Source: Alphaproteobacteria bacterium
GTDB lineage: Bacteria; Pseudomonadota; Alphaproteobacteria; JBFXJJ01
Direction of reading: 5' to 3'
NCBI GenBank assembly: GCA_050175015.1
Contig: JBFXJJ010000012.1
Span: forward strand, 22,549 to 86,548
DNA length: 64,000 nt
How positions within the stretch are numbered: the first letter of the stretch is position 1; the number at the start of each line of letters is the position of its first letter. Shown piece by piece: positions 1-64,000 of the stretch. The notes below the pieces were generated by a model, which saw only the letters and a program-made list of their open reading frames with translations, was not told the DNA's origin and ran no database searches. Position numbers and translations under genes: made by a program.

Positions 1-177
1 AATTGATTTAGCAAAATCTTCACCTGAAAGACTTTCAAGTTTTCCTTGATATCTATTGGCAAATCTTTCTGCCATTGTTGCAACTTTAGTAAGTTCGTTT
101 TTAAATTCAGGTGAATCATAACTTGGGTAAAGATCTGTTAGATCCCAATTAGGAAGAGCTTCTTTAGTCTCGCTCAT
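1..177 (-). CDS. pepF: Oligoendopeptidase F (M3B family), N-terminal part; runs off the window
   Basis: Manual translation MSETKEALPNWDLTDLYPSYDSPEF...; LPxWDLxDLY is the typical M3B N-terminus; AGGAG RBS upstream. Confidence 0.75.
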   Translation of the reverse strand, partial: MSETKEALPNWDLTDLYPSYDSPEFKNELTKVATMAERFANRYQGKLESLSGEDFAKSI

Positions 178-507
178 TAGCTTTATCTCCTTGAAATAGC
201 AGGTAATAAAAAATATTAATTATTTATAACCCATTTTGTCTTGTTTGTAAATAATTTTGTCAAATGTTATATAAAAAAAGAGATGTTTATCAATGTTTTT
301 AGTTTTATGATTATGGACATAATATAAATGATTGAAATTGTTTAAAAATGTTTTGATACCGCTAAGACAAGGAAAAGCTAAACTTCCATACAACAAAATG
401 AAATATGCTCTAAATTACGAAGCAATTTTTTCGTTTATTCAAAAGAATAACCCTCTTGAGAAATTTGTGCTCTAACTCTGATTATAAATTTTATGAAAAA
501 TAGGCAT

Positions 508-535
508 AAAAAAACCGCCATAAAGACGGTTTTTT
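508..535 (-). terminator. Intrinsic terminator downstream of tRNA-Gly
   Basis: Minus-strand hairpin ACCGTC/GGCGGT with A/T tracts on both sides. Confidence 0.7.
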
Positions 536-547
536 AAAGCATCAAAT

Positions 548-622
548 TGGAGCGGGTGAAGGGATTCGAACCCTCGACATCAACCTTGGCAAGGTTGCGC
601 TCTACCCCTGAGCTACGCCCGC
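548..622 (-). tRNA. tRNA-Gly(GCC)
   Basis: Reverse complement GCGGGCGTAGCTCAGGGGTAGAGCGCAACCTTGCCAAGGTTG...GGTTCGAATCCCTTCACCCGCTCCA; cloverleaf, anticodon GCC, encoded CCA. Confidence 0.97.
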
Positions 623-715
623 AAAAAATGTAACTTCGCAAAATAATAAAATAAAACTATAAATTTGCAAGCAAAAAATGATAAAATGTAAAAAAAAATA
701 ATTTAGGATAAAACA

Positions 716-889
716 ATGGAGAATGTTGAAGCTAAGCTATTAGAAAGTCTTACTTGTCCGATAACAAAAAGACCTCTTAGATATGATAAAAAAGCACAGG
801 AATTAATCAGTGACGAAGCAAAACTTGCTTTTCCTATCAAAGATGGAGTACCTATTATCGTTGTTTCTTGTGCAAGAAGTTTAGATTAG
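716..889 (+). CDS. Trm112-like / UPF0434 (YcaR) family protein, 57 aa (not in the ORF track)
   Basis: Manual translation MENVEAKLLESLTCPITKRPLRYDKKAQELISDEAKLAFPIKDGVPIIVVSCARSLD; LxCP...L...AFPIxDGxP signature; AGGA RBS. Confidence 0.88.
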   Translation: MENVEAKLLESLTCPITKRPLRYDKKAQELISDEAKLAFPIKDGVPIIVVSCARSLD

Positions 890-1149
890 TTCTTAGAATT
901 TGGTTTTTCTTCTAAAGATTGCCATTTGTTTATTATTAGTATTTCTTCTTCTGCTGCTGAAATATCTTTGCTTTTTGTTCCAAAGTCAGGGAATGCATTA
1001 GGAGCTTGAAGCCCCTCTACTCTGCCCGCATTAAATTCGGCATTATAATTTACGGTCTTGTTTTCAATAATATCGACTTGAGGGGCAGAAGAGCACCCTT
1101 CAAGCATAGATATAAAAAAGATACTTAGTGCAATAAATAATTTTTTCAT
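886..1149 (-). CDS. Hypothetical small lipoprotein
   Basis: Signal peptide with lipobox LEGC. Confidence 0.6.
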   Translation of the reverse strand: MKKLFIALSIFFISMLEGCSSAPQVDIIENKTVNYNAEFNAGRVEGLQAPNAFPDFGTKSKDISAAEEEILIINKWQSLEEKPNSKN

Positions 1150-1194
1150 AAATTTATATTGGCTTAACTAAAAATATTTAGCAATATTGTTATT

Positions 1195-2166
1195 ATGAAA
1201 AAGATATTAAAAAAATACAATTTATGGATATTGGTGCTTCTTTCTTTTGTTGTTGCCAGCTGTCAACATCAAGGTGATAGAATAAACCAAGAATCCGAAA
1301 TGCTTTATCCTAAGTCTCACAGAGTTTTTCGCAATTATACGCTTGATGGTGTTATATACTCAACGGACGATATTCCGCAATATGACGTCGGCGATGCTTT
1401 TCTTTATAGCGACGGCTATATTGAGGTTGTATCAGATGTTGATGCTAATTATATCAAGTGGCAGTTACTTGATGGCAGTTTTTATATTTCGAGCAAAAAT
1501 ATTTTTTTACCAGCAATTAAAAAAGTTATTAACGATGGTGTCGGCGGCACGATAACGATTGAAAATGATTTTGATATCAAGAAAAACTTTTTATGGCCGA
1601 TAAGGGTTGGGCTGTATGACAAGGTTGATGTTAAGGAAACCGTTGTCAGCGATGGCAACAAACAGGACTTTAAATATCAGTGGGAATGCTTGGTTGTTGG
1701 TGATGAAACTATAAATAATTCCGTAAATAAGTTTGACACTTTTGTTGTTGAGTGTAACAAAAAAAGATATGGAATGTCCTATGAGAAGCAGATTTTTTAT
1801 TATGCTCCAGAGGTAGGAAAATTTGCCAGAGTATCTAGTGTTAGTTATCCAAATGATATTGCTAAAACGATAGACATTGTTGCTTATGGTTTGATGCCTA
1901 GTGCTATGCCTAAGAAGCTTGAGGCAGAATTGATAAGTTTCGTTCAATATGCCTTGGAGACTAGACTTTCTGGTGTAAGCATTACTAAAAAAAGCGGAGA
2001 GCTTTTAATTGAAGTTAAACCTTATGATACATATCAAACTGATAAGGGTTATTTTTGCCGTGATTATGAACAAAAATTAACAGTAAGAGGCAGGATTTCA
2101 ACCCAAAAAGGTACGGCTTGCAAAAGTGATACTGGAATATGGCAAACGCCAGCCCCAAAAGGTTAA
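1195..2166 (+). CDS. Lipoprotein with C-terminal 17-kDa surface-antigen-like (RT0821/Lpp0805) domain
   Basis: Lipobox VASC; C-terminal YCR.YEQ...GTAC....G.W motif. Confidence 0.65.
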   Translation: MKKILKKYNLWILVLLSFVVASCQHQGDRINQESEMLYPKSHRVFRNYTLDGVIYSTDDIPQYDVGDAFLYSDGYIEVVSDVDANYIKWQLLDGSFYISSKNIFLPAIKKVINDGVGGTITIENDFDIKKNFLWPIRVGLYDKVDVKETVVSDGNKQDFKYQWECLVVGDETINNSVNKFDTFVVECNKKRYGMSYEKQIFYYAPEVGKFARVSSVSYPNDIAKTIDIVAYGLMPSAMPKKLEAELISFVQYALETRLSGVSITKKSGELLIEVKPYDTYQTDKGYFCRDYEQKLTVRGRISTQKGTACKSDTGIWQTPAPKG

Positions 2167-2257
2167 AACGCTTTGGTTATAATCCATACCAAAACAGTTT
2201 AATTGTAGACCTTAATAAAATAACCAAAGCTACGTATAGTTTGTAGTCCTATTATTT

Positions 2258-4609
2258 TTATTTTGAACCAGTTACACCATAGCCGCAATATTTAGGCGGG
2301 TTATATATCAAAATTTTAGAGACATTAGTAAACGTAAGTTTGGTTGCGCCTCGTGATAAAACACCGCTAACATCGGGCATTTGGTTATGTCTTGATTGAA
2401 ATTCCCTAACATCTTGCAGGCTCATGCGAAGTCCATTTTGAAAATCAACATTCCAACCATAAGTGCTTGCTCCAATATCAACTAAAATAACATTAGTTTC
2501 TTCGTTGCCAAAGAAGGTCTGTTCACCCATATCACTTGAGAACTTAAAAACATTAGTTAAAGCTTCTGGCTCATTTTCAAAGCTTGGTTCCGATTGTTTC
2601 TCATTTGAGGTTCGAACAAAAACTCCTTTTAAGTTATGGAAATATAAAATATCGTTGTTGGATCCTACAAGCATACCGTTAGCATTAGGGAAAGTTATGA
2701 AGCTTCCCGCTTTATCGTTTAGAGAAATTACTCTGCTGTCAGATAGAACTAGTCCCCAGTCATCATTTCCTGATAGTCCAAGATGATTCAGCACAAAACC
2801 GTGTTCATTTTCATATGCAATATCTAATTTTGAACTTGGAACTGTTATTTTAGCAATATTTCTAAATTCGGCCTTAGCCCCATTTTTAGCAAGAAGAACC
2901 CCACTTCTGCCGTGAGGAATTGTTTGACCAGGAAGAGTTATTGTCTGCCCCGTTTTTTCATTAATAGGGATAATTGATAAAACATTAATAACTAAATGCC
3001 AATTTAACAAACTTTGAGCATTATCATTTAATATTATGTAAGGCTTGTTTTCATCAGCAACAAAAGTTTTTGTTCCCTCGTTTGAACCAAAAACAAAGGA
3101 TTGATTAAGATAAGCGTCGATTTCCTCATTTTTTAAACTTTTGATTTTTGGATCAGATGATATTTTAACAATTGTTTCTGTTGATGCATCAGTGCTAGCA
3201 ATAGGCGCTTGAACTTGAGTTATAATAGGAGTTTGTGGTGCCGCATCGCTTGTTGATGCTGCGGCAACTTCTTCCATCTTTTGCTCGTCTTCTTCAACGT
3301 ATTCAACAACCTCTTCAACTACTTCCTCACCTTCGGCGACTGGCGCATCTTCTTCAACGTATTCAATAACTTCTTCGACTACTTCTTCACCTTCGGAGGC
3401 CGGAGCATCTTCTTCAACGTATTCTACAACTTCTTCGACTACCTCTTCACCTTCGGAGGCCGGAGCATCTTCCTCAACGTATTCAATAACTTCTTCGACT
3501 ACTTCTTCACCTTCGGAGGCCGGAGCATCTTCCTCAACGTATTCAATAACTTCCTCGATTACTTCTTCACCTTCGGAGGCCGGAGCATCTTCCTCAACGT
3601 ATTCAATAACTTCTTCTACTACTTCTTCACCTTCGGCGACTGGCGCGTCTTCCTCAACGTATTCTACAACTTCTTCGACTACTTCTTCACCCTCGGCAAC
3701 TGGAACATCTTCTTCAACGTATTCGACAACTTCTTCGACTACTTCTTCACCCTCGGCAACTGGAACATCTTCTTCAACGTATTCAATAACCTCTTCGACT
3801 ACTTCTTCACCTTCGGCAACTGGAGCGTCCTCTTCAACGTATTCAATAACTTCTTCGACTACTTCTTCACCCTCGGCAACTGGAACATCTTCTTCAACGT
3901 ATTCGATAACTTCCTCGATTACCTCTTCACCCTCGGCGACGGGAGCTTCTTCTTCAACGTATTCGACAACTTCTTCGACTACTTCTTCACCTTCGGCAAC
4001 TGGCGCATCTTCTTCAACGTATTCTACAACCTCTTCAACTACTTCTTCGCCTTCAGCGATTGGAGCTTCTTCCTCGACGTACTCGACAACTTCTTCGATT
4101 ATTTCTTCCCCTTCGGCAACTGGCGCATCTTCTTCAACGTATTCAATAACTTCTTCGACTACTTCCTCACCTTCGGCAACAGGAGTGTCCTCTTCAACGT
4201 ATTCGATAACTTCCTCGATTACCTCTTCACCTTCGGAGGCCGGAGCATCTTCTTCAACGTATTCTACAACCTCTTCAACTACTTCTTCACCCTCGGCAAC
4301 TGGAGTGTCCTCTTCAACGTATTCGATAACTTCCTCGATTACCTCTTCACCCTCGGCAGCGGGAGCATCTTCTTCAACGTATTCGACAACTTCCTCAATT
4401 ACTTCCTCACCTTCGGCAGCGGGAGCATCTTCTTCAACGTACTCAATAACTTCCTCGACTACCTCTTCACCTTCGGCAACTGGCGCGTCCTCTTCAACGT
4501 ATTCGACAACCTCTTCGACTACTTCCTCAGGAGCAGGGGCTTTACTTGCTAGTGTGGGATTAACCGCTGTTGGAGTTGCAGGTTTAGTAGGATTTTGCTG
4601 TTCATTCAT
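2258..4609 (-). CDS. Hypothetical protein with long acidic 20-aa tandem repeat and C-terminal globular region
   Basis: 783-aa ORF; most repeat variation is synonymous or conservative in this frame. Confidence 0.8.
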   Translation of the reverse strand: MNEQQNPTKPATPTAVNPTLASKAPAPEEVVEEVVEYVEEDAPVAEGEEVVEEVIEYVEEDAPAAEGEEVIEEVVEYVEEDAPAAEGEEVIEEVIEYVEEDTPVAEGEEVVEEVVEYVEEDAPASEGEEVIEEVIEYVEEDTPVAEGEEVVEEVIEYVEEDAPVAEGEEIIEEVVEYVEEEAPIAEGEEVVEEVVEYVEEDAPVAEGEEVVEEVVEYVEEEAPVAEGEEVIEEVIEYVEEDVPVAEGEEVVEEVIEYVEEDAPVAEGEEVVEEVIEYVEEDVPVAEGEEVVEEVVEYVEEDVPVAEGEEVVEEVVEYVEEDAPVAEGEEVVEEVIEYVEEDAPASEGEEVIEEVIEYVEEDAPASEGEEVVEEVIEYVEEDAPASEGEEVVEEVVEYVEEDAPASEGEEVVEEVIEYVEEDAPVAEGEEVVEEVVEYVEEDEQKMEEVAAASTSDAAPQTPIITQVQAPIASTDASTETIVKISSDPKIKSLKNEEIDAYLNQSFVFGSNEGTKTFVADENKPYIILNDNAQSLLNWHLVINVLSIIPINEKTGQTITLPGQTIPHGRSGVLLAKNGAKAEFRNIAKITVPSSKLDIAYENEHGFVLNHLGLSGNDDWGLVLSDSRVISLNDKAGSFITFPNANGMLVGSNNDILYFHNLKGVFVRTSNEKQSEPSFENEPEALTNVFKFSSDMGEQTFFGNEETNVILVDIGASTYGWNVDFQNGLRMSLQDVREFQSRHNQMPDVSGVLSRGATKLTFTNVSKILIYNPPKYCGYGVTGSK
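3287..4528 (-). repeat. 60-bp coding tandem repeat, 20 full copies plus 1 partial (EEV[VI]EEV[VI]EYVEE[DE]xPxxEG)
   Basis: Successive 60-nt lines 3301-4501 are near-identical and in register. Confidence 0.97.
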
Positions 4610-4699
4610 AAAAGAAGTTCCCCATTTTTAAGAATTATTATAAAGTTATAAGATACAATACAAATTATCAGATATCAAAAATTTATTTGCCGTAAATCC

Positions 4700-6553
4700 T
4701 TATTTAGGTTGTGTCCAATCTTTCTTTAATCGCTCTATTCTTAAGCTGAATAATCCTAATTCATGCATAAATTCGCGAGGCAGACGTTGCAAATCAGCGA
4801 AAGGCCTTAAAAACTCTTTGTGTTCAATGACATATTGGCGAGTTTTTTTGGCGTCAACGGTGAATAGAGAATCAAAGCGCTCTCTGTTTATTTCTTGGTT
4901 CGCCCAGTTGATGTCCTGATATCTCGGAACCATACCAAAAGGAGATTCTATAGCGCAGTTCTTTCCTTTTGCTCGATCTATAATCCATTTTAGCAAGCTG
5001 AAATTGTTCTCACCATTAACCCAAATTAAATTGCCATTTTGATCACGTCTAAAGAAGTTCATTCTAAAAACAGGAGGAGGAGCTGATATATTATATCCTG
5101 CTTTAAGCCATAAGGCAAAGTAGTCTCCCATATTAGAACCACAGAAGGTAAGCATACCCATAGGATCTTTAATATAGGTGTCACATTTGGCATTTAAATC
5201 ACTGCAGTTTTCCGTTTCCATTGTTGCGGCGAGATAAACTCCGTGGCTCCAGTTAAAGGATTGGAAAATCAAAGGAGTTGAGCTGCTGCCTCGGCTGCTG
5301 AATACAAATGCTGAGATAGGAAGTTTTTTATCGGCATATAATTCATAAGAAAAAGAAGGACAGTTGCTTAAAGGTGAGGCATAACGTGCACTTTGATGGG
5401 TTGCAATTTTTCTATTTTCTGGAATCCAGTCGTGTCCCTGCCAATCTACAAGGTGGTGAGGAGGCGTATCTAACCCTTCCCACCAAATATCGCCGTCATC
5501 TGTTATCGCAACATTGGTAAAGATGGTCGATTTTTTTATGGTTTCAATAATGTTTTTATTTTTTAAACTAGTATTTGATAAAATTCCAAAAAATCCTTTT
5601 TCGGGATTGGTTGCATAAAAATAACCATCATCATTAGGTCTAATCCAAGCAACATCGTCACCAATGGTATAGATTTTGTATCCACTGAATTTTTCAGGAA
5701 TGTTAAGTGTTGCCATTGATGTTTTGCCGCCGTTGTCAGGTGAAGCAAAAGCAATGCAGCTTTTTTCACCTTTGTCATCTTCAACAGCAAGCAGAGACAT
5801 ATGCAAAGGAAACCATCCCTGATTGAGTCCAATATATGAAGCCATTTTAAGCCCAGCTGCATAACGTGATAAAATAGCATTTTCGCCATATCCACTGCCA
5901 AAAGACCATATTTCTTGAGTTTCTGGGAAGCTTGCAATACATATGCTTTCAAGATTGCAGGGCCAAGAAACATCTTTTTGATTTTCTTTTAAAGGACAGC
6001 CAACAGAGTGAACACAATGGATAAAATCGCCATAAGAACCTAAAGCATCAAGTACCGATTGTCCTGTACTGGTTAAAATATGTAGATGCGTAACAACATA
6101 AGGTGAATCTGTTATTTCTATTCCGACTAAAGAATCTGAGGAATCAAGAGCTCCTAAGCTGAATGGAACAACATATAATGTTCTTCCAGCCATACAGCCA
6201 TTGAATAAATTTGAAATATTTTCTCGAAGTTCTCTAGGAGGTGCCCAGTTGTTTGTTGGTCCTGCATCAATTTCTTTAGCTGTGCATAGGTAAGTATGTT
6301 CATTGTGAATTTTAGTGTCTTCAGGATGGGTACGGCAAACGTAACTGTTAGGTCTTTTTGCTTGGTTTAACTTAATATACGTTCCTTTGGCAACCATTGA
6401 CTGACAAAGGCTGTTAAACATCGTTTCGCTACCATCATACCAGACAACATCACGAGGTTTACATAAGTCAACAATTTCATTAATCCAAGAGATTACTTTG
6501 GAGTTATTAGTATGATTTTGATTATTAATTAAGCTTTCCATAAATATAAACAC
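4700..6553 (-). CDS. GTP-dependent PEP carboxykinase-like protein with degenerate active site
   Basis: PEPCK-GTP fold motifs DAGPTNNW, MAGRTLYVVPFS, EITDSPYV, GSGYG, GDDVAW, NPEKGFFG, IFTNVA are present; key catalytic residues are substituted (see findings). Confidence 0.85.
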   Translation of the reverse strand: MFIFMESLINNQNHTNNSKVISWINEIVDLCKPRDVVWYDGSETMFNSLCQSMVAKGTYIKLNQAKRPNSYVCRTHPEDTKIHNEHTYLCTAKEIDAGPTNNWAPPRELRENISNLFNGCMAGRTLYVVPFSLGALDSSDSLVGIEITDSPYVVTHLHILTSTGQSVLDALGSYGDFIHCVHSVGCPLKENQKDVSWPCNLESICIASFPETQEIWSFGSGYGENAILSRYAAGLKMASYIGLNQGWFPLHMSLLAVEDDKGEKSCIAFASPDNGGKTSMATLNIPEKFSGYKIYTIGDDVAWIRPNDDGYFYATNPEKGFFGILSNTSLKNKNIIETIKKSTIFTNVAITDDGDIWWEGLDTPPHHLVDWQGHDWIPENRKIATHQSARYASPLSNCPSFSYELYADKKLPISAFVFSSRGSSSTPLIFQSFNWSHGVYLAATMETENCSDLNAKCDTYIKDPMGMLTFCGSNMGDYFALWLKAGYNISAPPPVFRMNFFRRDQNGNLIWVNGENNFSLLKWIIDRAKGKNCAIESPFGMVPRYQDINWANQEINRERFDSLFTVDAKKTRQYVIEHKEFLRPFADLQRLPREFMHELGLFSLRIERLKKDWTQPK

Positions 6554-6579
6554 CTAAAATATCTAAATAAAAAATAATA

Positions 6580-7935
6580 TCATATTGGCAATGTTATTAA
6601 AACTCTTAAGCCATTAATTGGACTTTCATCAAGAGATATTTCGCCTCCGTGAGAGGTTATAATATCTTTTGCAATACTTAGTCCTAAACCAACGCCTCCT
6701 GTTGATTTGTTTCTAGAGTTGTCAATTCTGGAAAAGGCTTTAAATACCTCATCATATTTTTCTTTAGGGATGCCAATTCCGTCATCATCAATTGTTATCT
6801 TAAAATTACTTTTAGTCGCAAAGGTTGCAACAGAAATATTATGGTTACCATATTTTACGGCATTAGCAATAATATTTGTTAAGCATCTTTCAAAAGCATT
6901 TTTACGCAGTACCATTGTTGTTGAGCTGTTAATATCAAGATTAAAGCTTTTTTCGGTTTTTTTAAATTTATTCACAACATTGTTGATAATGTCTTCAACT
7001 TGAATTTTGACAGCTTTTTCTTCACCTTCGCCTCTCGCAAATGATAAATAACCCTCAATCATAGTTTCCATTTCTTCAACATCGGCTAAAAGTTCTTTGA
7101 TTTCTTCATTCGACGACATCATAGCTAATTGTAATTTCATTCGTGTAATTGGCGTTCTTAAATCATGAGAAACGCCTGCAAGCATATTAACCCTTTCAGA
7201 TATCTGTCTTTTTATGCGCTCTTTCATTAAGATAAAAGCTTGAGAGGCTTTTCTTATTTCTGAAGCTCCTTCAAGTTTGAAGTTGGAAACATCTTGTCCT
7301 TTACCAAAATTTTCTGAGGCCTGAGCTAAACGGTACACAGGGCGTATTTGGTTTTTCATAAAAATTGTAGCTATTCCAAACAATAAAATAGAAATAATAA
7401 TCATAAAGCCGATAAAAGTGTATGTTGTAGAGCTAAAGAAACGCTTGCTTGGCGTTGTAATAATTAATAATCCATCATTTAACTGTACAAAGATATTAAT
7501 TTTTTTATCATCTTTTGAACCTCCTATGGTGTAAGGATAGCTCATATTGCTTTTTAATATTTCGTTTAAAGATTCAACTAAGACCGTTGTTGGAATAGAT
7601 TCTGTTTTTTGGGGAAGTTTTTGATCTTTTTGGAAGGAAATTTCCATAAGAAGGCGCTGCTTTGCCGTTTTAAAGAGTGTGCTGTTAATGTCATCGTCAT
7701 TAAAATGATTCTTAAGCTGAATAATAAAGGTGATATCACCAACAAGATCAGTCGCTAAACGGCGAGATACGGTTTCCCAGTGACGGTTAAAAAAGAAATA
7801 GGCGGTTGTGAATTGGAAAAGCAGCAAAGGCGTAACGATGATTAAAAGAGAACGTTTTAAGAGACTCTTGGGAATAAAACGCTGCTTAAAATATTGTAAA
7901 AATGTTTTTTTTCTAATCTTTTGCTTTTCTGCCAT
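6580..7935 (-). CDS. EnvZ-like sensor histidine kinase (2 TM, HAMP, HisKA, HATPase)
   Basis: SHDLRTP H-box, NAVKY N-box, DDDGIG, GGVGLGL. Confidence 0.93.
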   Translation of the reverse strand: MAEKQKIRKKTFLQYFKQRFIPKSLLKRSLLIIVTPLLLFQFTTAYFFFNRHWETVSRRLATDLVGDITFIIQLKNHFNDDDINSTLFKTAKQRLLMEISFQKDQKLPQKTESIPTTVLVESLNEILKSNMSYPYTIGGSKDDKKINIFVQLNDGLLIITTPSKRFFSSTTYTFIGFMIIISILLFGIATIFMKNQIRPVYRLAQASENFGKGQDVSNFKLEGASEIRKASQAFILMKERIKRQISERVNMLAGVSHDLRTPITRMKLQLAMMSSNEEIKELLADVEEMETMIEGYLSFARGEGEEKAVKIQVEDIINNVVNKFKKTEKSFNLDINSSTTMVLRKNAFERCLTNIIANAVKYGNHNISVATFATKSNFKITIDDDGIGIPKEKYDEVFKAFSRIDNSRNKSTGGVGLGLSIAKDIITSHGGEISLDESPINGLRVLITLPI

Positions 7936-7944
7936 CTTATATTG

Positions 7945-8640
7945 TTATTCTGGTAACAGAATATATCCCTTGCCTCTAATTGTTTGTAGAAACTTTGGTT
8001 CTTTAGTGTCTGGCTCAATCTTTTTTCTAAGTCGTGTAATCTGAACATCTACTGTTCTTAAGTTTTGCCCTGAAAATGTTAAATCCGCAAGCGTTTCTCT
8101 AGAAACTATTTGTCCTAACTTATCGGTCATAATTTTTAGAAGCGTTTTTTCAACTGGTGAGAGGTGAACAACTACGTCTTTATAGGTTAATTTTCCAGTG
8201 TTAGGATTATAACAAGAATCACCAAACTTGATATTTTGGTAACGAGGTTTTTCATTCTTAGGGATTCTTTTGAGAATATTGTTAATTCTTAACAGCAGCT
8301 CTTTTGGTTCAAAAGGTTTGGGCAAATAGTCATCGGCACCATATTCAAGACCTGTGATGCGTTCATTTACTTCTGACATTGCCGTCAGCATTAAAATCGG
8401 GGTCATATTTTCTTTGCGGAACCTAAGAACAAATGAAAAACCATCTTCTCCAGGCATCATAACATCAACAATAAGCAAATCGAAGTTGAAGATACTTATC
8501 ATTTTGTCGGCATTCTTAGTATCTTCTGCGGTGCTTACATAAAAACCGTTTTCTAAAAGATATTTTTTTAATAAGTTTCTGAGACGATTATCATCGTCAA
8601 TCACTAGGATATGCTGCTTTTTTTTATGTATATGATTCAT
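7945..8640 (-). CDS. OmpR-family response regulator
   Basis: REC domain (DDD, DVMMP, GADDYLPKPF) plus winged helix (RTVDVQITRLRKKIE, RGKGY). Confidence 0.95.
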   Translation of the reverse strand: MNHIHKKKQHILVIDDDNRLRNLLKKYLLENGFYVSTAEDTKNADKMISIFNFDLLIVDVMMPGEDGFSFVLRFRKENMTPILMLTAMSEVNERITGLEYGADDYLPKPFEPKELLLRINNILKRIPKNEKPRYQNIKFGDSCYNPNTGKLTYKDVVVHLSPVEKTLLKIMTDKLGQIVSRETLADLTFSGQNLRTVDVQITRLRKKIEPDTKEPKFLQTIRGKGYILLPE

Positions 8641-8793
8641 AATTTAACAAGTATAATGTTTTTTATCTTATTTTACAGTATAGATTTTTCTTGTTAGCTA
8701 ATTTTAAGCATAAAAAGTATTAGAAAATCTAAAAACAGGTTTTTAAATATCAAAAACAGTAAAAATTATTAATTCGTTAAAAAATAATATAAT

Positions 8794-9354
8794 TTATTTT
8801 TCGTTAGCCATAATAACCGAGGTTGTTTTCTTTAAATAGTCATATCCTGTGATAACTGTCAAAAAGCCAGCAAACCACAAAACAATTTCACCTATATGAG
8901 AAAAATCAAAGCCTGTTATTTCGTCTTTACCAACAATTAAAATAGGAAGAGCAATCATTTGGGTAACCGCCTTCCATTTTGCCAATTTGGTAACTTTTAA
9001 TTCTGTATTATATTTGGCTAAAAAGCTGTGCAGTCCAGAAACAATAATTTCTCGGCATACAATTAAAACAGCAGGGATTAGACCCAAATTAGAAAGTCTT
9101 GAAGTTGCGGCAAGCATTAATATTGTTGCTGCTACAAGAAGCTTATCGGCAATAGTGTCAAGAAGTCTGCCATAAGAGGAAACTTGATTTGTTGAACGGG
9201 CAATCCAGCCATCGAGTAAATCAGTAAGAGCAGCTACTGCGAAAATAAAGCAAGCAATCCAATGTATATATTTATAATCAATATACATTGTTGAAAAAAC
9301 CAAAGGAATTAGCAAGATTCTAGAGATAGTTAGTATGTTTGGTAGATTAAACAC
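8794..9354 (-). CDS. pgsA: CDP-diacylglycerol--glycerol-3-phosphate 3-phosphatidyltransferase
   Basis: NLPNILT, TDLLDGWIAR...G..LD..ADK motif; follows uvrC as usual. Confidence 0.93.
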   Translation of the reverse strand: MFNLPNILTISRILLIPLVFSTMYIDYKYIHWIACFIFAVAALTDLLDGWIARSTNQVSSYGRLLDTIADKLLVAATILMLAATSRLSNLGLIPAVLIVCREIIVSGLHSFLAKYNTELKVTKLAKWKAVTQMIALPILIVGKDEITGFDFSHIGEIVLWFAGFLTVITGYDYLKKTTSVIMANEK

Positions 9355-9422
9355 GTTATGGCAGCCTTATTTTGACATTATTGATTATTTTACTCATATA
9401 TATATTTAACGTTAATTAATAA

Positions 9423-11255
9423 TTAATGAAAGTGTTTGTAGATAATTTCTGCAATTTTTTTATTTATCCCAGATACTTTAACAAGATCATCAAGGCTGGC
9501 GTCCGCAATAGCCTTAACCGAACCGAAGTGTGCTATTAGAGCTTTCTTCCTTATTTTTCCTATGTTTTTGATGTCTTCAACTGCAGAACGAAGGGTGTCA
9601 TTTTTCTTTTTCTTAGTCATTATTCCTAAGGCGAAATTATGGACTTCCTGCCCTAACATTTGGATAAAATGAAATACAGAACTAAAAGAATCGATAGTTA
9701 CGGTTTGCCCATTTTCTAAAACAAACTTTTCATATTCGTGTTTATCATTTTTTGTTGCTCCTATAACTGTTATGCCTGTTATATTTAAATCAGACAAAAC
9801 AGATAAAGCTGCATTTAATTGCGGTTTACCGCCATCAACAAAAATAACATCCGGCATTTCTGTAATGGGGTGATTTTTTTGAAGAAAGCGCCTCGTTATT
9901 ACTTCTTTCATCATTGCGGGGTCATTTGCAGTAATAGAGCTGTCTTTGATGTAAAACTTTCTTTTGTCTCTTCTTATGATTCCATTTTCATCGGCGGCGA
10001 TTAATGCACCAACGGCGTTTGTGCCGCTTAAATGGCTGTTATCATAAAATTCAATTCTCTTGGGTATATGGACGAGGTTAAAGATTTGAACCAGATTTTT
10101 AAATATCTCTTTTTTAAAATTCTTATCAGAGAGTTTGCGAGCTAAGGCTGTTTGAGCATTTTTAATCACATTTTGAACAATTTTTTGCCGCACTCCTCTT
10201 TGAGGAACCGTAATTGTTACTTTGCTTCCTTTTTGTTTTGAAAAGAATTTTTCATATTCTTCAGGATAAGCGATAGGCATAGATAAAACAATTTCTGAAG
10301 GTGGAAATCGTTCATCATAAAAATGATTTAGAAAGGCCTCCAAAATTTCGCTTAAAGAAAAATCTGAAATGTTGGCAGGGAAATAAGCATAGTTGCCACA
10401 GCTTGTGGCAGCTCGGTAAAAAAACACTTCAATACATACCAAGCTATCTTGCTTGAAAATTCCAATTACATCGGCATCTTTTAAATTAAGAGAAGCTTGA
10501 TTATGGTCTTGAATCAAATTCAACGCCCTTATGCGGTCTCGAAAATTGGCGGCTAGCTCAAAATCATAATTCTTGCTGGCGTCTTCCATTTTTTTGGTAA
10601 GTTCTTTTTGTAAATTTTGGTTTTTGCCAGATAGGAAGTTTTGGGCTTCAAGAACAAGTTCTTGGTAGTTTTCATGAGATATTTTTTCAACGCAGGGAGC
10701 GGAACATCTTTTTATTTGATATAACAAACAAGGTTTAGACCTGCTCTTAAAAACGACATCGGAACAACTTCGCAGTAGAAAAGCCTTTTGCAAAATAGTT
10801 AAAGTCTGGTTTACGGCACTTACGGCGGCAAAAGGTCCAAAATAAACGCCTTTTATATTCTGCCGTCCTCGGTGTTTGGTAATTTTAGGAAAATTATGTT
10901 CCTTATTAATCAATATAAAAGGAAAGCTTTTATCATCACGCAAAAGAATGTTGTATCTAGGCAGCAGCTTTTTAATAAGATCATTTTCTAAAATCAAAGC
11001 TGCAGTTTCATTTTCGGTTACAATTATTTCAATGTCATATGTTTGGGCAATCATTCGTTTTATGCGGGGTGAGAGCGCATTAAATCTAGTGTATGATGTT
11101 AGCCTCTTTTTTAAATTTTTAGCTTTGCCAACATAAAGAACGTCGCCATTTTGATTTAGCATACGGTAAACACCAGGGTTTTCTGGTGCATTTTTTATTT
11201 TTTCTTTAACGCTACGAATTCCTGCGGAGCTAATTTTTGATTCGTTTTTAATCAA
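9423..11255 (-). CDS. uvrC: Excinuclease ABC subunit C
   Basis: GIY-YIG PGVY/YVGKAKNL, PRYNILLRDDK, CSAPC, IEFYDNSH, DGGKPQ, HhH C-terminus; start codon approximate. Confidence 0.95.
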   Translation of the reverse strand: MIKNESKISSAGIRSVKEKIKNAPENPGVYRMLNQNGDVLYVGKAKNLKKRLTSYTRFNALSPRIKRMIAQTYDIEIIVTENETAALILENDLIKKLLPRYNILLRDDKSFPFILINKEHNFPKITKHRGRQNIKGVYFGPFAAVSAVNQTLTILQKAFLLRSCSDVVFKSRSKPCLLYQIKRCSAPCVEKISHENYQELVLEAQNFLSGKNQNLQKELTKKMEDASKNYDFELAANFRDRIRALNLIQDHNQASLNLKDADVIGIFKQDSLVCIEVFFYRAATSCGNYAYFPANISDFSLSEILEAFLNHFYDERFPPSEIVLSMPIAYPEEYEKFFSKQKGSKVTITVPQRGVRQKIVQNVIKNAQTALARKLSDKNFKKEIFKNLVQIFNLVHIPKRIEFYDNSHLSGTNAVGALIAADENGIIRRDKRKFYIKDSSITANDPAMMKEVITRRFLQKNHPITEMPDVIFVDGGKPQLNAALSVLSDLNITGITVIGATKNDKHEYEKFVLENGQTVTIDSFSSVFHFIQMLGQEVHNFALGIMTKKKKNDTLRSAVEDIKNIGKIRKKALIAHFGSVKAIADASLDDLVKVSGINKKIAEIIYKHFH

Positions 11256-11356
11256 GGTTTTTTACAAAATTAAGATTTTTTAAGTGTTAAAATAATATTT
11301 TATATCTTAAAGAAAATTTTTTTAAACAATAAACATAGTCAAGTTAAGCATATGGT

Positions 11357-11365
11357 TGTGGATAA
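11357..11365. promoter_or_regulatory. Consensus DnaA box in AT-rich region upstream of uvrC
   Basis: TGTGGATAA is the reverse complement of TTATCCACA; a degenerate copy (TGTTGAAAA) lies at 11369-11377. Confidence 0.4.
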
Positions 11366-11536
11366 CTTTGTTGAAAATTTTTTTATAAAGACTTTAAGTT
11401 GTTGTATATCCTTTGTTTTTAACTATTTGTTAACCTTTTGGTACACTATATCTAATAGATTGATTATAAACGATATTTTGTAATATTGTTTAGGCTAAAA
11501 TTTAAAAAATTTATTTAATATTGCTTTTTGAATCTA

Positions 11537-11586
11537 AATAAAATAAGGGAGCGTTTTCTTGTGAAAAACTCCCCTATTTATTTTTT
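11537..11586 (-). terminator. Intrinsic terminator of the chemoreceptor gene
   Basis: Inverted repeat AAATAAGGGAG..TTTTC/GAAAA..CTCCCCTATTT with flanking A/T tracts. Confidence 0.65.
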
Positions 11587-11600
11587 GATTCTGTCTTATT

Positions 11601-13544
11601 CTAGTTCATATTTTTTATTTCATTAGCAGTAAGTTCAATACTGCTAACAACTTCTCCAGATTGAGCCGAACTTTGGTTAAAAGCTTCTTCCAAAGAATTA
11701 AAACGCTGTTCAATCGAATGAATATTAAGTTGCAGTTGTTCATAAATTACCGAAACATCATCTAATTTATGGTTGATTGCTTGTTCACTTTCTTTGGTAG
11801 TTTCAATAACTTTCTTTGACTCTCCCGCAAGTTTTCTAACTTCTTCAGCAACAACAGCAAACCCTTTACCAGCATCGCCAGCTCTTGCTGCTTCAATAGT
11901 AGCATTAAGAGCAAGCAAGTTGGTTTGAGCTGCAATATCCACAATTTCTTCAGAAACTCTAGAAAATTCATTAAGATTGATTTTAACACCATCAATAACA
12001 TTGTTAAGATTTCCTGATACGGATAAAATTTCTTCTAAATTTTGCCGTAAACCATCAAAATGTTCGGCATTGCTGCCCGTAATTTGACTTAAATATTTTG
12101 CCTGACCCAAAATATTATCAACATTGTTATTGATTGTTATAAATTTGTTTTTTCTCTCTTCATTAAAAGCTTCAATTTTTTCAATATTCTTAACCAGCTC
12201 ATCATTTTTGGCTAAGATAATATTTTGTTCATATTCCAGCTCTTTTTTATTATAAAACATACAGTTTTCTTTGTGATTTTGACCTTTAAAAACAGCGGTT
12301 GCAAATCTTTTACAGCTGCCATAACCGCAGGCTCCACAATTAATTTCACGGGACTCTTTGGTATCTTTATGTAAACTATTAAAAACTTGATCAAATTCTG
12401 TAGAATTAGGATTAGATATTTTAATTTCACTAGAATGGTCAGAATAACGTCTTAAAAAATCTTCCAATTTTAAGTTCTCTTCACACCATTTTTCCATAGT
12501 ATAAATAGATTCCTTAAAACGCTTTTTTTCGGTTTTATCAATAATCACCTGCTGTTTCATAACATTAGTACGATAATCAATATCGTCAATTTCAATATCG
12601 CGACCCGTGCCTGTACCAAGATTACAGCCTTGCGCACAATTTAAAATATCGACTAAAAGCGGTGTTTTTTTACCTTCTTTAATTCTATCAGCATAGTTAT
12701 CTAAATAGTGATAGGCGTGTTCAAAACCTTCAACCTGTTTTACCCAAGCGCCCGTAACATAATGCTCAACATTTTCCCTAAGACCACCAGGGCGGCTATA
12801 AGTTAAGCCTAGACCACAGGTTGGAATATTATCAAAGTCTTTTTCCTCATATGAGGTTAAGTTGATTTTGTTTTTTTCTAAATATTCGTGAATTTTAGCA
12901 TAAGTAACGTTATATTGCAGAATATTCTTCGTATTAGGATCATTGACTTCATCGTATTTAGCAATGCAAGGAGAAAGAATAGCAATCGGTTCCGAAATAT
13001 CCATATATTTGCGCATATAAACTGCGGTACAGCTTATAGGACTATGAACTGGGGATAACTGAGAAAGAATCTCTGGTTTATATTTTTGAATATAATTAAC
13101 AATCGCAGGGCATGGCTGAGCAATGACCGTTTTCAGTCCTTTAGTTGCAATAGCCTTAAGATAGGCCCAAGTAGTAATGTCAGCGCCAAAGGAAACGTCA
13201 TAAATTACATTAACGCCGATCGACTTTAAATAGCCAAATAATTTCTTATAGTTGCTAAAATTGTGATAAACAGAAGGCGCTGCAACGCAGGAAATGCGTC
13301 TGCCCTTCTTTAGATCATCAAAAAATTCCTCGGTATCGTCAATATAATAGCGAGCTTCGTGATCGCAGACTGCAATACAAGCTCCACATTTAATACATTT
13401 AGTATCATCAACTTTAATGATACTCTTGCCGTTTTCAATGGCGCTGTAGTTGGCTTCAAGCGTCGGACAGGCAGCAATGCACTTGTTGCAGCCTACGCAC
13501 TTTTCAGCGTCAACATTAATAATTTTTTTTAAAGGTTTAAGCAT
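11601..13544 (-). CDS. Sensory [FeFe]-hydrogenase-like methyl-accepting chemotaxis protein (2x[4Fe-4S], H-cluster-like domain, FeS domain, MCP signalling domain)
   Basis: CVGCNKC..CP and CIKCGAC..C; H-cluster-type motifs [23 protein letters not shown]; [10 protein letters not shown]; MCP core [37 protein letters not shown]; AGGAGG RBS. Confidence 0.9.
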
Positions 13545-13547
13545 AAG

Positions 13548-13815
13548 AACACCTCCTAATGTGATAAATATTAGAAAGCCACCGAGCGAACTCGGTGGTC
13601 AGGGTGTTCGAAACCTTATAGAAAGATTAAGGCATAGCTGTCTTTAGCCAAAGCCTGAACATACACAACTATCACCCCGACCAGAAAAGAAAAAGCCGAG
13701 GTTTAACACGTTATCTTTCGGTCTGTGCTTGACCGCTTTCTAAAAGGGGTTTCGAAGCCCCAGTTTGCAAAATCTGCAAACCTTTTTGACACTAAAAGAT
13801 AATTGTGAAAAACAC
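13548..13815 (-). promoter_or_regulatory. Candidate cis-regulatory (riboswitch-like) leader RNA, family not recognised
   Basis: GC-rich multi-hairpin leader; G-U pairs work only on the minus strand; UUCG-capped hairpin at 13579-13598; alternative 11-bp helix 13673-13683 with 13596-13606. Confidence 0.6.
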
Positions 13816-13943
13816 AAGGTTATAATTTGATATTAGGCACAAATTAAGAAAAAACATTTGCATTAAAAGATTATTTTTAGAGCTTTGAGACAAGCGGTTG
13901 AGGTCTTAGTTTTTAGATTATCTCTAAAAGAAAGTCTAGTGTT

Positions 13944-14240
13944 TTATTTACAACAGATATTTTTTAAGGTTTTTATTATGTCTCTGATGTTATCGCCTTT
14001 GAGGCGGTATATTACATTGAGACCATTTTTTTCATACTCAACAAGATCAAGGTTTTTTAGAACGGCTAAATGCTGCGACATTGGAGATAAAGACAATCCA
14101 GAGGCTTCTGCCATCTCAGATACTGTCATTTCCTTACTGCAAAGCATACACAAAATCATAAGCCTTTTTTCGTTATCAAGTGCTTTAATTAAACCCAATG
14201 CTTTTTCAAGGCTTTCCTTTTTAAATGGTAAATCTTCCAT
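13944..14240 (-). CDS. ArsR/SmtB-family repressor, BigR/SqrR-like (probable persulfide sensor)
   Basis: RLMILC (alpha2 Cys), SQHLAVLK HTH, C-terminal Cys pair; start at 14240 preferred because of a GAGGT RBS (track start 14264). Confidence 0.85.
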   Translation of the reverse strand: MEDLPFKKESLEKALGLIKALDNEKRLMILCMLCSKEMTVSEMAEASGLSLSPMSQHLAVLKNLDLVEYEKNGLNVIYRLKGDNIRDIIKTLKNICCK

Positions 14241-14257
14241 ATTATTTTTTTTACCTC

Positions 14258-14305
14258 TTGACATCTTGTTTAGAGTAAACTAAATTAGAATTATCTAAAT
14301 TAGTT
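14258..14305 (+). promoter_or_regulatory. Sigma70 promoter with overlapping ArsR-type operator for the sulfur module
   Basis: TTGACA (14258-14263), 17 bp spacer, TAAATT (14281-14286); 12-4-12 inverted repeat AACTAAATTAGA-ATTA-TCTAAATTAGTT (14278-14305, one mismatch). Confidence 0.65.
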
Positions 14306-14338
14306 ATATCATCTTTATTATAGCAACAGGATAGGGAA

Positions 14339-14989
14339 ATGAGAAAGCAAAAAATGACATCAAGAGAGCTTAGGCAATGGTTTTTTACCCCTTTGTTTAT
14401 ATTGGTTATAGCTCTTGGCTGGAAATACCCATATTTGGGATATATGGCTCCAGTTACTATGGCAGCAGGGTTTGCTGTAAGCTTTTTTAAAGGAAGATAC
14501 ATTTGTGGCAATTACTGCCCTAGAGGGGCTTTTTTTGATAGACTTATGTCTAGGTTGACTTTAAGCCGCCCGATTCCTAAATTCTTAAAAAAGAAATCTT
14601 TTCGTTATGGCGTTGTTGTTTTTATGTTGTCTTTAATGACATATAAAATTGCGATTAATCCTTTTGATGCCAAATATATCGGACTGGTTTTTTGGCAGAT
14701 GTGTTTTGCGACATCTTTACTTGGGGTTACATTAGCCGTGTTGTATAAGCCTAGAACGTGGTGTTCTTTTTGTCCTATGGGAACAATCGAAGCTGCTATT
14801 GGCGGCAACAAACAGCCGATAGTTTCACAAAAAGGGGTTTGCAAATCTTGCGGCTTATGTGAAAAAAGATGTCCTATGGAATTGGAGATAGTTAATAAAG
14901 TAGAAGATGGAACTATCGCCAATCCTGATTGTATTAAATGTGGTGAATGTATCGGCTCTTGTCCGATAAAAACGTTAAGGAGGAAATAA
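14339..14989 (+). CDS. Membrane 4Fe-4S binding protein (NapH/MauN/YccM-like)
   Basis: GRYICGNYCP and RTWCSFCPMG motifs, TM helices, two C-terminal CxxCxxCxxxCP. Confidence 0.85.
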   Translation: MRKQKMTSRELRQWFFTPLFILVIALGWKYPYLGYMAPVTMAAGFAVSFFKGRYICGNYCPRGAFFDRLMSRLTLSRPIPKFLKKKSFRYGVVVFMLSLMTYKIAINPFDAKYIGLVFWQMCFATSLLGVTLAVLYKPRTWCSFCPMGTIEAAIGGNKQPIVSQKGVCKSCGLCEKRCPMELEIVNKVEDGTIANPDCIKCGECIGSCPIKTLRRK

Positions 14990-14990
14990 A

Positions 14991-15521
14991 ATGAGTAAAG
15001 ATTGTCAGTTGTCTTTTCGCAATAAAGCCTGGTCGCCCTATGTCGTCGGGGTTTTAATCGGACTGCTTCAAATTCCAGCTTTTATGCTAATTCATACGGC
15101 GCTTGGAGCATCATCTTCATTTGTTACCGCTGCGGCAGATATTTTAAGAGTGTTTGATCCTGCGGTTGGTGAAATAAAATATGCTGCCAAGCACTTTGAT
15201 GGCGGAAAAAACTTTTGGCAGTTGACTATGGTTATAAGCATTGCCTTAGGCGCATTTATTTCGGCTTATTTTTCTAAATCACTGAAAAAGGAAAATTCGC
15301 CAGTATGGAATAAAGCTCTTAAAAACTATAGCAAAGGCAAAAGATTTTTGATGGCATTTATTGGCGGTTTTGTTGTGCTTATGGGGTCAAGAATTGCCGA
15401 TGGCTGTACGAGTGGACACGGAGTTTCAGGCATAGCTCAACTAGCAATAGGTTCTACCGTTGCAATCGTTTTTATGTTTGTTGGCGGTTTTATAACAGCC
15501 AAATTCTTTAATAAAATATAA
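14991..15521 (+). CDS. YeeE/YedE sulfur-compound transporter subunit
   Basis: WSPY.VG, GSRIADGCTSGHG signature. Confidence 0.88.
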   Translation: MSKDCQLSFRNKAWSPYVVGVLIGLLQIPAFMLIHTALGASSSFVTAAADILRVFDPAVGEIKYAAKHFDGGKNFWQLTMVISIALGAFISAYFSKSLKKENSPVWNKALKNYSKGKRFLMAFIGGFVVLMGSRIADGCTSGHGVSGIAQLAIGSTVAIVFMFVGGFITAKFFNKI

Positions 15522-16105
15522 TGGAGGCAGAAATGACAGTATTTTCATCAATCGTTGTTGGAATTCTAATGGGGATAGCCTTCGGATTCTTAATCGAAAA
15601 AGGGCGTATTTTTGAACCTGGATATATTGTTGGTCAGATGCAGCTGCGTAAGTTTATTATGCTCAAAGTTTTTTTAACCGCTGTAGCAACAGGTTTAATC
15701 GTAATTTCGATAATGTATAGTTTTGGTCTTGTTAAACTCCACCCTAAGGCTTTAATGTGGGGAGCCGATGTTATTGGCGGCTTATTGCTTGGGATAGGTG
15801 TTACGATTGCGGGAGCTTGCCCAGGAACTATTTTAGCTCAAGTCGGCGTTGGTTATAAAGATGCGTGGTTCAGCCTTTTGGGTGGTTTAACAGGAGCTGC
15901 GGTATATATTTATTTAGAGCCAAGTCTGACCCAAACAATATTTTACAAATCATTGGGTAAAATCACGCTGGCAGATTTAACGGGAATACCTTTTGCCGCA
16001 TTAGCTCTGCCGATAGCTGGCGTTATATTTTTAGGACTTTACTTTTTAGAAAAGAAAATTCCTTGGCAGAGTGAAATTGGAGATAATGCTGACGGCGTAT
16101 CATAA
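15521..16105 (+). CDS. YeeE/YedE (DUF6691) sulfur-compound transporter subunit
   Basis: [23 protein letters not shown] signature. Confidence 0.88.
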
Positions 16106-17971
16106 ATTACGAGGTTGGTGAGCGGGAATAAGCTGGCGTTTTCCCATTCCAATCAAGTCTGTTCTCCCCATATTTCTTAAGGCTTCCCGAAGCATTGGCC
16201 AGTTTTGCGGATCGTGATAACGCAAAAATGCTTTGTGGAGCCTTCTTTGCTTTAATCCTTTAGCAGAAAAAATTAATTTGGCATCTTTCTTTAAGTTTTT
16301 AGCTGGATTATAGCCAGAATAATACATTGTTGAAGAAAGAGACATGGGCGAGGGGATAAAATTTTGAACTTGATCTAGTTTAAAATTATTCTTTTTAAGC
16401 CACAAAGCAAGATTAAGCATATCTTCATCGGTTGTTCCTGGGTGAGCTGCGATAAAGTATGGAATCAGGTAATATTCTTTTCCTGCTTCCTTGGCAAAAG
16501 TTGTGAACATACTTTTAAACTTATCATAGCAGGCAATCCCTGGTTTTAACATTAAAGAAAGCGTGTTTTCTTCGGTATGCTCAGGAGCAATTTTCAGATA
16601 GCCGCCAACGTGATGTCTGACAAGCTCTTTAATATAGGTTGGGCTTTTTACGGCTAAGTCATATCTTATTCCTGATGCGATAAAAATCTTTTTAATCCCA
16701 GAAACCATACGAGCTTTTTTATATAAATTGATTAGATGCGAATGATCAGTATTAAGATTTTTACAAATTTTAGGATAAAGACAGGAAGAACGGCGGCATA
16801 ATTTTCTTGCCCTTTCATTTTTGCAGTAAAGGCGATACATATTGGCAGAAGGACCACCTAAATCAGAGATAATGCCCGTGAATCCGCTAGTCTTATTTTT
16901 TATGTTTTCAATTTCGTTTAAAATCGATTTTTCAGAACGGTTCTGAATAATTCTGCCTTCGTGAGCCGTGATTGAGCAAAAAGCACAGCCGCCAAAACAG
17001 CCCCGCATAATATTAATAGAGAACTTTATCATTTCCCAAGCGGCAATTTTAGCATCTTGATATGATGGGTGCGGCGCCCTAGCGTAAGGCAGGTCAAAAA
17101 CATAATCCATCTCATCGGTTTCAAGAGGAATTGGCGGCGGCGTAATTAGGACATATTTATCACCGTGTTTTTGCAATAAAGATTTTGCGTTATAAGGATT
17201 ACTTTCTAAATGAGTCAGACGTGAAGCTTTAGCGTATAAGAACTTGTCGTTTTTCACGTCATCAAAGGACGGCAGTTCAACAAAACTATTATTATCTTCA
17301 GGCTTTTCAGAAACAATTATCCCTGTTCCTCTAATATCGGCTTTCTTTTTTATATCATGCTTATTGGCTATAAGATGCGCAATTTCGATAATTGCCCGTT
17401 CGGCATTGCCATAAACCAAAATGTCGGCTTTACTGTCAACTAGAATAGACCGTCTAATATTGTCTGACCAATAATCATAATGAGCGGTTCTTCTAAGCGA
17501 AGCCTCGATGCCGCCAAGAACAATAGGAACATCAGAATAAGCTTCACGGCATCTTTGAGCATAAACAATCGTTGCTCTATCTGGTCTTTTTCCGCCTTCG
17601 TTGTTAGGTGTGTAACTATCATCGTGCCGCAGCTTTTTATCAGCTGTATAGCGGTTAACCATAGAGTCCATATTACCTGAGGTTACGCCAAAAAACAGGT
17701 TTGGCTTCCCAAGTTTTTTAAAATCATCGGGATTTTGCCAGTTAGGTTGAGCAATAATTCCAACTCTAAAACCCTGACCTTCCAAAATTCTTCCTATAAT
17801 TGCCATACCAAAGCTTGGGTGATCAACATAAGCATCGCCGCTGATGATAATAATGTCACAGGAATCCCAGCCTAGTTTTTCCATTTCTTCTTTTGACATC
17901 GGAAGAAATGGGGCGGTTCCAAATCGTTTGGCCCAGTATTTTTTATATGAAAAGATTTTTGTTTCTGACAT
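16100..17971 (-). CDS. ygiQ: YgiQ (UPF0313) family radical SAM protein
   Basis: [36 protein letters not shown]. Confidence 0.93.
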
Positions 17972-18142
17972 TTTGTGATTTTAACTTCTTAATTAATTTT
18001 GTAAGGCATTATGCCCCAAAGATATAAAGCCGTCTAGTCTTTGCTGAATGAGCGTATCTTATTAAAATTATTTACTAAAAGAAAAACTAAAGTATGATTA
18101 AAATAATTTTGGTTATTTAACATAAAATATAAGGATAAAACA

Positions 18143-19111
18143 ATGGCTCAAATTTTTGAAAACAATGCCCAGACAATCGGCAATACTCCCTTAGTAAAAT
18201 TAAACAAATTGAGCAGAGACCTTAAAGCAACGATTGTTGTTAAAGTAGAAGGTCGAAATCCTGCGTACTCTGTTAAATGCCGTGTCGGAGCCGCTCTAAT
18301 TGCGGCAGCAGAAAAAGAAGGCAGGCTGAAACCTGGCAGTAAAGCCGTAACAGTTATTGAACCTACAAGCGGCAATACGGGTATTGGTTTGGCTTATACG
18401 TGTGCGGCTAAAGGCTATCCTTTAATAATTACAATGCCAGAGACTATGTCTATAGAGCGCCGTAAAATGCTTAAAGCCTTTGGAGCAGAGCTTATTCTTA
18501 CCGAAGGTTCTAAAGGTATGAAAGGAGCTATCGCTAAAGCTGAAGAGCTTGCTAATAATTATCCTCAAAAATATTTTATGCCGCAACAGTTCAAAAACCC
18601 TGCCAACCCTGAAATTCACTTTAAGACAACAGCACCTGAAATTTGGCGTGATACTGATGGTAAAATGGATATTTTAGTAGCTGGCATTGGTACTGGCGGT
18701 ACAATTACAGGCATTACTAAATATTTTAAACAGGAAAAAAACACACCAATTTATGCTGTCGGAGTTGAACCATCTGGTTCTGCGGTACTTACTGCTATAA
18801 AAAATGGGAATGAACCTAAAGCAGGAACTCATAAAATTCAAGGCATTGGAGCGGGATTTAAACCTGATGTTCTAGACCTAGATTTGATTGATGAAATTGC
18901 TGCCATTGGTGATGATGATGCTATAAATACCGCTAAAAGAATGCATTTAGAAGAAGGTATTACTTGCGGAATTTCATCTGGAGCAGCGGTTTTTGCGGCT
19001 CTTGAGCTTGCCGCTAAACCAGAAAATGAGGGCAAACTTATTGTTGTCATTCTACCTGATGCTGGAGAGAGGTATCTTTCAAGTGCCTTATTTGAAGGTC
19101 TAGAGCTTTAA
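18143..19111 (+). CDS. cysK: Cysteine synthase A
   Basis: [16 protein letters not shown] (PLP Lys), [25 protein letters not shown]. Confidence 0.96.
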
Positions 19112-19183
19112 CAGCAAAAAAGTTATTTTAGCTAACTAGAAAAGTATGATTAACTGAATATAACCAAAATAGATAGTTTGAAT

Positions 19184-19249
19184 GGCAGTTTTTTATAACA
19201 TTGCCGTCATAACGCTAGGAGGGATATCCTAGCGTTAATCAAAACTGCC
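19184..19249. terminator. Nested hairpin between convergent cysK and asnS, likely bidirectional terminator
   Basis: Inner stem TAACGCTAGGA/TCCTAGCGTTA (19210-19237); outer stem GGCAGTTTT/AAAACTGCC. Confidence 0.55.
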
Positions 19250-19267
19250 TGCATTTCAATAAGTTAA

Positions 19268-20653
19268 TTAAAATTCGATGTTGTTTGGTGTTCTTGGATA
19301 AGGAATAACGTCTCTAATATTAGAGATGCCTGTAACTAACATCAAAAGACGTTCGAAGCCCAGCCCAAAACCTGCGTGCGGGGCAGAACCGTACTTTCTA
19401 GAATCAAGGTACCACCAGTAATCATTTTCGTTAAGTTTGCACTCAGTCATACGATTTTTTAGAACATCAAGCCTTTCTTCTCTTTGACTTCCACCAATAA
19501 TTTCTCCGATACCAGCAACTAAAACGTCCATAGCTGCAACTGTACGGTTATCATCGTTAAGTCTCATATAGAAAGATTTAATTTCTTTAGGATAATTATA
19601 AACAATCACAGGTTTTTTAAAGTATTCACCCGTTAAAAACTGTTCGTGTTCTGATTGGAGGTCTTTGCCAAAGCCAACAGGGAATTCAAATTTATCTTTG
19701 TGTTCCTCCAGAATTTTCATAGCATCTTCGTAAGTAATGCGGACAAAATCATTGTTAACAATAACTTTTAACCTTTCAATAAGCTCTTTATCAACAAAGT
19801 TTGCAAAAATCTCGAGGTCATCAGCGCATTCTTCAAGAGCATATTTTGCCAGATATTTTATAAACTCTTCAGCCAAATCCATATCGCCATTTAGATCACA
19901 AAAAGCCATTTCGGGTTCAATCATCCAAAATTCTGCGGCGTGGCGTCTGGTATTTGAATTCTCAGCTCTGAAAGTTGGGCCAAAAGTGTAAACATCGCCT
20001 AAAGACAGAGCAAACATTTCTACTGCAAGCTGTCCCGAGACAGTTAAGCTTACTTCTTTGCCAAAAAAATCGTTGGTAAAATCAATTTTACCTTCATTCT
20101 TTGGAATATTGTTAAGGTCTAAAGTGGTAACTCTGAACATTTCTCCAGCACCTTCGCAGTCCGACGAAGTTATAATTGGAGTATGAACATAACGAAATTC
20201 TTTTTCCTTAAAAAATTTATGAATAGCATAAGACATTTCAGATCTAATTCGAAAAGCTGCTCCGTATTTATTGGTGCGAGGACGTAAGTGAGCGATTGTT
20301 CTCAAGTATTCATCAGTATGTCCTTTTTTCTGCAAAGGAAATGTGTCTGGCGCTAAATCGATGATAACAACATCTTTGGCTTCAACTTCATACTTTTGTT
20401 TTCCGCCTTTTGAAGCAACTAAGGCTCCTGTTACGGCTACAGCCGAACCCGTTGAAATCTTTTTTATTTCTTTTTCATAATTAGAAAGGTTTCCGCTTGC
20501 AATTACCTGAATGTTTTTAAGGCAGGAGCCGTCATTTATTTCGATAAAGGAAAAATCTTTAGCATCACGTTTAGTTCTAACCCAGCCTTTAATAAGAACT
20601 TCATTAATAGGAGAGGGGGCATCTAAAAGTTTTTTTATTTTGGTTCTTTCCAT
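19268..20653 (-). CDS. asnS: Asparagine--tRNA ligase
   Basis: GWVRTKR, INDGS, HLRPRTN, DCEGAGE, LTVSGQL, FRAENSNT.RH.AEFWM, GEIIGGSQRE, GFGLGFERL; ATG at 20653 preferred over track start 20707. Confidence 0.96.
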   Translation of the reverse strand: MERTKIKKLLDAPSPINEVLIKGWVRTKRDAKDFSFIEINDGSCLKNIQVIASGNLSNYEKEIKKISTGSAVAVTGALVASKGGKQKYEVEAKDVVIIDLAPDTFPLQKKGHTDEYLRTIAHLRPRTNKYGAAFRIRSEMSYAIHKFFKEKEFRYVHTPIITSSDCEGAGEMFRVTTLDLNNIPKNEGKIDFTNDFFGKEVSLTVSGQLAVEMFALSLGDVYTFGPTFRAENSNTRRHAAEFWMIEPEMAFCDLNGDMDLAEEFIKYLAKYALEECADDLEIFANFVDKELIERLKVIVNNDFVRITYEDAMKILEEHKDKFEFPVGFGKDLQSEHEQFLTGEYFKKPVIVYNYPKEIKSFYMRLNDDNRTVAAMDVLVAGIGEIIGGSQREERLDVLKNRMTECKLNENDYWWYLDSRKYGSAPHAGFGLGFERLLMLVTGISNIRDVIPYPRTPNNIEF

Positions 20654-20976
20654 GGGGGTGATTGTCCTTATAAAAGTTAAAAAAATATCAAATTGCAACG
20701 AAAACAAACATAAAAATATAGCTTGTTGGGAGCTTTTTAATTGTTTTAGAGATTAAACTACTGAATATAAAAAATATGATTATTTTTATTAAATAGCAAT
20801 ACTGTCTTTTGGCTCTTTAAATAATTTTCCTAGATTGTTTTTTGTTGTTCAAAAGATAGTGTTTTATTGCCAATATTATGTGCGTAAAAAAGCAAGAACT
20901 GTTTTAGCCAAAAGGCAAAACAAAAACATACCCCGCAAGACCTTTATCATAAGGCAAACAGGCAAAAATTTAATAA

Positions 20977-21168
20977 TTATAAATCTTGTTTTATTTTTTC
21001 AAAAACACGTTGAGCATCTTCAAGTGTGGGATATACATTTCCAACTTTTTGCCCAGTAAGCGTTTTGATAATGTAGGAAGAACGAAAAACTCTTAGATAT
21101 TCATCAGTCTCATCTTGGCGACATAATTGATAGCCGCCAAAATTCTCTACAACGGTAAGATTGCTCAT
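20977..21168 (-). CDS. Hypothetical protein (63 aa)
   Basis: ATG 5 nt after the upstream stop; operon-like spacing. Confidence 0.55.
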   Translation of the reverse strand: MSNLTVVENFGGYQLCRQDETDEYLRVFRSSYIIKTLTGQKVGNVYPTLEDAQRVFEKIKQDL

Positions 21169-21173
21169 AATAG

Positions 21174-21467
21174 TTATTTTTTATCAAAGCCTACGATAGG
21201 AACAGAATAAGCTCTTTCAAAATCACCGTCATCACCCATTTCACAGACTAGGAGCTCTTTATTGCTGTTTAGATTTTCAACAATATTTTGCGGAACATCG
21301 GTCAATTTAATTGGCATATCAGATTTGCGATAAAATAAGGCAACACTTTTGCCGTCAAATAATAAGCGAGAGTTTTCAGGTTCGCCATTATAGGCATTTA
21401 TAACCAACATAACTTCTCCGTCTTTATTGACAATAAAGTCATAAGAGCTTTCGTTTACGATTTGCAT
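21174..21467 (-). CDS. Hypothetical acidic protein (97 aa)
   Basis: Globular-looking composition; co-oriented 21 nt after the 819-aa gene. Confidence 0.7.
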   Translation of the reverse strand: MQIVNESSYDFIVNKDGEVMLVINAYNGEPENSRLLFDGKSVALFYRKSDMPIKLTDVPQNIVENLNSNKELLVCEMGDDGDFERAYSVPIVGFDKK

Positions 21468-21488
21468 ATTTAGTCCAGTAATTTAGGG

Positions 21489-23948
21489 TTAACGAGAACT
21501 GCCAAAAATACGTTTAAGGCTATTAATAGTTCTACTACTTTTTGCTGCATTGTCAATAACATCGCTTAAACCACCCGTTCTATGTCCCGAAACCGTTCTA
21601 ATGGCTTTGTCAACACCGCGTGCTGTTTGCTCAACACCTTGAGCCACTTTTTGAGCACCATCAGTAACATTTCCATCTTGGATTTTTTCAACCCCAGCTG
21701 TCATTCTATCAACGCCGCCGGAAGTTTCTGTCATTGCTCGTCCAGTTCTAGCTGCTTTATAAGCTGCATCTCTAGCATCACCAAGAACTTCTCCGCCTTT
21801 GTCACTGATGCCCCAGTCATTGTTAATGCTTTGAGCGTTTCTAACTCTAGCGCCGATATCTCTGCCCATTTGAGTAGCTTCTTTTGAAACATCACTTACC
21901 GAGCGATTAGTATCTCTAACAGCTTGGTTAACATCTTTAACAGATGTTCCACTGGTTTGAGAGTGATTTTCTACAGGAGCCGTTCTAACAGCATCAGCTT
22001 GAGCAGTATGGTCTACCGCGGCACTATGATCAACGGCCGCAGCCCCAGTATGATTATATGCATTGCCATAACTTGTCTTAACGGTACCTTTAGCAAAATC
22101 ATATTCAGAGGTAACAGCATTATCAGTTGTATGCATATTGATACGATGTTTAACCGCTGCATTTAAAGCTTCATCAGGAGTAAGTCCAGGATTTGCTTGG
22201 TGTAAAACAGAAGCTTCTTTAGCTAAGGCCTCACCTGCAACATCTTCTAGTGTTGGCTGCGGTTCTCTGAATGATGATATCATATCATTCATTTCTTTTT
22301 GGTTTTCGACGATTCGATTAAAGGTACTTCTATCATTAATCATAAGGTCAATAACATCATTAGGATTATTAGGGTTAAAATTATCTAGTTTTACAACTTC
22401 AACACCATTATGTGTCATAACAAAGCTTGAATGAGTGCTATGGTTGAAATATTCGTCACCTAAGTAATCGGTAATTTTATCAGAAATATCTGAATAACTA
22501 TCGTACCCGCCAGGAATCTGTGCTGCGGCAATAATATCGTGACCACCACCAGTATTAGCACCTGTGTCAACATCTGCACCGCCGTTTCCACCATGTCCAC
22601 CTGAAACAGGAAGAACACCGCCAGCAGAATGCCCATCAGAGCCAATAACATTATCCGCTAAATCTTTAGCGTTTCTACCAGCATCAATAATATTGTTATG
22701 ATCAAGGCTGCCGTCAGCAGGAGTGTTTAAGCCACTATGATCGTGAGCTGTGCCAAATATTTTATCATTCATATTATTGAAAGTTTCTTTAGTACTTTCA
22801 ACCGTTTCATTAATACCTAAAGCATTTCCCATTTCGGTTGCTTTATCGCTAATGAATTCACTGACACCAAATTGTTTGCCCAAATTACCACCAAGAATAC
22901 TTGCTGCGGTTGTTGTGCCAAGAGCCAGTATTGTATTGCCAATAAGTTTTTTCTTCTTGGCTGCACGTTCTTCGGGTGAAAGTTTTTCTAAAGCGAGTCG
23001 CTTCTCTTCTGCCCGCTTGGTTTCTTTGCCGGTTATTAATTTATAAACTTTATCTAAAGCACCACTCTTATAAAGCAATGCGGCACCGCCTATTGCCATA
23101 CCTGCAACTGGTCCAGCTATAGCTGAAGCACCAATAACAGCACCTTGCAAGGCAACACGGCTTGCAAATTTAACCCAAGGTTTAAAAGCTCCTTGCTTAT
23201 CGACAAATTCAGTAGGAAGCTTTGATTCATCAAGACCTTTAGCCAAGAAAGGTTCTAATTTTTCAGCAATAACCTTATCAAGTCCTCTTTCAGATGCTTG
23301 TTTTCTTAAGGCGCTAATGGCTTCTATTTCTTTAACATTTGGAAACTTACGGTTAGATATCTCAAGCTTAGCCAGATCAGAAAGAATTTTATTGTTTTTC
23401 TTTTCTTTTAATTCTTTTCTTAAATCAAGAACGCCTCTAACTGCACCTACCGTCAACATAACTCCAGGAGTTATATAAGCTGCAGTTGATGCTGCAACTC
23501 CTGCGGTTAAAGCATATTCCGTTGCAGCTTTACCAACAGCAACAGCACCGCCTACGATGGCGGCATTTTTCAAAGCATAAGATACGGATTGTTTATCAAC
23601 ATAATCAGCTAATTTAAAGAAAGGTCCTTTTCTTTCAGGCTTTTTCTGGTTCGTTCCACTCTCAACGACGCTTAAGCCTTCTTTATTAAGAAACTCTGCA
23701 ACTTTTTCGCCGCCTTCCTGTTTCTTTTCAGTTTTAACAGCGGTTTCTTTTGATGGATTTTCAAGCTGATTGCGGTAAAAATCAACAATAGAATCTAACC
23801 CAGAACTCTTAGAAGGTTGTTTTGCTGGTTCTTTTTTTTGTTCTACAGAATTTAATTCTTCTAACAATTCGTTAAGAGTAAACAGGTCAAAATCGTTATT
23901 GTTATTTTGTTGTTCCATAGTTTTATGCTCCATACAGTAAGCAGACAT
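21489..23948 (-). CDS. Large hypothetical protein with Gly/Ala-rich hydrophobic segments
   Basis: 819-aa ORF; hydrophobic helices at about aa 128-170, 265-295 and 335-355; no signal peptide; true start may be a downstream Met. Confidence 0.8.
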   Translation of the reverse strand: MSAYCMEHKTMEQQNNNNDFDLFTLNELLEELNSVEQKKEPAKQPSKSSGLDSIVDFYRNQLENPSKETAVKTEKKQEGGEKVAEFLNKEGLSVVESGTNQKKPERKGPFFKLADYVDKQSVSYALKNAAIVGGAVAVGKAATEYALTAGVAASTAAYITPGVMLTVGAVRGVLDLRKELKEKKNNKILSDLAKLEISNRKFPNVKEIEAISALRKQASERGLDKVIAEKLEPFLAKGLDESKLPTEFVDKQGAFKPWVKFASRVALQGAVIGASAIAGPVAGMAIGGAALLYKSGALDKVYKLITGKETKRAEEKRLALEKLSPEERAAKKKKLIGNTILALGTTTAASILGGNLGKQFGVSEFISDKATEMGNALGINETVESTKETFNNMNDKIFGTAHDHSGLNTPADGSLDHNNIIDAGRNAKDLADNVIGSDGHSAGGVLPVSGGHGGNGGADVDTGANTGGGHDIIAAAQIPGGYDSYSDISDKITDYLGDEYFNHSTHSSFVMTHNGVEVVKLDNFNPNNPNDVIDLMINDRSTFNRIVENQKEMNDMISSFREPQPTLEDVAGEALAKEASVLHQANPGLTPDEALNAAVKHRINMHTTDNAVTSEYDFAKGTVKTSYGNAYNHTGAAAVDHSAAVDHTAQADAVRTAPVENHSQTSGTSVKDVNQAVRDTNRSVSDVSKEATQMGRDIGARVRNAQSINNDWGISDKGGEVLGDARDAAYKAARTGRAMTETSGGVDRMTAGVEKIQDGNVTDGAQKVAQGVEQTARGVDKAIRTVSGHRTGGLSDVIDNAAKSSRTINSLKRIFGSSR

Positions 23949-24129
23949 ATTTATACTTTGTGTTTAATATTACCATATAGACAAAATATGTCTATAGTTT
24001 TTTTGCCACAGTTAACTAAAAAAGAACCTTATGTTAGTGTGTTCAGCTTGTTTTGAGACAAAATGGTCGACGGCATGAAATGTTTTTAGTTAATCATTTT
24101 AGCGTAATTTTTTTAGTTATTATAGAAAC

Positions 24130-24158
24130 AAAAAAGTCCCATACTTCTATGAGACTTT
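24130..24158 (-). terminator. Intrinsic terminator downstream of rocD
   Basis: Minus strand AAAGTCTCATA-GAAG-TATGGGACTTT followed by a T tract. Confidence 0.65.
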
Positions 24159-24187
24159 ATCGTTAATAATATTATGCAGATATTTCT

Positions 24188-25390
24188 TTAGGCGTTTTCA
24201 ACTTCTTTGAGAACGCTCTCTATTTGTTCAACAGCCCAATCGATTTGTTCTTTAGTTATGACTAAGGGAGGGGCAAAACGTATGGTTGTTTTATGGGTTT
24301 CTTTAGCAAGAATGCCTTTTTTCATAAGTCTTAAGCAGACATCTTTAGCGTCAGCTTTGTCAGCATAAAACTCCGCACCAATCCAAAGTCCGATACCTCT
24401 AATTTCTTTGAAAAGCGGAGTTTTTATTGCTTTAAGTTTTTCAACAAAATATTTGCCAAGCTTAGCGCTGTTGTCAACCAAACCTTCTTCTTGGAGGACA
24501 TTGATTGCTTCTAATGCTACTCTAGCTGCAAGAGGGTTGCCGCCAAAAGTTGAGCCGTGGCTTCCTGGTGTGAATAGTTTTAAGACCGCATCTTTACCAA
24601 CAACAGCAGATACAGGCATCATACCGCCGCCTAAAGCTTTGCCTAAAATAACGAGGTCAGGAGTTATATCTTCGTGGTTAAAGCAAAACAATTTTCCTGT
24701 TCTGCCAAGACCAGATTGAACTTCATCAAGAACCATTAGGACATTATTTTTATCACAAATTTCGCGAATTTTTTTGAGATATCCTTTAGGTGGAACGATG
24801 ATTCCAGCCTCACCTTGAACAGGTTCAATTAAAACCGCGCAAGTATTGGGAGTAATAGCCTTTGCAATAGCTTCAGCATCACCGAAAGGAACGGTTTTAA
24901 AGCCGTCTGTGAACGGTGCAAACCCATCTTTTGTTCCAAAATCAGAAGAAAACCCAATTATCGTAGTTGTACGTCCGTGGAAGTTGCCTTCAGCCGTAAT
25001 AATTTCAGCTTTGCCTTCGGGAATATTTTTAACCTTATAGCCCCACAATCTTGAAGCTTTAATTGCGGTTTCTACGCCTTCAGCGCCTGTATTCATAGGC
25101 AGAACTCTATCAAGCCTTGTTATTTCACATAGTTTTTTTTCATAAGGTCCTAAGTGAGTGTTATAAAAGGCTCTTGAAACAATAGCTAAATTTCCAGCTT
25201 GCTCCTGAAAGATTTTAACTAATCTAGGGTGGCTATGACCGTGACTTACCGCAGAATATGCGCTCATCATATCAAGATATTTTTTGCCGTCTTCGTCCCA
25301 AAGCCAAACTCCCTCTCCTTTTGCCAGCACAACAGGCAGAGGTTTGTAGTTAAAACAGCCGTATTTGTTTTCAAGCTCGATAGCGTTCAT
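24188..25390 (-). CDS. rocD: Ornithine--oxo-acid transaminase
   Basis: NYKPLPVV, SAYSAVSHGH, MNTGAEGVETA, FHGRT, DEVQSGLGRTG, LGKALGGG, HGSTFGGNPL. Confidence 0.95.
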   Translation of the reverse strand: MNAIELENKYGCFNYKPLPVVLAKGEGVWLWDEDGKKYLDMMSAYSAVSHGHSHPRLVKIFQEQAGNLAIVSRAFYNTHLGPYEKKLCEITRLDRVLPMNTGAEGVETAIKASRLWGYKVKNIPEGKAEIITAEGNFHGRTTTIIGFSSDFGTKDGFAPFTDGFKTVPFGDAEAIAKAITPNTCAVLIEPVQGEAGIIVPPKGYLKKIREICDKNNVLMVLDEVQSGLGRTGKLFCFNHEDITPDLVILGKALGGGMMPVSAVVGKDAVLKLFTPGSHGSTFGGNPLAARVALEAINVLQEEGLVDNSAKLGKYFVEKLKAIKTPLFKEIRGIGLWIGAEFYADKADAKDVCLRLMKKGILAKETHKTTIRFAPPLVITKEQIDWAVEQIESVLKEVENA

Positions 25391-25453
25391 GTGAACTCCA
25401 TAAAAAGAATGATGTTAATTTATATTTAGAAATTTAAAAATTAAGATTGACGC

Positions 25454-26134
25454 CTATTCCGTGGTCTTGTCAATTACGATTTTTATGATTTCCTCAACTG
25501 TTTTTTCTGCTCCAACCGCTACTTCATAAATTCCTTGAGCTAGCATATAGCAAGGGCAGGTTATGATTTTGTTTTTATAATCAATACATATTTCTGTGGC
25601 TGAGCATTCTTTATGTTTAGCGCCAGTTTTTTCGATTTCTATAGCTGTTGCTTCATCATTTCCGATTGTTACGGTAATATGCTTGTGGCCAAGAACTCTA
25701 GCAATTAATGCTGGTGCAATACAAAGAGCCCCAATAGGTTTTTGGGCATCAAAAGTTGTTTCGATAACTTTTTGAACCTCATCGTTAACATTAGAATCAG
25801 CACCTTTTACCGCAAAGTTGCAAAGATTTAGGGCTGCCCCAAAGCCGCCAGGAAAAATTATACCATCGAAATCTTTAACAGAATATTCGGTTAAAGGTTT
25901 TATATCGCCTCTAGCAATTCTTGCCGACTCGGATAGAACATTTCTTGAAACAGGTTCTATTTTTTTTGAATAATGATTTTTGACAAAATGCTGTTCAATG
26001 TCAGGAGCAAAACACTGATATTCCGCTTTAAGCTTATTAATAGCTAGAAGAGCCAGTGTTGCTTCGTGAATCTCACTGCCGTCAAATACTCCGCAGCCTG
26101 ATAAAACTACGGCAAGTTTAACTTTTTTCTCCAT
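25454..26134 (-). CDS. elbB: ElbB/ES1-family glyoxalase (DJ-1 superfamily)
   Basis: VLSGCGVFDGSEIHE, ESARIARG, PGGFGAA.NL, CIAP. Confidence 0.93.
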   Translation of the reverse strand: MEKKVKLAVVLSGCGVFDGSEIHEATLALLAINKLKAEYQCFAPDIEQHFVKNHYSKKIEPVSRNVLSESARIARGDIKPLTEYSVKDFDGIIFPGGFGAALNLCNFAVKGADSNVNDEVQKVIETTFDAQKPIGALCIAPALIARVLGHKHITVTIGNDEATAIEIEKTGAKHKECSATEICIDYKNKIITCPCYMLAQGIYEVAVGAEKTVEEIIKIVIDKTTE

Positions 26135-26243
26135 AAAAACATTGCTCCCTATTTTTTGTTTAGAAATTATTGACTTTTAAGATGTAAATAAGAATAACAG
26201 AAAGATAATAATGGAAAAATAATAAATTAAGGTTTTTAAGAAA

Positions 26244-27806
26244 ATGAAGTTTTTGTCTGATGGCTACAATAAAATAGAAGGTAATAATATGAAATCAGGG
26301 GAATCCTACGCTCGTTTAGAAAAAATATTTGATAGAATTAATAATCTTGAAGAGGCAGAACTTTATTTAAAATGGGATAGGTCAGCAATGATGCCTCCTG
26401 GAGGAGCAAGAAGGCGAACCGAACATATTTCAGAAATAAGACTAGTTATTGCCGAGATGCTTTCACAGCCAGAGGTCGAGGAATGGCTTGATGAAGTTGA
26501 GGCTGAGAAATCTAGCTTTGATGAATGGCAACAAGCAAATATAAGAGAGATGAGAAGACTTTGGCTCCATACCTCTTCAATTCCTGCCGATTTAGCAAGA
26601 GAATTCTCAAGTGTTTGTTCCAAGACAGAAAGCCTGTGGTATAACGCTAAAAAAAGCGGTAACTTTAACGATGTTATGCCAACTTTTGGCAGATTAGTTG
26701 ATGTTATAAAAGAAATGGCAACAATTAAGTCTGAAAAATTCAATCTTACTAAATATGAAGTTTTATATGATATTTTTGAACCCAACGGCAGTGAAGAAAA
26801 CCTTGACCATATTTTTGGTGATTTAGAGGTTTTTCTCCCAGAATTTATTGAAAAAGTGAAAGTTTATCAGAATCAAAAAAACAATGGAATGAAGCCCCAA
26901 AAACCTAGAGGATTTTTTAGTGAAACGTCTCAGAAAAATTTAGGTATGCGCTTAATGGAGGCTGTTGGTTTTGATTTCAATCACGGCAGAGTAGATCCTG
27001 TTATGCACCCGTTTTGTGGAGGGGCGCCAGAAGATTTAAGAATAACAACTCGTTATGATACTGGTGATTTTACTAAGAATTTGACCGCCGTTATGCACGA
27101 AGTTGGCCACGCCATTTATAAATCTGATTTGCCTGAAAAATGGCGGACACAACCCGTCGGAAAAGCTAGAGGCCAAGGAATACACGAAAGCCAGTCTTTA
27201 ATGCTTGAAAGATTTATTGTTTATTCCAAAGAGTTTATGGATTTTGCCAAACCACTATTTAAGGAGTATCTGAACGCTGACAACAGTCCTGAATGGAGTA
27301 CCGAAAATCTTTGCCGTTGTTACCGCTGGGTTGAACCATCATATATCAGAATTGAAGCTGATGAAGTTACGTATCCACTGCATATTATTTTGCGTTATAA
27401 GTTAGAAAAAGCTCTGATTTATGATCAAATAACAACCAAAGATGTTCCCGAATTTTTCAATACGAATATGAAAAAACTTTTAGGGATAACTCCTCGTAAT
27501 GATAAAGAAGGCTGTTTGCAGGATATTCATTGGTATGCTGGAGACTTTGGCTATTTTCCAACCTATAGTTTAGGCGCAATTAATACGGCACAGCTATTTA
27601 AGGCAATATTAAAAGATTATCCCGATATTATGGAAAGAATTAAAAAAGGTGATTTCTTAACACTTATGTCTTGGCTTAGAGATAAAGTTCATAGAAGAGC
27701 GTCATTGCTTCTCAAGAATGATTTAATTCAAGAAGTTACAGGCGAAAACTTAAATATCAACCATTATAAGGAATATCTTACACAGCGTTATTTGGGAGAT
27801 GCATAG
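26244..27806 (+). CDS. M32 carboxypeptidase (Taq-like)
   Basis: HPF, RITTRY, HEVGH, HESQS, IRIEADE, GCLQDIHW, GYFPTY; start may be 26289. Confidence 0.95.
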   Translation: MKFLSDGYNKIEGNNMKSGESYARLEKIFDRINNLEEAELYLKWDRSAMMPPGGARRRTEHISEIRLVIAEMLSQPEVEEWLDEVEAEKSSFDEWQQANIREMRRLWLHTSSIPADLAREFSSVCSKTESLWYNAKKSGNFNDVMPTFGRLVDVIKEMATIKSEKFNLTKYEVLYDIFEPNGSEENLDHIFGDLEVFLPEFIEKVKVYQNQKNNGMKPQKPRGFFSETSQKNLGMRLMEAVGFDFNHGRVDPVMHPFCGGAPEDLRITTRYDTGDFTKNLTAVMHEVGHAIYKSDLPEKWRTQPVGKARGQGIHESQSLMLERFIVYSKEFMDFAKPLFKEYLNADNSPEWSTENLCRCYRWVEPSYIRIEADEVTYPLHIILRYKLEKALIYDQITTKDVPEFFNTNMKKLLGITPRNDKEGCLQDIHWYAGDFGYFPTYSLGAINTAQLFKAILKDYPDIMERIKKGDFLTLMSWLRDKVHRRASLLLKNDLIQEVTGENLNINHYKEYLTQRYLGDA

Positions 27807-27809
27807 TTC

Positions 27810-28337
27810 TTGAAAAGTTTTTATCCGACACCAGAAGAAAGAGCCGAGCTTGTTGTTAAAAAGCTTGAAATGGTAATTCGCAAAGGTCGTGATGAAACGG
27901 CTAAAAAAGTAGTTATGCCTGATCAGTCTGTCCATATGATGCAGGGGATATCGTATAAAAAATGGCAGGAAGCAGCTAAAGTGGAGATTGCATATGCCAT
28001 AAGAAACGCCGTACTTGATGAAGTTAAAAGCAGTAGAATGATACAAGCATTTTTAATGATTGCGGGTTCGTGCTGTGCGACTTTAGGCTTTCTTGGAATT
28101 GGCGTGGTTTGGGGCAATATGCCTAAAATTTTGATTGCGGTTGCAGCGATTGCAACTGGAGCTTTTTTGCTGTTTTTAGGTCTTACATGGTTTGTAAGCG
28201 GAAGTATTGGCAAGATTATAAGCGACCAACGCAAAGCAAAAATAGCTAGAATCAACAATCTTAATGAGCAGATAAAAAAAATGGAAAGCTATTTGCTTTC
28301 ACGAAAAGATTATTTAAAAAACAACATAGATACTTAA
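27810..28337 (+). CDS. Hypothetical membrane protein (2 TM, C-terminal coiled coil)
   Basis: Fills the gap between M32 and thrC; two hydrophobic helices; TTG start uncertain. Confidence 0.65.
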   Translation: MKSFYPTPEERAELVVKKLEMVIRKGRDETAKKVVMPDQSVHMMQGISYKKWQEAAKVEIAYAIRNAVLDEVKSSRMIQAFLMIAGSCCATLGFLGIGVVWGNMPKILIAVAAIATGAFLLFLGLTWFVSGSIGKIISDQRKAKIARINNLNEQIKKMESYLLSRKDYLKNNIDT

Positions 28338-28348
28338 AAAACAGGTGT

Positions 28349-29764
28349 TTGAAAATGGATTATATCAGCACAAGAGGCAAAGCCAAACAGCTAGATTTTT
28401 GTGAGGTTTTACTTGAAGGACTGGCCACAGACGGCGGTCTTTATATGCCAGTTAACTGGCCAGATTTTTCTTTTGATAAAATTAAAAATTTGCAAGGACT
28501 TTCATATCAAGATTTAGCTTTTGAGATAATGCAGCCGTTTGTTGCGCCTGCTTTAAGCTATAACAAATTAAAAAAGGCTATTTATTCTGCGGTATCAAGC
28601 TTTAATCACAAAGCGGTTACACCTTTGATTCAGATTGGTGATAATGACTGGATTATGGAACTATACCACGGCAAAACACTGGCGTTTAAAGATCACGCCT
28701 TGCAGCTTCTTGGACAGTTGTTTGATATTATTTTAGAAGATAAAAAGGATAGAGTTACGATTGTTGGGGCAACTTCTGGGGATACTGGTTCCGCAGCCAT
28801 TGAAGCTTGTAAAAATTGTAAAAACGTTGATATTTTTATCCTGCACCCTAAAGGTCGTGTTTCTGATGTCCAGCGCAGACAAATGACAACAGTTGATAGT
28901 GCTAATGTCTTTAATATTGCGATAGAAGGCGATTTTGATGATTGCCAGAATTTAGTTAAAGCTCTGTTTGGTGATGAAGCTTTTCGCAGAAAACTTAAAC
29001 TTTCTGCCATCAATTCTATTAATTGGGCAAGAATTATGGCTCAGATTGTTTATTATTTTAGAGCGGGAACCGCACTTGGAGCTCCAGACAAGAAGCCTTA
29101 TTTCGTTGTCCCGACGGGCAACTTTGGCAATATCTTTGCGGGGTTTGCCGCCCATAAAATGGGTCTGCCGGTATCCCAACTAGTTGTGGCATCAAACGCT
29201 AATGATATTCTGCACCGTTTTTTTGAAACGGCGGTTATGCAGAAGCATCAAGTCGTTCCATCATTGAGTCCGTCAATGGATATTCAAATTTCATCAAATT
29301 TTGAAAGATTGCTTTTTGAGATTTTTAATCGTGATTCATCAAAAGTCTGTTCGGTTATGGAGAAGTTTTCATTAAGCGGAAAATATGAAGTTGAATCAGA
29401 GGTTTTAAGCGAGACTAAAACCCTTTTTGCTAGCGGCAGATGCAGTGATGACGAAACAAAAGAGGAAATTAAGCGGGTGTATCAAGAAACAGGCGTTTTG
29501 ATAGATCCTCACACCGCAGTTGGAGTTTTTACGGCTAAAAAGTTAAAGGATAGAGATTTCAAAGAACCTCTTGTGGTTTTATCTACGGCTCACCCTGCAA
29601 AATTTCCTGATGCGGTAAAAGCTGCGACGGGAAAAGAACCAAAGCTTCCTCCCTTTTTAAAAGATTTGTTCATAAAACAAGAAAAATATATAACGCTTGA
29701 TAAAAATATTGATAAACTGAAAAGCATTATTATCAGTAACTCTCGTGTAACTAGAGGCGAATAA
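28349..29764 (+). CDS. thrC: Threonine synthase
   Basis: YISTRG, GLATDGGL, TLAFKD (PLP Lys), GATSGDTG, NSINWAR, VPTGNFGN, TAHPAKF. Confidence 0.96.
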   Translation: MKMDYISTRGKAKQLDFCEVLLEGLATDGGLYMPVNWPDFSFDKIKNLQGLSYQDLAFEIMQPFVAPALSYNKLKKAIYSAVSSFNHKAVTPLIQIGDNDWIMELYHGKTLAFKDHALQLLGQLFDIILEDKKDRVTIVGATSGDTGSAAIEACKNCKNVDIFILHPKGRVSDVQRRQMTTVDSANVFNIAIEGDFDDCQNLVKALFGDEAFRRKLKLSAINSINWARIMAQIVYYFRAGTALGAPDKKPYFVVPTGNFGNIFAGFAAHKMGLPVSQLVVASNANDILHRFFETAVMQKHQVVPSLSPSMDIQISSNFERLLFEIFNRDSSKVCSVMEKFSLSGKYEVESEVLSETKTLFASGRCSDDETKEEIKRVYQETGVLIDPHTAVGVFTAKKLKDRDFKEPLVVLSTAHPAKFPDAVKAATGKEPKLPPFLKDLFIKQEKYITLDKNIDKLKSIIISNSRVTRGE

Positions 29765-31012
29765 ATGAACACACAAATTACAACCCTTGCAAACGGTATG
29801 CGTATTGTAACCGAATATATGGGCAACGTTGAAACCGCAACCTTAGGCGTTTGGGTTGATATGGGAACAAGATTTGAAACATCTGAATTAAACGGTATTT
29901 CGCATCTTTTTGAACATATGGCATTTAAAGGCACAGAAAGCCGAACTGCACAACAGATTGTGGAAGAGATTGAAGATGTCGGCGGCTGGCTCAATGCTTA
30001 TACCTCAAGAGAAGTTACGGCTTATTATGCTAAAGTGTTAAAAGAAAATGTTAAAACAGCCATTGATGTTATCTCCGATATTCTTCTTAATTCGTCTTTT
30101 CCTCAAGATGAGCTAGATAAAGAAAAAGAAGTTGTCGTGCAGGAAATTATGCAGAATTTTGATGATCCTGATGATTTGGTTTTCGACCATTTTCAAAAAT
30201 TGGCTTATCCCGAACACTCTTTAGGTATGCCGATATTAGGTTCGGTTGATACTGTTAGAAAGATGACTAGAGATAATCTTTTTGATGTTATGGCAAAAAA
30301 TTATAAGGCTAACCGTATGGTTTTTGCCGTTGCTGGTAATGTTCAGCATGAAAAAGTTGTAGAAATGGTTAAGCCTTATTTCGAAAAGCTTACCGCTAGC
30401 AAAGAAGTTATATTAACTACGCCTCAATATCAAGGAGGGTATTTCTTTGAAAAACGTCCTATTGAGCAAGCTAATGTCGTAGTTGGATTTAATGGCGTTT
30501 CTTGTATGGAAGATGATTATTATACAGCATCGGTTTTTTCAACGGCTTTTGGTGGCGGTATGTCTTCAAGACTCTTTCAAGAAGTAAGGGAAAAAAGAGG
30601 TCTGGTATATACTATTTTCTCGAATACCTCAGCTCAAAAAGATTGCGGTCTCTTTTCGATTTATGCTGGCTGCGGGGTTGAAGAAGTTACAGAACTGCTA
30701 GATGTCGTCAGGGACGAAATTCTAAAAACCTCTAAAGGTTTTGATATTAAAGAAATTAAAAGAGCAAAAGCTCAAATAAAAGCTTCAATTTTGATGTCGC
30801 TTGAAAGTACATCTTCAAGAAGTGAACAATCAGCAAGGCAGCTTATGATTTTTAAGAGAATTATCGAGCCTCAAGAACTGGTTGCTAAGATAGAGGCGGT
30901 AGATAATTTAGCTTTGATTAATTTCGCAGAAAAGGTTTTTTCATCTAAACCATCTGTCGCTATGATTGCTCCTAAGGAATCTGAAAAAGCACAGAGCTTT
31001 AGTCTTAATTAG
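29765..31012 (+). CDS. M16 family (pitrilysin/MPP-like) peptidase
   Basis: HLFEHMAFKGT inverted zincin motif, NAYTS, GGGMSSRLFQEVREKRGL. Confidence 0.94.
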   Translation: MNTQITTLANGMRIVTEYMGNVETATLGVWVDMGTRFETSELNGISHLFEHMAFKGTESRTAQQIVEEIEDVGGWLNAYTSREVTAYYAKVLKENVKTAIDVISDILLNSSFPQDELDKEKEVVVQEIMQNFDDPDDLVFDHFQKLAYPEHSLGMPILGSVDTVRKMTRDNLFDVMAKNYKANRMVFAVAGNVQHEKVVEMVKPYFEKLTASKEVILTTPQYQGGYFFEKRPIEQANVVVGFNGVSCMEDDYYTASVFSTAFGGGMSSRLFQEVREKRGLVYTIFSNTSAQKDCGLFSIYAGCGVEEVTELLDVVRDEILKTSKGFDIKEIKRAKAQIKASILMSLESTSSRSEQSARQLMIFKRIIEPQELVAKIEAVDNLALINFAEKVFSSKPSVAMIAPKESEKAQSFSLN

Positions 31013-31020
31013 ATTTTTTA

Positions 31021-31130
31021 ATTTTGCTTTATGGTAAGTCTTGGCGGATAAGTTTTTGCTTTTATTAAAAACAAGAGCAAAACGTTTTTAAAAATTCTTA
31101 ATCTTGCGAAGTATTTTTGAATAATTAGAG
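31021..31130. repeat. Degenerate intergenic repeat element (related segments at about 43520-43680 and 55710-55828)
   Basis: 31021-31119 aligns by eye with 43590-43680; 21-nt exact match of 31054-31074 to the reverse complement of 55759-55779. Confidence 0.5.
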
Positions 31131-31145
31131 TGCTATATGCTGCCC

Positions 31146-31721
31146 CTAAGCGTTACCGCCCGAAGATGATAACATCGAAGGGTCTATTCCTATTTTGGAA
31201 TAAGCTGTTTCCCATTTTTTATCAACGGGGGTGTTAAACAGCAGTTCGGGATCTGCGGGAAGGGAAATCCAAGAGTTTTGTTTTAACTCATTTTCAAGTT
31301 GTTCTGGAGCCCAGCCAGCATAACCTAATGCGATTAAAGCATTCTTAGGACCTTTGCCGTTGGCTAATTCTTTTAAAATATCAATTGTTGCGGTTAGGGC
31401 TATGTTATCATTTAAAAGAAGGGTTCCGCTTTGGCGGTAATCAGAACTGTGGATTACAAAACCTCTAATTGTTTCAACGGGACCCCCATAAAGAACATCA
31501 TTAATCAATATGTCTTTGGAAGGAAAAAGTTCAAGCTGCTCTAAAAGGTCAGAAAATGTAACCTGTTCAATCTTACGGTTAATCATAATTCCCATTGCGC
31601 CGTCTTTGGAATGAGCGCAAACAAAAATTACAGCATGTTCAAAGCGAGAATCTTCCATATTAGGAGTAGATACGATGCATTGTCCTGATAAAAAACTGTT
31701 ATTGTTATTGTCTATATTCAT
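31146..31721 (-). CDS. YqgE/AlgH family protein
   Basis: P.M.D.RF...VI..C.H...GAMG, GGPV, GYAGW...QLE.E. Confidence 0.93.
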   Translation of the reverse strand: MNIDNNNNSFLSGQCIVSTPNMEDSRFEHAVIFVCAHSKDGAMGIMINRKIEQVTFSDLLEQLELFPSKDILINDVLYGGPVETIRGFVIHSSDYRQSGTLLLNDNIALTATIDILKELANGKGPKNALIALGYAGWAPEQLENELKQNSWISLPADPELLFNTPVDKKWETAYSKIGIDPSMLSSSGGNA

Positions 31722-31777
31722 TTTTTTACATAAATTGGTAAGTAAGCAAGATTATTATTAAAGGTTTCGATATAAAT

Positions 31778-34321
31778 ATGAACAAAATATTACTTTTAAG
31801 CAAGCTTAATAAAGCAATAAAAATATTTTTTATTTTTTGTTTGCTGAGCTTTAGTTGCATTCTAAGTTCACACGCTGAGAACAGTAGTATATGGGATAAT
31901 AAGATTTTTGCAGATGAAGATCTTTATGATAATGAAAAATTTGCCAAGTTTTTAAAAGATAATTATACCAACTTTTTTCAAGATGATTTAGGCGTTATCG
32001 AAAGAGAAGTTAGGGAAGAGCTGCCTAATGAAAGTGAAGAAAAAATAAAACAAGTTACAAATGATATTATTAAGCAAATCAATCAGCATTTTAATGACAG
32101 AAACAAAGAACTGTTTGATGATCCTGTTAAATTTATTCGTAAAAAGGTTTTAGCTGAAAATCCTAAAGCTACAGAAGAAGATATTTTAAAAGAAATAAAA
32201 AAAGCTGAAATTCTAACAAGGCTTTATGTCGAAATGGAGGAGTTAAAGCAGGAATATCTTAAAAATGAAGGGATTAAAGAAAGAAAAATTAAAAATCCAT
32301 ATATCAGAATCTTACCTAAAGTGCAGCAAGAACTGCAAGATGCTTTTGGACTTGGTTCCCAAGAAAAATATGAAGAAAGCCAAGAAAAAGCAAAAAGACT
32401 TAAGTTTAAAGAACAAGATCATCAACAAAAAATGGAAGGTTTTTTTGATGGGGTAGGTCTTGATGATTTTTTTGCTTATAATCCCTTAGAACGGAATCAA
32501 AAAGGAAGAGGTTTTGGCGAATGGCTTGATACAGATAAGGCAAAAATCAGGCTGCTTTCGACCAGAACTGGTTTTAATGAACCCCGCCCATTTTTTATCG
32601 GGCTTCATATTATGCTTAAAAATAGAGATGATGTTTTTCTGTGGAAATCTCCTGGAGACCTAGGGAAAGCCATGGAGCTTGATTTAAGTGGTTCTCAAAA
32701 TATTGCATCTTGGCAAATTAAATGGCCTGCACCTAAGAGGTTTGAAAAAGAAGGAAAAACAACATTTGGATATAAGAATAAATTAGTGGTTCCTGTGTTA
32801 ATAAAACCAGAACAAAGGGATAAAGATGTTGTTATAAAAGCTAAAATTAAGTTTGATGTTTGTGGTGATGACTGTCAAAGTTTTGAGGGCAGCCTTTCGG
32901 AAATAACAATAACAAGCGGTTTTTCTGCGCCTTCAAGTTTTAACACCATAATTGAAAGATATGCTAAAGATGTTACTTATATCAAAACAAAATATTTAGA
33001 TTTAAAAGACCTTTATTTAGATGAAAAAACAAAGTCATTGGTTGTTAAGGCTTCTTCAACGCAAGATAAAAACAATACGGATATTTTTGTTGAAAACGAA
33101 AGTGGTATCAAATTTTTAAAACCAACGGTTATGGTTAAGGGCGATGATATTTTCTATAGAATTCCTTATGATGAAAATACCCTTCCTGAGACAGGCATAA
33201 CGGGTCAAAAAATAAAGCTCACAGCAACAAATGATATTTTTTGGTCAGAGAAAGAATTTGAAGTTAAAAAAACTTTCAGCCTTGATATTTTTTATCCTAA
33301 TTTTTCGAAGCATCTTTTGATTTGGGCATTTCTTACAGGACTATTGCTTAATATCTATCCGCCGTTTTTTATTTTTAATTTAGATAGTTTTATGCTTTCG
33401 AGGTCATTTGGAGCATTTAAAAATATAGAGTTAAAGAAAAGATTTTTATTAAGAGCTTTGGGAGCCGCTCTGTTCTTTCCGATGCTTTGGCTTTTAGGCA
33501 CCGTTTTGAGTTGTTTTGGATTTACGGTGGTTTGGAGTTTATGGTTTCAAAATATCGGACTGCAAGTTGTCACTAGCTTTTTGATGTTGTTATGGTTTTT
33601 ATATCGTGCTGGCTATTTTGCTAAAAAAGAAAAAGTCTCATTATATCTCGAATTTTTAAAAGGTTTTATCGTCTCTTTATTGAGTGTGGTTTTAATTTCA
33701 TACTTTATCGAGGACAAATTTAACTTTGCTTTTTTCTATGGCAATATGGGACAGTCTTTTTGTATATTCCTTGCAATAGCCTTAGGTTTCATAGTTCCTC
33801 ATATCTGGTTTGTTATGAAAATTTGGGACAATCCTAGGAATATATCAATGCATCTTTCTTTTACACATTTGCAAAACCGAGGCGATTTCATTTCTTTTCT
33901 TTTAGTTTGCTGGTTTTTCGGTGTATCGGTTTTTAGCTACCTGTCATCTTTTTATACGGTTAACGACTGGGCTAAATATAATGACGAAGAGATAAGGACA
34001 GCTGTAAATGAGGATAAAATAGTTTTTCTTGAGGTTAGCTCTAAATATTGTCTTATGTGTAATATTGCTGATTTTCTTGTTATGGAGAGTCAGAGTGTAA
34101 AAAAATATTTTGATGCTAATAAAGTTGTTAGAATGCGTTCAGACTTATCAAGTGAACCTAATGAAGGCAAACTCATTTTAAAACGTTTTGCTGAAACCAA
34201 AGAACCACTTTATGCCTTTTTCTCGCCTAAATATCCAGACGGCTTTGTAATTGAGGGGGCAATAGGTGTTGATGTTATGAAAAAAATAATAGGGGATTTG
34301 GTAAAAAAGGATTTTGAGTAA
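31778..34321 (+). CDS. DsbD/ScsB-like disulfide reductase, divergent, with N-terminal extension
   Basis: Signal peptide; W..PG..G, WPAP.RF, VC...C DsbD-N motifs; TM domain; C-terminal thioredoxin CLMC; next to yqgE as in other alphaproteobacteria. Confidence 0.78.
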   Translation: MNKILLLSKLNKAIKIFFIFCLLSFSCILSSHAENSSIWDNKIFADEDLYDNEKFAKFLKDNYTNFFQDDLGVIEREVREELPNESEEKIKQVTNDIIKQINQHFNDRNKELFDDPVKFIRKKVLAENPKATEEDILKEIKKAEILTRLYVEMEELKQEYLKNEGIKERKIKNPYIRILPKVQQELQDAFGLGSQEKYEESQEKAKRLKFKEQDHQQKMEGFFDGVGLDDFFAYNPLERNQKGRGFGEWLDTDKAKIRLLSTRTGFNEPRPFFIGLHIMLKNRDDVFLWKSPGDLGKAMELDLSGSQNIASWQIKWPAPKRFEKEGKTTFGYKNKLVVPVLIKPEQRDKDVVIKAKIKFDVCGDDCQSFEGSLSEITITSGFSAPSSFNTIIERYAKDVTYIKTKYLDLKDLYLDEKTKSLVVKASSTQDKNNTDIFVENESGIKFLKPTVMVKGDDIFYRIPYDENTLPETGITGQKIKLTATNDIFWSEKEFEVKKTFSLDIFYPNFSKHLLIWAFLTGLLLNIYPPFFIFNLDSFMLSRSFGAFKNIELKKRFLLRALGAALFFPMLWLLGTVLSCFGFTVVWSLWFQNIGLQVVTSFLMLLWFLYRAGYFAKKEKVSLYLEFLKGFIVSLLSVVLISYFIEDKFNFAFFYGNMGQSFCIFLAIALGFIVPHIWFVMKIWDNPRNISMHLSFTHLQNRGDFISFLLVCWFFGVSVFSYLSSFYTVNDWAKYNDEEIRTAVNEDKIVFLEVSSKYCLMCNIADFLVMESQSVKKYFDANKVVRMRSDLSSEPNEGKLILKRFAETKEPLYAFFSPKYPDGFVIEGAIGVDVMKKIIGDLVKKDFE

Positions 34322-34434
34322 AGCTTTTTTTAAATTTAAGTTAAAGATGTTTGGGCTGCATTTTTCTTAAAGTTTAAATTTGTTTTACCGCAGCTTAGCT
34401 AAATATGCTCTAAAACGTCGGTGGCTTTTTAGGA

Positions 34435-34887
34435 TTAATCTAAAAATGTTTTAGCTTTATCTGAAGCTAATTTGTCGGCACGTTCATTTTCTGGGTGGCC
34501 ATTATGCCCTTTAACCCATTGCCAATCAATAAGATGCCCCTCGACCAAGACATCGAGTTCTTGCCAAAGTTCAATGTTTTTGACTTCTTTTTTGTTTGAA
34601 GTTCTCCAGCCTGATTTTTTCCAGTTTTGCAGCCATAAAGTAATGCCGTTTTTTACATAGGAACTATCTGTATATATGGTAATTTGGCATTTTCTTTTTA
34701 ATACTTTAAGAGCTTCAATAACAGCTGTTAATTCCATACGATTGTTGGTCGTTTCTTTTGCACCGCCGCAAAGTTCCCTCTCTTTACCTCGGCAGCGTAA
34801 AATAGCTCCCCAGCCGCCAGCCCCTGGGTTGCCTTTACAAGCGCCATCAGTAAATATTTCAACAAAGTCTAAAGTTTCAGGTGACAT
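34435..34887 (-). CDS. rnhA: Ribonuclease HI
   Basis: [43 protein letters not shown]. Confidence 0.97.
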
Positions 34888-34900
34888 ATTTTTTTAGTTT

Positions 34901-35311
34901 TTATTCATAGTCAAAGTTATAATTACAAAAGGAGCAGCGTTTAGCAATAATATTAGCTTCAGTACCGCATCTTGGACACATTTTTGAGGTTGAACTTATA
35001 TTAATAATATTTGAGTTTGGTTTTTCCATATCTTCAAAAGGATCAGGCTCACTTTGACTGTATTTTGATCCAATCTTTTTTTTCAGCTTGCTGTTTTGGT
35101 GTTTTTTTAATTTAGATGCAAGCTCTGAGTTTGGAGCTAAATCGTTTATGATTGCCTGCATTTTTTCGGGATCAACATTGTCGATAATTTCCCCAATGTT
35201 TTTAATGTTTACTTTGTGAAAAACGTTTTTAATTCTTCTAATAATAAAAATCACTACAAAAAGAATAAAGAAAGTATTGAGTATAAAAGGCATAATTACA
35301 AAAACATTCAT
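34901..35311 (-). CDS. Hypothetical membrane-anchored protein with C-terminal zinc ribbon
   Basis: N-terminal TM helix; CPRCG...CSFC. Confidence 0.7.
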   Translation of the reverse strand: MNVFVIMPFILNTFFILFVVIFIIRRIKNVFHKVNIKNIGEIIDNVDPEKMQAIINDLAPNSELASKLKKHQNSKLKKKIGSKYSQSEPDPFEDMEKPNSNIINISSTSKMCPRCGTEANIIAKRCSFCNYNFDYE

Positions 35312-35321
35312 AAGCCAGCTC

Positions 35322-36284
35322 CTAATAAATGCCGTAAGCTTCTGGGGTCATAACAGCACGGTGAAACCTTAGTTTCATTAAGTATTCCGTTGGGTCTTTA
35401 ACATTAACCAAAGCATCTTTTGGGGTGTTAATAAAGTCATAAAGTCTAGTTAGAAGAAACCTTAAAGCGCTGCCTCTCGCTAAAATTGGAAGAGCTTTGA
35501 TTTCTGCATCTGACAGCTTTCTAATCTTGTTGTATTCCGAGAACATTTTTCGTGCCTTGGTGATATTAAAGGAAAAATCATCTTCAAAGCACCAAGCATT
35601 GAGCGTAATCGCCAGTTCATAAGCCAGAAAATCTGTGCAGGCAAAATAAAAGTCGATAATTCCAGAAAGTTTTTTTCCAAGGAAGAAAACATTATCAGGG
35701 AAAACATCGGCGTGAATAATGCCCTTGGGCAAATCTTGAGGCCAAAGTTTCTCGATTTCATTCAAATTATCGGCAATTTCTGCGGCAAGATTGGGGGCCA
35801 CCTTGTCAGCATCATCTTTAGTTTTTTGATAGAGTTCGTGCCAGCTTTCAATGCTCATAGAATTAGGACGTATCATTGTAAAATCTTCCAGAGCTAAATG
35901 CATTTTGGCCATAGCGCTTCCAAGTTCACCACAATGCTCTACGGTAATTTTTTTTGGAGACATCCCTTTTAAGAAACTAGATATTATTGTTGGTTTAGAC
36001 GCTATTTCTTTAAGAATTGCACCTTTTTTATCTTTGATCGGTTCGGGACACGGAAAATTTTTAGTCGCCAAATGCTGCATCAAATTAATAAAGAAAGGGA
36101 GTTCTTTGGGATTAACTCGTTTTTCATAAATAGTAAGAATAAAATTATCAACACTGGTTTGAACTAGAAAGTTAGTGTTTTCAATTCCTTCTGCAATTCC
36201 CTTGTAGAATACGACTTCACCAATATTATATTGGCTAAAAAAGTCCTCCATTTCATCGTCAGAAACTTTAGTATATACCGCCAT
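35322..36284 (-). CDS. thrB: Homoserine kinase type II
   Basis: MAVYT, GIAEG.EN.N, GIIHAD.FPDNV, IDFYFAC, RFLLTRLYD. Confidence 0.96.
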   Translation of the reverse strand: MAVYTKVSDDEMEDFFSQYNIGEVVFYKGIAEGIENTNFLVQTSVDNFILTIYEKRVNPKELPFFINLMQHLATKNFPCPEPIKDKKGAILKEIASKPTIISSFLKGMSPKKITVEHCGELGSAMAKMHLALEDFTMIRPNSMSIESWHELYQKTKDDADKVAPNLAAEIADNLNEIEKLWPQDLPKGIIHADVFPDNVFFLGKKLSGIIDFYFACTDFLAYELAITLNAWCFEDDFSFNITKARKMFSEYNKIRKLSDAEIKALPILARGSALRFLLTRLYDFINTPKDALVNVKDPTEYLMKLRFHRAVMTPEAYGIY

Positions 36285-37318
36285 TAGACACTTATCTCCA
36301 GATTTTTAAAGAACTGCTCAAGGAAGAAGTTTTGGTATTCAGAACCTCGCTCGATATCTAATCTAGAAGTTATAGCATCATCAACAAGACGTCTTAAAGC
36401 ATCTTTTTCAATCCGCAATCTAAAGTTTTTAGGAAGCGAGTTACCAGCTCCAACCACGCCTTCAAAAACAAAAGAATTCGTAACAGGAGGATCTATTTTA
36501 ATGGAAATGGTTGCAAGGTTTATTTTACCTTGAGGCGGCAGTTTAAAGTCATCGCTGGAAACAGAACTGTAGTGATTAGGAATATAACTCATAACCTGCA
36601 TTCCATCAGAAGGCGAAAAGTGCAGTCCAAATTTTTCGCAGGCTCTTTCAATTACATTGCAAGTAAAGTAAAGCTCTCTTGCTATAAAATTGCTGTCGTT
36701 TATAGCTTGAATCATAAAGGTAATTTCAAGCGTATTTTGATAAACTTTGAAAGATCTTGAAACAAAATCAACAAAGATATACGGCTGGGGACGTCTGCCA
36801 AACATACCCGCCAGAACAGATGGCGGAGCATTCTGAGTGCTGGAGCCTGCCCGGATATAATATTTACTGTCGCTTGCCATTAAAGGGGCAAAATTGCTTT
36901 TAGGAATTAAAGTTGCGATGTAACCGGTTTCATCATCTTTTTCACCAATTATGGTGCTTTGTACGGTTTTGTGCGCTGGCAGAGTGCAGCCTGAAACCGA
37001 ATTTTCAATCCAGCTTAAAAAGCGTCTGACATTTTCTATCCTTACTTTGGCTTTTGCCACATCTCCTATTTCAACATCTCTGGCGCAGTCAACGCCCCAA
37101 AGTATGACGCCGCCCTCAGAGTTGCCAAACCCCGATATAGCTTTAGCAAGGTTTTTTCTGTCATCGTGGTGCATAGCGGTTCCTTTACCGTTACCGCTAG
37201 GATTAGCACGCTTGAAGTCAAGAAAAAGTTCTTCGGTTTGATGGTTGATAATAAATTCATCAATCGCATCTTCTTGAAGAGTTTTCAGTTTTTGAAAAAT
37301 ATCTTCGGCTCGTCCCAT
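36284..37318 (-). CDS. Schlafen/AlbA_2 domain protein with unknown C-terminal domain
   Basis: E..FLDFK, LAKAISGFGNSEGGVILWGV, YYIRAGSS motifs. Confidence 0.85.
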   Translation of the reverse strand: MGRAEDIFQKLKTLQEDAIDEFIINHQTEELFLDFKRANPSGNGKGTAMHHDDRKNLAKAISGFGNSEGGVILWGVDCARDVEIGDVAKAKVRIENVRRFLSWIENSVSGCTLPAHKTVQSTIIGEKDDETGYIATLIPKSNFAPLMASDSKYYIRAGSSTQNAPPSVLAGMFGRRPQPYIFVDFVSRSFKVYQNTLEITFMIQAINDSNFIARELYFTCNVIERACEKFGLHFSPSDGMQVMSYIPNHYSSVSSDDFKLPPQGKINLATISIKIDPPVTNSFVFEGVVGAGNSLPKNFRLRIEKDALRRLVDDAITSRLDIERGSEYQNFFLEQFFKNLEISV

Positions 37319-37319
37319 G

Positions 37320-38279
37320 CTAAGGTTCTTTCAATTCAATAGGCAGTTTAAAAATAGTTTTTTCTTTGGTAAAAGTCGTCTCTTTTATTTTAACATTATA
37401 TCTTTTCTTGATTCCAGCAATAACTTTTTTAACCAGAATTTCTGGGGCAGATGCTCCAGCTGTTATTCCTAAGGTTTGTATTCCTTCAAGAGCCCCCCAG
37501 TTTATTTCATCAGGACTTTCGATAAGAAATGATTTCATACAGCCTGAGGTTTTGCTTACTTCAACTAAACGCTGGGAGTTAGAGGAATTGGGAGATCCGA
37601 TAACAAAAATAGTGTCGCAGATAGCGGCAATTTCTTTAATAGCATTTTGACGATTGGTAGTGGCGTAGCAGATATCGTTTTTATTTGGCTGTCCAATATT
37701 AGGAATTTTATTTTTTAAGATTTTGATAATTTTTTCGGTCTCATCAAAAGATAAAGTCGTTTGGGTAACATAAGAATAGGTCTTTTTTGTATCAGGAGAA
37801 AAGTTTTTGGCATCATCTTCGCCTTCAATAATGATGATGTTTTCTTCAGGAATCTGCCCCTTTGTCCCAATAATTTCAGGGTGTTTTTTGTGTCCGATTA
37901 AAATAACGTCATTGCCCAAATTAAAGTTTTTGATAGTTTCAAGATGTACTTTTTCAACAAGCGGGCAGGTTGCATCAATAAAATGAATGTTACGGTCTTC
38001 GGCTTCTTTTACTACAGCTTTAGATACACCGTGAGCCGAAAAAATTACAGGACGATCAGCGGGAACTTCGCTTAGTTCATCAACAAAAATAGCCCCTTTT
38101 TCTTTGAGCGATTCGACAACAAAACGATTGTGAACAATCTCGTGTCGGACATAAACTGGTTTGCCAAATTTTTTGATAGCTTTTTCAACAATTTTAATCG
38201 CTCTGGTAACGCCTGCGCAAAAACCTCTTGGTTTAGCAAGCATAATGGTAATTTTAGGTTTCTTTTTTTTATTTAGCAT
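37320..38279 (-). CDS. ispH: 4-hydroxy-3-methylbut-2-enyl diphosphate reductase
   Basis: PRGFCAGV, HEIVHN, DATCPLV.KVH, ICYATTNRQ, NSSNS, TAGASAP. Confidence 0.97.
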   Translation of the reverse strand: MLNKKKKPKITIMLAKPRGFCAGVTRAIKIVEKAIKKFGKPVYVRHEIVHNRFVVESLKEKGAIFVDELSEVPADRPVIFSAHGVSKAVVKEAEDRNIHFIDATCPLVEKVHLETIKNFNLGNDVILIGHKKHPEIIGTKGQIPEENIIIIEGEDDAKNFSPDTKKTYSYVTQTTLSFDETEKIIKILKNKIPNIGQPNKNDICYATTNRQNAIKEIAAICDTIFVIGSPNSSNSQRLVEVSKTSGCMKSFLIESPDEINWGALEGIQTLGITAGASAPEILVKKVIAGIKKRYNVKIKETTFTKEKTIFKLPIELKEP

Positions 38280-38385
38280 TGTTAATTTTTTCAGTATATT
38301 TTATTAAGTTACTAGACATTTAATCCGTTAGAAAGATATTATCTTAAAGACAATTATTAGCTAATCAAACTTATTTTATAATGTA

Positions 38386-38940
38386 ATGAATATAAAATTT
38401 TTAAAAAAACCCCTAATTAAAATTCTTTTTTTATTCGCAGCTGTTCTGAATCTTAATTCTTGCGTGAATAAAAAGCCTTTACCTCCATGTCCTGGCGTTT
38501 ATCTTGAAGAGAATACCGTTTCAGGAACTTTTTTCAAAGATGAGGTTGGTAAAGACATTACTGACAAAGTTTTGGAAGTAGAAATCAAAGGGTATGATGG
38601 CTATTGCACTTATTCTAAGGACTTAAAAAAAGTTGAAGTAAGAATCAATGCTGTTTTTGACGCCGTTCTTGGCGGTGCTGCTAAAAGTCGAAAAGTCGAC
38701 TTTAGCTATTTCATAGCAGTGCCTAGTTTTTATCCTGCAAAAGAAGGAAAACAGGTTTTTAATGTTAGTTTAGATTTTCCTGAAGGGGTTTATTACTTAA
38801 GCCACCTTGATGATGAAATCAAAATAACCCTGCCTGTTCCACAAGACGAAAAAGACAAAGACTTAAGCATTTTTCTTGGGCTTCAGCTGACAGAAAATCA
38901 ATTAAAATATAATCGTGAAAAGCTGAAGGAAAAGGATTAA
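38386..38940 (+). CDS. Conserved alphaproteobacterial-type lipoprotein, hypothetical
   Basis: Lipobox-like LNSC, PPCP.V, YFIAV, GLQLT..QL.YNR; divergent from ispH. Confidence 0.75.
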   Translation: MNIKFLKKPLIKILFLFAAVLNLNSCVNKKPLPPCPGVYLEENTVSGTFFKDEVGKDITDKVLEVEIKGYDGYCTYSKDLKKVEVRINAVFDAVLGGAAKSRKVDFSYFIAVPSFYPAKEGKQVFNVSLDFPEGVYYLSHLDDEIKITLPVPQDEKDKDLSIFLGLQLTENQLKYNREKLKEKD

Positions 38941-38943
38941 AAA

Positions 38944-40911
38944 ATGATATCTCACAGAGAAATGGCGAATGCGATAAGATTTTTAGCAATAGATGGTGTT
39001 CAAAAAGCAAATTCTGGACATCCTGGTATGCCTATGGGTATGGCAGATGTTGCAACTGTTTTATTTTCAAAATTTTTGAAATTTGATGCTTCAGATCCCC
39101 ATTGGTTTAATAGGGATCGTTTTGTTTTATCCGCAGGTCATGGCTCAATGCTGCTTTACAGCCTTTTATATCTCACAGGCTATAAAGATATAACATTGGA
39201 AGATTTAAAAAACTTTAGGCAGCTTGGAAGCAAAACAGCAGGACACCCTGAATATGGACACGTTGAAGGTGTTGAAACAACCACAGGTCCATTGGGACAA
39301 GGCATTGCAACAGCTGTTGGTATGGCTCTGGCAGAAAGAATGCTTGCTGTTCGTTTTGGTGAAAAAATTGTTGACCACCACACCTATGTTATTTGTGGCG
39401 ATGGCTGTTTGATGGAAGGCATCAGTGAAGAGGCAATCTCGCTTGCAGGTCATCTTAACCTCAGCAAACTTATTGTTTTGTGGGACGATAACGGGATAAC
39501 CATTGATGGTTCTACCTCTTTGGCAACATCTACCGATCAATTAAAGAGATTTGAGGCTTCTAACTGGAAAACGTTTAGAGTTGATGGTCATGATCCTGAA
39601 GAAATAGCAAAAGTTATAGCCGAAGCAAAAGATTCTGATCGCCCTTGTTTTATTGCTTGCAAAACCATTATTGGATATGGTTCTCCAAATTTGGCTGGCA
39701 CCGAAAAAACCCACGGTTCACCTTTGGGAGAACAGGAAATTGATGCAACCAGAAAATTGCTGGGCTGGGAACACGCTCCTTTTGAAGTTCCTGAAGATAT
39801 TGTTGAAGAATGGCGCAAGGCAGGCTCTAGAGGTAAAAAAGAAAAAGATGTTTGGGAAAAAGAGTTAGCTAAACTTGATGCTTCTTTAAAAACTGAATTT
39901 TTAAGAATGATGTCGGGAGAGCTTCCTGAAAATTGGCAGGAATCAATTACTAACTTCAAACAGAAATGTTTAGCCGATAAACCTAAAGTAGCAACTCGTA
40001 AAGCCTCAGAAATGGTTTTAGAAGCTATTGTTCCTGCTATTCCTGAACTTATCGGTGGCTCGGCTGATTTAACCCATTCAAATCTTACCAAAACTAAAGA
40101 TATGCAGCCTGTTCGTCCAGGTTCTTATTCTGGTCGTTATATCCATTACGGCATTAGAGAACACGGTATGGCAGCATTAATGAATGGTATGGCTCTGCAC
40201 AAAGGTTTTATTCCTTATGGTGGCGCCTTTTTTATTTTCTCTGATTATATGAAGCCTTCAATGAGACTCTCGGCTTTAATGAAACAGAGAGTTATTTATG
40301 TTTTAACACACGATTCTATTGGGCTTGGAGAAGATGGTCCAACCCATCAGCCAATTGAACAATTAGCAGCTCTTCGTGCTGTTCCTAATATGCTTGTTAT
40401 GCGTCCTTGTGATATTGTTGAAACCGCAGAATGCTGGGAAATAGCTTTGCAAAGCAAAGACAGACCTTCGGTATTGGTTCTTTCTCGTCAAAATCTTCCT
40501 CTTCTTAGAGATGCTATTGACGAAAATTTATCTTATAAAGGAGCATATGAAGTAAGAGCAGCTTCTGACAAGCACGATGTTACCTTGATTGCAACAGGCT
40601 CAGAAGTTGAGTTGGCTTTGAAAGCAAAAGAAATTTTAGAAAGCAAAGGCGTTGGTGCTTCTGTAGTTTCTATGCCTTCTTGGGAACTTTTTGCGGAGCA
40701 GCCTTTAGAATATCGTGAAAAGATTTTAGGCAAAGGAACATATAAAGTTGCTGTTGAAGCTCTTTCGACCTTTGGCTGGGAAAGATATGCCGATAAAGTT
40801 GTTGGTATGAATAGTTTTGGAGCATCTGCTCCCGCTTCCGAGCTTTATAAGCATTTTGGGATAACCCCTGAAGTTGTAGCTGAAGAAGCTATTTCAGGGT
40901 TAAAAAAATAA
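38944..40911 (+). CDS. tkt: Transketolase
   Basis: [47 protein letters not shown]. Confidence 0.98.
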
Positions 40912-40945
40912 AATAATTTAGAAACTTTTAAGGAGAAAAAAAACA

Positions 40946-41995
40946 ATGGCAATAATTACAATGCGTCAGATTTTAGACCATGCCGCAGAAAATAGTTATG
41001 GCGTACCAGCTTTTAATATCAACAACATGGAGCAAATGCTTGCAGTATTAAAAGCTGCTAAAAAAGTAGATTCGCCTGTTATTTTACAAGCCAGCAGAGG
41101 TGCAAGAACTTACGCAGGTGATATTATGTTGCAAAAAATGGTTGAAGCCGCAGTTATGATGTATCCAGAACTTCCAATCTGTATGCACCAAGATCACGGC
41201 AACAGCTTAGCAACCTGCGCTGGCGCTTTATGCCACGGTTTTACTTCTGTTATGATGGACGGTTCTTTGGAAGCTGACGGCAAAACACCTTCTAGTTTTG
41301 AATACAATGCCAAAGTTACAAAATCGGTAGTCGAATTAGCTCACAGCGTTGGTGCTTCTGTTGAAGGTGAAATCGGCGTTTTAGGTTCTCTTGAAACGGG
41401 TAAAGGCGACAAAGAAGATGGTCATGGTTTTGAAGGTAAACTTGATAAAGAAAAACTCGTAACCGATCCTAATGAAGCTGCTGAATTTGTTAAACAAACA
41501 GGAGTTGATGCCTTAGCTGTTGCTATTGGTACTTCACACGGAGCTTATAAGTTCACAAGAAAACCAACAGGCGATATTTTAGCTATTGATGTTATTAAGA
41601 AAATTAATGAAAAAATTCCAAACACCCACCTTGTTATGCACGGAGCTTCTTCTGTTCCTCAAGAACTTCTTGATATCATTAACGAATACGGTGGTGATAT
41701 GCCTCAAACATTTGGTGTTCCAGTTGAAGAAATCGTAAAAGGCATTAAAAGCGGTGTTCGCAAAGTTAATGTTGATACCGACAGTCGTATGGCTATTACT
41801 GGAGCTATCCGCAAAGTTTTTGCAACCAAAAGAAGTGAATTTGATCCAAGAAAATATCTTGCTCCTTCAATTGATGCTATGCAGAAAGTTTGTGAAGAAA
41901 GATATCAGCAGTTTGGTTCAGCAGGAAATGCGTCTAAGATTAAATCAATTTCTCTTGCTGATATGGCAAAACGTTACGCTGATGCCAAAAAATAA
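40946..41995 (+). CDS. fba: Fructose-bisphosphate aldolase class II (CbbA-type)
   Basis: [38 protein letters not shown]. Confidence 0.96.
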
Positions 41996-42022
41996 AATTT
42001 AAACGAAAGGTTTTGATATATT

Positions 42023-42664
42023 ATGACCGTCAAAGTAGCACCAAGTATTCTTTCAGCTGACTTTTCCAAATTGGGAGAAGAGGTTAGGGCAATAGATGAA
42101 GCTGGTTGTGACTGGGTTCATATCGATGTTATGGACGGTCATTTCGTTCCTAATATAACAATAGGTCCCAATGTAGTTAAGTCATTAAGACGCTATACTC
42201 AAAAGGTTTTTGATGTTCACTTAATGATTGAGCCTGTTGAACCTTTTATTGATGCATTTGCTTCAGCTGGAGCTGATATTATAACTGTTCATGCTGAAGC
42301 AGGGCATCACTTAGACAGGTGTCTGCAAAAGATTAAATCTTTAGGAAAAAAAGCAGGAGTTTCACTTAACCCTGCAACACCAGAATCTTGTTTAAAATAT
42401 GTTCTTGATAAAATTGATTTAGTATTAATTATGACAGTTAATCCAGGCTTTGGCGGTCAAGAATTTATTGAAGCCCAGCTTGAAAAAATAGCATCTGTTA
42501 AAGATATTATTGGTGATAGAAATATTGATATTGAGGTTGATGGCGGTATCAATGCTTTTACCGCAGCTAAATGTATATCGGCAGGGGCAAATGTTCTTGT
42601 CGCAGGCAATGCTGTTTTTAAAGGTGGAAATTACCAAGTAAACATCGATGCTTTGAGAGTTTAA
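42023..42664 (+). CDS. rpe: Ribulose-phosphate 3-epimerase
   Basis: [39 protein letters not shown]. Confidence 0.97.
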
Positions 42665-42684
42665 ATTCTTTAAAGAGGTTATTT

Positions 42685-43431
42685 ATGAAAAAATCAGTGC
42701 TTATAATTGAAGATGAATCTGCATTAGTAACAATGCTTAGCTATAATCTGGAAAAAGAAGATTATACGGTTATCTCTGCGGGAGATGGCGAAAAAGGCAT
42801 TACTATGGCAGTTGCTCAAAAGCCATCTATCATTTTACTGGATTGGATGCTTCCTGGTATTAGCGGAATCGATGTTTGCCGTAAATTAAGACAGCGTAAT
42901 GAAACCAAAGATATTCCAATTATTATGCTTACAGCAAGAGGCGAGGAAGCTGATAAAGTAAAAGGTCTTAGCGTCGGAGCCGATGACTATATGACCAAAC
43001 CACTTTCTGTTCCAGAGCTTTTGGCAAGAATCACGTCGGTTCTTAGAAGAACACAAAACGTCGCTCAAAAAGGCGAGCTTGTTTTTGATGATATTGTTAT
43101 GGATTTAACAACGCATAGAGTAACAAGAGGCAGCCGTTATATTCATCTTGGACCTACTGAATTTCGTCTTTTGCAATATTTGATGGAACGACCTGGTGTC
43201 GTTTTCTCAAGAGAAGAGCTTTTAACCTATGTATGGGGAGCTGATATTCACGTTGAAATAAGGACGGTTGATGTCCACGTTAGACGTCTTAGAAAGTCTC
43301 TTAATGAAAAAGGAGAAGCCGATGTTATCAGAACAGTTAGAGCTACAGGTTATTCTATCGATCACGATGCTGTCAGCAATTCTGATGAAGGGTTTGATGA
43401 CGATGAAGTCATTGAAGATGCAGCTGATTAG
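42685..43431 (+). CDS. phoB: Phosphate regulon response regulator
   Basis: LDWMLPG, LTARGEE.D, LGPTEFRLL, RTVDVHVRRLRK; extra acidic C-terminal tail. Confidence 0.9.
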   Translation: MKKSVLIIEDESALVTMLSYNLEKEDYTVISAGDGEKGITMAVAQKPSIILLDWMLPGISGIDVCRKLRQRNETKDIPIIMLTARGEEADKVKGLSVGADDYMTKPLSVPELLARITSVLRRTQNVAQKGELVFDDIVMDLTTHRVTRGSRYIHLGPTEFRLLQYLMERPGVVFSREELLTYVWGADIHVEIRTVDVHVRRLRKSLNEKGEADVIRTVRATGYSIDHDAVSNSDEGFDDDEVIEDAAD

Positions 43432-43685
43432 CCGGGTAGACTAGGACATATTTCATTTATTTATCTGCAAATTAACGTTCTTAAAAAAAGAACTTTAAGG
43501 ATTTTTAAGGATTTTTTCAAAAAATCCTTAATCTGCGAAGCAATTTCAAATAATTAAATTACATACATTATTCTAATCATACTTTGTTTATTTTGTCTTA
43601 CGGCAAATCTTAACAAGTAAGTTTTTACTTTTGTAAAAGTAAAATCAAAACTTTTTTAAAAAATACTTAACCCCTGCGTAATTGT

Positions 43686-44855
43686 TTACTGCATAGCAGC
43701 ATTTGCTAAATTCTGAGTATTTATCTGTCGTCTTTTGGCAATAATTCTCAAGGATTTTTCTATTTCAGGGTTTTCATCAAGAATTTTATGAAAATCTTCA
43801 GCTTCCAACATCAATAATTGCGTGTTGGCGATTGCAAGGACATCGGCATTGCGTTTCTTGTTTTCTTCAAGCATTTCCATCTCACCAAAAAAACTGCCGC
43901 TTCTAAGACGTACAGGGTAGAATTTAGTTCTAACTTCAACCGAGCCATCAACAATGAAATACATACTTCTGCCAACATCACCTTCTTTAACGATGTATTC
44001 TCCAGCCCCAGCAAATTTTGGTTTTAAAACACTGGCAATTTCAGCAATAACAGCGGCATCTAATTGGCTTAAGAGAGGCATTCTGGCAACAAGGTTCCAG
44101 GTAACAACAAAGTCACGTTTTTTAGCTTCTTGAGCAAAAGTGGAGGCTAAAACGCCAGCTGGAATGGCAAACATACAAAAACCCATCATTGTTGCAATGC
44201 CTCCAAGTACTCTTCCCACTTCGGTAACTGGGACGATATCACCGTAACCAACCGTTGTTATGGTAACTATGCCCCACCAAAAAGCATCTTGAATTGTTCT
44301 AAGTTTCTCTGGCTGAACATCTTTTTCTAAGTAAAAAAGCATAGTTGAGATGAAGATAAGTAGGATAAGCATAAAAATGCCAGCGCTTTCTAAAACTCTT
44401 TTTTCCGCTTTTATAGCATCAGTCAGAGTTGAAAGAGCCGTTGAATAACGCAGCATTTTAAAAACACGAAAAGGGCGGAGGAGTGTTAAGTCTATTCCCA
44501 AAATGATTTTAAGATAAAAAGGCAGTATAGCCATAGTATCAATAATGCCAAATAATGAAAACAAATGCCTTATTCGTCCTTTTATCGGATGTTGAAAACG
44601 ATCTTTGCGGTTTTCTATGCAAGCCCAAGTTCTAAGGAAATGTTCAAAAGTATATATTGCAACAACGCCAACATCTGTCAGTTTCAAAATTATCTTAGCA
44701 TTATTTGATAAGTCAGTTTGGGTTGCGGCAATCATTGATATCGCATCAATGATAATTGTAAAAATAATAAAGCGGTTAAACGATGATGCTCTTCTTTTAG
44801 AGGGGTCACTGGTGTCTACAATATTATAAATTTTGTTTCTTAGGGAGAGACTCAT
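43686..44855 (-). CDS. Cyclic-nucleotide-gated potassium channel (6 TM plus cNMP-binding domain)
   Basis: S4-like LLRPFRVFKMLRY, TTVGYGD filter, FFGEM...RNADV. Confidence 0.92.
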   Translation of the reverse strand: MSLSLRNKIYNIVDTSDPSKRRASSFNRFIIFTIIIDAISMIAATQTDLSNNAKIILKLTDVGVVAIYTFEHFLRTWACIENRKDRFQHPIKGRIRHLFSLFGIIDTMAILPFYLKIILGIDLTLLRPFRVFKMLRYSTALSTLTDAIKAEKRVLESAGIFMLILLIFISTMLFYLEKDVQPEKLRTIQDAFWWGIVTITTVGYGDIVPVTEVGRVLGGIATMMGFCMFAIPAGVLASTFAQEAKKRDFVVTWNLVARMPLLSQLDAAVIAEIASVLKPKFAGAGEYIVKEGDVGRSMYFIVDGSVEVRTKFYPVRLRSGSFFGEMEMLEENKKRNADVLAIANTQLLMLEAEDFHKILDENPEIEKSLRIIAKRRQINTQNLANAAMQ

Positions 44856-44923
44856 CGTTTTTTGATGCCTTAATTTGTTTTTATTTATTTATATTAAAAG
44901 ATTGTGGGTAGGTAAACTTGTTT

Positions 44924-45751
44924 TTAAGGTTGAAATCCTCTTGCTATAATAGATATATCAAGAGCATCTATTCTGGACGTGTCGATTCCAGAAAGAGACA
45001 CAATTTCCTTAATATGTTCTTTAGAAGATTTTGCCCATTTATTGTCTTTATCAGCTTTTTTTATGATTTGTTTAAAAATTGCAATCGCTTTTCTTTCGTC
45101 ATTACGCTGCCACTTTGCTAATGCCATAAAATAAGACGCTTTTAGGTTGTCTCTGTCTTTTCTAAGGGCAGACATAAAATTTCTGATTGCCTCGGCTGTT
45201 ATTTTGCCGTTTTGCTTAATAACAAGAGCTTCTCCTAAATCAGCATAGATATCAGCATCATTTTCATTAAACTTTATAGCTTTATGGAAAGCGTCAATAC
45301 TAGCATCATAATCCTCAGCCATAAAAAGAACTTGAGCCAGCCACTTCCAGTCCTTGCCATTTTCTGAATTTTTTTGAATTCTGTCCATAAGCATAGAAGC
45401 GATTAGAAGATATTGCTGTTTTTGGTTTTTCTTAGCTTCAAGACGCTTGATTAAGGGCTGATTGGCATAATTATAATCGCCGTTTGCAAGATAAACTGAG
45501 AAACTGCCAATGAAGATAAAAGAGATTAATATGGTTAAAAAACGAGCCTGATGACTAATGTTATGTTTGATAAAAGTAATAAAGGTTTCTTTTTTTGAGG
45601 TTTTGATGCTTAAAGAAAGCTGTGGAGTATGGTCTTTTAATTCTTCCCAAAAGGTTTTAAAGCCGCCGTCAGCAATAAATGTTGTCCATAATGGAGCAAA
45701 AGCAGTGCTTAATGTTAAAACGAATATAATTAAAGCAAGAATAAAAAACAT
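44924..45751 (-). CDS. ccmI: CcmI/CycH-like TPR membrane protein, divergent
   Basis: N-terminal TM ending in PLW, second TM, TPR-like W..LA...A..A / LGEAL; downstream of ccmF-ccmH. Confidence 0.7.
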   Translation of the reverse strand: MFFILALIIFVLTLSTAFAPLWTTFIADGGFKTFWEELKDHTPQLSLSIKTSKKETFITFIKHNISHQARFLTILISFIFIGSFSVYLANGDYNYANQPLIKRLEAKKNQKQQYLLIASMLMDRIQKNSENGKDWKWLAQVLFMAEDYDASIDAFHKAIKFNENDADIYADLGEALVIKQNGKITAEAIRNFMSALRKDRDNLKASYFMALAKWQRNDERKAIAIFKQIIKKADKDNKWAKSSKEHIKEIVSLSGIDTSRIDALDISIIARGFQP

Positions 45752-45766
45752 ATTTGAAAAACCTTG

Positions 45767-46087
45767 TTACTTAAAATTAGATTTGGGCGTTTTGTTATAA
45801 ATTCTTAAGATTATATAAGCAAAAAACAAAGAAACGAGAATAGGAACAAGCCAAATTAAACCAGAAAAAATTTCAAAAGAATTATCAGCTTTTAGATAAA
45901 TAAATTCAGAATAGTTTTGCAGCATATATGCTGTGATATCGTCATCACTAGCACCCTTATTATATAAGGTGGTGATAATTTTTTTTAATTCTGTTGCAAT
46001 AGGAATATTAGTTTCAAGCAAGGAAACATCACCACAGGCTTGGCATATAAAATTAGAAAATAATTCAGTCAAATGTTCTTGATTCAT
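45767..46087 (-). CDS. ccmH: CcmH/CycL-like protein, divergent
   Basis: CQAC at the LRCxxC position, G.SD..I..Y....Y.EF, LIW.VP TM helix; overlaps the ccmF stop. Confidence 0.75.
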   Translation of the reverse strand: MNQEHLTELFSNFICQACGDVSLLETNIPIATELKKIITTLYNKGASDDDITAYMLQNYSEFIYLKADNSFEIFSGLIWLVPILVSLFFAYIILRIYNKTPKSNFK

Positions 46088-48003
46088 TTTAAAGATAAAG
46101 TCTTCCTAAAAATTAATAAGCCGCTAATTAGCATTAAAACTAATCCAAGATGCAGCCAAAGAGCGCACGGTTTTGACATTAGTCTTACTTCAATATTGCC
46201 ATAACTATCAGGATTGGTTGCATAAATTTTTATATCCCCTATAAATCCCCTATAAATCGCGGCTTTATGAGATATTTGTTTAAGTTGTTTATGTAAACGC
46301 AGTTCGGAGGTTACCTTTTGCGCGGCACCCCAAGGATTGGTAAGTTCAAAATTGAAGGCTGATCCAAGATAATCTTTGTTTTTTAATGGCGTAATACTTT
46401 TAAGCTCAATTGAAAGATTTTCATACTTAATATCATCGGTTAAGTCGATTGAAAACAAGGCTTCTTTTTTATATGAAGCCATTAAGGTTCCAGATATTAT
46501 AACCAGCACTAACCCTGATTGAAATATGGAAATAAAAAGCCTCCAAGTGTCTATATTCTTGTCATTATTAAGTTTGTAGTTTTTGTTAACAATGTTTTTT
46601 AAGCAAGCACCTAAGGCAGCAAGGCATAGAAAAATATCAAGAGAAAAAAACAAAGTTTTAATAAAGCTTTTATGAGGACTGAAGTTGGCGGCGATAACCG
46701 CGGCTAGTAGAGATAGCCCTAAGATTATGCTCTCATTATGAATAAGTTTTTTGGCAGTTAACGTTGGCTTTTGGATATTGAAGAAGAATATTATTGAAAC
46801 AATAATGCCAATAAATGGTGCCAACGAAAAATTATAAAAATCATCACTTAAATAGCCGATATTAGTTTTCAAAATAAAACTTAAAGCTGAAGGATAAACA
46901 GCTGCAAAAAACAAAATGCCTGCAATCGTACATAGAGAAAAAGAAGATATTACAGCCAAGCCTTGATAGGAGAAAATATAGATATCTTTATCCTCTTTAA
47001 CAAAATGGTTTTGTTTTTTTATAAATGTTATAACTCCGATTAAAACTGGCAATAATAATAAAATTAAAAGAGGAGTTTTGCTTAAAGGGTAGATTTGAAA
47101 CGGGTTGCTGGCAAAAATTTTTACTTTTAACGAAAAGAGGCTGAATAAAATAAAAAAGAAAGAGGTTAGAGATAAAACCAAAGAATATTTATAAAGACAG
47201 TTTTTGGTAATATTAACATATAAAATTAGGCTTAAGGCAAGAAGAGCTGTAACTATGGTTAAAATAGAAGTAGCTATAGAGTTCCAATTCCACCACGACA
47301 ACCAACCAATATTATTATAATTCCACAAAATTAGTAAGATAAGAGCGCTTAAAAAGATTAGAGTTAGGCAAAGGGTTATAGGAAAGGATATTTTTTGCCA
47401 CTCTTGTTTGCTTTTCTCAAATAGGGAAGAAACCGTGAAAGCAAAAAGAAAAAAGCCTAGAGCGTATCCAAAGTAGAGAAATAGGGGAATAAAAATGGTT
47501 ATTTGGTTTTGAAGATTAATGTTTATGCCTATGCCGTTATCAGGAAGATTCAGACTTCTAGCAAAGGGATTAGCAAAGAAAAAAGTATATAAGCTTATAA
47601 TAAAGATTAAAAAGCTTATAATACTGTAAGTTCTTGTGCTTAGAAAAAAATCAAGCTTTTTAAAAACGAAAGAACTAAAGTAGCTTATAATGCTAAGAAA
47701 AAGCAAAAGAAGCATAAATGAGCCGCTAGGAGATAAAAAAGCTGCCATAATGCGGTAAATTAAGTTGAGGTTTAACGCACTTCCAAAAACGACTTCTTTG
47801 ACGGAAAAATCAAGCCCAACAAAGGCACGAATAAAAGCAAAATTAATGAAGGTTGTTATTATTAAAAAAGCGAGCTGTCCAGAAAAAGAAACTTCCATAA
47901 ACTTAGGTTTTTTTTGTTTTAAGCCAATAATAGATGTTGTAAAAATTCCCAATGACAAGAAAATAGTCAGAGCAAGGGCAAAATTAGCTAGTTCAACCGA
48001 CAC
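46084..48003 (-). CDS. ccmF: CcmF-like heme lyase subunit with degenerate heme-binding residues
   Basis: DFSV, NPF.R, LQ..., LY.GY, eroded WWD motif GWLSWWNW, KP...W C-terminus; GTG start. Confidence 0.8.
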   Translation of the reverse strand: MSVELANFALALTIFLSLGIFTTSIIGLKQKKPKFMEVSFSGQLAFLIITTFINFAFIRAFVGLDFSVKEVVFGSALNLNLIYRIMAAFLSPSGSFMLLLLFLSIISYFSSFVFKKLDFFLSTRTYSIISFLIFIISLYTFFFANPFARSLNLPDNGIGININLQNQITIFIPLFLYFGYALGFFLFAFTVSSLFEKSKQEWQKISFPITLCLTLIFLSALILLILWNYNNIGWLSWWNWNSIATSILTIVTALLALSLILYVNITKNCLYKYSLVLSLTSFFFILFSLFSLKVKIFASNPFQIYPLSKTPLLILLLLPVLIGVITFIKKQNHFVKEDKDIYIFSYQGLAVISSFSLCTIAGILFFAAVYPSALSFILKTNIGYLSDDFYNFSLAPFIGIIVSIIFFFNIQKPTLTAKKLIHNESIILGLSLLAAVIAANFSPHKSFIKTLFFSLDIFLCLAALGACLKNIVNKNYKLNNDKNIDTWRLFISIFQSGLVLVIISGTLMASYKKEALFSIDLTDDIKYENLSIELKSITPLKNKDYLGSAFNFELTNPWGAAQKVTSELRLHKQLKQISHKAAIYRGFIGDIKIYATNPDSYGNIEVRLMSKPCALWLHLGLVLMLISGLLIFRKTLSLK

Positions 48004-48025
48004 GTTTGATTGTTCCTTTTTTCTT

Positions 48026-48301
48026 TTAGGTAAGAGAGTTGTATCTGTCCAGTTTTTTCATATCTTTTTTTAATTGCTTGTTGGGATCTGGTTTTTGCAT
48101 AATTTTGATTCCAAAGATAGGAAGCATAGAGCAAAAGCCCGCAGGAATAAATAGACTATTAATTAGAAAATAACCCACAATAATTAGACCATAAAAAATC
48201 ATACTAGAGCCAATAAAAACTTTGGCAATAATAACCGCTTTTGGTTGTTTGGGAGTATTACTGACATCAGTAAAAACTCTTGTTTTGCGATTATGCAACA
48301 T
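48026..48301 (-). CDS. Hypothetical small membrane protein
   Basis: Two hydrophobic segments; AGGAGA RBS upstream. Confidence 0.55.
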   Translation of the reverse strand: MLHNRKTRVFTDVSNTPKQPKAVIIAKVFIGSSMIFYGLIIVGYFLINSLFIPAGFCSMLPIFGIKIMQKPDPNKQLKKDMKKLDRYNSLT

Positions 48302-48479
48302 ACCAAAATTTTCTCCTAGAATGAAAAACAGCTTATGGTTTAAAAAATCTAAAAATAAAAAATCTGTTATTTTTGTGTTTAATAATACAATTATTATAGT
48401 TAATATAAGCTTTATAAGAAAGGTTATTATATATTTTTTTAACTAAAACAAGAGATTATTTATTTTAAGGAGCTCTAAA

Positions 48480-48866
48480 TTGGCAAAAGAAAACGTGGAA
48501 CAACAAGGTGATGAGAAACAACTAGTTATAAAACACGTAAGATCAAATCTTTATCGTGAGGTTCAGCCAGATAGTTTTCTAGCAACACAGCTAAGTGATG
48601 CTAACGGTTATTACATAAAAATGCTGGTTATGAGAAATGATATTAATGTTGTTTCTGAGACTCTTTGCGGAGAGTGGAACGGAGAAAGTATGGTTCAGTT
48701 TGATGAAAGTGTTGTAATCGAACAAAAACCAGTAAGAATCCAAGAGGTTTCATTAAGACTAACACCTCGTATGGCAGTTAATTTGCACGCTGCTCTATCA
48801 AGAGAGCTAGATGAATTGCCTCCTGAAATAATTAAACAATACGGAATTCAGAAAGAAGACAAATAA
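48480..48866 (+). CDS. Hypothetical protein (128 aa)
   Basis: AAGGAG RBS before a TTG start; globular composition. Confidence 0.7.
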   Translation: MAKENVEQQGDEKQLVIKHVRSNLYREVQPDSFLATQLSDANGYYIKMLVMRNDINVVSETLCGEWNGESMVQFDESVVIEQKPVRIQEVSLRLTPRMAVNLHAALSRELDELPPEIIKQYGIQKEDK

Positions 48867-48867
48867 T

Positions 48868-49443
48868 ATGCCTTACAAATCTCTTGATTCTTTTTTTGAT
48901 TGCTATCAAAGAAAGGGAAGATTTTCCTCATTTGATAATAATAAAGTAAAATATAGTAAGTTTAGGTATAACTTAACGTTTACTACTGATAGAAAACGTT
49001 GGCACAATAAGCCGTTATATCATAAAGGACTGCTTTCCAATTTGGACGGTCGTTCGGTTGCCATTATAGGTTTGTTTCAAGTTTTTATAACGGCTCTAAC
49101 TGCTGGTCTTGGCTTGATGTTCTTTCCACCGCTTGTGGTCGCAAAAATAGTGGCGCTTTGTGTTGCAATCGGAGCCTTTTTCTTAGGATCAGCATATCTT
49201 GTTGCCAATAAAAAAATGAATTCAGAATTTTTTACAGGCTGGAGTTGCCATAAATCAAGGCTGATTCTTGATTTTCTAATTCATCCTGAGGATATAAAGG
49301 ACGTTGCCAAGAAAAACTTTTTATCTAAAGAAAAAATAACGTATAAACCGTCATATTATATTTCTGCGAGGCGCTCATTGTTTGATAATGAATATCTTGC
49401 TCTTCCTAAGTCTAATAATTCTAAACAAGGAGACAATGCTTGA
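48868..49443 (+). CDS. Hypothetical basic membrane protein (2 TM)
   Basis: 1 nt after the upstream stop; overlaps the tgt start. Confidence 0.65.
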
Positions 49444-50564
49444 TTTTTGATTTCACTGTTACTGCCCAAGACGGCAAAGCTAGATTAGGAAAAATAACAA
49501 CAGCTCACGGTGAAATTGAAACACCTGTTTTTATGCCTGTTGGTACCGTTGGTACGGTTAAAGGTATGCTTCCAGAAAATGTTGCATCAACTGGAGCCAA
49601 AATTATTTTAGGCAATACCTATCATTTAATGCTTCGCCCAGGGGCTGATATTGTTGAGGAAATGGGCGGACTTCATAAATTTATAAATTGGCCGGGACCT
49701 ATTTTAACGGATTCTGGGGGATATCAGGTTATGTCTTTGACTGCCCTTAGAAAAATGTCCGAAGATGGTGTGGTTTTTAACTCTCATATCGATGGTTCAA
49801 GGCATCTTCTTAATCCTGAAATATCAATAGATATTCAAAGAAAATTAGACTCGACTATAACGATGTCATTTGATGAATGTACGCCTTACCCTGCGACTAA
49901 AGAAGTTGCTGAAAGTTCTATGCTGCGTTCTATGAGATGGGCAAGGCGCTCTCGAGAAGCTTTTTGGGAGCGTGAAGGCTACGGCATTTTTGGTATAATT
50001 CAAGGAAGTGTTTTTCCTGACTTGCGAGAAGAGTCGGTTAAAAAATTAGTTGAAATAGGTTTTAACGGCTATGCAATTGGTGGTCTTGCTGTTGGTGAAG
50101 GTCAGGAGTTGATGTTTAAAACTATTGATGCAACAGAACCGTTTATACCAAAAAACAAGCCTCGTTATCTAATGGGTGTTGGAAAGCCAGATGATATTTT
50201 AGGTTCAGTCTTGCGTGGAGTTGATATGTTTGATTGTGTTCTGCCGACAAGGTCGGGAAGAACAGCCCAAGCGTTTACGGCAAGAGGCACGGTCAACTTA
50301 AAGAATAAAAGACATAAAAAAGATCCTAGACCGTTAGAAGAAGGGTGTAGTTGTCCTGCCTGCACAAAATACTCAAGAGCCTATATCCATCATCTGTTTA
50401 AAGCGGAAGAGATACTAGGAGCAGTTTTATTAACGTGGCACAACATAGCATATTATCAAAGATTAATGGCTGGTATTCGCCAAGCTATAGCTGAGAAAAA
50501 TTTAGAAAACCACGCAAAGTCTTTGTATGAAGGTTGGGCTGGCGGCGATATTGATGAAATATAA
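49440..50564 (+). CDS. tgt: tRNA guanosine(34) transglycosylase
   Basis: [49 protein letters not shown] zinc site. Confidence 0.97.
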
Positions 50565-50773
50565 TCGATAAAAGATGGAACTTGGGCTTTCTTTAATTTT
50601 ATAGCAAATCCTCTTATGGCAAACTTTTTGCTGAAACAATAAAATCGAGACATTATTCGTTCTTAATTTTTTTCGATATTAAGGATAAATAATAAAAATG
50701 TATCTTTAGAAAAGATGCTGGGTTAGCAAAATAAAGAAATTTTTATATAACATAACAAAAGTAATTCTATTAA

Positions 50774-51712
50774 ATGACATTTACTATAAAGCAGAACATT
50801 ATAAAAAAAGCCTATGAACTTGGGTTCGATGATATTGGTTTTACTATTCCTGAGCTGTCAGATATAAATCGGCAGCATTTAGTTCGTTATAAAGAGAAAG
50901 GCTATGGTGATGAAATGCCGTGGCTGGTAGATGATATTGATAAACGTTCAAATCCTAAAAAAATATGGGAAAATGTTAAATCGGTTATTTGCTTAGCGGT
51001 TAATATAAAGCCTAATAGTGAGCAGGAAATATGTTCTCAAAATTCAGATTTTGCGCAAATAGCTTTTCATGCCCAAGGAAAAGATTATCACAAAGTAATA
51101 AAGAAACGTCTGATTAAGTTAGGTCATTTTATAAAAGAGGAAACAGGAGCTGATTTTAAAGCTTTTGTTGATACGGCTCCCGTTATGGAAAAACCTTTGG
51201 CCGAGCAAGCTGGTATCGGTTGGCAGGGACGTCATTCTTTGATTGTCTCAAAGAAATTAGGTACTCTTCATATGTTGGGAGAGCTTTTTGTTGATATCGC
51301 TATAACACCAGACAGCCCCTCCGAAAATCACTGTGGAACGTGTAAAAGATGTGTAGATGCTTGTCCTACAGCGGCTATTTCTATAGATTCGGGGATAGAT
51401 GTTCTAAAATGTATTGCCTTTCATACGATTGAGAATAAAGGCGATATTCCTGATGAAGTATCAAAAGATATGGGCAGCAGAATATATGGCTGCGACGCTT
51501 GTGCTAAAGTCTGTCCATTTAATAAATTTAATCAAAAGCCAGGTACAATGTTGGAGCCTCGTCTTTTTAATCTAAGGCTAGATGACTTGGCTCAAATAGA
51601 TGAAAGTGAATTTAACAAACTGTTTCAAGGCACGGGAGTAAAACGAATCGGCTTTCTGCGGTTTAAACGTAATCTTCAAACTGCACGTAAAAACAATCAG
51701 AAATCTAAATAA
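50774..51712 (+). CDS. queG: Epoxyqueuosine reductase
   Basis: G.DYH, FVDTAPVMEK, GIGWQG, CGTCKRCVDACPT, IYGCDAC..VCP.N. Confidence 0.94.
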   Translation: MTFTIKQNIIKKAYELGFDDIGFTIPELSDINRQHLVRYKEKGYGDEMPWLVDDIDKRSNPKKIWENVKSVICLAVNIKPNSEQEICSQNSDFAQIAFHAQGKDYHKVIKKRLIKLGHFIKEETGADFKAFVDTAPVMEKPLAEQAGIGWQGRHSLIVSKKLGTLHMLGELFVDIAITPDSPSENHCGTCKRCVDACPTAAISIDSGIDVLKCIAFHTIENKGDIPDEVSKDMGSRIYGCDACAKVCPFNKFNQKPGTMLEPRLFNLRLDDLAQIDESEFNKLFQGTGVKRIGFLRFKRNLQTARKNNQKSK

Positions 51713-51722
51713 AACTTAAGAA

Positions 51723-52502
51723 CTAATCGAAAAGTTTATCAATATCGTCTTGACCAATACCTTCACCGACAGCGGCTGGGCCAGAAATCGTGACACCACA
51801 GTCTTCTCTAATTCCTATCAGAGGAGCTTCTTTGGCTTCAATTAAGTCCTTGCTGCCCCAAACTTCAATAATGTGGTTAATGCGCTCACTGACAAAATTA
51901 AGTGTTTTAATTGATTTTGTAATACGCTGTCCGGTTAAATCTTGGAAGTTACAAGCTTCAAAGATAGCAGTGGTAAAGTGAATAATTTCGTCAGCTTGCT
52001 GTCCTAGATGGGAATTGGTATTTTCGGCTTTAATAGAGGCTACGACAGCTTCGATATTTTCAGTCATTTCTAAAATTTCATCAGCAGCTTTTTCGGTAGC
52101 ATCTGTAATCGAGTCCAATTCAGAGGTGACAGCATCAATACCGTCATCTTTAGCTCTAGCAATAGGGGCTAATTCCGCAATATCATTCTTGGTTTTTTCA
52201 ATAGCGTCAGAAATTTCTTTTAGTTCAATTTTTAAGTTATCAAATTCAGCTTTTTGTTTCTCAAATGCTTTTTTATCAACAATAATTTGTTCTAATTCCG
52301 ATGCTAAAGATTTTTCTGCATTTATGACGGTGTCATTGCAGTCATTTCTTTGAGAAAGTATTTTGGCGATGGATTTAATGTCGCTTTTTAAATCAATTAC
52401 GTGCTGATTAATATCGTGTAAGGTAAGCGAACCATTAAGGCTTTTGCTTTCTATACGATTGATTAAATCCTTTTCGGCCGAGAAGATTTTCCTCCCTGGC
52501 AT
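51723..52502 (-). CDS. cheZ: CheZ-like chemotaxis phosphatase (alphaproteobacterial type)
   Basis: ELD.I..ATE.A, IFEACNFQDLTGQRITK, GP...QDDIDKLFD. Confidence 0.88.
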   Translation of the reverse strand: MPGRKIFSAEKDLINRIESKSLNGSLTLHDINQHVIDLKSDIKSIAKILSQRNDCNDTVINAEKSLASELEQIIVDKKAFEKQKAEFDNLKIELKEISDAIEKTKNDIAELAPIARAKDDGIDAVTSELDSITDATEKAADEILEMTENIEAVVASIKAENTNSHLGQQADEIIHFTTAIFEACNFQDLTGQRITKSIKTLNFVSERINHIIEVWGSKDLIEAKEAPLIGIREDCGVTISGPAAVGEGIGQDDIDKLFD

Positions 52503-52613
52503 AACGTCCTCACATATATTCGTTTTTTTATAATTTTAATATAATATCGAATAGACGAAAATTAAAAAAAAGGCAATACTACAAATAGATTATATTGAAA
52601 GGTTCTTGATAAC

Positions 52614-53120
52614 TTGAGAGATCAAAAAGAAAATAGAACAAAAGGTTTAAAACCCCTTGGAGATATGTTATCTCACATCGCAAAGCCTATTTTAGGAAAG
52701 AGAGGTTTTGTTGAGACCGATATTATTATGAGATGGCAGGATATTGTAGGTGCAGAGCTAGCTAAAGCAACTAGACCACAGAAGATATCTTTTCCTAGAG
52801 GGCGCAGAGATGGAGGCGTTTTACATATTATGACCAATGGAGGAGGCGAGGCTCTTTTACTCCAGCATAGAGGCAAAATAGTAATCGAAAAAATAAATGC
52901 GTTCTTTGGCTATAAAGCTATTGAAAAAATTAGTATTGTTCAGGGATTTTTTGATGATTCAAAAACCGATTCTGAAGAAAATTTAAAAAAAATATCACAA
53001 GAAAAAAGTAGAGATGAAGATAAACTAAAAATAAAGAACTTAACCGAAGGGATTGCTGATGAAAAATTAGCAGAAGTTTTGGAAGAACTTAGTTTATCGA
53101 TTATAAAAAAAGAACATTAG
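52614..53120 (+). CDS. DUF721 / DciA-family protein
   Basis: W.DIVG, A..LQH....IEKIN.FFGY..I..I...Q. Confidence 0.85.
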   Translation: MRDQKENRTKGLKPLGDMLSHIAKPILGKRGFVETDIIMRWQDIVGAELAKATRPQKISFPRGRRDGGVLHIMTNGGGEALLLQHRGKIVIEKINAFFGYKAIEKISIVQGFFDDSKTDSEENLKKISQEKSRDEDKLKIKNLTEGIADEKLAEVLEELSLSIIKKEH

Positions 53121-53140
53121 TTTTTTAAGGTGTTATCGTT

Positions 53141-53914
53141 ATGGATTTAGATAAAATTGTAAGAATAATCAGCCGCACAATATCAATTTTTATTGTTGGA
53201 GCAACTATGAGTCTCTTTTATTTGGAATCCAAAAATCATATTTATAGTGATGGTTTTGATGTCCTTGGCAGGCTTGGGCTTAGGCAGGGGCATATTATTA
53301 AAGAAGAGTCTTCATATGTTGTTAAAAAACCAGAACCATATGTTGAAAGAAGCGATTGGAGTGAGAAAACCAAAAGTTTGGCTGCAGATAATATTTTTGG
53401 TAAAGAAGATGCTCCTGTAACAATTTATGAGTTTTCATCATTTGATTGTCCTGCTTGTAGTAAATTTCACACTAAAATTTTGCCGCAGATTAAAGAAGCT
53501 TTTGTTGATACCGGCAAGGTCTCTTTTGTTTTTAAGGATTTTCCTTTAAGAGAAACGGGGCTGAAAGCTTCAGTGCTGTCCAAATGTGTTGCCCGTGATG
53601 CTTATTATGATTTTGTCAGCCTTGTGATGAACAACCAAAGAGAATTTTTGTTTGCTCAAGACAGCATATCTTACTTGAAAAAATATGCTTTGAATTTTGG
53701 GCTTTATGATGCCGATGTCGAAAAATGTCTTTCTGATAATGAATTAGAAGCAAAAATAAAAGACAGTAGAAAGAAATATGCTTTAGAATATGAAATAACC
53801 TCAACTCCAACAATTATCTTAAAAAGAAGCGATGATAAAACGATAAAAATAGTGGGAGCTAAATCATTCAAAGAATTTTCAGAAGCAATTAACAGCTTTA
53901 TTTCGCAGCAGTAA
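53141..53914 (+). CDS. DsbA-family thiol:disulfide oxidoreductase
   Basis: G..DAPVTIYEF.S..CPAC..FH, FPL, cis-Pro STPT. Confidence 0.9.
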   Translation: MDLDKIVRIISRTISIFIVGATMSLFYLESKNHIYSDGFDVLGRLGLRQGHIIKEESSYVVKKPEPYVERSDWSEKTKSLAADNIFGKEDAPVTIYEFSSFDCPACSKFHTKILPQIKEAFVDTGKVSFVFKDFPLRETGLKASVLSKCVARDAYYDFVSLVMNNQREFLFAQDSISYLKKYALNFGLYDADVEKCLSDNELEAKIKDSRKKYALEYEITSTPTIILKRSDDKTIKIVGAKSFKEFSEAINSFISQQ

Positions 53915-54146
53915 AAATAACTTTTTAGAGCAGAGATTGTTTTGAAAGCCTATTAACTAGTGTGCTGTAGATGATTCAACCTTCTGCCCCAGTTTAAAAG
54001 AACAACCGTAATTGCAGATGAAACTATCTTTTTGTATTTTTAATATATCATAATAGAATTTTGTATTTGCAATGATTTTGGAAAAGATGTGGAAGGAACG
54101 AAGGCTTTAAAAAATTACAAAACAATCAATAGAACGTAATTTATTA

Positions 54147-55697
54147 ATGCAGTTAGGAAGTAAAGGCGAGTTAACTATGATTAATTCATTGCTACAAAAA
54201 ATAGGACAAGTCGACAAATGGATTTTTTCTAAAAAAACAAAAATATTTTCTTATGAAAATAATAAAATAATATTTCTAACAGAAATTATATTATGTCTTG
54301 TAGTTGTAAATGTTTATATAGCAATAAAACATGGTGCGACTATGTTTGCGTTCTCTTCTGTGGTAACATTTTTATTATTATTATTTATTGGTTTTTTCTA
54401 TGTATTATATTCTGTAATAAAAAATCGATTTAATGTAAATATTGCTTTTATCTTAACTTTTATATCGATGGCGTCATCTGTATTGCTGTTAATGATGTTG
54501 CTTGAAATACATAAAATTAGCATCTTGTCAGCTACTATCTATTTTATAAGTTTGTTATTTTGTGCCTTTTTAATGGTATATTATATGATGTCTGAAGTAT
54601 TTATGAAATTTGGTTCAAGTATAATTTTTATATTACTTCCTTTTATGTTTCCATTGCTAGTAATATCGCTAGAATACAGACATTTCTTTAAATCATCTCC
54701 TCAACCTGACATATATTATGCTATAAAGACGGAGGATACTCAGTTATTAAAAAAAGTTCTTAATCAAAATAATTCCTACGATGACGATATTAACAAGGCT
54801 CTTTTTAATGTTATGCGTTCATCACATTACACTAATAAAAGTCAAGAGCTTGAATTTCTTATAAAACATGGAGCAGATGTAAACAAAAAAAACAATGGCG
54901 ACACATTAGTAATAGCTCTGCTGCACACAGAAGATAATCCTGACATATTGAAAATGTTAATAGATGCTGGAGCCGATGTAACAATCACCGATAATAGGAA
55001 TCAAACACCTTTGATTGTAGCTTATAATTATGGACGGACTAAATCTATAGCGTTACTTAAAAGCTATAAAACGGAGAAAAACGAATATAACGAAACTGAT
55101 TTATATGAAGCTGCTATAACAGAAAACATTGAAAATATTAAAAAAATTACATCTTATGGAATATCTCCCAATACCAAAAAGATAAATGAAAAGTCTCCTC
55201 TCGCAACAATTATAGACATAGGAGACAAACCTAAAGTTGTCCAAGCATTGCTTGACGTTGGGGCTGATCCGAGAGATATGGGCTATATGGGAACCCCTTT
55301 GATGGTTACATATATTTTTGGACGTAAAAAATCTTATGACATATTAAAAGAATATGTCTCTAAAACTAAAGATAAAAACTATAAGCCTCAAAAAAGTGAT
55401 TTACTGGAAGCCGCAACCTTTGGTACTCCAAGTGAGATAACAAAAATAGTACAATCTGGGGTGCCGGTTAACTTCGTGATAAATAACTCCAAAGAAACAC
55501 CTCTTATGTATGCGGCAGAATACAATCCAGACCCAAAGGTAATAGAAGCTCTAATTGCCGCAGGAGCCGATATTAATGCTAAGACAGATATGGGATATAC
55601 GGCATATTACTATGCTCGTTCATCGTCAAAAGAAATAAAAAACGAGCTTTTAAAAGCAGGTGCCAATCCTGACGATGTTAACATTGGCAGATTTTAG
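54147..55697 (+). CDS. Membrane-anchored ankyrin-repeat protein
   Basis: About 5 N-terminal TM helices; repeated GADVN/GADIN, TPLM.A ankyrin motifs; start may be 54177. Confidence 0.88.
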   Translation: MQLGSKGELTMINSLLQKIGQVDKWIFSKKTKIFSYENNKIIFLTEIILCLVVVNVYIAIKHGATMFAFSSVVTFLLLLFIGFFYVLYSVIKNRFNVNIAFILTFISMASSVLLLMMLLEIHKISILSATIYFISLLFCAFLMVYYMMSEVFMKFGSSIIFILLPFMFPLLVISLEYRHFFKSSPQPDIYYAIKTEDTQLLKKVLNQNNSYDDDINKALFNVMRSSHYTNKSQELEFLIKHGADVNKKNNGDTLVIALLHTEDNPDILKMLIDAGADVTITDNRNQTPLIVAYNYGRTKSIALLKSYKTEKNEYNETDLYEAAITENIENIKKITSYGISPNTKKINEKSPLATIIDIGDKPKVVQALLDVGADPRDMGYMGTPLMVTYIFGRKKSYDILKEYVSKTKDKNYKPQKSDLLEAATFGTPSEITKIVQSGVPVNFVINNSKETPLMYAAEYNPDPKVIEALIAAGADINAKTDMGYTAYYYARSSSKEIKNELLKAGANPDDVNIGRF

Positions 55698-55970
55698 AAT
55701 TTTTTATATCTAGAGTATTTTTTGGTTTTACTTTAAATCAAAATCTTAGTTAAAGGATTTGTTTTTAATAAAAGCAAAAGTAAATTTCTTATGGATACAG
55801 GGATTCTATATAAATAAAAGACGCTCTATGAAAAGCAATAAATGAGATAAATTCTTTAAAAACCACTAAAAATGAAAAATATGCTAGTGAACAAAAAAGT
55901 TTCAAAGCTTAAGAAACTTTTAAAAAACATTTATAATTATTTTGAGATTTTATTATAAAAGCCCATTAAC

Positions 55971-56047
55971 TGGCGCGCTCTAGAGGACTCGAACCTCTGG
56001 CCCACAGCTTAGAAGGCTGTTGCTCTATCCAGCTGAGCTAAGAGCGC
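55971..56047 (-). tRNA. tRNA-Arg(TCT)
   Basis: Reverse complement GCGCTCTTAGCTCAGCTGGATAGAGCAACAGCCTTCTAAGCTG...GGTTCGAGTCC...GCGCGCCA. Confidence 0.97.
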
Positions 56048-56059
56048 ATAAACAGCAAA

Positions 56060-56136
56060 TGGTCGGGGCGGTCGGATTCGAACCAACGGCATCTTGCTCC
56101 CAAAGCAAGCACTCTACCAGACTGAGCTACGCCCCG
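56060..56136 (-). tRNA. tRNA-Pro(TGG)
   Basis: Reverse complement CGGGGCGTAGCTCAGTCTGGTAGAGTGCTTGCTTTGGGAGCAAG...GGTTCGAATCC...CCCCGACCA. Confidence 0.97.
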
Positions 56137-56220
56137 AACGAGAACAATAAAATACGTTGTTATGTTCACACTTGCAAGCGTTTTTATTGTTTTTTTGCAA
56201 TTTTTTTTAAACTTTAAGCC

Positions 56221-56721
56221 CTATTTATTAAAAAAGTCGCCCTTAACCTTATCTCCGATGTTTATTTTAAGCTCATTGCAAATCCCGCCAGAAATTTCTA
56301 AGACGTATCTAGTATCAATTTTAGGGGCTAAAACTGCTTCTGAAAAGGGAATCGTGTCAGGAATAATATCTGCCACATCTCCGTTTTCAGAAATGAAAAC
56401 CATATCAAGCGGAATATAAGTATGTTTCATCCACATCTTAATTGGCGTTGTAATGCCAAAGTCAAAAATCATACCTTCTTTCTTTCCAAGAGACTTTCTG
56501 AACATTAATCCTTGAGCTCTTTTCTCCTGATCATCAGCTATTTCAACTACAAAGTTGTGTTCTTCATTTCCAGATATAATGCTTATAGTCGTCTTATCAA
56601 AAACGTTATTGTTTAGGTTTTCTGCGTTTGTTGAGCGTGTTTCAAGTGCGTTTATAACAAGCAAAGAAATAAAAGGCATTATAATAACAGTGATATAAAA
56701 AAGTTTTTTTCGTTGGTTCAT
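56221..56721 (-). CDS. DUF192 family protein
   Basis: VEIA....R.QGLMFR, GMIF, MWMK.T.IPLDM.FI, YVLE; upstream of tRNA-Pro as in other alphaproteobacteria. Confidence 0.92.
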   Translation of the reverse strand: MNQRKKLFYITVIIMPFISLLVINALETRSTNAENLNNNVFDKTTISIISGNEEHNFVVEIADDQEKRAQGLMFRKSLGKKEGMIFDFGITTPIKMWMKHTYIPLDMVFISENGDVADIIPDTIPFSEAVLAPKIDTRYVLEISGGICNELKINIGDKVKGDFFNK

Positions 56722-56804
56722 TTTTTTTATCCTAAAATATTAATAACTTAAGCTCATATATGATATTAATTTTATTATTATTATAAAAAATAGCTATAAA
56801 TATA

Positions 56805-56833
56805 TTGAATTTCGGAAATAAGATATATATCAT
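56805..56833 (+). promoter_or_regulatory. Sigma70-type promoter of candidate sRNA
   Basis: TTGAAT (56805-56810), 17 bp spacer, TATCAT (56828-56833). Confidence 0.55.
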
Positions 56834-56839
56834 ATAGTT

Positions 56840-56924
56840 GATGTTGAAAGCTTAACACCCCCCCCTCAAGTTTTCAGCATTTTTATCGAAAAGCCATACA
56901 ACAAGTATGGCTTTTCTGTTTTTT
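56840..56924 (+). ncRNA. Candidate small RNA with C-rich loop and intrinsic terminator
   Basis: 13-bp stem ATGTTGAAAGCTT/AAGTTTTCAGCAT with loop AACACCCCCCCCTC; terminator GAAAAGCCATAC/GTATGGCTTTTC plus T tract. Confidence 0.68.
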
Positions 56925-57022
56925 GCAGTATATTTCTTTGTTGCTTAATTTTAAGCTTTTTTATTAAAGGTTTTAAAAAATAATAAGCGGCCTTTATGTA
57001 AATGTTTTTTAAGTAGAGATGG

Positions 57023-57595
57023 TTATTTTTTATCTACTTTTTTAAGTATCCATTTAGAAACGCTTACGGGCTTGCCGTCTTGTGAACGCATAACTCTTGG
57101 TCTTAAAACTTGGTCAAGCCTTGGCGTCGGCAAAGTATTTTCTTGTGTGTTTTGAGGGATAGGATTCTCATAATATTCAACCATAGCTTCAATAGAAATA
57201 GGGGTTCTAGCTCCTTTTTTTCGAGCTTCATAATATGGAGGGTGGTTTTTTATAACTTTTGAAAGATATGCCCCAGAATGAGACCCGAATTTGCGCCAGA
57301 TACTGTCCAAAAAATCTTGAATTGACTTAGGCAGAGGTTTTAATTTTAAAAGAGGTTTGCTGTTTTCAAAGACGCAAAACACGTGAGGTTCGATGGGGCC
57401 GTTTTCTTCAGCAATGAATATTGCGGGCATCAGCATTTGATTATTGTTTGCCACTGCAAAATATGCTTGTGCCAGATAAAGAAGCCTTTGAAGCTTCTCA
57501 GGCTGGATATATTCCATATCATTTAGAGCCTTATCAACAAACCAGTAGGCGACGTCAAAGCTAGAATTTACCGCAGAAGCTCTCATTTTTTCCAC
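57023..57595 (-). CDS. Panacea (DUF4065/SocA-like) domain protein
   Basis: DVA.WF, KLQRLLYLAQA, A...GP..P.V motifs. Confidence 0.8.
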   Translation of the reverse strand: MEKMRASAVNSSFDVAYWFVDKALNDMEYIQPEKLQRLLYLAQAYFAVANNNQMLMPAIFIAEENGPIEPHVFCVFENSKPLLKLKPLPKSIQDFLDSIWRKFGSHSGAYLSKVIKNHPPYYEARKKGARTPISIEAMVEYYENPIPQNTQENTLPTPRLDQVLRPRVMRSQDGKPVSVSKWILKKVDKK

Positions 57596-57874
57596 TCAAA
57601 ATTAAAATACATTTTACATTATAGAACGCTTATCATTTAAAATAAAGAAATGTTTAGAATCAAGTGCATAATGTAATTTTTTTATTTATATAGATGTGTA
57701 TTTGCTTTCTATAACTTTTCAACTGCGATTTTGAGAGCTTTTTTGGCTTTTTTATAACTAAAAATTCCATTAAATGACCTTTAATAAGATCACAGAGTTA
57801 CTACGGAAATAAGTTTAAATTGTTGTATGACTTTTGAATATGAAATGGTTAAGCAATAAAAATTTTTAATATCA

Positions 57875-57911
57875 TTGACAATAAATTAATATTTGGTTAT
57901 TATACCAAATA
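57875..57911 (+). promoter_or_regulatory. Promoter and ArsR operator of the ars-like operon
   Basis: TTGACA (57875-57880), 17 bp spacer, TATTAT (57898-57903) centred in the perfect inverted repeat TATTTGGT/ACCAAATA. Confidence 0.7.
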
Positions 57912-57921
57912 AGCAAATAAG

Positions 57922-58245
57922 GTGAAATTTATGGAAAACAAAGCGTTTTATGAAAAAAAAGCAAGCATTCTAAAGGCATTGGCGCACCCAATAAGACTTT
58001 GGATTGTTGATGAGCTAGAAAATGGAGAAAAATGTGTGTGTGAATTTGTAAATGCTACAAATTTAGATTTTTCTACAATATCTAAACATCTGCTTGTTCT
58101 TAAAAATGCTGGAATTATTTCTGATGATAAGAGAGGAAAACAGGTTTTTTATAAATTGAAGTTTTGCTGTGTTTCTAATTTTTCAAGGTGTTTAGCTGCT
58201 TTATTAAAAGAGCAAACCACAGAACAAATAAAAATAATGGAGTAA
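57922..58245 (+). CDS. arsR: ArsR-family metalloid-responsive repressor
   Basis: LKALAHP.RL, EKCVCE As(III)-type motif, SKHL..LK.AG. Confidence 0.88.
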   Translation: MKFMENKAFYEKKASILKALAHPIRLWIVDELENGEKCVCEFVNATNLDFSTISKHLLVLKNAGIISDDKRGKQVFYKLKFCCVSNFSRCLAALLKEQTTEQIKIME

Positions 58246-58251
58246 TTTAAG

Positions 58252-59547
58252 GTGTTTTGGTTTAGTGAATGGCGCAAGCTGGCTTTAATCGTTTTGGTTT
58301 TTTTTATCAGTTTTTTTCTGCCGGTAGGGGTTCCTCGCTTTGATGCGTCTATCCTTGAAGCGCTGTATCTTGTTAAAGAATATGCAAGACTACACATTGT
58401 TTTATGCCTAATACCAGCATTTTTTATTGCGGGCGCTGTTGGTGTTTTTATTAATAAGGCAACTGTTATGAAGTATCTTGGGGCTAAAACAAACAAGGTT
58501 TTAGCTTATAGTGTAGCTTCGGTTTCAGGTACGATTTTAGCGGTATGTTCTTGTACAATTCTCCCCCTGTTTGCAGGCATTTATAAAATGGGAGCAGGGC
58601 TTGGTGTGGCATCGGCTTTTTTATATGCAGGACCTGCCATTAATGTTCTGGCAATAATTTTAACGGCTAGAATTCTTGGGGCAGAAATGGGAATAGCAAG
58701 GGCTTTTTGCGCTATATTTTTTAGTGTTGTTATTGGTCTTGCTATGGCTTTTATCTTCAGAAAAGAAGAAAAAAATCGAGAAGCTAAGCAAATGATGCTA
58801 ACCGATGTTGCTAACAAGCGTAATCTTTGGCAAAGCGGTTTTTATTTTCTAGCAATGATTGGCATCTTAGTTTTTGCTAATTGGGGAAAGCCTCAAATGC
58901 AGGAAGGTGTATGGGCGAGCATTTATAGTTTGAAATGGTATATAACATCATTTTTTGCGCTTGTTTTATCTTTAATTTTAGTTCTATGGTTTGATTTTAA
59001 AGTTTTAAAAGCTGGTTTTTTAATATTAACAACAGCCATTGTTGCATATTTTTTCTCATTCAATCCGATAATTCCTTTTAGTTATGCTGTAATCGTCTTT
59101 TCTTTGTTTGCAGAAAGAGATAAAGGTGAGATTAATGATTGGCTGTATCAAACGTGGTCGTTTGCTAAGCAGATATTGCCTTTGTTACTTTTGGGTGTTT
59201 TTATTGCGGGAATGCTTTTAGGCAGAAATGGACACGAAGGCTTAATTCCAACTTCTTGGATTATTAAAATTGCGGGAGACAATTCGCTGTTGTCGAATTT
59301 GGGAGCATCTCTTGTTGGAGCGTTTATGTATTTTGCGACACTGACTGAAGTTCCTATTTTGCAAGGATTGATGGGTAACGGTATGAATAAGGGACCAGCT
59401 TTAGCCTTGCTGCTGGCGGGACCTGCCATTAGCCTGCCTAGTGTTTTAGTTGTTAATCAGGTTTTGGGTTTTAGGAAAACAGCTACTTTTATTCTTTTGG
59501 TTGTTATTATGGCGACTGTAAGTGGTTTCGTTTTTGGCAATTTATAA
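58252..59547 (+). CDS. arsP: ArsP/DUF318 permease (organoarsenical efflux type)
   Basis: AVCSCTILPLF, FLYAGPAIN, FATLTEVPI, LAGPAISLP; multiple TM helices. Confidence 0.85.
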   Translation: MFWFSEWRKLALIVLVFFISFFLPVGVPRFDASILEALYLVKEYARLHIVLCLIPAFFIAGAVGVFINKATVMKYLGAKTNKVLAYSVASVSGTILAVCSCTILPLFAGIYKMGAGLGVASAFLYAGPAINVLAIILTARILGAEMGIARAFCAIFFSVVIGLAMAFIFRKEEKNREAKQMMLTDVANKRNLWQSGFYFLAMIGILVFANWGKPQMQEGVWASIYSLKWYITSFFALVLSLILVLWFDFKVLKAGFLILTTAIVAYFFSFNPIIPFSYAVIVFSLFAERDKGEINDWLYQTWSFAKQILPLLLLGVFIAGMLLGRNGHEGLIPTSWIIKIAGDNSLLSNLGASLVGAFMYFATLTEVPILQGLMGNGMNKGPALALLLAGPAISLPSVLVVNQVLGFRKTATFILLVVIMATVSGFVFGNL

Positions 59548-59556
59548 GGGGGTATT

Positions 59557-59799
59557 ATGATGAAGATTAATGTTTTAGGTACGGGGTGTCCTAAATGCAA
59601 AACACTTTTAGAGAACGTAACCAAGGCTACTGAAGAGCTGGGGCTTGATTGTGAAATTAAAAAAGTTACGGATATCAATGAAATTATAAGTTTTGGTGTT
59701 ATGTCGGTTCCAACTTTGGTTGTAAACGATAAAATAGTTGTTTCAGGGAAAGCCGCCTCTGTTAATGAATTAAAACAAATTTTAGGAGAAGTTCAATGA
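59557..59799 (+). CDS. MTH895/ArsE-family small thioredoxin-like protein
   Basis: VLGTGCPKC, GVMSVP.LV. Confidence 0.88.
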   Translation: MMKINVLGTGCPKCKTLLENVTKATEELGLDCEIKKVTDINEIISFGVMSVPTLVVNDKIVVSGKAASVNELKQILGEVQ

Positions 59800-60278
59800 A
59801 ACAGGATAAGATATTTACCATATCGTTGACATTTTTTATTTTTGTAGCCGCAGTTTTTTTTGCGTGGGACAATCTTAAAAGTTCTGAATCTAGTGTTAAG
59901 AAAGAAACCAAAGCTCAAGATGAACTTGTTATTCCTAAAAAAGGTGAATTTGTTCAAGTTTTTTATTTTCACTCTAAAGCAAGATGTTCTGTTTGTCATA
60001 CAATTGAGAATTATACTAAAGAATATGTTGATACGAGTTTTAAGGATAAACTAAAAGCTCAAGAAATGGGTTTTGCTTCTTTTAATTATCAAGAGGATAA
60101 AAATAAAAACTACGTAAAAACATTTGGTATTTATATGTCTACCGTTGTTGTTGCTAAATATTATGATGGTGAGTTGAAAACATGGAAATCATTAGATAAA
60201 GTCTGGGAGTTCTTTGATAACAAGGAAAGCTTTGATAAATATTTAGCAGAAGAATTTATGAAAGTTATAAAAGGATAA
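59796..60278 (+). CDS. ArsF-family periplasmic thioredoxin-like protein
   Basis: N-terminal TM helix; YFH...RC.VC..IE, WK.L...W. Confidence 0.8.
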   Translation: MKQDKIFTISLTFFIFVAAVFFAWDNLKSSESSVKKETKAQDELVIPKKGEFVQVFYFHSKARCSVCHTIENYTKEYVDTSFKDKLKAQEMGFASFNYQEDKNKNYVKTFGIYMSTVVVAKYYDGELKTWKSLDKVWEFFDNKESFDKYLAEEFMKVIKG

Positions 60279-60284
60279 AAGCAA

Positions 60285-60965
60285 ATGGATAATGTTGCGC
60301 TATTTGGCGTTAGTTTATGGCTTGGAATTCTAACGGCAATTAGTCCTTGTCCGTTAGCGGCTAATATTGCGGCGGTCTCTTTTATCGGGAAAAAAATAAC
60401 AAAGCCTTATTTAGTTTTTATATCAGGTGTTTTTTATACCTTGGGCAGGGCTTTAGCTTATATTTTAATTGGTTTTTTTATTGTTAAAAGTATTATAGGA
60501 AGCCAAATTCTAGCTTTGAATTTGCAGCTTTATATGAATAGCATTTTAGGACCGTTGATGATTATAACGGGCTTGGTAATCTTAGACATTCTGAGGTTAC
60601 CTTTTCCTAATTTGGGGGCAGGAAATAAGCTGCAAAAAGTTGTTGAAAAAATGGGATTGCTAGGCTGCGTTTTATTAGGTTTTGTTTTTGCTCTCTCTTT
60701 TTGCCCAGTCTCTACAGCTCTTTTCTTTGGAGGGCTGATTCCGATTGCAATAGAGCATAAGTCATCATTTTTCATTCCTGCCGTATATGGCGTAGCAACA
60801 GGCATTCCTGTTTTGATTTTTGCTTTTGTTATTGCCTTTAGTACTAAAAAGCTAGGGCTTATATTTAATAAAGTATCTGTTTTTGAGCAATATGCTCGAA
60901 AAATCACAGGAGTAATTTTTATAATAACGGGTGCATACTTTGTTTATTATTATATTTTAAACTAA
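60285..60965 (+). CDS. ArsG/CcdA-like membrane protein
   Basis: LGILTAISPCPLA.NIAA, FALSFCP.S. Confidence 0.82.
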   Translation: MDNVALFGVSLWLGILTAISPCPLAANIAAVSFIGKKITKPYLVFISGVFYTLGRALAYILIGFFIVKSIIGSQILALNLQLYMNSILGPLMIITGLVILDILRLPFPNLGAGNKLQKVVEKMGLLGCVLLGFVFALSFCPVSTALFFGGLIPIAIEHKSSFFIPAVYGVATGIPVLIFAFVIAFSTKKLGLIFNKVSVFEQYARKITGVIFIITGAYFVYYYILN

Positions 60966-63008
60966 TCGGCTTTGGGCAAGAATAACAGTTAGGTCATCGG
61001 GAACAGGCCTTGCAAGACAGTCTTTTAGCTTATTAACAGCATCAATTGGAGGCATTGTTTCAAAGGCACTAAAAAAATCACATTTTTCTATAAAAGTATC
61101 GTCAATAGTTGAACTTTCATATAATGCATCACTATATGCAAGCCAAAATGACCCCTTAGGAAAGTCTATTTCGTGGTCGCTGTATTTGTGTTTTTTCTTA
61201 ATTCCAAGAGGAAATTCTTTATGTTCCAAAAATTTAAAGTTGTATCCTGTTTCTTCTTTTATACCGATAAATGCTGAAGGGCTTCCCGCAGAAGCATAAG
61301 TTAAAGTTTCCTTATCCTTATCAAATACCGCATAAATAAAGGTTGCAAAATTTCCTAAAGATAACTGCTCAGATAAATCTTTGTTAATATGATTTAAAAC
61401 TTCTGATGGCTTAGAGTGTTTTAAAGAGATTTGGTTTAAAATTGATTTTAGGCGGAAAGTGTTAAGAGAACCAGAAACGCCATGACCTGCAAAATCTACA
61501 AGATAAATGGCAAATTTGTTTTTTGATAAGGGTATAATGTCCCATAAATCGCCACCTAAAAATGCCGAAGGTTCAAAGTGATGAAAAATATTAAAATTAA
61601 CTTGATTTTCAATGTCAGCAATTACGCTGTTCATCGGAAGAAGAGCTTGCTGCATTCGTGAGGCAGTTGATATATCGGCTTCAATATTACTCAACTTATA
61701 TCCTAAAGTCTTTATGAGCAGTCTGTTTTGCAGATGAATTTTGCAGCGAGATATTAACTCTTTGTTGTTAATTGGTTTAGAAATATAGTCAGAAGCTCCT
61801 TCTTTGAAAACCGTTTCGGTTACATTCTTTGAGCCAAAGCCAGTTTGAATTAAAACAGGAATATTTTTTAAAAATTCGATATTTTTGATATGCCTTAAGG
61901 TATCAAAACCATTTAAAGGTTTCATATCAAGATCCAATATTATTAAATCGGGTTTAAAATATATCGCAAGTTTTATGCCATCAAGACCAGATCTTGCTTT
62001 TAAGATGTTTTTAAAGCCTGATTTTTTTAAGATGTCTTTTATTAAAAAACGGGTGTTTTGATCGTCGTCGACTACCAAAATTTTGCTTTTATAAATATTA
62101 GGAATAGAGGTTAGGCTGTTGGCGTATTCAAAATCTTTTTTGTTGTAATTGAAAACTTTTTTGTTATGTCTGTTTAAGATGAGAGAAAAACAAATTCCTC
62201 TGCCGCCAAAATCAAACCAAGTAGCATCTGATAGCGATGAGACGATAAACAGCCCGCGACCACTACTAGATGTCAAATCTGGCATTTCGAAAGTTTTATT
62301 GTGCCCCTGGCCTTCATCCAAAACCGAGCAAAGAAGAAAACCTTTGTTCCAAAAAAGTTTAATAATGATAAACTTATCTGCATATTTTTTGTTTTCAAGC
62401 CGCTCTTTAATTAAGTTATGATAGTTTTTAAAAGATTCCAAATCATTCCCTTTTAGGGAGTTAACATTAAGGTTGCCGTGAATAATAGCGTTTGGAATAA
62501 TTTCGGCTAAGATTTGTTTCAGTTTATCTTTGTTTTCATCAGATAATTTAGTTTTAGCTTTTATAATATTAGGAATGATATTTATTAAATCAGTGTTGTA
62601 GGCGGTTTTGGTTGACAATGCTAAAAAGATAAGATTTTCGTCTTTTATTTCAAAAGAGTGATTAGCAAAGAAAGAATGACCTTCAATCTTTTCTATAAAG
62701 TAGTTGGTTTGGCACAGCCTTTGAATAAAAGCTTCTTCACTATCGAAGTAGTCTTCAGTTATAGGCTCTTTTTCAGCAGAGGAGCTTTTTTCAGTGCCAT
62801 TTAAAGATGCTTTATGATTAGTAATAATATCATTAATTTTCAAACTACTTTCGTAAATGAAATTAATATAATGCTGATATCTTGGGTTGTTTATTTTACC
62901 AAAGGCATTTTCTTTTATAAGTTCAGCAAACCCCATTATAGAGTTAAGATTTGCTTTTATGTCATGCCTAGTTTGAGCATCATCTAGCATATTATTATTT
63001 GTAGTCAT
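60957..63008 (-). CDS. Fusion of HisKA(DHp)-like, RsbW-like kinase, REC and SpoIIE/PP2C phosphatase domains
   Basis: RHDIKANLNSIMGFAE; E...NAIIHGN, DEGQG, SGRGL; VVDDD, LDLDM, DYISKP; GGD, DFAGHG, YSDAL, DDLT. Confidence 0.85.
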   Translation of the reverse strand: MTTNNNMLDDAQTRHDIKANLNSIMGFAELIKENAFGKINNPRYQHYINFIYESSLKINDIITNHKASLNGTEKSSSAEKEPITEDYFDSEEAFIQRLCQTNYFIEKIEGHSFFANHSFEIKDENLIFLALSTKTAYNTDLINIIPNIIKAKTKLSDENKDKLKQILAEIIPNAIIHGNLNVNSLKGNDLESFKNYHNLIKERLENKKYADKFIIIKLFWNKGFLLCSVLDEGQGHNKTFEMPDLTSSSGRGLFIVSSLSDATWFDFGGRGICFSLILNRHNKKVFNYNKKDFEYANSLTSIPNIYKSKILVVDDDQNTRFLIKDILKKSGFKNILKARSGLDGIKLAIYFKPDLIILDLDMKPLNGFDTLRHIKNIEFLKNIPVLIQTGFGSKNVTETVFKEGASDYISKPINNKELISRCKIHLQNRLLIKTLGYKLSNIEADISTASRMQQALLPMNSVIADIENQVNFNIFHHFEPSAFLGGDLWDIIPLSKNKFAIYLVDFAGHGVSGSLNTFRLKSILNQISLKHSKPSEVLNHINKDLSEQLSLGNFATFIYAVFDKDKETLTYASAGSPSAFIGIKEETGYNFKFLEHKEFPLGIKKKHKYSDHEIDFPKGSFWLAYSDALYESSTIDDTFIEKCDFFSAFETMPPIDAVNKLKDCLARPVPDDLTVILAQSRLV

Positions 63009-63034
63009 ATTATTACCCCCATAATTACAATAGA

Positions 63035-64000
63035 CTATTTTTTAATAATAAATTTTTTAAAAACTTGTTCAATGTCTTTTATGTTAATGGGCTTAGAAAT
63101 ATAATCGTCCATGCCGGCATCAAGACATTTTTCTCTATCGCCTTTTAAGGCGTTGGCTGTCATTGCTACTATAGGGATATTTGGATTTAAGCATTTTGTT
63201 TTTGGCTCTCTAATCATAGCGGTTGTTTTGAAGCCGTCCATATTAGGCATATGGCAGTCCATAAAAACAATATCATATTCCGTTTTTTTTAGGACTTCTA
63301 AGGCGTCAACACCATCATTAGCAGTATCAGCAAAATAGCCTTGGGTTTCTATCATAGCTTTAGCAAGTTCTTGATTCATAAAGTTATCTTCAACAATCAA
63401 AATTTTAACCGTTTTTTTAGCAAACTCTTTAACGCTGTGCTGGGTAATAATTTCATTGTGATACTCTTGAAGATTGCCTTCTTCTTTATCGGGTTTTCCT
63501 AAAACTAAAGATAAGGTATTAATTAGTACTTCTTGTCTTATCGGTTTGTTTAGATAACCGTCAAATCCCATATTTTGAAATTTATTAGCATCGCCTTTAT
63601 TAACTAGGGAAGTCATCATAACAAGTTTCATAGTTTTTAGTTTATTATCATCTTTGATAAATTTTCCTAATTCAGAACCATCGATATCAGGCATACATAA
63701 GTCAATTAAGGCAAGGTCAAAAAGTTCGTCTCTTTGCTGTGCGTCTTTTATTATATTCAAAGCATCTTTTGCATTAGTTGCAAATTTTATTTGAAACTCA
63801 GCTAGATATGTTTTTAGAATTTCAATATTAGTAAGGTTGTCATCAACAACGATTATTCTGGTGTCTTTAGTAATATTTTTATAATCAGGCTTCATTGTTT
63901 GCCTAACATTCTTTTGATTTTCTAAAATGATGTCAAACCAGAAAGAGGAGCCATTGTTTTCCTCACTGTGAACCCCAATATGTCCTCCCATCATTTCAGA
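63035..64000 (-). CDS. Hybrid sensor histidine kinase, C-terminal part (end of HATPase plus two REC domains); starts beyond the window
   Basis: MMGG.IGV.S....GS.FWF; VVDDN..DLCMP..KP; VEDN..DCHMP..DDYISKP. Confidence 0.9.
   Translation of the reverse strand, partial: SEMMGGHIGVHSEENNGSSFWFDIILENQKNVRQTMKPDYKNITKDTRIIVVDDNLTNIEILKTYLAEFQIKFATNAKDALNIIKDAQQRDELFDLALIDLCMPDIDGSELGKFIKDDNKLKTMKLVMMTSLVNKGDANKFQNMGFDGYLNKPIRQEVLINTLSLVLGKPDKEEGNLQEYHNEIITQHSVKEFAKKTVKILIVEDNFMNQELAKAMIETQGYFADTANDGVDALEVLKKTEYDIVFMDCHMPNMDGFKTTAMIREPKTKCLNPNIPIVAMTANALKGDREKCLDAGMDDYISKPINIKDIEQVFKKFIIKK

What the first reader, a model, noticed from the sequence alone, without database searches (positions are those of the whole stretch)
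13548..13815. Unassigned riboswitch-like leader with a complete expression platform upstream of the FeS chemoreceptor
Seen on the minus strand, in a GC-richer leader within AT-rich intergenic DNA. Helix P1 (TTATCTTT 13795-13802 with AAAGATAA 13711-13718) closes a junction of three hairpins: GGTTTGCA/TGCAAACT, GGGG-CTTCGAAA-CCCC (T-loop-like) and CGGTC-AAGCACA-GACCG. Two more stems follow (ACCTCGGC/GTCGGGGT and ATAGTTGT/ACAGCTAT), whose G-U pairs work only on the minus strand, and then a CCACCGAG-UUCG-CTCGGTGG hairpin. Mutually exclusive pairings are visible. TGGTCGGGGTG (13673-13683) pairs with CACCCTGACCA (13596-13606), and CTCGG with CCGAG, which would sequester the 5' arm of the UUCG hairpin as an antiterminator. 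Alternatively, TTCGAAACC..TAGAAAG (13736-13756) pairs with CTTTCTA..GGTTTCGAA (13607-13625), directly abutting the antiterminator's 3' arm. CTTTCTAAT can also occlude the ATTAGGAGG Shine-Dalgarno. I could not match it to c-di-GMP-I/II, SAM, Moco, B12, T-box or NiCo consensus from memory. Inference: a possibly new ligand- or protein-sensing RNA switch controlling H2/redox taxis. The weak U-tract leaves open whether control is transcriptional or translational.
Basis: partly seen in the sequence, partly recalled or inferred. Interest (0 to 1): 0.78.

Follow-up and report, generated by a model that had tools for sequence, protein, structure and literature searches.

The report
Two-state leader RNA, sRNA-Xcc1/C4 relative
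The stretch is a real, conserved folded RNA leader that can take two competing shapes next to a transcription stop signal and probably keeps the chemoreceptor gene behind it off by default; it is a distant relative of the catalogued small RNAs sRNA-Xcc1 and phage C4, not a wholly new kind of RNA.

Summary
Window 13566-13782 (minus strand) encodes a strongly folded RNA (z -5.4). No Rfam family reaches its threshold there.

It is one of 5 copies in this alphaproteobacterial genome and at least 10 in a second MAG. The model built from them also finds full-length relatives in five further families.

Two mutually exclusive folds are both backed by compensatory changes:
- State 1: a long helix closing three hairpins, which leaves a terminator free to form. 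40 of 52 pairs covary.
- State 2: a three-way junction whose closing helix takes the terminator's 5' base and an anti-Shine-Dalgarno stretch. 6 of 9 pairs covary.

State 2 matches the consensus of Rfam RF02221 (sRNA-Xcc1) below threshold and has the topology of phage C4 RNA.

Its "alternative" pairings are the real helices.

The same leader precedes unrelated genes, so it is not a hydrogen- or redox-taxis device. The trigger is unknown and ligand binding is untested.

This scan has already noted the family on other DNA: 45 findings in at least 39 genomes.

The parts
13819..13847 (-). Candidate promoter only: TTAATT (13847-13842), a 17-nt spacer, TATAAC (13824-13819). This would start the RNA near 13812.
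   Evidence: Read by eye. The -35 hexamer matches only 3 of 6, so the consensus scan did not list it. Other copies have clearer sigma-70-like promoters at the same distance, for example L033 TTGCTT-17-GATAAT and G002 TTGACG-17-TACTCT. No transcript data are available.
13762..13782 (-). Hairpin A (GGTTTGCA-GATTT-TGCAAACT). It is conserved in position and variable in sequence.
   Evidence: Every copy examined has a hairpin here.
13746..13761 (-). 5' hairpin GGGG-CTTCGAAA-CCCC. Its loop and 3' arm are also the 5' strand of the long helix P1, so it belongs to state 2.
   Evidence: By eye on the rows, the hairpin can form in the 16 distinct 5' ends I read, with A1-U16, U1-A17 and A4-U13 variants. 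It forms when the outer helix is forced.
13736..13756 (-). P1 5' strand (TTCGAAACC..TTTTAGAAAG), the analogue of the a1/b1 sites of C4-type leaders.
   Evidence: In helix 1, 16 of 23 pairs change on both sides. Searches agree.
13719..13735 (-). Hairpin B (CGGTC-AAGCACA-GACCG).
   Evidence: 6 of 6 pairs change on both sides (helix 2).
13695..13702 (-). Hairpin C 5' strand (ACCTCGGC). In state 1 it pairs with the switching strand.
   Evidence: In helices 3 and 4, 6 of 9 pairs change on both sides.
13673..13682 (-). Switching strand GGTCGGGGTG. It is the 3' arm of hairpin C (state 1) or the 5' strand of the outer, antiterminator helix (state 2). It corresponds to the first positions of the RF02221 model.
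13634..13672 (-). Hairpin D/E, present in both states. The stem is ATAGTTGT/ACAGCTAT. It encloses the conserved internal loop GTATGTTCA...CTAAAG and the small hairpin E.
   Evidence: 9 of 9 stem pairs change on both sides (helix 5). It aligns to hairpin 1 of RF02221.
13613..13633 (-). Hairpin F (GCCTTA-ATCTTTCTA-TAAGGT), state 2 only. Its loop and 3' arm are part of the P1 3' strand.
   Evidence: It can form in 20 of 20 sequences. Stem variants are GCCUU/AAGGU, GCCAU/AUGGU, GCCGU/RCGGU, GGCUG/CGGCU and GCUAU/AUAGU. It aligns to hairpin 2 of RF02221.
13607..13625 (-). P1 3' strand (CTTTCTA..GGTTTCGAA).
13597..13609 (-). Tail GAACACCCTGACC. It is the 3' strand of the outer helix (CACCCTGACC, 13606-13597). 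Its first part, GAACACC, is complementary to the ribosome-binding region. Its last two bases are the start of the terminator stem.
13566..13598 (-). Terminator-like hairpin CCACCGAG-TTCG-CTCGGTGG (13598-13579), followed by CTTTCTAATATTT.
   Evidence: Listed by the terminator scan. All 15 copies shown have a hairpin in this position, most followed by a T-run. The T-run here is weak.
13542..13560 (-). Ribosome-binding region ATTAGGAGGTGTTC and the ATG (13544-13542). GGTGTTC (13553-13547) is complementary to the tail. ATTAGGAGG can also pair with CTTTCTAAT (13578-13570).
   Evidence: duplex of -11.8 kcal/mol lying on the SD; the local SD hairpin appears in the MFE fold.
11601..13544 (-). Downstream gene of 647 aa: 4Fe-4S ferredoxin domains, the [FeFe]-hydrogenase large-subunit C-terminal domain, a putative Fe-S domain and the MCP signalling domain.

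Best explanation
The element is a cis-acting, bistable leader RNA of the sRNA-Xcc1/C4 type. It sits between its own promoter and the chemoreceptor gene and acts as a default-off gate.

State 1 is the predicted ground state. The 5' segment (13756-13736) pairs with 13625-13607 to make a long helix, P1. Hairpin C holds the switching strand GGUCGGGGUG. The tail is left free. The terminator hairpin (13598-13579) can then form, and in any read-through RNA the tail GAACACC can pair with the ribosome-binding region GGUGUUC.

In state 2 the switching strand pairs with the tail. This closes a three-way junction (outer helix, hairpin D/E, hairpin F), which is the fold catalogued as sRNA-Xcc1 and has the topology of phage C4 RNA. 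That pairing removes the base of the terminator stem and releases the ribosome-binding site, so the gene is transcribed and translated.

Shown here: the RNA is conserved, both folds are under selection, the terminator and the anti-SD complementarity are present, and there is family-level kinship to RF02221.

Inferred only: that the RNA switches in vivo, the direction of control, and the trigger. The candidates I rank highest are removal of the 5' competitor strands by processing (as RNase P does for C4) and action in trans of a short terminated isoform (as described for IsrK). A small-molecule ligand ranks lower.
For: 1. Real and conserved. There are 5 copies in G000 and 8 in G002 with model R1, plus 2 more G002 copies with RF02221. 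R1 gives 8 matches among 29 further loci. Five are full-length matches in five other alphaproteobacterial genomes, one is a partial match (L060), and two are the extra G002 copies.

2. State 1 covaries: 40 of 52 pairs, 93.5% paired. On the smaller 14-sequence alignment it is 34 of 52.

3. State 2 covaries independently. For the outer helix, 6 of 9 pairs change on both sides and 98.3% of cells pair, while slid controls give 0-1 pairs. Type-2 copies change GGUCGGGGUG/CACCCCGAYC to GACUGGGAG/CUCCCAGUC, and the 5' strand of hairpin C changes with them. Hairpin F forms in 20 of 20 sequences, with stem variants that the P1 5' strand does not mirror (rows).

4. Expression platform. A hairpin follows the outer helix in 15 of 15 copies shown, mostly with a T-run, and its 5' arm overlaps the helix's 3' strand by 2-5 nt. 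There are only about 20 nt between this hairpin and the SD. No sigma-70-like site was scanned on the minus strand between 13545 and 13810, so the gene must be reached by read-through.

5. Anti-SD. The best duplex of the 11-nt tail with the 112 nt downstream lies on the SD in 15 of 20 leaders. Cognate pairs average -9.7 kcal/mol against -7.25 for non-cognate pairs.

6. Default off. For the window copy, state 1 is the MFE at -86.8 kcal/mol, and forcing the outer helix gives -77.1. State 1 equals the unconstrained MFE in 17 of 20 leaders.

7. Kinship. RF02221 aligns over its whole length (positions 1-87) to exactly the outer-helix-bounded domain. Scores are 40.6, 40.6, 38.5 and 33.9 bits in G002 type-2 copies, 22.8-24.6 in three G002 type-1 copies, and 23.6 in G000 copy 2. 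Canonical RF02221 loci carry the same 5' hairpin and complementary upstream strand. The C4 consensus has the same topology.
Against: - There are no transcript data. No RNA run holds the locus, and the contigs laid say nothing on starts, ends or processing.
- The T-run after the window's hairpin is weak (CTTTCTAATATTT), and copy 2 in G000 has no T-run and sits about 115 nt from its gene. Termination efficiency is therefore uncertain here.
- State 2 is predicted to be 5-24 kcal/mol less stable than state 1. It may never form in the full-length leader without a factor I cannot name.
- The window copy itself gives no RF02221 match, even at E <= 10.
- The C4 model finds nothing in G000 or G002 at E <= 1.
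- Downstream a2/b2-type target sites, typical of C4 and of the canonical Xcc1 loci, are not detectable in this subfamily.
- The covariation counts were made on alignments fitted to the state-1 model. The 20 sequences come from only 7 genomes, and 15 are paralogues from two genomes.
Confidence: 0.7

Rival explanations
1. It is a true riboswitch. The conserved three-way junction (or the P1-closed junction) binds a small molecule or second messenger, and binding decides between terminator and antiterminator.
For: - There is a large conserved multi-helix junction with invariant unpaired nucleotides: GUAUGU.CA, CUAAAG and UGCC.
- There are mutually exclusive terminator and antiterminator pairings.
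- Subfamilies combine the same core with different expression platforms: terminators in AT-rich genomes and SD-flanking sites in GC-rich ones.
- The gene set (chemoreceptors, pilin-like proteins, outer-membrane and surface proteins) recalls the regulons of second-messenger riboswitches. That comparison is from recall, not from a call.
Against: - The genes controlled share no pathway. They include restriction enzymes, XRE regulators, phage antirepressor-like genes, small unknown proteins and DUF1232.
- The variable, copy-specific complementary segments (P1 upper part and F loop) behave like antisense recognition sites, not like a ligand pocket.
- The predicted gap between the states, 5-24 kcal/mol, is large.
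- No ligand test was possible.
Confidence: 0.15
2. It is a stand-alone small RNA gene: an Xcc1/C4-like trans-acting antisense RNA with its own promoter and terminator. Its position upstream of the chemoreceptor gene is incidental.
For: - sRNA-Xcc1 was detected in Xanthomonas campestris as a discrete RNA of about 88-100 nt with mapped ends (PMC2996969, passages read).
- G002 copies have a strong promoter and a strong intrinsic terminator.
- G000 copy 2 lies about 115 nt from its gene.
Against: - In every copy where an ORF was visible, the next ORF is co-oriented. It starts 20-60 nt after the hairpin in 14 of the 15 copies and about 115 nt after it in L027. No promoter-like site was found in between in the window.
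- The tail is complementary to the SD of its own downstream gene, and the two change together between type 1 (AACACCC / GGGUGUU) and type 2 (AACUCC / GGAGUU).
Confidence: 0.1
3. It is a miniature mobile element (MITE/REP), or merely the terminator region of the upstream ArsR gene.
For: - It is multi-copy within each genome.
- One metagenomic copy (L025) is flanked by a direct repeat of about 85 nt.
- It lies downstream of the ArsR ORF, which ends at 13944.
Against: - Copies share structure, not sequence. BLAST finds only one paralogue, at 65% identity.
- The copies are always oriented toward a downstream gene, and homology starts at a promoter.
- No terminal inverted repeats or target duplications were seen in G000 or G002 copies.
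- The upstream genes differ at every locus.
- Compensatory changes preserve RNA helices with G-U pairs that are valid on one strand only.
Confidence: 0.03

Closest known systems
sRNA-Xcc1 (Rfam RF02221). An 88-nt RNA of Xanthomonas campestris, also annotated in integron cassettes upstream of symE, in APSE phages upstream of an ORF6N gene, and in Xylella islands.
   Same: - It has the same three-way junction: a closing helix, a hairpin with an internal loop, a second hairpin GCCNN...NNGGU, a U-rich joining strand, then RCC.
- The model aligns end to end on the outer-helix-bounded domain of the leaders.
- Canonical members also carry the upstream GGGG..CCCC hairpin and complementary strand, and they sit in front of co-oriented genes. 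The same position is reported in passages of 10.1101/2025.06.18.660453 and 10.1101/2020.03.17.996009.
   Different: - No copy in G000 or G002 reaches the 53-bit threshold. The best is 40.6 bits, and the window copy has no match at E <= 10.
- The Rfam model covers only the 3' 87 nt, and the family is described as a trans-acting sRNA (passages; Chen et al. 2011 is not held).
- This subfamily adds hairpin C, an intrinsic terminator and tail:SD pairing, and it lacks the SD-flanking repeat of the upstream sites.
C4 antisense RNA of phages P1/P7 (Rfam RF01695, with c4-a1b1 RF03163), in the immI leader.
   Same: - The consensus topology is the same: an outer helix enclosing two hairpins, a 7-nt joining strand before the 3' strand, then aCC.
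- An upstream segment of the same transcript is complementary to the RNA's recognition segments. This is the a1/b1 with a'/b' logic, and here it is P1.
- The RNA lies in the leader of the gene it controls. Canonical Xcc1 loci even repeat the upstream sites around the SD, by eye in 14 of 25 loci.
- For comparison, C4 is cut out of a longer transcript by RNase P at the 5' end of its closing stem, and its loops occlude the RBS (PMC5320573, passages).
   Different: - The C4 model finds nothing at E <= 1 in G000, G002, G086 or G254. A true C4 in G278 lies at a locus separate from its Xcc1 copies.
- There are no a2/b2 sites in this subfamily.
- A terminator follows the RNA here.
- RNase P processing is untested.
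IsrK of Salmonella Gifsy-1 (Rfam RF01394).
   Same: - It is a leader RNA with its own terminator that exists as a short terminated form and a read-through, translationally inactive mRNA. The short form activates the long one in trans (PMC4825925, abstract read). This is a worked precedent for a default-off leader of this layout.
- In L101, isrK lies directly upstream of C4.
- The loop of its first hairpin (GCAAAAUC) resembles hairpin A of the G002 copies (GUGGCAAAAUCCAUGC).
   Different: - There was no RF01394 match at E <= 1 in the 9 loci scanned.
- The window's hairpin A does not carry that loop.
- Action in trans is not tested here.
Transcription-terminating riboswitches in general.
   Same: There is a structured conserved domain, a switching strand shared between two helices, and an intrinsic terminator overlapped by the antiterminator.
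   Different: - No ligand is known or inferable.
- The downstream genes are heterogeneous.
- No match to any Rfam riboswitch family was found.

Membership tests
Rfam RF02221 sRNA-Xcc1 | Covariance-model score at or above the gathering score of 53 bits | tested here: not met
   The window copy gives no match at E <= 10. In G000 and G002, 0 of 2 genomes are over the cut-off. The best score is 40.6 bits, and G000 copy 2 scores 23.6 bits.
Rfam RF02221 sRNA-Xcc1 | Three-way junction: a closing helix around a hairpin with an internal loop and a second hairpin, then a joining strand | tested here: met
   Full-length model alignments cover positions 1-87. The closing helix covaries. Hairpin D/E has 9 of 9 stem pairs covarying. 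Hairpin F forms in 20 of 20 sequences.
Rfam RF02221 sRNA-Xcc1 | Continuity with accepted members (intermediate sequences, same flanks) | tested here: met
   Scores run continuously from 70 to 32 bits across the 25 of 151 alphaproteobacterial genomes that have a match (one of the 25 is the unpublished G040, which I did not use otherwise). Model R1 built from this subfamily gives full-length matches at five of those loci (L068, L065, L067, L057, L061) and a partial match at L060. Accepted members have the same upstream hairpin and complementary strand.
C4 antisense RNA (RF01695) / immI-type leader | Covariance-model score at or above 45 bits | tested here: not met
   There are 0 matches at E <= 1 in G000 and G002.
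C4 antisense RNA (RF01695) / immI-type leader | Upstream a1/b1 sites in the same transcript, complementary to the RNA's recognition segments | tested here: met
   P1 pairs 13756-13736 with 13625-13607. In helix 1, 16 of 23 pairs change on both sides.
C4 antisense RNA (RF01695) / immI-type leader | Downstream a2/b2 sites that flank or cover the RBS and match the same recognition segments | tested here: not met
   The F-loop/J segment has no consistent downstream target in 20 leaders; z is near 0 and the positions are scattered. A different segment, the tail, is complementary to the SD in 15 of 20.
C4 antisense RNA (RF01695) / immI-type leader | Excision by RNase P at the 5' end of the closing helix | not testable with these tools
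   Only an indirect hint exists. RCCA follows the closing helix in 17 of 27 alphaproteobacterial loci but in only 2 of 25 loci of the phylum sample. The window has ACCG.
Riboswitch (any class) | Conserved structured domain plus mutually exclusive expression-platform pairings | tested here: met
Riboswitch (any class) | Direct, specific binding of a small-molecule ligand | not testable with these tools
   No assay was possible.
Riboswitch (any class) | Downstream genes that point to one metabolite or signal | tested here: not met
   The downstream genes are chemoreceptors, DUF1232, Mrr/ResIII, an OMP beta-barrel, a small unknown protein family, XRE regulators, phage regulators, pilin-like proteins and lipoproteins.
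Known riboswitch and leader families of Rfam 15 | Match at the gathering score | tested here: not met
   The whole window gives 3 tRNA matches only. The region at E <= 10 gives three chance-level matches with E >= 3.
MITE / REP element | Many near-identical copies with terminal inverted repeats and target-site duplications, in either orientation | tested here: not met
   BLAST finds one paralogue at 65% identity. The 5 copies are all upstream of co-oriented ORFs. No terminal repeats were seen by eye.

The most novel reading that the evidence does not exclude
The Xcc1-type three-way junction is a genuine sensor domain, that is, an undiscovered riboswitch class, or a sensor of a cellular factor such as a second messenger. 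Proteobacterial mobile elements and accessory genes would use it widely to license expression. This alphaproteobacterium has wired it to chemoreceptors, including an [FeFe]-hydrogenase-like one. 'sRNA-Xcc1' would then have been mis-filed as a trans-acting sRNA for 15 years.
Probability: 0.15. Interest if true: 0.85.

Novelty: new variant of a known kind. Interest (0 to 1): 0.52.

Why it matters
The catalogued 87-nt sRNA-Xcc1 is listed as a trans-acting small RNA of unclear function.

The data here indicate that it is only the 3' domain of a leader about 200 nt long, with two evolutionarily maintained, mutually exclusive folds. The leader sits in front of accessory, surface, sensory and mobile-element genes.

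The family is common. It is present in 25 of 151 sampled alphaproteobacterial families at E <= 1e-3, and in 31 of 151 genomes of a phylum-wide sample at E <= 1e-5.

The AT-rich subfamily in this window couples that core to an intrinsic terminator and an anti-SD tail. It is a compact and experimentally tractable version of the switch.

If the gate works as proposed, it is a widespread default-off control for newly acquired or costly genes. It would also give a concrete mechanism to test for a poorly understood Rfam family.

For genome annotation, these leaders explain long 'empty' intergenic regions upstream of chemoreceptor and surface-protein genes.

Tried and rejected
TTATCTTT/AAAGATAA is present in this copy only and is rejected as a family feature.
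- **Pattern scans.** The scan for TCGGGGTGA-N5-GTGTATG-N8-38-CTAAAGA found only the 5 type-1 copies of one MAG in genome contigs and 1 contig in metagenome contigs. The pattern was too strict to show the family's real spread.
- **BLAST in relatives.** In 61 genomes it found G002. Two short matches, in G026 (37 nt) and G007 (24 nt), were not confirmed by model R1.
- **Larger models.** I worked with the 163-position model R1 only.
- **Expression data.** No RNA holder was listed for the locus. The four runs laid gave only short contigs of related strains over 13344-13718 and gave no starts or ends. The differences inside the fold (13651, 13684, a 5-nt deletion at 13685) fall in loops of hairpins E and C. 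Two more (13564, 13565) fall in the loop of the local SD hairpin between the T-run and the SD. This is weak support at best.
- **C4-like a2/b2 sites.** A search for them downstream of the 20 AT-rich-type leaders found none.
- **C4 and isrK models.** The C4 model (RF01695) gave no match in G000, G002, G086 or G254. No isrK or C4 match appeared at E <= 1 in 9 leader loci.
- **Energy table.** In one search the rows for L029 (the window) and L033 are artefacts, because hairpin-C columns misaligned in A6 were forced. The state-2 figure for L065 is also suspect. The window is judged instead.
- **Small protein family of G002.** It has no Pfam family at E <= 1 apart from one chance-level hit, and no relative in G000.
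- **Literature.** 24 papers hold 'sRNA-Xcc1', and I read passages in six. A search for Xcc1 with riboswitch and terminator found no paper that treats it as a cis-acting switch. Two of the six report that it lies upstream of a gene (symE, ORF6N). Chen et al. 2011 and Hartmann et al. 1995 are not held, and supplements were not seen. Either could bear on this.
It concerns an oriT elsewhere in this genome and has no bearing here.
Full report
**1. What is at the coordinates**

On the minus strand, between an ArsR-type gene (13944-14264) and a 647-aa gene (11601-13544), lies a 399-nt spacer. The downstream gene carries 4Fe-4S, [FeFe]-hydrogenase large-subunit and MCP signalling domains.

The 291 nt from 13830 to 13540 fold to -94.9 kcal/mol. 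Dinucleotide shuffles give -67.5 +/- 5.05 (z -5.43, 0 of 200 as good).

Rfam 15 at gathering scores finds only three tRNAs in the whole window. At E <= 10 the region gives three chance-level matches with E >= 3. The terminator scan lists CCACCGAG-TTCG-CTCGGTGG plus CTTTCTAATA.

**2. It is a family, not a singleton**

BLAST in the window's own genome (G000, 2.53 Mb, 49 contigs) found a second copy at 65% identity, also upstream of a chemoreceptor gene with Cache, HAMP and MCPsignal domains.

Among 61 relatives, all related only at class level, one MAG (G002) had five copies. A record title names it an alphaproteobacterium. Each copy has a TTGACG-17-TACTCT promoter-like site, a strong intrinsic terminator, and then the SD and ATG of a 55-76-aa ORF.

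I built a covariance model of the P1-enclosed domain (R1: 163 positions, 52 pairs).
- R1 finds 5 copies in G000 and 8 in G002, and none in G026 or G007.
- RF02221 adds two more copies in G002.
- G000 and G002 are each the only genome of their order in the held collection.
- R1 gives 8 matches among 29 further loci: full-length matches in five other alphaproteobacterial genomes (L068, L065, L067, L057, L061), a partial match in L060, and the two extra G002 copies.

**3. Downstream genes**

| Genome | Genes behind the leader |
|---|---|
| G000 | the hydrogenase-like chemoreceptor; the Cache/HAMP chemoreceptor; a 144-aa sCache_2 ORF; a DUF1232 protein; an Mrr_cat_2 + ResIII enzyme |
| G002 | 9 copies of an unknown small-protein family; one OMP_b-brl protein |

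The leader is therefore not specific to hydrogen or redox taxis.

**4. Two folds, both under selection**

RNAalifold on seven full-length copies gives the following:
- hairpin A;
- inside P1, hairpins B, C and D/E;
- then the terminator.

On the 20-sequence alignment A6 (7 genomes; fitted to R1, which favours the structure), 93.5% of cells pair and 40 of 52 pairs change on both sides. Slid controls give 38-49% and 14-20 pairs. The 14-sequence alignment gives 34 of 52.

The switching strand GGTCGGGGTG is the 3' arm of hairpin C. It is also complementary to the tail CACCCTGACC, just 3' of P1. This helix was not in the model. It pairs in 98.3% of cells, and 6 of 9 pairs change on both sides, against 0-1 in slid controls.

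In 'type 2' copies the pair becomes GACUGGGAG/CUCCCAGUC (or GACCGGGAG/CUCCCGGUC). The 5' arm of hairpin C changes too. Both partners of the switching strand are therefore maintained.

When the outer helix forms, two further local hairpins replace P1.
- GGGG-loop-CCCC (13761-13746) shows A-U and U-A variants of its first pair, read by eye.
- Hairpin F (13633-13613) can form in 20 of 20 sequences, with five stem variants. In L035 to L038 the P1 5' strand does not mirror these variants.

**5. Expression platform**

The tail's last bases begin the terminator stem. In all 15 copies displayed, a hairpin follows the outer helix directly. Most have a T-run, and the overlap with the helix's 3' strand is 2-5 nt.

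In the window the T-run is weak. Only about 20 nt separate the hairpin from AGGAGG, and no promoter-like site was scanned on the minus strand between 13545 and 13810.

The tail is also an anti-SD.
- Its best duplex with the 112 nt downstream lies on the ribosome-binding site in 15 of 20 leaders.
- The complementarity follows the type: AACACCC with GGGUGUU or GGAGGUGUUC, AACUCC with GGAGUU, and GAACAUCC with GGAUGUUC.
- Cognate pairs average -9.7 kcal/mol and non-cognate pairs -7.25.

For the window copy, the MFE fold (-86.8 kcal/mol) is state 1 with the terminator and a local CUUUCUAAU:AUUAGGAGG hairpin. Forcing the outer helix costs 9.7 kcal/mol.

Across the family, state 1 equals the unconstrained MFE in 17 of 20 leaders, and state 2 is 5-24 kcal/mol worse. 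The window row of that table is an alignment artefact. The gate is thus predicted to be off by default.

**6. What it is related to**

In E-value mode, Rfam RF02221 (sRNA-Xcc1) aligns over its full length to the domain bounded by the outer helix.

| Copies | Score (bits) |
|---|---|
| G002 type-2 copies | 40.6, 40.6, 38.5, 33.9 |
| three G002 type-1 copies | 22.8-24.6 |
| G000 copy 2 | 23.6 |

The gathering score is 53 bits. The window copy itself gives no match.

RF02221 is common:
- 25 of 151 alphaproteobacterial genomes (one per family) at E <= 1e-3, with 6 over the cut-off. The tally includes the unpublished G040, which I did not use otherwise.
- 31 of 151 genomes of a phylum-wide sample at E <= 1e-5, with 24 over the cut-off.

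The flanks of 27 + 25 such loci show the same extended layout:
- an upstream GGGG..CCCC hairpin;
- an upstream strand complementary to the second hairpin's loop and the joining strand;
- a downstream co-oriented ORF.

In the canonical, mostly non-alphaproteobacterial loci, the upstream sites are repeated around the SD. I saw this by eye in 14 of 25. That is the a1/b1, a'/b', a2/b2 arrangement described for phage P1/P7 C4 RNA. C4 is cut from a longer transcript by RNase P and occludes the RBS (PMC5320573, passages).

The C4 consensus has the same topology as Xcc1. The C4 model nevertheless finds nothing in G000, G002, G086 or G254, so this is a likeness in design and not a shown membership. In this AT-rich subfamily no a2/b2 sites are detectable. 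The terminator and tail:SD pairing take their place.

IsrK of Gifsy-1 is a worked precedent for such a leader. Its short terminated form activates its own read-through, translationally inactive mRNA in trans (PMC4825925, abstract).

**7. Literature**

The papers I could search describe sRNA-Xcc1 as follows:
- an 88-nt RNA with mapped ends (PMC2996969);
- a trans-acting sRNA (PMC12189769);
- located upstream of symE or of an ORF6N gene.

None describes the extended bistable leader. Chen et al. 2011 is not held.

**8. Earlier notes of this scan**

The scan lists 45 findings in at least 39 genomes with the same reading, a two-state Xcc1-like leader. I reached the Xcc1 link independently. I took the C4 lead from note e1-4955320 and then checked it in part.

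**9. Verdict**

It is a divergent member of a widespread family related to a known one, and it is not specific to this gene. The trigger is unknown.

I rate the cis-acting default-off gate at 0.7, a ligand-binding riboswitch at 0.15, a stand-alone trans sRNA at 0.1, and a mobile element or mere terminator at 0.03.

Noticed in passing
L012, L015, L017, L018, L019, L037, L038, L041, L042 (G002): Nine paralogous monocistronic units are scattered among housekeeping genes. Each has a promoter, the leader, a terminator and a 46-84-aa ORF with a conserved C-terminal half (..PIDATTKMLNAG..QAE.IYASMLLA..). The ORF in L042 looks broken by a stop. The family has no Pfam match and no relative in G000.
   Followed up: partly
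L025 1-500 (metagenome contig): This copy is divergent. Its 3' P1 strand no longer matches its 5' strand. It is flanked by a direct repeat of about 85 nt (1-90 and 411-500) that includes a hairpin and the start of an ORF. It could be a decayed copy, a duplication or an assembly artefact.
   Followed up: no
27 alphaproteobacterial loci (L047-L075, without L070) and 25 loci of the phylum sample (L076-L100): The closing helix of the Xcc1-like domain is followed by RCCA, like a tRNA 3' end, in 17 of 27 alphaproteobacterial loci but in only 2 of 25 loci of the phylum-wide sample. The window has ACCG. This may bear on RNase P recognition, or it may simply be the first bases of the following hairpin.
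   Followed up: partly
L101 1501-1732 (G278) and G002 hairpin A: A bona fide isrK-C4 tandem lies in a genome that also has five Xcc1 copies. The loop of isrK's first hairpin (GCAAAAUC) is nearly identical to hairpin A of the G002 leaders. This hints that the 5' part of these leaders is isrK-like.
   Followed up: partly
L031 1716-2150 (G000 contig 19): The ORF behind this leader copy is only 144 aa, an sCache_2 domain without a signalling domain. An unrelated membrane-protein ORF follows it. It may be a truncated chemoreceptor or a stand-alone sensor domain. A GGDEF/EAL-like ORF lies upstream.
   Followed up: no
window 11601-13544 (-): The regulated gene is unusual in itself. It is a soluble-looking chemoreceptor in which ferredoxin-like 4Fe-4S domains and an [FeFe]-hydrogenase H-cluster-type domain replace the usual ligand-binding domain.
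   Followed up: no
window 14339-16105 (+): Divergent from the ArsR gene lies a 4Fe-4S protein, followed by two adjacent ORFs. Each ORF matches one half of the Sulf_transp (YeeE/YedE-type) family: profile positions 171-310, then 1-154.
   Followed up: no
G014 contig 1, 749745-751817: Three RF02221 matches sit in tandem, 994 nt apart. This resembles the tandem array reported for a Xylella genomic island (PMC12189769).
   Followed up: no
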